A stretch of 20,000 bases of DNA from an uncultured virus (IMG/VR IMGVR_UViG_3300022602_000070) (Duplodnaviria; Heunggongvirae; Uroviricota; Caudoviricetes), in the IMG/VR virus record IMGVR_UViG_3300022602_000070; one strand, given 5' to 3'. How positions within the stretch are numbered: the first letter of the stretch is position 1; the number at the start of each line of letters is the position of its first letter. Shown piece after piece: positions 1 to 20,000 of the stretch. Under the pieces are notes generated by a model. It was not told the DNA's origin. It worked only from the letters and a program-made list of their open reading frames with translations, and did not search any database. Both the position numbers and the translations under genes were made by a program.

Positions 1-594
1 AAATTAATAGCACTAGGTGCTAAAATACAAGCAGACGGCATTATGGGTCCACAAACACAAGCCGCAATGAAACAGTATGGGTTGGACATTAATGGCAATA
101 GTACTGCTAAGAATGTTGCGGCACCTGGACAGCCGCCAGCTACATTGATGAAAGATACACCTGCTGGCCAATTACAAACACAAGCCGCACAACAAGCTAA
201 AGCCGCTTCGGATAGAAGTGCTACAACAACTGATCCAAACAGAACCAGTTTAAATGCTAATATACAAGTAGCTCAACCTACGGGACCAATTGCTCCAACA
301 GCAATTAATAATGGTAGCGGAGTTGGTAAAAATGCAACCTTAGATCCGGCACAAGCAAGTGCGGCTAAAGATGCTATGAGTGACCCGACTGTTAGTGCCA
401 GAGATAAAGCATTTTTAGCTCAGATGCAAAGGAATACACAAGCGGCCGCACCTACTGCTCCTGCCGCACCTACTGCTCCTGCCGCACCTACTGCTCCGGT
501 TGGCACAAAAGGACAAGCTAGAGCAAGAGCCCAGGCCCAACCGGTTCAAGAAAGTTTGAGCAGAATTATCGATTTGGCAAAATATCTAAAATAA
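1..594 (+). CDS. 5'-truncated protein with a peptidoglycan-binding (PG_binding_1-like) motif and an Ala/Pro/Thr/Gln-rich low-complexity region; probable virion or internal head protein
   Basis: Frame is open from base 1 (KLIALGAKIQADGIMGPQTQAAMKQYG). DGxxGPxTxxA is the PG-binding motif. Ends VQESLSRIIDLAKYLK. Confidence 0.7.
   Translation, partial: KLIALGAKIQADGIMGPQTQAAMKQYGLDINGNSTAKNVAAPGQPPATLMKDTPAGQLQTQAAQQAKAASDRSATTTDPNRTSLNANIQVAQPTGPIAPTAINNGSGVGKNATLDPAQASAAKDAMSDPTVSARDKAFLAQMQRNTQAAAPTAPAAPTAPAAPTAPVGTKGQARARAQAQPVQESLSRIIDLAKYLK
445..497 (+). repeat. In-frame 18-bp tandem repeat x3 (GCCGCACCTACTGCTCCT) encoding AAPTAP x3
   Basis: Units at 445-462, 463-480 and 481-497, read directly. 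Confidence 0.95.
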
Positions 595-619
595 TATCAC
601 ATTTAGAGCGATATTTCGC

Positions 620-648
620 TTGCAGAACTAAATAAAAGTGCGTACAAT
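620..648 (+). promoter_or_regulatory. Sigma70-type promoter for the SSB operon, with an overlapping CTAAATA late-like element
   Basis: TTGCAG (620-625), 17-nt spacer, TACAAT (643-648). CTAAATA at 628-634. Confidence 0.55.
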
Positions 649-670
649 AACATGTATGCGCTTTTGTTTT
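634..670 (+). terminator. Hairpin with T-rich tail, probable intrinsic terminator of the upstream gene
   Basis: AAAAGTGCGTACA-ataaca-TGTATGCGCTTTT (two G-U pairs) followed by GTTTT. Confidence 0.55.
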
Positions 671-735
671 ATGTAGATCATAAAGCAATATTAGGCAAAT
701 AAAAGCACATAAAGGCATATTAAAGGAGAACTATT

Positions 736-1725
736 ATGGCAACTTTAGCAGAAATCAGAGCAAAACTTAAGGCATCCGAATCAAAAGGATCAGACAATCA
801 AAGATCAGGCGGAGACAAATCAATTTATCCGTTTTGGAATCTTAAAGAAGGTGGCGAATCTACACTTAGATTTTTACCAGATGGTAACACCGACAACACT
901 TTTTTCTGGGTAGAACGAGCAATGATCAAATTGCCATTCTCAGGAATCAAAGGTGAATCAGAAAGCAAAAACATCACAGTACAAGTTCCATGCGTAGAAA
1001 TGTATGGCGACACTTGCCCAATCTTGGCAGAAGTACGTGGATGGTTCAAAGACCCTGCATTAGAAGACATGGGTCGTAAATACTGGAAGAAACGTAGTTA
1101 CATTTTCCAAGGGTTTGTTGCAGAAGACGGACTCGGAGAGAAAGACGAAGAAAAACCAGAAAATCCAATTCGTCGTTTTATTATTGGACCTCAAATCTTT
1201 ACATCAATTCGTGCGGCACTTGTCGATCCAGAATTGGAAGATTTGCCAACTGACTACGTGCATGGTTTAGACTATCGCATGAAGAAAGGTTCAAAAGGCG
1301 GCTACGCAGACTACTCAACATCAAGTTGGGCACGTCGTGAGCGTCCACTTAGTGACGAAGAACAAGCGGCTATCAAACAACATGGTTTGTTTAATCTAAC
1401 AGACTTTTTGCCTAAAAAGCCAGGCGAAGTTGAATTGAAAGTTATGAAGGAAATGTTCGAAGCATCAGTTGACGGCGAACCATATGACATGGAACGTTGG
1501 GGTCAATATTTCAAACCAGCAGGTATGAGCCAAAACACTGGCGATCCTGTGAAGTCAACTCCTAAAGCATCTGCACCAGTAGATGATATCGATGAAGATG
1601 AAGCACCAGCTAAAGTTGCTAAGACTGCTCCAGCAGTAGAAGCAAAAGCAGAAGCAACTGGTGCAAGTGGCGATTCACGTGCCCAAGATATTTTGGCAAT
1701 GATTCGCAATCGTCAAAAGCAATAA
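736..1725 (+). CDS. gp32: Single-stranded DNA-binding protein, T4 gp32-like
   Basis: LRFLPD, C..MYG..CPI, YWKKRSY, K..KGGYADYSTS motifs, acidic/Ala-rich tail ending DILAMIRNRQ. AAGGAG RBS. Directly upstream of uvsX. Confidence 0.85.
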   Translation: MATLAEIRAKLKASESKGSDNQRSGGDKSIYPFWNLKEGGESTLRFLPDGNTDNTFFWVERAMIKLPFSGIKGESESKNITVQVPCVEMYGDTCPILAEVRGWFKDPALEDMGRKYWKKRSYIFQGFVAEDGLGEKDEEKPENPIRRFIIGPQIFTSIRAALVDPELEDLPTDYVHGLDYRMKKGSKGGYADYSTSSWARRERPLSDEEQAAIKQHGLFNLTDFLPKKPGEVELKVMKEMFEASVDGEPYDMERWGQYFKPAGMSQNTGDPVKSTPKASAPVDDIDEDEAPAKVAKTAPAVEAKAEATGASGDSRAQDILAMIRNRQKQ

Positions 1726-1732
1726 GCATACG

Positions 1733-1776
1733 GCTCGGGCCACTGCAACCTAGTTGTACGCCCGGGTTATCTTTTT
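1733..1776 (+). terminator. Two-tier hairpin between SSB and uvsX; terminator/attenuator or processing structure
   Basis: Outer stem GCTCGGGC/GCCCGGGT encloses TGCAAC-cta-GTTGTA, followed by TATCTTTTT and then the uvsX RBS. Confidence 0.5.
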
Positions 1777-1790
1777 AGGAGAATTAATTT

Positions 1791-2846
1791 ATGGCCACAA
1801 AAGCCTTCGATCTATCGAAATTTAGAAAGACCTTGACTAAGAGTATTGACGGTCTAGGTATTGGGTTTAACGACCCAACTGATTGGGTAAGCACAGGTAA
1901 CTTTGCTTTGAACTATCTAATCAGTGGTGACTTTAACAAAGGTATTCCTTTGGGCAAGGTTACAGTATTTGCTGGCGAGTCGGGCGCTGGTAAGTCATAT
2001 ATTTGTTCTGGTAACATTGTTAAGAACGCACAAGAGCAAGGCATTTATGTTATTCTTGTAGACAGTGAAAATGCATTAGATGAAAAATGGTTACATGCAT
2101 TAGGTGTAGATACTAGTGAAGAAAAACTTCTCAAGTTGAACATGGCTATGATTGATGATGTGGCAAAAACAATCCACGAATTCATGACAGAATACAAAGC
2201 TATGGAACAACGTCCTAAGGTCTTATTTGTCATAGACAGTTTGGGTATGTTGCTTACCCCTACCGATATCAATCAGTTTGAAGCGGGAGATCTTAAAGGC
2301 GACATGGGTCGTAAACCTAAAGCATTAACAGCATTGGTTCGTAATTGTGTAAACATGTTCGGTAACTATAACGTAGGTATGGTTTGTACAAATCACACAT
2401 ACGCAAGTCAAGATATGTTCGATCCAGATGACAAAATTTCAGGCGGACAAGGCTTCGTTTATGCAAGTTCTATCGTAGTTGCTATGAAGAAATTGAAGTT
2501 GAAAGAAGACGAAGACGGTAACAAGGTTTCGGAAGTAAACGGTATTCGTGCCGCTTGTAAGATTATGAAAACTCGTTACGCAAAGCCTTTTGAAACACTA
2601 CAAGTAAAGATCCCATACGAAACAGGTATGAATCCTTACAGTGGTTTAGTCGACTTGTGCGAGAAAGCTGGATTGTTAAAACAAGAAGGTAATAGACTCA
2701 AGTGGGTTGATCCGGATACAGGTGAGGAATTCAAATTCTACCGAAAAGAATGGAAAGATGATAAATTAGATATGATAATGGCAAAATTCCATATCAAACC
2801 TACAACAACTACCATTCCTGAGGAGACAGAAGAAAATGTTGAATGA
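1791..2846 (+). CDS. uvsX: RecA-like recombinase UvsX
   Basis: STGNFALNYLISG, Walker A GESGAGKS, VDSENALD, Walker B VIDSLG, TNHTY, ISGG motifs. Confidence 0.93.
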   Translation: MATKAFDLSKFRKTLTKSIDGLGIGFNDPTDWVSTGNFALNYLISGDFNKGIPLGKVTVFAGESGAGKSYICSGNIVKNAQEQGIYVILVDSENALDEKWLHALGVDTSEEKLLKLNMAMIDDVAKTIHEFMTEYKAMEQRPKVLFVIDSLGMLLTPTDINQFEAGDLKGDMGRKPKALTALVRNCVNMFGNYNVGMVCTNHTYASQDMFDPDDKISGGQGFVYASSIVVAMKKLKLKEDEDGNKVSEVNGIRAACKIMKTRYAKPFETLQVKIPYETGMNPYSGLVDLCEKAGLLKQEGNRLKWVDPDTGEEFKFYRKEWKDDKLDMIMAKFHIKPTTTTIPEETEENVE

Positions 2847-3081
2847 GACACAAATCGGTGACATCTGGTTGCTATTCGCAGATTATATTGACAAAAAAGT
2901 AATTGACAGTGTAGCTGAGCGTTATGTAGATTTACTAGCCGATTTCGGTACTAGTGATCGTGTAATGCAAAATGCAACAGGCGTCGACGGTGTCCTAGAT
3001 TCTGCAATCGAATATTATCTCGATGAAGAGTCTGATGAAGAAGAAGAAACAAACTATAACGAAGAAGACGAGGATTATTAA
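2836..3081 (+). CDS. Small acidic hypothetical protein
   Basis: 81 aa, overlaps both uvsX and uvsY, GGAG upstream, D/E-rich C-terminus. Confidence 0.75.
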   Translation: MLNETQIGDIWLLFADYIDKKVIDSVAERYVDLLADFGTSDRVMQNATGVDGVLDSAIEYYLDEESDEEEETNYNEEDEDY

Positions 3082-3536
3082 TGGGTTGGTATTCCGATAT
3101 AGCTAAAGATATCAGCAATATTCCTGCGGCAGTGGCATTCTACGAAGCAGAACTAGTTGAAGCACGAACCGAAGTTAAACTTGGTGGTAACGTAGAAAGA
3201 GCCAGTGCATCATTACCAGGAATAGTTGAACATCGATTCAGCCAATTGCAAGAAATTGAAGCCATATTGGAATATCTTAACATTGAATTGCGTCGTTTAA
3301 AAAGTAGTTTCTTTAGAAAGTATTTGGAAAACTATCAACGTGCTCTTAGTAGCAGAGATTGTGAACGTTACGTGGAAGGCGAGGCCGATGTTGTTGATAT
3401 GGAAAAAATTATCAACGAATTTGCCTTGCTAAGAAACAAATGGTTGGGTATCACTAAAGGTCTTGACCAAAAACAATGGCAAATTACTAACATTGTTAAA
3501 TTGCGTGTTGCAGGTATGGAAGACGCTAGTTTATAA
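3081..3536 (+). CDS. uvsY: Recombination mediator, UvsY-like
   Basis: 151-aa helical protein with a YLENYQRALSSRD..RYVEGE.DV segment and a W-Q-I-x-N-I-V-K-L-R C-terminus typical of UvsY; located between uvsX and uvsW. Confidence 0.7.
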   Translation: MGWYSDIAKDISNIPAAVAFYEAELVEARTEVKLGGNVERASASLPGIVEHRFSQLQEIEAILEYLNIELRRLKSSFFRKYLENYQRALSSRDCERYVEGEADVVDMEKIINEFALLRNKWLGITKGLDQKQWQITNIVKLRVAGMEDASL

Positions 3537-3559
3537 TCAATCTGCTCGAAACAGAGACC

Positions 3560-3593
3560 ATAGGCCTTAAATAATATTGAGGCCTATTTTTTT
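3560..3593 (+). terminator. Intrinsic terminator after uvsY
   Basis: ATAGGCCTTAA-ataata-TTGAGGCCTAT followed by a T run. Confidence 0.8.
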
Positions 3594-3599
3594 AAAAGG

Positions 3600-3628
3600 T
3601 TGACCTTTTCCTCAAGTTAGCGTATACT
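3600..3628 (+). promoter_or_regulatory. Sigma70 promoter, probably yielding a leaderless mRNA
   Basis: TTGACC (3600-3605), 17-nt spacer, TATACT (3623-3628). ATG follows 7 nt later with no SD. Confidence 0.7.
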
Positions 3629-3635
3629 TACTAAT

Positions 3636-4832
3636 ATGACGACTATTGATAACTTACTATTAAAAATTGTAAACTTTACTTCACCTGCAATCGAAGAAAG
3701 ATTGCACAATCGAGACTCTAAAGTGTTACGTAGCCTTGCTACATCCATTACTAGTTGTTTTTTCATCACAGAAAACCAAAGTAGATTGTTAATGAAAATT
3801 CTCAAGGAAAATTCGGAAAAATTGCCAGATTTTTCTCAAGAAATTTCAGAGGCGTTATCTGCTCCAATGTGGAGTCACGCATTTAGACAAATAGAACAAG
3901 TCAAAAAAATATACATCAGTAACAATGATGACGGCGATTTAATGTTGACTATAGATTTTAGTTTTAATTCGCAAATTCGTAAAATTATGAGTGATATTGC
4001 GAAAAAATGCGAAAATTTAGTGGTGACAAATGCCGGGAAAAAGTACTATGCAGACCTCACAGAACACAATATTGTAACACTAGTGGAAGCATTAAAACCG
4101 CATGAATTTGATATTGAAGAAAAAGTAGAAAATTACTACAATACCATAAAATCGTGGTCAGAACCCGAAATTCGTGGTCAGTTTTTAATCACCAATATGA
4201 CCAATCAAAACTTTCATAAAGTCATTACTGCTGATTTAGGAATTTCAACCTCCATCGATCAAAACATCATTAATGACAGAAGTATGCGTTATCAGTATTT
4301 TACAGAAAATGTGAAAAATCATGGTGAAACGCTGACCGAAGTCATTGCTAACAGATCAAAGACTAGACTGTGGATTGATAAAAAACAGCACTCGGTTGGC
4401 AATATTATTTCCAGTTTAATCGATTTAAAAAGATTGCCGATGTTAGTGGTCTTCGATACACTTGTCAATAACAAGTACTTAGAAAACCTGAAAATTTTGT
4501 CGGATGCATTGGAAGAAAACGGAATTTTTGATAACATCGGTATTTACTTTCGACTACCCAATGACGACTTAGGTAAACAGTTTAACGGTTTGATTGCAGA
4601 CAAACACTACAATCATCAGTTGGATGAAAATTTAAAAGTTGCATGTGTTATGAGTGGAAAAATACCGAAATTTTTCCTAAAAAATGCCTGGAGACCTATG
4701 AGTGTACTTGCGCTAGATAGCCGTATGGGTATGCGACATGGAAAAACTGCTGTATACTCTAATTGTTGTGATTTAATTGTTGAGTGGGCAGAAGAACCGT
4801 CTGCCATGGATATAAAGGCAATACTGCGATGA
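3636..4832 (+). CDS. Hypothetical protein (398 aa), translationally coupled to uvsW
   Basis: Long ORF with its own promoter and an ATGA overlap with the helicase start; no catalytic motif recognised. Confidence 0.8.
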   Translation: MTTIDNLLLKIVNFTSPAIEERLHNRDSKVLRSLATSITSCFFITENQSRLLMKILKENSEKLPDFSQEISEALSAPMWSHAFRQIEQVKKIYISNNDDGDLMLTIDFSFNSQIRKIMSDIAKKCENLVVTNAGKKYYADLTEHNIVTLVEALKPHEFDIEEKVENYYNTIKSWSEPEIRGQFLITNMTNQNFHKVITADLGISTSIDQNIINDRSMRYQYFTENVKNHGETLTEVIANRSKTRLWIDKKQHSVGNIISSLIDLKRLPMLVVFDTLVNNKYLENLKILSDALEENGIFDNIGIYFRLPNDDLGKQFNGLIADKHYNHQLDENLKVACVMSGKIPKFFLKNAWRPMSVLALDSRMGMRHGKTAVYSNCCDLIVEWAEEPSAMDIKAILR

Positions 4833-6298
4833 CCGTAAAATTAGTGATTCTAGACGAAGTTAACATAAAATTTGAGAATTTATCTCTCGAAGCTCGCAAA
4901 CGTTTGGCCAATACATTTAAGTATGAAGATCCAACTGCACGTTATCGGCCTGCTTATAAATTAGGTCGATGGGATGGTAAAGTGTCGATGTTTGGCCTCG
5001 GTGGAAATGGCTATCTTAGCCAGCTAGAAAAGTGTCTTAGCATACTTTCAGACATGGATATTGATATCGATGAATTAGAAGATTTGCGAACAACTCCTAA
5101 AATCGAATTTACACCTGTGACTGAAACATACTGGGCAGATCAAGGAAAAGTGTGGCCAAAAGGTCATCAACAAGAAGGTAAACCTATCATGTTGCGTGAC
5201 TATCAAGTTGACGCAATTAACACATTTTTATCAAATACACAATCGTTACAAGAAATTGCAACAGGTGCAGGAAAAACAATTACGACAGCAACATTAAGTC
5301 AACTTGCAGAAAAATTTGGTCGTACAATTACTATTGTTCCTAATAAAAGTTTAGTAGAACAAACAGAAGAAGATTTCGTTGCAGTTGGGTTAGATGTGGG
5401 TGTTTACTACGGGGATCGCAAGGATCTTAATAAAACACATACTATTTGCACATGGCAAAGTTTAAACATATTAGATAAGAAAAGTAAGAATTGGGATGCC
5501 GATGTGGCAATAACATTAGCAGAATTCTTAGACGGAGTTAAGACTGTTATTGTCGATGAAGTACATATGGCAAAGGCAGAAGTTTTAAAGAATTTACTCA
5601 CACAAAATTTGTGTAACGCACCTATACGTTGGGGATTAACTGGTACTGTTCCTAAAGACGAATTTGAAGCAGAACCTATTTTTGCTAGTATAGGTCCAGT
5701 AGTTGGCGGCATTAAAGCACACGAATTACAAGAGATGGGAGTACTTAGCAATTTACACGTAAATGTACTACAACTCATAGATTTACCAGAATTTAAAACA
5801 TATCAAGAAGAATTGAAATATCTTGTTACTAACAAAGACAGGATGACATATTTTAGTAGACTTGTTAAAGGCATAGCAGATTCAGGCAACACATTGATTC
5901 TAGTTAATAGAATCGATACAGGCAAATTATTAACAGAAATGATAGAAGGCGCAGTGTTTATTTCAGGTGAAGTTAAAGGAAAAGACCGTAAAGAGGAATA
6001 CAAAGAACATGCAACAATGGATAATAAAGTTACGGTCGCGACCTTTGGTGTCGCGGCTGTTGGAATTAATATACCTAGGATCTTTAACCTGGTTCTTCTT
6101 GAGCCTGGCAAGTCGTTTGTCAGGGTTATTCAGTCGATAGGACGAGGAATTCGTAAAGCAGAAGACAAGGACTTTGTACAAATCTGGGACGTAACTTCCA
6201 CTTGTAAATTCGCCAAGCGTCACCTCACAACGAGGAAAAAATATTACAAGGATGCCAAGTATCCATTTACTTTAGAAAAAGTGGATTGGCAAAAATAA
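4829..6298 (+). CDS. uvsW: Superfamily 2 DNA helicase, UvsW-like
   Basis: LRDYQ Q-motif, ATGAGKT, DEVH, GLTGT, QSIGRGIR. Start placed at ATG 4829 (ATGA overlap) rather than 4784. Confidence 0.9.
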   Translation: MTVKLVILDEVNIKFENLSLEARKRLANTFKYEDPTARYRPAYKLGRWDGKVSMFGLGGNGYLSQLEKCLSILSDMDIDIDELEDLRTTPKIEFTPVTETYWADQGKVWPKGHQQEGKPIMLRDYQVDAINTFLSNTQSLQEIATGAGKTITTATLSQLAEKFGRTITIVPNKSLVEQTEEDFVAVGLDVGVYYGDRKDLNKTHTICTWQSLNILDKKSKNWDADVAITLAEFLDGVKTVIVDEVHMAKAEVLKNLLTQNLCNAPIRWGLTGTVPKDEFEAEPIFASIGPVVGGIKAHELQEMGVLSNLHVNVLQLIDLPEFKTYQEELKYLVTNKDRMTYFSRLVKGIADSGNTLILVNRIDTGKLLTEMIEGAVFISGEVKGKDRKEEYKEHATMDNKVTVATFGVAAVGINIPRIFNLVLLEPGKSFVRVIQSIGRGIRKAEDKDFVQIWDVTSTCKFAKRHLTTRKKYYKDAKYPFTLEKVDWQK

Positions 6299-6304
6299 GG
6301 AATT

Positions 6305-6811
6305 ATGCAGATATTAACATTAGACAACCAAACATTTTCATTAAACAATTTACCAGAAGAGGTTGATGAAAATACTAGATTCGCTGTATTAGATAACAGC
6401 AATCCGGCAGATCCAGATTTTTTGTTTATGCCGCTGATATTCTTAGAAAGTTTTAACGCACCAGCTATGGTATTGCGCATCGGAGATGATGAAATAGCTA
6501 TGCCACTTGATTGGTGTATAGCTGTAGGAGATAGCACTAGTGCTTGTGACATTGAAATTTTACCTTTAACTAGTTTAAATGATAGAGGATTTGAAGCATT
6601 GTGTTTTAATCCATTAAGTTCGTTTAGGGTAGAGTTTAAAAAGATAGAAATTGTAAATTTTTATAATGATGTTAAATGGTATTTTCCTAAAATGAAAAAC
6701 GGCCAATTATTATCAACTCCTACACGTTTTGGTCACAAGCCCGACTGCGTATATTTTGTTAAAGAAATATCAAAACAAAATGAAATTATTCAATTGGATA
6801 AAATACTATGA
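6305..6811 (+). CDS. Hypothetical protein, beta-rich
   Basis: 168-aa ORF with AAGGA RBS, packed in the operon. Confidence 0.8.
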   Translation: MQILTLDNQTFSLNNLPEEVDENTRFAVLDNSNPADPDFLFMPLIFLESFNAPAMVLRIGDDEIAMPLDWCIAVGDSTSACDIEILPLTSLNDRGFEALCFNPLSSFRVEFKKIEIVNFYNDVKWYFPKMKNGQLLSTPTRFGHKPDCVYFVKEISKQNEIIQLDKIL

Positions 6812-7455
6812 GTTTAAAGATAGCATATTTTCAACCTACTGTTATTTGTATTGACAATATTCCTCCCGTGGAGTTTAGTAAAATATATACGTTAGTAGAA
6901 GCATTGCATAGCAGACCAGAACTAAACGATTCCGGCAATCCATTGATTAGCATTCGTGGCGGACAACAAATACAAATTTTTCCTAATGACAAATTAGATA
7001 TAGATGTTTCTTGGTTATTAAGTTATATTAAAAGTATTTGTCAAGGCTATTTAGAAATTATTACACAACAAGCTGGTGTAAACGATCTAAAACTATGTGA
7101 CATTATGATTAATAGTGTATGGACTATTCGACAAACAGAAGGCGAATATCAAGAAATGCACACACATCCTGCCGGCAATTTATCTGGAAATATGTACATT
7201 AGTGCCCCAGAATTAGTTGAAAACAGCCAACCAAGCGACAGTCAGATATTATTTAGATTACCTGCAACTAGAGATATTAACAGGTTTGTTATGACTGATA
7301 CTTGGAAATATAGTCCAACACCAGGAACTGTTTTAGTATTCCCAAGTCATATTCCGCACACAGTATATCCTTGGCGCGGCCAGGGCACACGTACTGTATT
7401 GGCTTTTGATGCAAGGTTAATTCCAAAGGAGGATCTATTCAATGGGGACGCTTAA
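6808..7455 (+). CDS. 2OG-Fe(II) oxygenase superfamily protein (TIGR02466-like, HxH type)
   Basis: W......G.YQEMHTH...LSG.MY, then P.PG.VLVFPS.IPH.V.P and R.VLAFD: DSBH metal and 2OG ligands. Confidence 0.85.
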   Translation: MSLKIAYFQPTVICIDNIPPVEFSKIYTLVEALHSRPELNDSGNPLISIRGGQQIQIFPNDKLDIDVSWLLSYIKSICQGYLEIITQQAGVNDLKLCDIMINSVWTIRQTEGEYQEMHTHPAGNLSGNMYISAPELVENSQPSDSQILFRLPATRDINRFVMTDTWKYSPTPGTVLVFPSHIPHTVYPWRGQGTRTVLAFDARLIPKEDLFNGDA

Positions 7456-7753
7456 ACCAGGTGTTACATACGTTTATGAAAGAGACAATGGAGTTGTATA
7501 TTCTCGAGAATTTGGCGCGGCGCCTGATACACGACAAATAGTTGGTTGGGAATACGATCCTGTAAACGGACATAAAATCGATCCAGAAGAAATGAAAAGA
7601 TTCGATGTACGCAGAGCTACTGGCGATAAAGAATTGGCTGATCATAACGAATGGATTAAAATTCGTTTGGCAGGAAAAACCAATCCCGCTTTACAACAAG
7701 CTATAGATCGTGTTAAAATACTATATAGACTAAGCGTAGAAAAATATGAGTGA
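7442..7753 (+). CDS. Hypothetical protein
   Basis: 103-aa ORF with GGAGG RBS, overlapping both neighbours. Confidence 0.75.
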   Translation: MGTLKPGVTYVYERDNGVVYSREFGAAPDTRQIVGWEYDPVNGHKIDPEEMKRFDVRRATGDKELADHNEWIKIRLAGKTNPALQQAIDRVKILYRLSVEKYE

Positions 7754-8225
7754 TAAAATCGAATTAAAAGAAAAGATAGCATTTGTAGACATGAACGTTC
7801 GTGCGGCTTGGGACGAAATGACCCCCGAACAACAAAAGAGTCTCAAAAGTGAATTCTTTATTTTAAACAGATATATCAGTAGTGCTCAAGATCAAAAGCG
7901 AGATATACAAGAACATTTTGTATTAACAGTTAACGAATATTTTAATAAAAACTGGAACGATTTACAAAAACATCCTAAACTATTATGGTTGTTATTGTGT
8001 ATGTGCAGTTGGAATGGTGAAAAAACATTCTATCATAATTGGATTGGTGCTAAAAAGAAAACAGGCACTGGTGGCAAGAAAGTTAAATTCCTTGAAGAAA
8101 TTTATCCTACACGTAAGAGAGACGAAATTGAATTGTTGGCGGCAATAACTACTGACAAAGAAATAAAAGATCTTGCTAGAAAGTACGGATTAGATGAAGC
8201 TACTATTGCTAAAAAATTAAAATGA
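7746..8225 (+). CDS. Probable clamp-loader small subunit (T4 gp62-like)
   Basis: F-I-L-N-R-Y-I-S, V-N-E-Y-F-N, W-I-x-x-K-K and a helical tail resemble gp62; size and replication context fit. Recognised from memory only. Confidence 0.5.
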   Translation: MSDKIELKEKIAFVDMNVRAAWDEMTPEQQKSLKSEFFILNRYISSAQDQKRDIQEHFVLTVNEYFNKNWNDLQKHPKLLWLLLCMCSWNGEKTFYHNWIGAKKKTGTGGKKVKFLEEIYPTRKRDEIELLAAITTDKEIKDLARKYGLDEATIAKKLK

Positions 8226-8917
8226 TGGCGTTAGTTAATCAACCTTATGTATGCGGTCATTGTAACAAAGGCTTCATGCAGGAAAAAACTTTAGCAGTAC
8301 ATGTTTGCGAGCAAAAACGCAGATACTTGTCGCGAACAGAAAAACATGTTATACTAGCATTTGATACATTTCAAAAATTTTATAAATTAAATCAACCTAA
8401 TTCTAAACAGGATAAAACTTATGAAGATTTTAGTAAAAGCCCTTACTATAATGCTTTTGTTAAGTTTGGCAGTTTTGTCAGCAATGTTAATCCTCTCTAC
8501 CCGGACAGGTTCATTGACTGGGTTGTACGAAGCGGCGTCAAGTTGGATCACTGGTGCAGAGAAGACCTCTATGACGAATACGTCTTCGACCTTATTAGAA
8601 ACGAAACAGTCGAAACTGCCCTCCAAAGAACAATCCAAACGATGATGGCTTGGGCAGATGATCATAACGCATCGTGGAATCATTATTTTTTATATGTTAG
8701 TTTGAGTCGTGCATGTTATGATATTAAGGATGGTAAAATTAGTCCATGGGTAGTATTAAATAGTAGCAGTGGTAAATTGATGCTACAAAAGTTTAGTGAC
8801 GAACAATTAGGGCACATACAAAAAATTATCGATCCTCAATTTTGGGTTAGCAAGTTTAAAAAATTACCAGCTGATGCGGCACTAGTTAAAGATGTTGTTA
8901 AGGAATCTAATATATGA
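8222..8917 (+). CDS. Hypothetical protein with an N-terminal zinc finger (CxxC-x12-H-x-C)
   Basis: YVCGHCNKGFMQEKTLAVHVC, a C2H2-like pattern. Confidence 0.75.
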   Translation: MMALVNQPYVCGHCNKGFMQEKTLAVHVCEQKRRYLSRTEKHVILAFDTFQKFYKLNQPNSKQDKTYEDFSKSPYYNAFVKFGSFVSNVNPLYPDRFIDWVVRSGVKLDHWCREDLYDEYVFDLIRNETVETALQRTIQTMMAWADDHNASWNHYFLYVSLSRACYDIKDGKISPWVVLNSSSGKLMLQKFSDEQLGHIQKIIDPQFWVSKFKKLPADAALVKDVVKESNI

Positions 8918-9078
8918 ACTCACCCACAACTTGGTTATTACAGGACGGAACTATAGTTGAAGATATCCCTCAACAAAACCGTTGTCCTGATATATGGAAA
9001 TTAGTAAACCCTGAAACTGAAGAAGCATATAATCCTACAAAAGAAGAACCTAAAAAATGGGTACACACGGACTTTTAA
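8914..9078 (+). CDS. Small hypothetical protein (54 aa, MNSPTTWLLQDG...WVHTDF), not in the ORF track
   Basis: ATGA overlap with the upstream stop, AAGGA RBS, and its TAA abuts the next ATG at 9079, filling the gap exactly. Confidence 0.7.
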   Translation: MNSPTTWLLQDGTIVEDIPQQNRCPDIWKLVNPETEEAYNPTKEEPKKWVHTDF

Positions 9079-9648
9079 ATGCCAGATATTGACATCGACT
9101 TTGCTGACAGAACTCGAGCTTTAGAAGTTTTAAAGCATATAGATGCACGACTTGATACTGATAAAAAACATAATACAGGTGTGTACGTACAAAGCATACC
9201 ATATAATCCAGTAACAGGAATAAGTACAATAGAGTATAAAGAAGCTGAGGAAAGGGGTTATTTTAAAATAGACTTCTTAAATGTCAGCGTATATGAAGGT
9301 GTGAAAAACAAAGCACACTTGACACAACTATTGGAGACTGAACCGTTATGGGATTTGTTAATAGACGACAACTTCGTCAACTTGCTCTTTCACGTCAACG
9401 GGCATGGTTCTATCTTGAGACAAATGAAGCCTACCTCGATAGAACAGTTGGCCGCAGTTTTGGCTATGATTCGCCCAGCCAAACGTTATCTGATTGGGAA
9501 AGACTGGCCGACAGTGATGACGGAAATTTGGACGAAACCGGAAGGGGATGAATACTTCTTTAAGAAGGCACATGCTATTGCTTACGCACATGTGATTGTT
9601 GTACAGATGAATTTAATTTGTGAAAGTATTAGCTACGAATTCAGTTAA
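9079..9648 (+). CDS. dnaE: Miniature DNA polymerase III alpha (family C, DnaE)-like catalytic core
   Basis: MPDIDIDF, KHNTGVY, GYFKIDFL, KP.S.EQLAAVLAMIRP and YFFKKAHAIAY match DnaE motifs PDxDxD, HaaG, KxDxL, RPGP and FNKSH in order. Confidence 0.8.
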   Translation: MPDIDIDFADRTRALEVLKHIDARLDTDKKHNTGVYVQSIPYNPVTGISTIEYKEAEERGYFKIDFLNVSVYEGVKNKAHLTQLLETEPLWDLLIDDNFVNLLFHVNGHGSILRQMKPTSIEQLAAVLAMIRPAKRYLIGKDWPTVMTEIWTKPEGDEYFFKKAHAIAYAHVIVVQMNLICESISYEFS

Positions 9649-10019
9649 CGAGTTTTACGTACTAATTGAACACTTTTACGTTTTACTCGTTTTAAAGTAA
9701 GATTCATTAAATTTACAACCGGCCCTAAAATAACCCTAGTATCTTTGCTGTTAAATGTTTTAATAGCATACGCAAATGGGTGTATTTGATCCTTACAAAA
9801 TACATTTATTGGGAATTGACGATTTGATTCCCACCACCATGCTTCTCCTATTTCTAAAAAGCTAGTTTTCTCTTCAGGAGTTCGAAGTGCATTTAAGTCG
9901 TAAAAACTAGTGACAAATTGATCCTGGTTTATTATAATACCGATATATTCGGTTTCACCGTAGTTTAATACGCTGATAAAAGGTAAATTGTGTTCTATAT
10001 TGTCTCTTAGTTTTGCCAT
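9645..10019 (-). CDS. Hypothetical protein (124 aa, basic C-terminus)
   Basis: ORF converges on the dnaE-like gene with overlapping stops; preceded by TATAAATA on the minus strand. Confidence 0.75.
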   Translation of the reverse strand: MAKLRDNIEHNLPFISVLNYGETEYIGIIINQDQFVTSFYDLNALRTPEEKTSFLEIGEAWWWESNRQFPINVFCKDQIHPFAYAIKTFNSKDTRVILGPVVNLMNLTLKRVKRKSVQLVRKTR

Positions 10020-10024
10020 AAATA
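10018..10024 (+). promoter_or_regulatory. Late-type promoter element ATAAATA for the 10048 gene
   Basis: Matches 7 of 8 bases of T4 late TATAAATA, 23 nt upstream of ATG 10048. Confidence 0.5.
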
Positions 10025-10047
10025 CTATTATTAAAGGTTCCTGGGTA

Positions 10048-11145
10048 ATGCAAAAAGTTCAAAGTTATTTATATCCTAACAGAGTTATACTATTGGCTGA
10101 TGTGGCAGGATTCACTGTGGAGAACAAAGTCGTGTATGCAAGAAATGTAAAAATATATCGAGGTGTTGATAATGTCATAGAATTTGACATACAAAACGCT
10201 GACCAAAAACGTATAGACTTAACCACTCTATCTAACATAGAAGTTAATGTAATGGACTCCGGCGGCAAAGCATTATCTAATAGCCCATACGCTATTTCAT
10301 TAGTTACTTCTGCATCAGCAACAAACGCTAATGTTACTGCATTAGTTCCAGCATCGAAAGTTACTTCCACAACAATCACTATGCCTACGTCTGACATAAC
10401 AGGTACATTTGGAGTAGGTTATATTTTAAATGGCACTGGCATTTCCGGGCCCGTAGTAGTTAGCGGTGTTAGTGCAGATGTTGATAGCGCAACTACAACA
10501 TTAACTGTAACTTTTCCTAATCAAACAGTAACAGCTCGCACTAACATCAGCATAACTAATGTGGTCAAAGGTCTAGCTACTTGTACAATTCCAGCATCAG
10601 ATTTACGGGATTTGAACGAGCAATATTTAAATTTTAGCGTTACTGCTATGCAAGGTAGCAACACTATTCCATTGTATTGCGATAGCCAGTTTGGTGCTGT
10701 AGGAACTTTAGAGTTAGTTGGCAATGCAACACCAACATATCGTCCTAAAACAGTATACGATAAATTTGTTGGGGAAATTAATTTCTTAGGCAACGTTACT
10801 AATCACAGTCCTGCAATACCATGTAAATTCTACGAAGCTGAAGCAACACAGTACATGAATTTTGAAGTTTATCTAAATAATTTTGTCGGTAGCGTGTATG
10901 TTGAAGCTACAGAAGATATGAACATTTCTGTAAGTTCATTTTTGAACGCACCTCAACTCCAATCATTTACTTGTACTACTCCAACTACTACAACATTGTC
11001 TTTTAGCAATGTTCCAGTATCGAGCACAGGTGGCCAATACAACTACATGCGTGTAAGTTGGCTATATCCAGATGTTTGGCAATATGGTGGACAAGATCCC
11101 ACTGTTACTTACGGATCGGTTACCAAAGTTATTGCTTGTTCTTAA
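10048..11145 (+). CDS. Probable virion structural protein (beta-rich; N-terminus resembles baseplate/BppU-like Ig folds)
   Basis: IYRGVDNVIEFDIQNADQKRIDLT start, Thr/Val/Ser/Asn-rich, late-type promoter. ATG 10048 preferred to TTG 9988, which overlaps the divergent gene. Confidence 0.55.
   Translation: MQKVQSYLYPNRVILLADVAGFTVENKVVYARNVKIYRGVDNVIEFDIQNADQKRIDLTTLSNIEVNVMDSGGKALSNSPYAISLVTSASATNANVTALVPASKVTSTTITMPTSDITGTFGVGYILNGTGISGPVVVSGVSADVDSATTTLTVTFPNQTVTARTNISITNVVKGLATCTIPASDLRDLNEQYLNFSVTAMQGSNTIPLYCDSQFGAVGTLELVGNATPTYRPKTVYDKFVGEINFLGNVTNHSPAIPCKFYEAEATQYMNFEVYLNNFVGSVYVEATEDMNISVSSFLNAPQLQSFTCTTPTTTTLSFSNVPVSSTGGQYNYMRVSWLYPDVWQYGGQDPTVTYGSVTKVIACS
10066..10073 (-). promoter_or_regulatory. 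T4-type late promoter TATAAATA for the 9645..10019 gene
   Basis: Plus strand reads TATTTATA. The same GGATATAAATA context recurs at 15767-15777. Confidence 0.6.
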
Positions 11146-11160
11146 TTATTCTGCTATAAT
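11132..11160 (+). promoter_or_regulatory. Sigma70 promoter (extended -10) for primase, probably leaderless
   Basis: TTGCTT (11132-11137), 17-nt spacer, TGcTATAAT (TATAAT 11155-11160). ATG 5 nt downstream. Confidence 0.7.
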
Positions 11161-11165
11161 AAGGC

Positions 11166-12137
11166 ATGAGCCTTATAGCGGATACATTACTTACTTACTT
11201 ACCTGCAAAGCGTAAACACACTCCAAGCGGTTGGATTGGGTTTAATGCTGTCTGCTGTGATGACAAAAGACAGCGAGGCGGGTTCATTGTCAACGGCGGT
11301 GATGCAGTTAGCTATCATTGTTTCAATTGTGGATTCAAATGTAGTTGGCAACCCGGCAGACATATAAGTCAAAAAATGAATAAGTTCATGCGTGATTTAA
11401 ATATCCCGGATGATGTTATTGCCCAATTAAGACTAGAAGCATTAAAACTAGATCAAAATAATACAGCAGAAATTCGTAGTATCATTCCAAAGTTTGATGT
11501 TCGTGCTTTGCCTATGGATAGTCAACTTATTACAGACTTATTAAACGACCCTCCAGAAAAACTTATACCTGTATTAGAATACATGGTTAGTAGAAAAATT
11601 TATCCTGAAGAGTTTCCGTTTTATTGGACACCTAAAGTTGGATTCAGCAACAGACTTATTATCCCATTTTTATTTAATAACGAAATTGTAGGCTGGACTG
11701 CTAGAACTATCGGAGATGCTACTCCTAAATATTTGTCGGAACAACAACCGGGTTATGTGTTTAATTTAGATAATCAAAAGGACAATCGTGAGTTCGTAAT
11801 TGTTAGTGAAGGCCCGTTTGATGCGCTAAGTATTGATGGCTGTGCAGTGCTCGGAGCAGAGATTAAAGACAGTCAAAATTGGTTATTAAAGCAATTAGGA
11901 AAAGAGCTGATCCTAGTTCCAGATAGAGATCATGAAGGGCCTAAGACAATCGAACAAGCAATCGAATTAGGCTGGAGTGTTAGCATGCCCGAATGGCCTG
12001 ACGGTGTTAAAGACATTAACGATGCTGTAATAAAACTTGGAAGACTTGCCACTCTTTGGTTAATTGTTAGTGCAAAAGAATCTAATGAATTAAAGATTCG
12101 ATTACGAATGAAAACTTGGTTTAAGGAAATAAAATGA
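11166..12137 (+). CDS. dnaG: DNA primase (T4 gp61/DnaG-like)
   Basis: Zinc finger CC...HCFNC, RLIIP, G..AR, PKY, TOPRIM EGPFDA, PDRD..G, KD.ND. Confidence 0.9.
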   Translation: MSLIADTLLTYLPAKRKHTPSGWIGFNAVCCDDKRQRGGFIVNGGDAVSYHCFNCGFKCSWQPGRHISQKMNKFMRDLNIPDDVIAQLRLEALKLDQNNTAEIRSIIPKFDVRALPMDSQLITDLLNDPPEKLIPVLEYMVSRKIYPEEFPFYWTPKVGFSNRLIIPFLFNNEIVGWTARTIGDATPKYLSEQQPGYVFNLDNQKDNREFVIVSEGPFDALSIDGCAVLGAEIKDSQNWLLKQLGKELILVPDRDHEGPKTIEQAIELGWSVSMPEWPDGVKDINDAVIKLGRLATLWLIVSAKESNELKIRLRMKTWFKEIK

Positions 12138-12247
12138 AAAGATTTATTAACTGGTTGCTTGCACCGTATCGCAAGTACAAAGAAGATAAGGCGTATAAAC
12201 AACGCATCGAAGAATTGCGTAAACGTGATCCATATATCTACAAATGA
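12134..12247 (+). CDS. Small basic protein (37 aa, MKRFINWLLAPYRKYKEDKAYKQRIEELRKRDPYIYK), not in the ORF track
   Basis: ATGA overlaps at both ends (primase stop and carbamoyltransferase start); AAGGA RBS. Confidence 0.75.
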   Translation: MKRFINWLLAPYRKYKEDKAYKQRIEELRKRDPYIYK

Positions 12248-13185
12248 TACTCTGGGGCGTCAATGCATTAAATCACGGACATAGTATTGCTGTCTTTAAA
12301 GATGGCAAATTTGTCCATAATTATGTTGGTTCTAGTGATCAACTACAAAGTGCAACCACAGTGCCGGCACTAGGGTTAGGAAGTCCTGATAGAATTTTTT
12401 GGTACGAACGTCCATGGATTAAAAAGGCAAGACAAATTTATGCAGGACAATATCGCACAGCATTGAACTTGAATGTGTTACCCAAGCGATACATGAATAA
12501 TTACAAATATGCACCTATCACATATACTCCTCACCATGCTAGTCATGCTGCCGCTGGTTATTATACTAGTCCGTTTAACCATTGTGCAGTTGTTGTTCTT
12601 GATGCAATCGGAGAATTTGAGTGTGCCACAATCTGGGAAGCAAAACACGGTGAAATGACTAAAGTGTGGAGTCGTAGTTATCCACATAGTTTGGGTTTGT
12701 TTTATAGTGCATTTACAAAACTATGCGGACTTACTCCAATCAAAGATGAATACTTGTTACAACAAATGGCCCAGCAAGGTGACAAGTGGCGCTATTTTAA
12801 AGAAGTTAATAGTTACATAACTGGCACAGTTGATTTGAATTATAATTTCCACAGAGGGGTATTAAATTGGCCTTATCCCATTAATAATTTACAAGATCAG
12901 TGTGATATAGCGGCCGCAGTACAAGATGCATTTGAAGTACAAATCGGCTCGGTAATGAGCTTGGCAAAAGAATTAACGAATGCAGACTGTTTGGTTTATA
13001 TGGGCGGGTGTGCTATGAATAGCCAAGCAAACAAACGCTATGTTGAACCTATGTTTAAGTATCGTTGGAGTTTGCCCAACCCCGGAGATCCAAGCAGTAG
13101 TATAGGCGCAGTCGTGTATCATACCAAACAAAGAGTATGGGATCACAAGTGGGATCCTGTCAAACACATTGAGATTAACGTATAA
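12244..13185 (+). CDS. Carbamoyltransferase (NodU/CmcH/TobZ family), N-terminal Kae1-like domain only
   Basis: HHASHAAAGYYTSPF, VLDAIGE, YPHSLGLFYS, DIAAAVQ, GGCAMN..AN, PNPGD...IGA. Ends at 313 aa without the C-terminal YrdC-like domain. Confidence 0.85.
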   Translation: MILWGVNALNHGHSIAVFKDGKFVHNYVGSSDQLQSATTVPALGLGSPDRIFWYERPWIKKARQIYAGQYRTALNLNVLPKRYMNNYKYAPITYTPHHASHAAAGYYTSPFNHCAVVVLDAIGEFECATIWEAKHGEMTKVWSRSYPHSLGLFYSAFTKLCGLTPIKDEYLLQQMAQQGDKWRYFKEVNSYITGTVDLNYNFHRGVLNWPYPINNLQDQCDIAAAVQDAFEVQIGSVMSLAKELTNADCLVYMGGCAMNSQANKRYVEPMFKYRWSLPNPGDPSSSIGAVVYHTKQRVWDHKWDPVKHIEINV

Positions 13186-13197
13186 CGATAGTATAAT
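13169..13197 (+). promoter_or_regulatory. Sigma70 promoter for the helicase, probably leaderless
   Basis: TTGAGA (13169-13174), 17-nt spacer, TATAAT (13192-13197). ATG 6 nt downstream with no SD. Confidence 0.7.
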
Positions 13198-13203
13198 AAA
13201 CAT

Positions 13204-14625
13204 ATGGCACAAAATATAAATTACGGATTTGAAGTACAGAAATTGTACTTGGAAATGATGCTTAGTGACGCAGAAACATTCGTGCGTTGCCAAAGTATTT
13301 TTGATCATTCATTGTTTGATCGCAAGCTACAGGACTCGGCAGAGTTTATCAACAAGTACGTAGAAGAGTACAGCGTACTACCTACATTTGACATTGTAAA
13401 TGCGTCGACTAATGCCAATTTAAAGGTACCCGAAGGTGTTAAAGAAGCCAACTACGATTGGGTGTTAAATGACTTTGAAACTTTTATTAGACACAAAGGA
13501 CTCGAACGAGCAATCTTAGAATCAGCTGACTTGTTGGAAAAAGGCGAGTATGGTCCTGTAGAAGAAAAAATTAAAAAAGCAGTACAAATTGGTTTACAAC
13601 GAGACATGGGTACTGATTATTTCGAAGATCCCCGTGCAAGACTAGCAAGGATTAAAGATAAGAATGGACAAATATCGACAGGTTGGAAAAGTATTGACGA
13701 CAAACTTTATGGCGGGTTTAATCGCGGTGAGCTCAACATTTGGGCTGGTGGTTCTGGCGCTGGTAAATCCTTATTTCTCGCAAATCTCGGTGTCAATTAT
13801 GCTCTCGCTGGTCTCAATGTTCTTTACCTTACACTAGAGTTGAGTGAAGACTTGGTGTGTATGCGTATTGATGCTATGACCACTGGAATCCCTACGAGAG
13901 AGATTTTTAAGAGCTTGGATGATGTTGAAATGAAAGTTAAAATGATTGGTAAAAAATCCGGTCATTTGCAGGTCAAGTACATGCCAAGTGGTAAAACTGC
14001 CAACGACATTCGTGCGTACATGAAAGAGTATGAAGTCAAAATGGGACATAAGATTGACGTATTACTAGTCGACTACATGGACTTGATTATGCCTTTGAGC
14101 AAGCGTATTAGTGCTGAAAATTTGTTTGTCAAAGACAAGTATGTAAGTGAAGAATTGCGTAATTTGGCAGTGGAAAAGAACTGTGTGTTTGTAACTGCGG
14201 CACAGTTGAATCGTGGCGCTGTTGAAGAAGTTGAGTTTGATCACAGTCACATTTCAGGTGGATTAAGTAAGATTCAAACTGCGGATAACGTGTTTGGTAT
14301 CTTTACAAGTCGTGCTATGCGTGAGCGTGGACGTTATCAAATTCAGCTGATGAAGACACGTAGTAGCAGTGGCGTTGGTATGAAAATTGACTTGGAGTTT
14401 AATATTGATACACTACGCATCACTGACTTGGACGAGCAAGATGGTTATGGCAATGGAGCTGCCAGTGCTGGTACAACATTGCTCAACAGTATCAAGCAAC
14501 GTCAAACAATTACAGCAGACACAACTGATCCAACAGAAGGTGCGGCCCTGCCCAAAGTTAGAGCCGAAGTTGCCAGCAGTAAATTGAGAGAGTTGTTGAG
14601 TAATTTACCTGGTGATGATATATAA
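13204..14625 (+). CDS. dnaB: Replicative DNA helicase (T4 gp41/DnaB family)
   Basis: STGWKSID..LYGG..RGEL, Walker A GGSGAGKS, TLELSE, VDYMDL, TAAQLNR, TADNV, MKTR. Confidence 0.93.
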   Translation: MAQNINYGFEVQKLYLEMMLSDAETFVRCQSIFDHSLFDRKLQDSAEFINKYVEEYSVLPTFDIVNASTNANLKVPEGVKEANYDWVLNDFETFIRHKGLERAILESADLLEKGEYGPVEEKIKKAVQIGLQRDMGTDYFEDPRARLARIKDKNGQISTGWKSIDDKLYGGFNRGELNIWAGGSGAGKSLFLANLGVNYALAGLNVLYLTLELSEDLVCMRIDAMTTGIPTREIFKSLDDVEMKVKMIGKKSGHLQVKYMPSGKTANDIRAYMKEYEVKMGHKIDVLLVDYMDLIMPLSKRISAENLFVKDKYVSEELRNLAVEKNCVFVTAAQLNRGAVEEVEFDHSHISGGLSKIQTADNVFGIFTSRAMRERGRYQIQLMKTRSSSGVGMKIDLEFNIDTLRITDLDEQDGYGNGAASAGTTLLNSIKQRQTITADTTDPTEGAALPKVRAEVASSKLRELLSNLPGDDI

Positions 14626-14680
14626 TCAGTGATTTTTTTCGAGAATAGATAAGTACGTATATAACAGCACTGGAAAAAAA

Positions 14681-15124
14681 ATGGAACTGCAACACATTAG
14701 AGATATCACTGACCCGTTAGTGAGGATCATCAAAGATGATCCCGTGCGTCCTCATATACCTCTTGAACAGCGTATAAATGATGCCGCAGAAATATTAATC
14801 CTCAGAGCAGGAGAAGAAATCCTCGCGGCCACTTGTATGCAGTGGTTAGACAGTGTACCCGAATCTGAAGAAGATTTGGTTAGCATGGGCAAGGACAAGC
14901 AAGTAGCCGTGTTTTATACCATTTGGAGTTATGCACCCGGTGCTGGTGCTACACTACTAATGCAAGCGGCTGAATGGTTAAAATCTGAGTACAAGGATCT
15001 AAAAGGTATTGTTACGCTCAGTCCGCAAACACCCACAGCTAGACGTTTCCACTTGAAAAATGGCGCTAAAATCCGCAAGGAAAACGCCACTACAACCAAT
15101 TACGAATACTACTATAAAGAGTAA
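14681..15124 (+). CDS. GNAT-fold acetyltransferase-like protein
   Basis: FYTIWSYAPGAGATLL (motif A-like GxGxxL) and T.TARRFHLKNGA (motif B-like). GATAAGTA late-like element at 14648-14655. Confidence 0.6.
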   Translation: MELQHIRDITDPLVRIIKDDPVRPHIPLEQRINDAAEILILRAGEEILAATCMQWLDSVPESEEDLVSMGKDKQVAVFYTIWSYAPGAGATLLMQAAEWLKSEYKDLKGIVTLSPQTPTARRFHLKNGAKIRKENATTTNYEYYYKE

Positions 15125-15153
15125 ATTTTTCGCATCAAGTATTAAATACTTGC

Positions 15154-15414
15154 ATGCGAGATGGAATATTTTACTTGCCCGAGTATCATAATTTTAGCCA
15201 CATAGCCACAGTTCCGTGGCCGCATATTCACCAAGATTATCAACAAGACTGGATAGAAGCCATAACCACACTGGAAACTTGGCTTAACCGTTATGCCGGC
15301 AGTCATTACAGTGAATGGGCCTATAGTCAACAGCCCGCACAAGAATACTGGCACGCCTGTGTGGCATTCAGACGTGCCCAAGCCAAAACTTTCTTTTTAC
15401 TAACCTGGGGTTAG
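15154..15414 (+). CDS. Hypothetical protein (aromatic-rich, 86 aa)
   Basis: TAAATA (15143-15148) lies 5 nt before the ATG; converges on the 15411 gene. Confidence 0.65.
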   Translation: MRDGIFYLPEYHNFSHIATVPWPHIHQDYQQDWIEAITTLETWLNRYAGSHYSEWAYSQQPAQEYWHACVAFRRAQAKTFFLLTWG

Positions 15415-15734
15415 TCAGCGGCTGGCGGTTGAGCTGATGGAGTAATTTGACTGGCCTGTGTGTTCATATCAGTAGTGTGCGCGGCAATAGCGGCACGAAA
15501 CTGTTGAGCATCAGATTCAGCTTTGGCAGCCGCAGCCATGGCAGCATCAGCGGCAGCCTTGTGCAAATCACGTGCTCGTGCCAGAGCAGTCTGCAGGTCC
15601 TGTTTTAATCTAGTAACTTCAGCGTTGGCATCTAAGGCGGCAGTTCTTGCTTGGGCAAACACTTGACTTATGTCTGCTTCTAAAGTAACTTCGGCTCGTT
15701 CGATAGCTTGTTCAGCTCGTGTAAAGAATCCCAT
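15411..15734 (-). CDS. Ala-rich coiled-coil hypothetical protein (107 aa, MGFFTRAEQ...)
   Basis: AAGGAG RBS before ATG 15734 and TATAAATA upstream; the track start at 15779 would overlap the promoter. Confidence 0.7.
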   Translation of the reverse strand: MGFFTRAEQAIERAEVTLEADISQVFAQARTAALDANAEVTRLKQDLQTALARARDLHKAAADAAMAAAAKAESDAQQFRAAIAAHTTDMNTQASQITPSAQPPAAD

Positions 15735-15766
15735 TATTAGCTCCTTGTATAATGTGCTAGTATTTG

Positions 15767-15774
15767 TATTTATA
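15767..15774 (-). promoter_or_regulatory. T4-type late promoter TATAAATA
   Basis: Plus strand reads TATTTATA, upstream of the RBS and ATG 15734. Confidence 0.65.
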
Positions 15775-15804
15775 TCCAAGTCGGAGATCCAGGACCACCA
15801 TTAG

Positions 15805-15847
15805 AATTCGCGAAGCGCCGCGGAAAAAATTTCTAATTCGCGAAGCG
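15805..15847. repeat. 13-bp direct repeat AATTCGCGAAGCG x2 (30-bp spacing) with palindromic TTCGCGAA core
   Basis: Copies at 15805-15817 and 15835-15847; partial CGCGAA at 15861-15866. Confidence 0.9.
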
Positions 15848-15903
15848 AAAAGCGGTAAAACGCGAACTAGCGTTACCAGCTCCTAAGCCACTAAATACAT
15901 ATT

Positions 15904-16596
15904 ATGAGACTACGAGAATTCTTCAGCGAAAACTATGCAACCAACACCGGCCTAGGCATGGGTAAAGAAAGGCACCAGGATCAACAGTTACTGGAACAGC
16001 CTTCAGAACAAGTACGTCAACTACAGCAACAGTTACTGGATCTTGGTTATGATTTGGGACGTTATGGCCCCAAAGGCGATGGCATTGATGGCTTAATGGG
16101 CCCATATACACAGGCCGCCTTAGATGCTTATAATAAGAAAATCCCCCCGGAACAAGTCGCTAAACCCGACGCTACAGAGCTAGATACCTTTGATCGCAAG
16201 CATAAATCCTCGGGTAACAACTCAGGTGGATTACCTGCACAAGGTCCTATTACTGGCGAGTATAATCGTATAGTACACATGCCCGATGGCTCAATGGGTC
16301 ATCATCCTGGAGTTGATATTGGCGCACACGAAGGCAGTGATGTCACTAGTCCTGTAGATGGAAAGATAATATTTGCTGGTCCTGCTAACACAGCTGGTAA
16401 CTTGATAGAACTCATGGGCACAAACGGTGAAAAACATCGCTTTATGCACTTGAGTAAGATATTGGTTAAAACAGGTGAACAAGTGGATAAAGGTGATGTT
16501 ATTGGACTAGTGGGCAATACTGGCTATAGTCACGGAGCACACTTACACTGGGAAAAATACGCTAGCAATGGCAGTCAAACAAACCCTATAGCATAA
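15904..16596 (+). CDS. Peptidoglycan-binding domain plus M23 family metallopeptidase
   Basis: VRQLQQQLLDLGY...DGLMGPYTQAAL (PG_binding_1); HPGVD (HxxxD), HL, GNTG.S.GAHLHWE (HxH). CTAAATA ends 6 nt before the ATG. Confidence 0.9.
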   Translation: MRLREFFSENYATNTGLGMGKERHQDQQLLEQPSEQVRQLQQQLLDLGYDLGRYGPKGDGIDGLMGPYTQAALDAYNKKIPPEQVAKPDATELDTFDRKHKSSGNNSGGLPAQGPITGEYNRIVHMPDGSMGHHPGVDIGAHEGSDVTSPVDGKIIFAGPANTAGNLIELMGTNGEKHRFMHLSKILVKTGEQVDKGDVIGLVGNTGYSHGAHLHWEKYASNGSQTNPIA

Positions 16597-16649
16597 AAAG
16601 GGTCCTGCACAAGAGAAAAAATTGTGCGCAAAAAAAATTTGGGAAGTAC

Positions 16650-16847
16650 TTACAAAATACTGGGATCTACTCTTGGACAGCAGTCTGCAAAGCGTAGTAG
16701 AAACTCTGTTAATAAACTGCCTTCTGGCACGGTAAAGCGTGTACGATTCAAGTGTATGTCCAAATCAATCAAATCCTTGTGCTGAAATAACCAAGTGAAC
16801 ACTTCCCTAGCACGTGGATCCAGCGTGAGTATATAGTATTGATTCAT
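16650..16847 (-). CDS. Small hypothetical protein (65 aa)
   Basis: ATGA-type overlap with the upstream 16844..17050 ORF. Confidence 0.6.
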   Translation of the reverse strand: MNQYYILTLDPRAREVFTWLFQHKDLIDLDIHLNRTRFTVPEGSLLTEFLLRFADCCPRVDPSIL

Positions 16848-17050
16848 AAGTCTAGTGAGTTAGAGACAATATTGGCAATGAGTTTATTGGGGCTAGCAGT
16901 AGTATTATTAATACGATCAATGTCAGCTAACGCTAGTTCTAGTATATTTACACGTTCTTCCAGAGTGTATACACGGTTGCGCAAATTGACTGAATCTAGC
17001 AAGCTGAGTAGACCGGTAATTAAGCGGGGGATAATCAAGTGTGTGTCCAT
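16844..17050 (-). CDS. Small coiled-coil hypothetical protein (68 aa)
   Basis: Heptad LEERVNILELAL; minus-strand CTATATA-ctagt-ATG suggests a leaderless start. Confidence 0.6.
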   Translation of the reverse strand: MDTHLIIPRLITGLLSLLDSVNLRNRVYTLEERVNILELALADIDRINNTTASPNKLIANIVSNSLDL

Positions 17051-17270
17051 ACTAGTATATAGTAGAGAAAGGGTTCTTGGGGAATCGTTTAGGACCCGCG
17101 CAAAAAATTATAAAGAAGTACTTATAGATTTAGAGGGGTGTTTTTACTTCGGTACCCATGCGCTTGTTGCGCTTGTAATAGTTTTGTAATATATACGTCT
17201 GGTGCCCCTGAGCCCCCACCCTCTCGACCAATTCTTTTTTATCTGATATCGGTCACTGATTCCGAAATCG

Positions 17271-17330
17271 AAAAGAAAAAAAGTCCCTAACCTTACTGCC
17301 GGGAGCGAATCGGACTTACTGGTTAGGGAC
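17271..17330 (-). terminator. Intrinsic terminator of the minus-strand early region
   Basis: Perfect 10-bp stem 17283-17292/17321-17330 followed on the minus strand by TTTTTTTCTTTT. Confidence 0.75.
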
Positions 17331-17397
17331 CACACTACCGACACAACCTAGTGGGAGCGAATCACGCGAGTTGTGCCTTACTGTATGCGGTATAGCT
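17276..17397 (-). ncRNA. Candidate structured sRNA or 3'UTR element with two identical anti-RBS loops (AUUCGCUCC), ending in a terminator
   Basis: Two hairpins (stems CACAAC/GTTGTG + GTG/CAC; GTCCCTAACC/GGTTAGGGAC + CCG/CGG) share the same 9-nt loop; three CAGUAAG motifs; U7 tail. Confidence 0.65.
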
Positions 17398-18282
17398 CTA
17401 GCGGCTATTGCGCATACATGTAACCTCTGCTACTGCCCTCCACTTATCGGGCATGCTAGCTCTTAAGTCTGCTACCTTAAGGACTGTACGCAAGCTCAGC
17501 TCACGCATACGATCCTTGTTGGCTTCTACAAAGTCTACTACATCCAGCTTGGCTTGATCACTAAGCTCATAGCTGTCTAACATGCCATGCTCAGTAACTA
17601 CCTGCTTAATACGGAGTACCTTCTCACGCTCTGTATCAATAGTCAAGTCCAAGTAGTGGCAACGGCTTTCCAATGCTTCCAAGTGATCCTTAAGCTTCTT
17701 AGACTTCACATGATCGAACTTGATATTGGTAATAAAGATAGCACCGCCTTTGAACTCGAAGCTGTTGGGCACACCTTCACTGCGTAGGAGCCTGCTGTCA
17801 GTGTTCCAATGGATAGTACGCTTCTTGCTGGTATCCAAAGCCGCTTTCAAGATGTTAAGGCTAAGGTCATCTAACAGTACTGAGTCACAGTCATCAAATA
17901 CTAGGATACACTTCTTGTCCGAATACTCATAGAGTTTGCTGTACAAGCCAATTGCTGACATTGCACCCTTGACCACTTCATACTTCTTGAGCTTTGAATC
18001 ATTAGCTACATCAGCGAAGACATCATGCTTTGATAGCACCTTCTCAACACCAAAGCTCTTACCTACGCCCGGAGGGCCTGTGACAATCATAGCCCTAACA
18101 TCACCCTTCTTCACAGCACGGGTCATGTCTTCTAAGATACCAAAACGATCACGCAAGCGATCCAAGATCTCTTCGTCTGTTTCATTGCGCAAGTCCTTCT
18201 TGACCGATTCCTGTTCAAGACTTGCTGTTTTGGGTTCTTGTTGTAATGCCATAAGCATCTTGCTCGTTACGACTCTAGCCAT
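17398..18282 (-). CDS. AAA+ / P-loop ATPase
   Basis: Walker A GPPGVGKS, Walker B LVFDDCD, sensor-1 IFITN, arginine finger ALESRC, ELSLR. Confidence 0.88.
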   Translation of the reverse strand: MARVVTSKMLMALQQEPKTASLEQESVKKDLRNETDEEILDRLRDRFGILEDMTRAVKKGDVRAMIVTGPPGVGKSFGVEKVLSKHDVFADVANDSKLKKYEVVKGAMSAIGLYSKLYEYSDKKCILVFDDCDSVLLDDLSLNILKAALDTSKKRTIHWNTDSRLLRSEGVPNSFEFKGGAIFITNIKFDHVKSKKLKDHLEALESRCHYLDLTIDTEREKVLRIKQVVTEHGMLDSYELSDQAKLDVVDFVEANKDRMRELSLRTVLKVADLRASMPDKWRAVAEVTCMRNSR

Positions 18283-18286
18283 TAGT

Positions 18287-18341
18287 TTCGCTCCTTAATG
18301 TTGTTAGTCTATATTATACTAGTCAATTAGGGAAATGTCAC
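18287..18341 (-). promoter_or_regulatory. Early sigma70 promoter plus GGAGCGAA RBS for the AAA ATPase
   Basis: GTGACA (18341-18336), 17-nt spacer, TATAAT (18318-18313); AAGGAGCGAAACTAATG. Confidence 0.8.
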
Positions 18342-18533
18342 TAGTAAATGGTAATACAGCACACCTGCCATCACCAAATACCAAATGATACTTTCCAAAT
18401 TGAATATGATGCCCACAAGAACCATCAGCCCCAAGCCTACCAAAAAGTGTAACATGAAACCAGTTTGAAATACCATCAAACTCAATAACATGACTATGGG
18501 CAAGAATACAAAGAAGCTGATGATTCTTAACAT
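18327..18533 (-). CDS. Small membrane protein (2-3 hydrophobic helices)
   Basis: 68 aa, almost entirely hydrophobic; starts 2 nt after the upstream stop. Confidence 0.7.
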   Translation of the reverse strand: MLRIISFFVFLPIVMLLSLMVFQTGFMLHFLVGLGLMVLVGIIFNLESIIWYLVMAGVLYYHLLVTFP

Positions 18534-18535
18534 GA

Positions 18536-18856
18536 TTAATCCAGTCTCGAACCAGCGTAGGCCTTCAAACCTAATGCTGTTAGGTAGTTGGCCAGTGCCT
18601 CTGCGCCTGCTTCCTTAACACTCACTGACTGAGTTGGAATCTTTGCTGGATCCCAATAGCTCAAGCATTTGGGTTTGTAGTCCTTGCGGAAGCCGGCTTT
18701 GATCAGTTCCTTTGCTTGAGCTGAGTTAGTACGGTCTACATAGACATCAACCCAACCAAAACCACATGCATCACGCTCGCCAATCTTTTGGTACATCTCA
18801 ACACCTGCGAGATGTGCTAGTACAAAACCTGCTTGAATCTGATCTGCTGTAATCAT
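18536..18856 (-). CDS. Hypothetical phage protein (ACGFGWV motif)
   Basis: 106 aa with its own promoter and AGGAGCGAAC RBS. Confidence 0.8.
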   Translation of the reverse strand: MITADQIQAGFVLAHLAGVEMYQKIGERDACGFGWVDVYVDRTNSAQAKELIKAGFRKDYKPKCLSYWDPAKIPTQSVSVKEAGAEALANYLTALGLKAYAGSRLD

Positions 18857-18858
18857 AG

Positions 18859-18918
18859 TTCGCTCCTATTAATTGCTGTTGAAGTAGTTATTATACTACC
18901 AAAGAGTTGGGTTGTCAA
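18859..18918 (-). promoter_or_regulatory. Consensus sigma70 early promoter plus GGAGCGAA RBS
   Basis: TTGACA (18918-18913), 17-nt spacer, TATAAT (18895-18890); AGGAGCGAACTATG. Confidence 0.9.
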
Positions 18919-19027
18919 TAGCCTTTCTTTTAGAGTGGGCTTTGATGCCTTCCTCTACGAACAAGCTCACTGCCAGAACTGCTAGGAATGCCCATAAAGG
19001 CCAAGTCATATAAAATGCTTCTAACAT
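18896..19027 (-). CDS. Small single-TM protein (43 aa, MLEAFYMTWPLWAFLAVLAVSLFVEEGIKAHSKRKAIDNPTLW), not in the ORF track
   Basis: Own consensus promoter and AAGGAGCGAAC RBS; hydrophobic helix followed by a basic tail; TAG stop. Confidence 0.75.
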   Translation of the reverse strand: MLEAFYMTWPLWAFLAVLAVSLFVEEGIKAHSKRKAIDNPTLW

Positions 19028-19029
19028 AG

Positions 19030-19082
19030 TTCGCTCCTTGTTACTATGAATTAATTATACTCTCTTACGCCACTTCTGTCAA
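19030..19082 (-). promoter_or_regulatory. Consensus sigma70 early promoter plus GGAGCGAA RBS
   Basis: TTGACA (19082-19077), 17-nt spacer, TATAAT (19059-19054); AAGGAGCGAACTATG. Confidence 0.9.
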
Positions 19083-19763
19083 ACGAATTACAAAACCGGA
19101 ATAATCTTTTTTGGCCCTGCCCTTAGCCTTCAATCCAAGCATAATGCCCTTAGGGTCTAAGAAGCGCAAGTCTGTTTCGTCTGCACTAGGAACACCCTCT
19201 GGGATTTTGTCGTAGACAGCAACCACTGACATACCTTGTAATAGTGCTTCTGCAACATCAGCATCATTGCCGTCTGCCTTGCTGAATGTAAGGTGGTAGT
19301 TAGGGTACTTAGCGACCTTACGACCTAAGACCTTAGTGTAGTCATAGAACTGTACATTAGGGAACAATTCGAAAATGTTCTTGTCGTGTATAGTGTACTT
19401 CTCCCAGCTCAAGTCGCTCGTACCATTCAAACGGAACACGGGAATTAATCCACGCTTCTCTGCGAACTTGATAGCCTTTTGAATGTCTTCGTAGAGGTCT
19501 TGCATGAAGTAATCACGTGCCTCAAAGAAGTATTTGGTCTTGCGGATGCGAGCCTTTTGAATTGTATTCGTTGTCTCGCCCTTTTTGAACATACCGCCAC
19601 GCCCTGCTAGATTAAGGCAAGCGGCCGTGCATCCTGCTGTCCGCTTTGGGCATGTTTCACGCCCGCTCAAGTCAGCAGGTGCAAGGTGCAGGATGAAGCT
19701 GAGGTAGCCCATCTTAGTACCCTTTTGGATTTTAGGGTTTGCTGTACTTAATAGTTTGAACAT
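19065..19763 (-). CDS. GP88-like phage protein with a Cys cluster (C-x6-C-x3-C)
   Basis: TCPKRTAGCTAACL, RLNGTSD and FYDYTK motifs as remembered for the 'gene product 88' family. Start at ATG 19763 after GGAGCGAAAC. Confidence 0.65.
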   Translation of the reverse strand: MFKLLSTANPKIQKGTKMGYLSFILHLAPADLSGRETCPKRTAGCTAACLNLAGRGGMFKKGETTNTIQKARIRKTKYFFEARDYFMQDLYEDIQKAIKFAEKRGLIPVFRLNGTSDLSWEKYTIHDKNIFELFPNVQFYDYTKVLGRKVAKYPNYHLTFSKADGNDADVAEALLQGMSVVAVYDKIPEGVPSADETDLRFLDPKGIMLGLKAKGRAKKDYSGFVIRLTEVA

Positions 19764-19765
19764 GT

Positions 19766-19824
19766 TTCGCTCCACGTTTCGTTGTTGATGTAAGTATTAT
19801 ACCCTCTTTTGGAGGGTATGTCAA
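19766..19824 (-). promoter_or_regulatory. Consensus sigma70 early promoter plus GGAGCGAA RBS
   Basis: TTGACA (19824-19819), 17-nt spacer, TATAAT (19801-19796); GTGGAGCGAAACATG. Confidence 0.9.
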
Positions 19825-19826
19825 CC

Positions 19827-20000
19827 TTAGAGTTTAATTAAATCAGTTGAACCGATGCTGGCTACTTGAGGGACGATGTTAGTGAAGCTGGCCTTTACAG
19901 GGCGAACTTGAGCACGAACACGGCCTAGCTTCTCAACTACCCCAATAACAAGACTACCAGCATTGTGCCAGCTGACCATTGCTACACGATCACCTACTTT
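19827..20000 (-). CDS. 5'-truncated small beta-barrel (SH3/KOW-like) hypothetical protein
   Basis: Open frame KVGDRVAMVSWHNAGSLVIGVVEKLGRVRAQVRP...DLIKL* ends just before the next promoter. Confidence 0.6.
   Translation of the reverse strand, partial: KVGDRVAMVSWHNAGSLVIGVVEKLGRVRAQVRPVKASFTNIVPQVASIGSTDLIKL

Follow-up and report, generated by a model that had tools for sequence, protein, structure and literature searches.

A predicted C-terminal half of a split minimal DNA polymerase III alpha in an uncultivated phage

The locus and its reduced polymerase gene

We analyzed a 20,000-nt stretch of DNA from an uncultivated phage (IMG/VR record IMGVR_UViG_3300022602_000070), hereafter the window, and focused on a gene whose product we call the C-unit (Table 1). 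A first-pass annotation had read this gene as a miniature DnaE polymerase core in a T4-like replisome. The replication setting was borne out, as the window carries genes for a gp32-like protein, UvsX, UvsY, helicase, primase and a DnaB-like protein. In all five phages that we inspected, the C-unit gene belongs to the replication module and precedes the genes for primase and helicase. Two neighbouring ORFs, 8222 and 9645c (the convergent ORF), are conserved near the C-unit gene in 78 out of 80 loci, and ORF 9645c is also kept in Phosso, Atu_ph07, PA5oct, and RaK2.

Table 1. Features of the window (coordinates in nt; position 1 is the first letter of the window)
Feature	Coordinates	Strand	Remarks
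gp32-like SSB	736-1725	+	T4-like recombination/replication setting
UvsX	1791-2846	+	T4-like recombination/replication setting
81-aa ORF	2836-3081	+	no known family
UvsY	3081-3536	+	T4-like recombination/replication setting
Upstream neighbour, 231 aa (ORF 8222)	8222..8917	+	phrog_11058, hypothetical; N-terminal Cys/His pattern; not a DnaE piece
54-codon ORF	8914..9078	+	TAA abuts the polymerase ATG (TAAATG); poorly conserved
Predicted C-unit of split minimal Pol III alpha	9079..9648	+	189 aa, ATG start; palm strands with three acidic residues and a reduced fingers remnant
PDIDIDF motif	9082..9102	+	D5, D7 matched to E. coli D401, D403
FKIDFL motif	9262..9279	+	K63, D65 aligned with E. coli K553, D555
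Nested 67-codon ORF	9348..9551	+	read in the -1 (offset 2) frame relative to the C-unit; candidate overprinted gene
IRP motif	9469..9477	+	R132, P133 aligned with E. coli 'FRPG' 638-641
FKKAH motif	9559..9573	+	aligned with E. coli F756-N-K-S-H760
Convergent 124-aa ORF (ORF 9645c)	9645..10019	-	phrog_11637; shares 4 nt with the polymerase gene, 3' end to 3' end
T4 gp61-type primase	11166..12137	+	downstream, with gene order unchanged in all relatives inspected
DnaB-like (gp41-type) replicative helicase	13204..14625	+	

All DnaE motifs that had been listed for this ORF are present at the positions given (P2-D3-I4-D5-I6-D7, H31-N-T-G-V35, K63-I-D65-F-L, I131-R-P133, and F161-K-K-A-H165), an agreement well beyond chance. 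D5 and D7 match catalytic residues of E. coli DnaE. Across 85 representatives of 50%-identity clusters, D3, D5, K63, D65, R132, and P133 are invariant, and D7, K162, and H165 are retained in at least 90%; the third aspartate of the D-x-D-x-D motif is present in 79 out of 81 C-units. The chain begins with the D-x-D motif and has no PHP match in Pfam. The C-terminal tails are unconserved in the family alignment, and we therefore propose no clamp-binding peptide.

Profile searches placed the C-unit among C-family polymerases. The PHROG family phrog_11778 ('DNA polymerase') matched it with an E-value of 1.8e-67 (residues 3-183 on profile positions 8-194 of 197), and the full-length polymerase profile phrog_405 matched as well (E 1.5e-9). 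Neither Pfam match reaches its curated threshold (14.8 bits for PF17657, which requires 22, and 12 bits for PF07733, which requires 23.9). When a profile built from 85 diverse family members was compared to all PDB sequences, all nine matches were to Pol III alpha, including E. coli 2HNH (E 6.8e-6), on which K-x-D fell on K553-F-D555, RP on 639-640, and the family's FKKSH on F756-N-K-S-H760. A tblastn search with the C-unit returned 96 phage records, all of them jumbo phages of the RaK2/PA5oct/121Q/Atu_ph07 group, with the closest copy in a cultivated phage found in Atu_ph07 (56% identity); a megablast search of window positions 7000-12000 against phages gave no match. Clustering at 90% identity divides the family into at least 8,000 groups and clustering at 50% into 423, and its members are 186-196 aa long in the 120 90%-identity clusters listed.

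The predicted fold points in the same direction. The AlphaFold2 model of the C-unit (pLDDT 96.9, pTM 0.89) reached an E-value of only about 2e-3 in Foldseek. Neither this model nor that of its putative partner (the N-unit, see below) had a Foldseek match at E <= 0.001; the best 16 and best 18 matches for the two models were C-family polymerases throughout. In VIA-align, used as a second look after Foldseek, each of the best 15 matches of the C-unit model was to DnaE or PolC (Z 6.2-9.7; alignments of 180-188 residues at an rmsd of 3.3-4.3 A), and the next match had a Z of 3.5. The C-unit thus bears out the DnaE-like core that had been read from its motifs, and its palm and fingers core is homologous to that of DnaE (2HNH, T. 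aquaticus 2HPI/3E0D, M. tuberculosis 5LEW) and PolC (3F2B), with the acidic triad, K-x-D, RP, and F-N/K-K-S-H in identical order.

The internal deletions that had been described in the first-pass annotation are evident as well. Residues 1-186 of the model span E. coli DnaE 400-781, which is half the length: D7 and D65 are 58 residues apart, compared to 152 in E. coli (D403 to D555), and R132 and K163 are 31 residues apart, compared to 119 (R639 to K758). The model keeps both the D-x-D and K-x-D strands and, from the fingers, a remnant with RP and FKKSH, whereas the PHP, thumb, clamp-binding, and OB parts are gone, together with about 100 fingers residues (E. coli ~642-740). On sequence profiles and the modelled fold, we assign the C-unit as a reduced DnaE catalytic core and a homologue of Pol III alpha. 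Its gene is under purifying selection, as a check of dN/dS showed: against 16 diverged 189-codon relatives, pN was 0.10-0.19 and pS 0.52-0.79, and dN/dS was 0.06-0.14 in the four pairs with correctable dS.

A separately encoded N-unit and the split point

The nearest record to the window (G001) is a 16.5-kb fragment, and the partner was sought in the genomes of relatives. All five large relatives (Phosso, Atu_ph07, and the IMG/VR contigs G003, G004, and G005) encode an N-unit, a protein of 161-177 aa with a GRGS motif. This GS loop is absent from the C-unit chain. The N-unit gene lies 34-225 kb from the C-unit gene in relatives (160-225 kb in the five large ones). No N-unit is present in the 20-kb window or at any of the 80 C-unit loci (flanks up to 3 kb); four further C-unit-bearing IMG/VR contigs also lack it, but these are 23-41% complete and such fragments are uninformative. 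The N-unit occurs in 101 phage records, with a tally of host genera nearly that of the C-unit. The neighbouring ORFs, which had been put forward as candidate partners, do not fit this role: profile searches found no DnaE similarity in ORFs 8222 and 9645c (in the Atlas, the former falls in 'hypothetical protein' clusters only and the latter has no usable match), and the 54-codon ORF is present at 9 out of 80 loci.

In each of the five relatives' genomes, PF07733 has a single match above the cut-off, the N-unit, and PF17657 a single weak match, the C-unit. No further DnaE finger or palm pieces and no full-length dnaE were found in these genomes, and a PHP domain was found in none of the five, compared to 14 out of 14 controls. 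The earlier idea of a subunit of a multiply split polymerase thus holds for the split, whereas only two DnaE-like pieces were found. A family B polymerase, the enzyme expected in a T4-like replisome, is present in four of the five (Phosso, Atu_ph07, G003, and G005) and was not found in G004, which is 83% complete.

The N-unit is itself DnaE-like. All nine matches of its profile to the PDB were to DnaE (residues 93-166 on E. coli 319-392), and residues 70-167 of its model (pLDDT 86.4) aligned to E. coli 277-393 in VIA-align with a Z of 10.5-11.7, the best 15 matches all being C-family polymerases. The GRGS loop is invariant in 30 out of 30 N-units, and all 31 extracted N-unit ORFs terminate at a common F-L-R / F-F-K site. 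Because of the two structural alignments, we place the end of the N-unit at E. coli 393 and the start of the C-unit at 400. The palm would thus be divided between these two positions, and the enzyme would consist of 189 + ~168 residues on two chains with no clamp-, tau-, or OB-parts, in contrast to the 1,160 residues of DnaE on one chain.

We found one natural fusion of both halves, N-unit then C-unit, in a 375-aa protein (P0231). Its residues 14-185 match the N-unit profile (hhalign probability 99.8%, E 1.3e-28), residues 190-371 match the C-unit (E 2.4e-26), and a PF07733 match runs unbroken over the junction (residues 97-207, 59.6 bits). The protein is a singleton on one 2,415-nt contig, and searches of IMG/VR and of JGI metagenome contigs turned up no relatives. 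A word search for longer, fused forms of the C-unit gave three matches, none of them a true fusion. P0271 combines the C-unit with part of a helicase through a 'DVYKRQ' junction, presumably a translated sequencing adapter; P0272 carries an unrelated 160-aa extension; and P0273 is a PHP/exonuclease protein with 32 C-unit residues at its end.

The two units are also predicted to associate. When the C-unit of the window was co-folded with a stand-in N-unit from G004 (the C-units of the two phages share 75% identity), the score was 0.89, compared to 0.01 for the best of three controls; in the benchmark, this score was attained by 116 out of 157 solved complexes and 2 out of 215 mismatched pairs. 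The runs share at least 96% of contacts with a partner pLDDT of at least 88, and the surest contacts place W132/G133 of the N-unit (in the WGVGRGSS loop) on residues 6-8 of the C-unit (the D-x-D strand). This pass may reflect memory of solved structures, since DnaE has been solved as a single chain.

Possible activities of the two-chain enzyme

The mini-DnaE is not new in kind, contrary to what the first-pass annotation had implied. A published study (Iyer et al. 2021, Viruses 13:63, PMC7824862) describes, on the basis of sequence, a minimal DNA polymerase III alpha that is split in two in jumbo phages of group 2.2, places Atu_ph07 in this group, treats the C-terminal piece as the Mg2+ and template-binding unit, and views the split minimal enzyme as a model of the ancestral C-family form. 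Split mini-DnaE enzymes have thus been in print since 2021, and this phage adds one copy. The enzyme resembles ours in sequence family, in an architecture without PHP, thumb, and C-terminal domains, and in its T4-like core, with a PolB and a distant N-unit in relatives. Our copy differs from the known ones in no essential respect; its particulars are that it comes from an uncultivated phage, that its clade has the nested ORF, and that its identity to cultivated copies is at most 56%. A literature search found no member of the family that had been tested biochemically or genetically, and 'DNA polymerase' was not found in the main text of the PA5oct omics paper. What we add is the position of the split as measured on E. 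coli DnaE (393|400), a single natural fusion, a co-fold of the two units, and further, independent evidence of the nested ORF.

We consider it probable that the C-unit is the C-terminal half of a two-gene minimal Pol III alpha of the group 2.2 jumbo phages, with its enzyme activity predicted. We propose that the C-unit and N-unit would associate and rebuild one Pol-beta-like palm with a composite active site, to which the N-unit would contribute the GS loop and the C-unit the three carboxylates and the lysine, each half being inactive by itself. At ~355 residues, the resulting heterodimer would be small and would act as a template-dependent DNA polymerase, probably a distributive one. It may serve beside the family B replicase in tasks such as gap filling, repair, or short-patch synthesis. 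We infer that the association is non-covalent and exclude trans-splicing, since neither chain has room for an intein. In cyanobacteria, split DnaE carries an intein fragment on each half, and the halves are ligated to the full-length enzyme by trans-splicing. The phage arrangement, as seen in relatives, shares with it the division of dnaE over two distant genes; it differs in the split site and in that the phage units meet on DnaE-homologous residues without extra length.

Templated synthesis is not assured, because DnaE relies on the thumb and on the fingers residues missing here to grip DNA and for part of its nucleotide pocket. The two-chain enzyme might instead be a nucleotidyltransferase with a non-replicative job, such as untemplated tailing, production of a nucleotide signal or modified nucleotide, or anti-defence. 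The Pol-beta-like fold is common to many non-polymerase enzymes, which lends this alternative some weight, as do the loss of the thumb and much of the fingers, the family B replicase already present in relatives, and the distance between the two genes, which do not form one operon. Nevertheless, the retained DnaE fingers remnant with its invariant RP and FKKSH helix, the restriction of structural relatives to C-family polymerases, and the position of the C-unit gene in the replication module in all five phages inspected make it unlikely. We regard as very improbable a role of the C-unit as scaffold or regulator in the T4-like replisome, with a polymerase-like fold kept but no catalysis: most DNA-holding parts of DnaE are indeed missing, but the metal-binding aspartates and K63 are invariant over 85 diverged clusters, as is the GRGS loop of the partner in 30 out of 30 N-units. 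That the C-unit is the leftover of a full-length dnaE undergoing decay, as its short length and its start at the catalytic motif might suggest, or acts alone, is scarcely credible given the at least 8,000 matching clusters at 90% identity (186-196 aa in the 120 listed), the 423 at 50%, the constant gene order in 78 out of 80 loci, the purifying selection, the lack of a full-length dnaE in the five relatives, and the location of the nucleotide-binding GS loop on the N-unit rather than the C-unit.

Returning to the split minimal polymerase, we put forward only tentatively two proposals: that the ~355-residue heterodimer is an active templated polymerase, the smallest of the C-family; and that the nested frame yields a ~66-residue protein in the lake-phage clade. 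If active on a template, the heterodimer would work without thumb, PHP, and clamp contacts and would be gated by the joining of two half-active-sites. If it polymerises DNA, it would show how little of the bacterial replicase fold suffices for a working core, bear on the origin of C-family polymerases, and exemplify a replisome that combines an archaeo-eukaryotic-type PolB with a bacterial-type palm.

A nested reading frame

The nested ORF stays open across 69 relatives; its ATG is conserved, and a Shine-Dalgarno-like motif accompanies it. If translated, it would be a young overprinted gene within the polymerase gene. It is lacking in Atu_ph07, PA5oct, and RaK2, and the synonymous diversity of the polymerase frame, which would be expected to be reduced over the nested ORF, is not lowered there (0.54 compared to 0.44 and 0.46). 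A familiar overprinted phage gene is Rz1, which lies inside Rz. The candidate differs from this pair in that the synonymous sites of the outer polymerase gene carry no visible constraint and in that its product is putative and without an assigned function, and resembles it in being a short ORF with its own start that lies wholly within a gene read in another frame.

A reduced polymerase III alpha core

The C-unit, the aspartate-bearing half of a split minimal DNA polymerase III alpha, carries every motif that the first-pass annotation had listed, and its translation places them at the residues named there: PDIDID (D3, D5, D7), HNTGV (31-35), KIDFL (D65), IRP (131-133) and FKKAH (161-165). Two Pfam families match it under the Pfam cut-off (PF07733, residues 1-25 on profile positions 101-124, 12 bits; PF17657, residues 107-134, 14.8 bits). 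Among phage family profiles, phrog_11778 ('DNA polymerase') matches near full length (E 1.8e-67) and phrog_405, a polymerase family of 1,190 positions, matches at E 1.5e-9. When the profile of alignment A1, built from 85 representatives of 50%-identity C-unit clusters, was compared with PDB sequences, 9 of 9 matches were Pol III alpha (E. coli 2HNH, E 6.8e-6), and the alignment to 2HNH pairs K-x-D with E. coli K553-F-D555, A-L-I-R-P with 635-640 and F-K-K-S-H with F756-N-K-S-H760. Some depositors and JGI had already labeled the families of the C-unit and of its partner half, the N-unit, 'DNA polymerase III alpha'.

The AlphaFold2 model made with A1 (pLDDT 96.9, pTM 0.89) agrees with this homology. 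Foldseek gives Pol III alpha in every one of its best 16 rows, with probabilities of up to 1.00, yet an E-value of only 1.6e-3. VIA-align has nothing but DnaE and PolC in its best 15 rows (Z 6.2-9.7; 180-188 aligned residues; rmsd 3.3-4.3 A), and the first unrelated row drops to Z 3.5. Model residues 1-186 span DnaE 400-781 of E. coli and 461-838 of T. aquaticus, so that 189 residues replace about 380 of E. coli DnaE. The distance from D7 to D65 is 58 residues, compared with 152 in E. coli DnaE, and that from R132 to K163 is 31 residues, compared with 119; by the domain limits reported by Lamers et al. 2006, these spans are the thumb site and the index-finger region of DnaE, respectively. The profile alignment and the model thus bear out a reduced DnaE catalytic core with internal deletions, and the observation on 9079-9648 is confirmed.

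This core is widely conserved. All of at least 8,000 scored candidates of a 90%-identity database match it, with lengths of 186-196 aa among the 120 matches listed. In A1, every sequence has D3, D5, K63, D65, R132 and P133, and at least 90% of sequences retain D7, H31, G34, P41, W91, P118, K162 and H165; the third motif position is Asp in 79 of 81 C-units (one N, one E). The window and 80 IMG/VR loci gave 77 coding sequences, 18 of which have exactly 189 codons, allowing 17 comparisons with the window. One of these involves an identical protein, and in the other 16 pN is 0.096-0.185 and pS 0.52-0.79. The proposed dN/dS check falls in the purifying range, at 0.06-0.14 in the four comparisons with correctable dS, the rest being saturated. 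Judged by this conservation and these substitutions, the gene is alive and not decaying.

The partner half and the split point

In the jumbo phages Phosso and Atu_ph07, PF07733 has exactly one match above cut-off per genome, spanning profile positions ~20-97, directly before the C-unit's starting point. These N-units are 177-aa ORFs ending in ...F-D/S-E-F-L-N/E. Three IMG/VR contigs whose C-units are 72-75% identical to that of the window, G003 (71% complete), G004 (83%) and G005 (100%), each carry one N-unit as well (168, 168 and 161 aa), and none was found in a fourth, G002 (42% complete). All 31 extracted N-unit ORFs share one end site, and 30 of 30 carry W-G-V-G-R-G-S-S-V unchanged. All PDB matches of the N-unit profile are to DnaE (9 of 9; residues 93-166 on E. 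coli 319-392), and residues 70-167 of its model (pLDDT 86.4) align to E. coli 277-393 over ~95 residues (Z 10.5-11.7, rmsd 2.3-2.5 A), with C-family polymerases in all 15 listed rows; the first ~69 residues have no counterpart among the structure rows listed. The two structure alignments put the last N-unit residue at E. coli 393 and the first C-unit residue at 400. The cut therefore lies inside the palm, with the GS loop and its following helices on one side and the D-x-D strand on the other, and neither split end leaves room for an intein fragment.

In relatives, the two halves co-occur at a distance. Their genes lie ~34 kb apart in phage CBB, ~44 kb in PA5oct, 164-184 kb in G003, G004 and G005, ~182 kb in Atu_ph07 and ~224 kb in Phosso, and the N-unit is absent within the 20-kb window and at all 80 C-unit loci with flanks of up to 3 kb. 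Neighboring ORFs, suggested earlier as partners, are thus not the missing half. The N-unit search returned 101 phage records and the C-unit search 96, with almost equal host-genus tallies (N-unit and C-unit, respectively: Escherichia 34 and 34, Erwinia 8 and 8, Salmonella 8 and 8, Pseudomonas 13 and 11, Klebsiella 10 and 11). The presence of the N-unit in relatives and the 393/400 split point uphold the reading of the C-unit as one subunit of a split enzyme. It was not, as had been suggested, multiply split: none of the genomes of 5 relatives gave a PHP domain, compared with 14 of 14 controls, and the finger family PF17657 gives one weak match per relative genome, which is the C-unit itself. 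Of the genome searches proposed earlier and run here in relatives, the one for PHP thus came back empty and the one for PolB succeeded in Phosso (1,013 aa), G003 (890 aa), G005 (901 aa) and Atu_ph07, but not in G004 (83% complete) or G002 (42% complete). In Atu_ph07 the PolB match is spread over two neighboring open frames (418 and 578 aa), and this PolB may be split or interrupted.

Two loci that both queries match, L136 and L140, were rejected as joint N-/C-unit loci: each encodes a full-length DnaE of the ordinary phage type, PHP domain included. After F-N-K, the L136 DnaE has Cys and then unrelated residues in place of S-H, which by eye looks like an intein insertion within the FNKSH motif. 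Downstream of the N-unit gene, by ~245-500 nt and on the same strand, 5 of 5 relatives have an ORF of 107-116 aa that is GroES-like by eye; in Phosso and Atu_ph07 an ORF of 136-153 aa lies between the two.

One database protein, P0231 (375 aa), fuses both units, the sole such protein among the best 150 of 423 representative hits. The N-unit profile aligns to residues 14-185 of P0231 (hhalign probability 99.8%, E 1.3e-28) and the C-unit to 190-371 (E 2.4e-26), with a short linker between them; the protein matches phrog_11127, the N-unit family, and phrog_11778, and a single PF07733 match crosses the junction (residues 97-207, 59.6 bits). P0231 is a one-member cluster from a single 2,415-nt contig, with no relatives found in IMG/VR or JGI metagenome contigs, and as a sequence record its support for a two-unit enzyme is suggestive, not firm. 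Co-folding the G004 N-unit (30 aligned rows), as a stand-in, with the window's C-unit (85 rows) scored 0.89, compared with 0.01 for the best of three controls. Among solved complexes 116 of 157 score this high, and among mismatched pairs 2 of 215, counts that apply only roughly because custom alignments were used. The runs share at least 96% of contacts, with partner pLDDT of at least 88, and the most confident predicted contacts place N-unit W132/G133 on C-unit residues 6-8 and the final N-unit helix (153-160) on the FKKAH helix (163-171). Since DnaE was solved as a single chain, the pass may be memory of DnaE structures.

As the most likely mechanism, we propose that the two units would associate non-covalently as a heterodimer of ~355 residues that rebuilds one Pol-beta-like palm, one chain giving the nucleotide-binding GS loop and the other K63, the two-metal site (D5, D7, D65) and a shortened remainder of the fingers. 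Because it would be without thumb, clamp contacts and proofreading parts, short, distributive synthesis alongside the PolB replicase is expected. A non-templated or non-replicative nucleotidyltransferase (the first-pass annotation had raised a minimal nucleotidyltransferase with a new role) would share the pared-down palm, but is unlikely next to matches of both units to C-family polymerases. A silent scaffold would fit the loss of most DNA-holding parts of DnaE; with D5, K63 and D65 invariant, it is quite improbable. Decay, or a C-unit acting solo, would fit the halved length but is scarcely credible given purifying selection and the co-occurring N-unit. The split minimal Pol III alpha has been described before (Iyer et al. 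2021, PMC7824862); according to that paper, the group 2.2 jumbo phages with the split enzyme lack all further domains of Pol III. The 9079-9648 copy is a new uncultivated member of this described kind; a bench test of the enzyme was not found in the literature searched (partly limited to 2021 on).

An open frame nested in the C-unit gene

We found a second open frame within the C-unit gene and compared it across 69 distinct coding sequences (the window and IMG/VR relatives listed at 69-100% protein identity), whose relatedness means that the counts are not independent events. The mean longest open span in this frame is 71.1 codons, compared with 34.2 in synonymous-codon shuffles, and in 66 of 69 genes the observed span was reached by at most 5% of 100 shuffles; the remaining frame shows no signal (33.2 and 33.5 codons; 2 of 69 genes). 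Between codons 89 and 156 there are 51 nested-frame stops where pooled codon usage predicts 330.4, compared with 792 (734.2 expected) in codons 1-87 and 164 (157.5 expected) in codons 158-189; the corresponding ratios in the remaining frame are 0.96, 1.11 and 1.01. Codon 90 ends in A in 67 of 69 genes (36.2 expected), although its amino acid varies (L 60, I 7, V 1, P 1), and with the invariant W91 (TGG in 69 of 69) this wobble A makes the nested ATG. A GGAG, GAGG or AGGA word lies 5-18 nt upstream of that ATG in 62 genes (20.5 expected; background 9%). Within the overlap, the polymerase frame shows no drop in synonymous diversity (0.54, compared with 0.44 and 0.46 elsewhere), so the sequence of the nested product seems little constrained, and profile searches gave it no family match. 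Atu_ph07, PA5oct and RaK2 have this frame closed (longest spans 21, 23 and 22 codons), and Phosso has it open for 57 codons but lacks the ATG. On these sequence comparisons the nested gene, if real, would be young and confined to the window's clade.

Genomic setting and distribution

The T4-like replisome setting proposed earlier holds: the window's genes form a T4-like module for replication and recombination, with a gp32-like SSB, UvsX, UvsY, a helicase, a gp61-type primase and a DnaB/gp41-like helicase, and additionally include an M23 peptidase gene. Between primase and replicative helicase lies a gene with a carbamoyltransferase N-terminal domain (PF02543, E 1.4e-25), and upstream of the C-unit gene one for a 2OG-Fe(II) oxygenase (PF13759, E 7.7e-19); within a replication module, both look like auxiliary metabolic genes. 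Phosso, Atu_ph07, PA5oct and RaK2 share the order ~230-aa ORF, C-unit, convergent ~120-aa ORF, structural protein, primase, and 78 of 80 IMG/VR loci retain both the convergent ORF and the 231-aa ORF upstream of the C-unit gene. The convergent ORF (phrog_11637; 84% median identity, 78 of 80 loci) and the C-unit gene overlap at their 3' ends, leaving no room for terminators between them. A short upstream ORF, in the frame of the polymerase gene and with one TAA between the two (TAAATG), is conserved in just 9 of 80 loci.

Coordinates of features in the window and in loci of relatives
Feature	Sequence	Coordinates	Strand	Details
C-unit ORF	window	9079-9648	+	ATG start, 189 codons
Nested ORF	window	9348-9551	+	ATG, 67 codons, offset-2 (-1) frame within C-unit gene
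Short upstream ORF	window	8914-9078	+	54 codons
2OG-Fe(II) oxygenase gene	window	6808-7455	+	
Carbamoyltransferase gene	window	12244-13185	+	
3'-end overlap	window	9645-9648		4 nt
3'-end overlap	Phosso L001	8558-8561		4 nt
3'-end overlap	Atu_ph07 L002	8554-8567		14 nt
3'-end overlap	PA5oct/RaK2 L141, L142	2069-2085, 2081-2097		17 nt
GroES-like ORF (by eye)	L005	2226-2576		
GroES-like ORF (by eye)	L006	744-1079		
GroES-like ORF (by eye)	L092	929-1252		
GroES-like ORF (by eye)	L093	899-1243		
GroES-like ORF (by eye)	L094	893-1237		
Full-length DnaE with PHP	L136	604-3204	+	
PolB, two frames	Atu_ph07 L007/L010	~212.3-213.7 kb		

A nucleotide search of phage records found no close DNA-level record for the window, and the 96 phage records of the C-unit protein search, every one less than 60% identical, are all jumbo phages of the Atu_ph07/Phosso/PA5oct/RaK2/121Q/GAP32 kind. 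The window sequence was found in lake-water and freshwater metagenome runs: leaving out two runs flagged as possible sources, 18 runs contain at least half of the sampled window words, from 17 coded studies, some possibly one campaign, and one run without a named study.

Follow-up and report, generated by a model that had tools for sequence, protein, structure and literature searches.

Identical hairpin loops at the end of a phage early operon complement its early ribosome sites: a candidate 3'-terminal anti-Shine-Dalgarno RNA

Why would a phage close its early operon with two hairpins whose stems are unrelated and whose loops are identical, and why should that loop spell the complement of the ribosome-binding sites (RBSs) of its own early genes? 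What is understood of temporal control in large virulent phages concerns mainly transcription, to which T4 adds a protein nuclease that cuts early Shine-Dalgarno (SD) sequences. The locus considered here lies in a 20,000-nucleotide stretch of an uncultured caudoviricete, which we call the window, and we think that it points to a further layer. Our preferred reading, to which we give a probability of roughly 65%, is that a 3'-terminal anti-SD RNA base-pairs with early transcripts, either in cis or in trans, most likely with reduced translation as the outcome. Such an RNA would be a testable, RNA-based counterpart to the known temporal control, proposed from sequence alone.

The ATPase gene ends in a TAG at 17400-17398 on the minus strand, and the element begins one base later and ends in U7 (Table 1). 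Read on that strand, the outer stem of hairpin 1 is CACAAC/GUUGUG, and the outer arms of hairpin 2 are GUCCCUAACC (17330-17321) and GGUUAGGGAC (17292-17283), followed inwards by an asymmetric internal loop (5' AGUAAGU, 3' CAGUAA). The stems are unrelated, yet both hairpins present the same 9-nt loop, AUUCGCUCC. With its 10-bp stem and the U7 behind it on the transcribed strand, hairpin 2 has the makeup of an intrinsic terminator; a simple terminator scan omitted it because the loop limit of that scan was 8 nt. In relatives, hairpin 2 is likewise followed by a U-tract, or a separate terminator hairpin comes just after it. Extending from the ATPase stop to U7, the element shares the terminator of its operon, as a 3'-UTR-derived sRNA does.

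Table 1. Features of the 3'-terminal element and of the early genes that it may address, by position in the window.
Feature	Position	Strand	Basis
3'-terminal element: two hairpins and U-tract	17276..17397	-	sequence, fold, homologues behind the ATPase in relatives
Hairpin 1: outer stem, internal loop, 3-bp inner stem GUG/CAC	17342..17377	-	MFE fold; outer stem covaries in relatives
Loop 1, 5'-AUUCGCUCC-3', complement of GGAGCGAA(U)	17354..17362	-	sequence and MFE
Hairpin 2: 10-bp outer stem, internal loop, inner stem CCG/CGG; also intrinsic terminator	17283..17330	-	
Loop 2, 5'-AUUCGCUCC-3'	17302..17310	-	sequence and MFE
U7 tract; fixes strand and 3' end	17276..17282	-	sequence; T-run after last hairpin in relatives
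AAA ATPase, T4 NrdC.10-like, phrog_1250; last gene of early operon; own RBS carries GGAGCGAA	17398..18282	-	
GGAGCGAA RBS of ATPase gene (ATG 18282)	18287..18294	-	sequence; loop pairing -14.1 kcal/mol
GGAGCGAA RBS of 106-aa gene (ATG 18856)	18859..18866	-	
GGAGCGAA RBS of 43-aa gene (ATG 19027)	19030..19037	-	
GGAGCGAA RBS of GP88-family gene (ATG 19763)	19766..19773	-	
Sigma-70-like promoter, 11/12, 5' of ATPase gene	18313..18341	-	
Sigma-70-like promoter, 12/12	18890..18918	-	
Sigma-70-like promoter, 12/12	19054..19082	-	
Sigma-70-like promoter, 12/12	19796..19824	-	

The word GGAGCGAA occurs six times in the window where 0.28 occurrences are expected, and none of 200 shuffles reaches six, so the complementarity is not a matter of chance. 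Two of the six copies are the loop complements, and the other four are minus-strand sites 2-4 nt 5' of an ATG. Each of the four genes concerned lies 3' of a sigma-70-like promoter (scores in Table 1), with the word 16-23 nt downstream of the -10 hexamer. An earlier note on this DNA had described the twin hairpins behind the ATPase stop, with different stems around one 9-nt loop, and had called that loop the exact reverse complement of the extended RBS before four promoter-proximal early genes; on the minus strand the sequence is as it described, and all four sites were located. Duplexes formed by the loop with these four TIRs are predicted at -13.9 to -14.1 kcal/mol, against -2.9 to -9.5 kcal/mol for 18 other TIRs, a coupled early gene giving -5.8 kcal/mol; this gap makes the predicted pairing specific. 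These energies come from loop-only duplexes. Duplexes of the entire RNA with 86-nt TIRs were rejected as meaningless long pairings, the controls reaching -47.8 kcal/mol. With 8 of the 9 loop nucleotides paired, the topology would be under strain as long as the 2-3-bp inner stem stays closed.

Are the loops free to pair? Both are entirely unpaired in the minus-strand MFE of 17270-17400, where opening them costs 0.16 kcal/mol (loop 1) and 0.10 kcal/mol (loop 2), and in 86 of 118 homologous instances all nine loop nucleotides are unpaired in their own MFE; the claim that the loops are exposed therefore stands. Each loop offers the exposed C/U-rich seed of an anti-SD regulatory RNA and matches the four window sites exactly over 8 nt; complementarity to the SD region is also kept in evolution, through a separate cognate pair in each of three clades, as would be looked for in such an RNA. 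The fold itself is less distinctive. Both strands of the region were folded: the minus strand has a z-score of -1.91 (8 of 200 shuffles are equally good), and the fold of the plus strand is no worse (z -2.97). On stability alone, then, the region would not have stood out. Among homologues, the antisense fold of the whole region is equally or more stable in 38 of 61 sequences, and for hairpin 1 the opposite strand folds as well or slightly better in 37 of 58. We have set the whole-region energy comparison aside as a test of strand, as it does not discriminate.

Conservation is more telling. Of 80 close relatives, 76 carry the element after their ATPase gene. In 75 of the 80, with ATPase identities of 73-100%, TTCGCTCC is found within 260 nt of the ATPase stop, in at least two copies in 66 of those 75; one further relative (L076) has a single copy 420 nt downstream. 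Across 33 distinct sequences of hairpin 1, 91.8% of stem cells are paired, and the covariation score is 0.709 against 0.206±0.023 for shuffled alignments, none of 500 scoring as high; when the partners are slid, the score drops to 0.05-0.15. Its six central pairs are standard pairs in 198 of 198 cases. In hairpin 2, the outer stem differs in all 61 distinct homologues and the core is constant. The alignments were pattern- and anchor-based, which is sufficient because the loop is invariant. A loop variant, U to A at position 2, is carried by L015-17, L052 and L071, and in those relatives we found no matching rise in GGAGCGAT sites. Third copies of the motif in large genomes, considered as extra hairpins, proved to be opposite-strand ribosome sites.

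The same alignments bear on which strand is read. Among the central pairs of hairpin 1, seven cells are G-U on the sense strand and would be A-C mismatches on the antisense strand; the reverse is never seen, and no cell is unpaired. In hairpin 2 there are 82 sense against 28 antisense G-U pairs. At the L013 and G007 loci, moreover, the next gene and its promoter run in the same direction, which leaves no convergent transcript. Judged by the U-tract, the G-U pairs and these same-direction genes, the functional strand is that of the ATPase.

If the loop has been kept for pairing, loop and site should change together, and between clades they do. Written as site/loop, the pair is GGAGCGA/UCGCUCC in clade A, GAGGGCA/UGCCCU(C) in clade B and GGAGCUA/UAGCUCC in clade C. 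At 254 distinct loci we counted 71 cognate combinations for A, 19 for B and 11 for C, 101 in all, and not a single non-cognate one. The loop words themselves occur 152, 32 and 19 times for A, B and C, as opposed to 6, 1 and 3 times for reversed-word controls, and in clades B and C, too, they lie in hairpin loops. At 85 of the 254 loci neither loop word nor site is present, and at 31 (A), 1 (B) and 17 (C) loci the RBS word has no loop word within 200 nt; in part of clade A, the element is about 800 nt further on, behind an extra gene. On the tree, A forms one clade, B involves two changes and C 14, mostly of presence and absence. Both partners are invariant inside clade A, and the covariation of loop and site therefore rests on about three clade-level events. 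There are also more distant relatives that have neither element nor site; two of them (G009 and G011) use other ribosome sites, of the AAAGGAGCA type, and no matching hairpin was found after their early cluster. All the computational tests proposed in the earlier note come out on its side, conservation of the loop behind homologous ATPases and its covariation with the early RBS among them; the stems around the conserved loop covary as well. We take the joint change of loop and site to point to a base-pairing RNA that controls early protein synthesis.

The note had also drawn attention to the genome-wide distribution of the RBS word, and here a 356-kb relative (G002) is informative. It has 11 RBS-type GGAGCGAA sites, eight of them in a single cluster directly upstream of the hairpins and three far from any element. 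The word follows 7 of 66 near-consensus promoters, all seven within that cluster, and it is the most frequent GGAG-containing 8-mer before predicted starts (eight occurrences, the next having four). Across this genome, GGAGCGAA is thus restricted to early promoter cassettes, with few exceptions elsewhere. Its distance to the ATG is fixed and SD-like, mostly 1-6 nt, and an SD core is contained in the word. Part of the uniformity of the promoter-SD cassettes could come from cassette shuffling, as is described for the PeSLs of T4-like phages in the account cited here (PMC4122927).

We propose a model in which host RNA polymerase reads the early operon cluster from its tandem consensus promoters, and the cluster transcripts would end in a module of two hairpins that expose the 9-nt AUUCGCUCC loops as anti-SD sequences. 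The loops would base-pair with the phage-specific, extended GGAGCGAA sites of the promoter-proximal early genes. They could do so in cis, at RBSs within the very mRNA that carries them, because all cluster transcripts share the same terminator. Once the body of the mRNA has decayed, a stable, terminator-protected 3' fragment may act in trans, also on distant GGAGCGAA genes. Pairing, at about -12 to -14 kcal/mol, would cover the SD and compete with 30S binding, and negative feedback on the translation of early genes is for this reason the most likely effect. Cis action within one transcript is no less plausible than a free sRNA. We would expect that a separate RNA of about 120 nt is made, is stable and accumulates, that the pairing takes place in vivo and that its effect is repression, not protection or activation; the element might in this way serve as a timer of the early-to-middle switch.

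The same pairing could have the opposite outcome. Loops at the 3' end might hold the 5' sites in cis, circularizing the mRNA, and thereby protect or enhance rather than repress, whether by keeping nucleases off the SD region or the 3' end, or by separating early mRNAs from a shut-off factor. In G002 the site-bearing promoters are all upstream of the element and on the same strand, so that loops and sites would share transcripts. There might also be something to mask, as the early SD of T4, GGAG with a 3' extension, is described as a target of the RegB/S1 nuclease (PMC1702504), and an interaction between 5'- and 3'-UTR that affects stability is described for hbs of Bacillus subtilis (PMC5737220). 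A duplex over the SD should nevertheless block 30S binding whatever else it does, and the three distant sites of G002 would require action in trans. A search for RegB gave no match in three relatives; it matched no control genome either and is uninformative. On balance we regard protection as unlikely, though of the competing explanations it fares best.

Alternatively, the hairpins may bind a protein, which could be an antiterminator, a processing enzyme or some RNA-binding protein of phage or host, the match to the RBS being incidental or secondary. Two conserved features, the internal loop of hairpin 1 (CCAA/GYAA) and the 5' bulge of hairpin 2 (UAARY), are not needed for pairing with the RBS; pairing leaves their conservation unexplained, a hint that a protein partner or a processing signal is involved. 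Also invariant is the closing G-C pair, and so is A1 of the loop, although the base that follows GGAGCGAA varies. Protein binding would, however, leave unexplained why loops and early sites are exact complements in three clades. No Hfq homologue was found in three large relatives, and a host protein could still fill that role. As a substitute for SD pairing, then, we hold protein binding to be improbable.

It is also conceivable that the word is read in DNA, by one sequence-specific protein that binds the 7-8-bp sequence downstream of early promoters and, inverted, where the cluster ends. Were the specificity of that protein to change, both sets of sites would equally shift together between clades, and the placement of the word after the -10 hexamer in the window would suit it. 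Against this, the word keeps an SD-like distance to the ATG and contains an SD core, and its terminal copies are always found in the loops of covarying stems in which G-U pairs are confined to one strand. Single-stranded RNA leaves such a signature, for which a duplex-DNA site has no need, and we consider a DNA-level word a remote prospect. Hardly credible, finally, and disfavored as the earlier note had anticipated, is a functional plus-strand RNA whose GGAGCGAAU loops act as SD mimics and titrate a repressor or 30S like a Csr/Rsm decoy: good folding of that strand, the slight edge of its hairpin 1 and conserved sense A/C oppositions in the internal loop, which would be G-U on the antisense strand, speak for it, but the GGA-bearing loops occur only on the strand without a U-tract after the hairpins, and both the G-U pairs and the loci without convergent transcription tell against it.

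How does our preferred reading, an anti-SD RNA that pairs with early mRNAs, compare with known systems? One close parallel is the icaR mRNA of Staphylococcus aureus, in which a 3'-UTR anti-SD motif, UCCCCUG, is described as pairing with the SD region that this mRNA itself carries, blocking the initiation complex and creating an RNase III substrate (PMC3868564). There, as here, a C/U-rich anti-SD word lies in the 3'-UTR of a transcript that bears the target SD. The icaR case, however, involves one gene and one bacterial motif, whereas the phage element carries its word twice, in the hairpin loops of a terminator module, would use a private extended SD to address many genes that share a temporal class, and changes jointly with that SD between clades.

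Among phage RNAs, c4 of P1 and P7 is described as an antisense RNA within its target operon, c4-icd-ant, that blocks downstream genes by pairing near the RBS (PMC8198154, which cites Citron and Schuster 1990). Our candidate resembles it in being a phage antisense RNA encoded in the same operon as its targets. Reportedly c4 uses two loop segments; it is said to lie at the 5' end of its operon, from which it is processed out, and to serve the lysogenic immunity of a temperate phage through a single target region. The element described here differs, lying at the 3' end of its operon after the last gene rather than upstream of its targets, in a large phage of virulent type, and with many targets. 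In S. aureus, RNAIII and RsaE/RoxS use repeated C-rich hairpin loops to pair with the SDs of sets of mRNAs, and here, too, several loops share one C/U-rich, SD-pairing word. Those RNAs are bacterial and independently transcribed, and they direct short UCCC-type seeds at ordinary SDs; the seed proposed here is 8-9 nt long and matches a non-canonical SD extension of the early genes of the phage itself.

Two further comparisons concern T4. In the RegB/S1 system, GGAG with a conserved 3' extension is described as marking early mRNAs for post-transcriptional shut-off (PMC1702504). The setting is alike, with a T4-type replication-gene context and an early class marked at an extended SD, but the reader of the mark in T4 is a protein nuclease together with ribosomal protein S1, and the candidate reader here is an RNA loop. 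The PeSLs of T4-like phages are described as repeated cassettes of sigma-70-like early promoter, SD and start (PMC4122927; PMC2839356), and the four near-identical promoter-leader-SD-ATG units before early genes in the window have the same look. A stem-loop is placed just 5' of each PeSL promoter, with a proposed role in recombination, and the portion of the account drawn on here mentions no complementarity between loop and SD (PMC4122927). Our hairpins, by contrast, stand once, at the end of the cluster, and have the loop as their conserved part.

Control by anti-SD antisense pairing is thus known; what the phage element would add is an SD/anti-SD code that differs from clade to clade and serves a single temporal class of genes. 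A bolder and, to our minds, very improbable interpretation is that the code is private to the phage and orthogonal, with the RNA as more than a repressor, namely a trans-acting anti-SD adaptor that chooses which mRNAs are seen by ribosomes. If it were true, the RNA would hand over early mRNAs to ribosomes whose use of the anti-SD is altered by the phage, or withhold them, and the translational specificity of the infected cell would be switched by an RNA. Under a private code, a code word of its own would have arisen in each clade, and we see three such words. These three natural, mutually orthogonal loop/site pairs are ready-made sets of compensatory changes, and may hold potential as orthogonal parts for translational control.

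We regard the element as a conserved, putative phage RNA family that is absent from Rfam. The whole window gave no match at the gathering score in Rfam release 15, which includes C4, RsaE and RNAIII, and at E≤10 positions 17150-17480 gave two chance-level matches on the plus strand, to a plant-virus 3'UTR element and a miRNA. No description of the element was found in the literature searched, a search outside which most subscription journals fall. In IMG/VR the family is widespread among uncultivated phages, the largest of about 356 kb, with at least 123 stretches carrying a 15-nt core and at least 438 relatives of the ATPase in one search. The window has no near match in the phage collection that was searched, and a scan of 185,579 species genomes for the twin motif gave no clue to the host. 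It returned 75 stretches, the first 40 of which are tandem repeats or palindromes of the REP type whose stems hold the word. A mimic of CRISPR repeats, that is, an RNA anti-CRISPR, was dropped as an idea, the bacterial matches not being element-related CRISPR arrays. The word GGAGCGAA also resembles what we take to be a conserved segment of 16S rRNA near position 770 in some phyla. Of the 75 scanned stretches, only L303, a 9.5-kb contig binned in a MAG, has its two hairpins in this layout together with a T-run and a homologue of the ATPase, which is 73% identical.

Near-perfect TTGACA-17-TATAAT promoters (scores 12/12, 12/12, 12/12 and 11/12) lie upstream of four minus-strand genes; downstream of each promoter come a G-poor leader of roughly 16–23 nt, the extended ribosome site GGAGCGAA, 2–4 nt and an ATG. 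From the promoter type we infer that these four genes are early and read by the host polymerase. GGAGCGAA occurs six times in the window against 0.28 expected, a count reached in none of 200 shuffles. Between the ATPase stop and a U7 tract, the minus strand carries two hairpins with unrelated stems and one shared 9-nt loop, AUUCGCUCC, complementary to that site; sequence and fold place them exactly where the earlier note had described twin hairpins with the same loop. Opening either loop costs 0.10–0.16 kcal/mol and opening the mRNA sites 1.8–4.6 kcal/mol, and the 8-bp loop/site duplex is worth -12.4 kcal/mol. An 11-nt loop segment pairs with the four promoter-proximal TIRs at -13.9 to -14.1 kcal/mol; the values are -2.9 to -9.5 kcal/mol for 18 plus-strand TIRs and -5.8 kcal/mol for the translationally coupled early gene at 18533.

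Scanning IMG/VR with the protein as anchor gave 87 close ATPase relatives, and 80 were retained. The 260 nt that follow the ATPase stop contain TTCGCTCC in 75 of these 80, with at least two copies in 66; one relative, L076, has a single copy 420 nt downstream, beyond an inserted ORF. Downstream of the last hairpin there is always a T-run on the ATPase strand. Among 118 instances (61 distinct sequences), all nine loop nucleotides are unpaired in their own MFE in 86, and 85 form the closing G-C pair. For the commonest geometry of hairpin 1, a gapless alignment of 33 distinct sequences (A2), 91.8% of cells pair and the covariation score is 0.709, against 0.206±0.023 when shuffled (0/500 as high) and 0.05–0.15 with slid partners. 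The six central pairs are standard in 198/198 cells, and a single position shows as many as four pair types. The outer stem of hairpin 2, mostly 8–17 bp, differs in all 61 distinct sequences around a constant core, UAARY-CCG-AUUCGCUCC-CGG. No Rfam family matches the element in sequence or structure. Judged by these comparisons of sequence, it is a real, conserved, phage-specific structured RNA.

The sites that it could address behave as a class. GGAGCGAA with a start codon within a few bases is found on the ATPase strand of 71 of the 80 loci, and most of the other nine either have only a short upstream stretch or belong to L078–L080, which are distant. The earlier note's link between this site and the early genes holds up in a genome-wide count in G002, a 356-kb relative that is 96% complete. 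There the word occurs 17 times over both strands, against two for the reversed word; two copies are the loop complements and 11 are of ribosome-site type, eight of them grouped in a single cluster that runs across the contig ends from 353,261 to 4,030, immediately upstream of the hairpins at 5,004–5,092, and three outside it. The word follows 7 of 66 promoters with at most one mismatch to consensus, all seven in the cluster. GGAG precedes 102 of 407 predicted starts, and GGAGCGAA is the commonest 8-mer (eight, the next four), the others being diverse.

As an alternative, the opposite strand could act as a Csr/Rsm-like decoy. Folding energy does not tell the strands apart: the region is only modestly below shuffles on the minus strand (z -1.91) and folds at least equally well on the plus strand (z -2.97), and among relatives the antisense is better for the whole region in 38/61 sequences and for hairpin 1 in 37/58. 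The U-tract, which had been said to speak against a decoy and does so, is confined to the ATPase strand. The outer stem of hairpin 1 has seven G-U cells, which would be A-C on the opposite strand, and all 198 central cells are paired; in hairpin 2, G-U pairs number 82 in sense against 28 in antisense. At L013 and two loci of record G007, the next promoter and gene are co-directional, so no convergent transcript arises there. We therefore take the minus strand as functional and reject the decoy.

The suggestion that the loop would change together with the early ribosome site is borne out beyond the close relatives. An alignment-based ATPase search gave 423 relatives, supplemented by two follow-up searches centred on divergent members. 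In one sister clade the early site is (A)GAGGGCA(A), and two to four hairpins or single-stranded stretches behind the ATPase carry UGCCCU(C); in another the site is AGGAGCUA(A), and a hairpin with covarying stems has the loop YUAGCUCCU. With equal-length words we scored 254 distinct loci, after dropping those with less than 150 nt downstream or with a downstream 203 nt duplicating another's, and found 101 cognate and 0 non-cognate combinations over clades A, B and C.

Early ribosome-site words and the loop words behind the ATPase, by clade (number of loci)
Clade	Ribosome site	Loop	Cognate	Non-cognate	Loop word absent within 200 nt
A	GGAGCGA	UCGCUCC	71	0	31
B	GAGGGCA	UGCCCUC	19	0	1
C	GGAGCUA	UAGCUCC	11	0	17

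A loop word without a detected ribosome-site class occurs at seven (A), three (B) and eight (C) loci, 85 loci have neither and one is a tie; the classes come from a promoter-linked TIR finder, a crude consensus scan in which starts may be mis-assigned. At some clade A loci without a loop word, the element lies about 800 nt further on, past an extra gene. Loop words total 152/32/19 for A/B/C, against 6/1/3 for reversed words. Fully unpaired are 113/152 copies in A and 17/19 in C, and the 5-nt core of B is unpaired in 39/53 copies, 32 of these lying in hairpin loops carried by 21 different stems. In a FastTree phylogeny of 246 ATPases, A is one clade (support 100), B shows two changes and C 14, mostly of presence/absence, so the table represents about three independent events rather than 101. 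The weight of the co-change lies in the match, in each clade, of the nucleotides outside the SD core (CGAA, GCA, CUA). Comparative support for loops that would pair with the clade-specific early ribosome site is strong.

These results are most simply explained if the 3'-terminal loops base-pair, RNA to RNA, with the extended SD that early mRNAs carry. The architecture favours action both in cis, on the same transcript, and in trans. With tandem promoters and no known intervening terminator, every transcript of the cluster would carry the element; the three G002 sites outside the cluster would be reached in trans. The loop holds a putative UUCG (YUNR-type) turn like those of natural antisense RNAs, and the short inner stem, flanked by an internal loop, might let the hairpin top open, so that 8–9 bp could form with the site. 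Covering the SD would be expected to repress initiation. 3'-UTR-derived sRNAs are usually 3' fragments with a hairpin and U-tail, and it is plausible, though unproven, that stable 3' fragments build up and shut off the class progressively. Pairing with the ribosome site does not account for the complete or near invariance of the CCAA/GYAA 4x4 internal loop of hairpin 1 and the 5' UAARY bulge by the inner stem of hairpin 2, and these may be a protein, RNase or processing site.

A functional likeness is seen to sRNAs whose C-rich loops pair with SDs. The anti-SD interaction of the icaR 3'UTR (PMC3868564) and the c4 antisense RNA of P1/P7 (PMC8198154) are likewise similar in function; T4 RegB/S1 resembles it as a means of turning off an SD-marked early class (PMC1702504), and PeSL cassettes in their repeated promoter-SD units (PMC4122927). 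The literature searched, outside which most subscription journals lay, held no description of phage-encoded anti-SD small RNAs or of this motif.

A scan of IMG/VR with a 15-nt core found at least 123 stretches and, among the matches listed, a second context: a single hairpin and terminator after another conserved gene, then a new promoter. Five large records have hairpin-type copies only behind the ATPase; their "third" copies, considered as extra hairpins, were rejected as opposite-strand ribosome sites, in some of which the complementarity stretches to 15 nt. In relatives L093, L083 and L087, some genes distant from the element carry ribosome sites identical over 11–15 nt to the hairpin-core complement (CCGGGAGCGAAUCGG), which could fold a small mRNA hairpin with the SD in its loop, permitting loop-loop kissing. 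At L066:3385-3520, two standard loops precede a terminator hairpin with the loop AUUCCUCCCC, which is near a canonical anti-SD, not the clade word. The divergent L366 (3789-3870) has two simple hairpins with 7-nt UCGCUCC loops, without internal loops, and early sites that are mostly GGAGCA; the system may be present here in an intermediate or degenerate state.

A two-copy scan over one genome per prokaryote species returned 75 stretches, of which only L303, which looks like a phage contig within a MAG, passed the script's twin-hairpin layout test and has an ATPase homologue. Forty of the 75 were inspected and dismissed as tandem repeats or REP-like palindromes. Bacterial MAG loci such as L258, L265 and L279 carry the same 11-mer as part of REP-like palindromes (GGGAGCGAAU...AUUCGCUCCC) and within tandem repeats, placed in the stem and not in a loop; these repeats are unrelated to the phage element and are potential false matches in motif scans.

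Features of the window
Feature	Position	Strand	Basis or remark
T4-type replication and recombination module (gp32-like SSB, UvsX, UvsY, helicases, primase, DnaB-like helicase)	up to about 17189	+	annotation
2OG-Fe(II) oxygenase	6808-7455	+	amid replication genes
Carbamoyltransferase-like protein	12244-13185	+	amid replication genes
M23 peptidase with peptidoglycan-binding domain	15904-16596	+	adjoins replication module
Small genes and 294-aa AAA ATPase	20000 down to 17398	-	annotation
GP88-family protein	19065-19763	-	Pfam PF17338, E 4e-39; Cys-rich N-terminal part
ATPase stop	17400-17398	-	
Twin hairpins with U7 tract	17276-17397	-	
8-mer CAGUAAGG, first copy	17374-17381	-	5' of hairpin 1
8-mer CAGUAAGG, second copy	17291-17298	-	spans 3' internal loop and stem of hairpin 2
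Conserved internal loop/bulge positions	17311-17320 and 17366-17369	-	alignment A2, hairpin-2 listing
U7 tract	17282-17276	-	
Conserved G-rich stretch	17190-17275	-	directly beyond terminator

The ATPase belongs to phrog_1250; among named proteins it most resembles hypothetical or "NrdC.10" proteins from Pseudomonas jumbo phage PA5oct (47% identity) and T4-like Aeromonas phages. The GP88-family gene is the first early gene bearing the special ribosome site. The oxygenase and carbamoyltransferase-like proteins could have auxiliary or nucleotide/DNA-modification roles, and the M23 peptidase is probably a lysis or virion-associated wall hydrolase. Words like CAGUAAG also occur directly 3' of the ATPase stop in several relatives. 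After the G-rich stretch (GAGGG..GGGG..TCGGGG-like) come TATATA and a short GTTGC...GCAAC-type inverted repeat; the stretch also lies downstream of the element, in convergent intergenic space, in many relatives (e.g. L036, L047, L020), and may mark where the opposite operon ends or one of its control sites.
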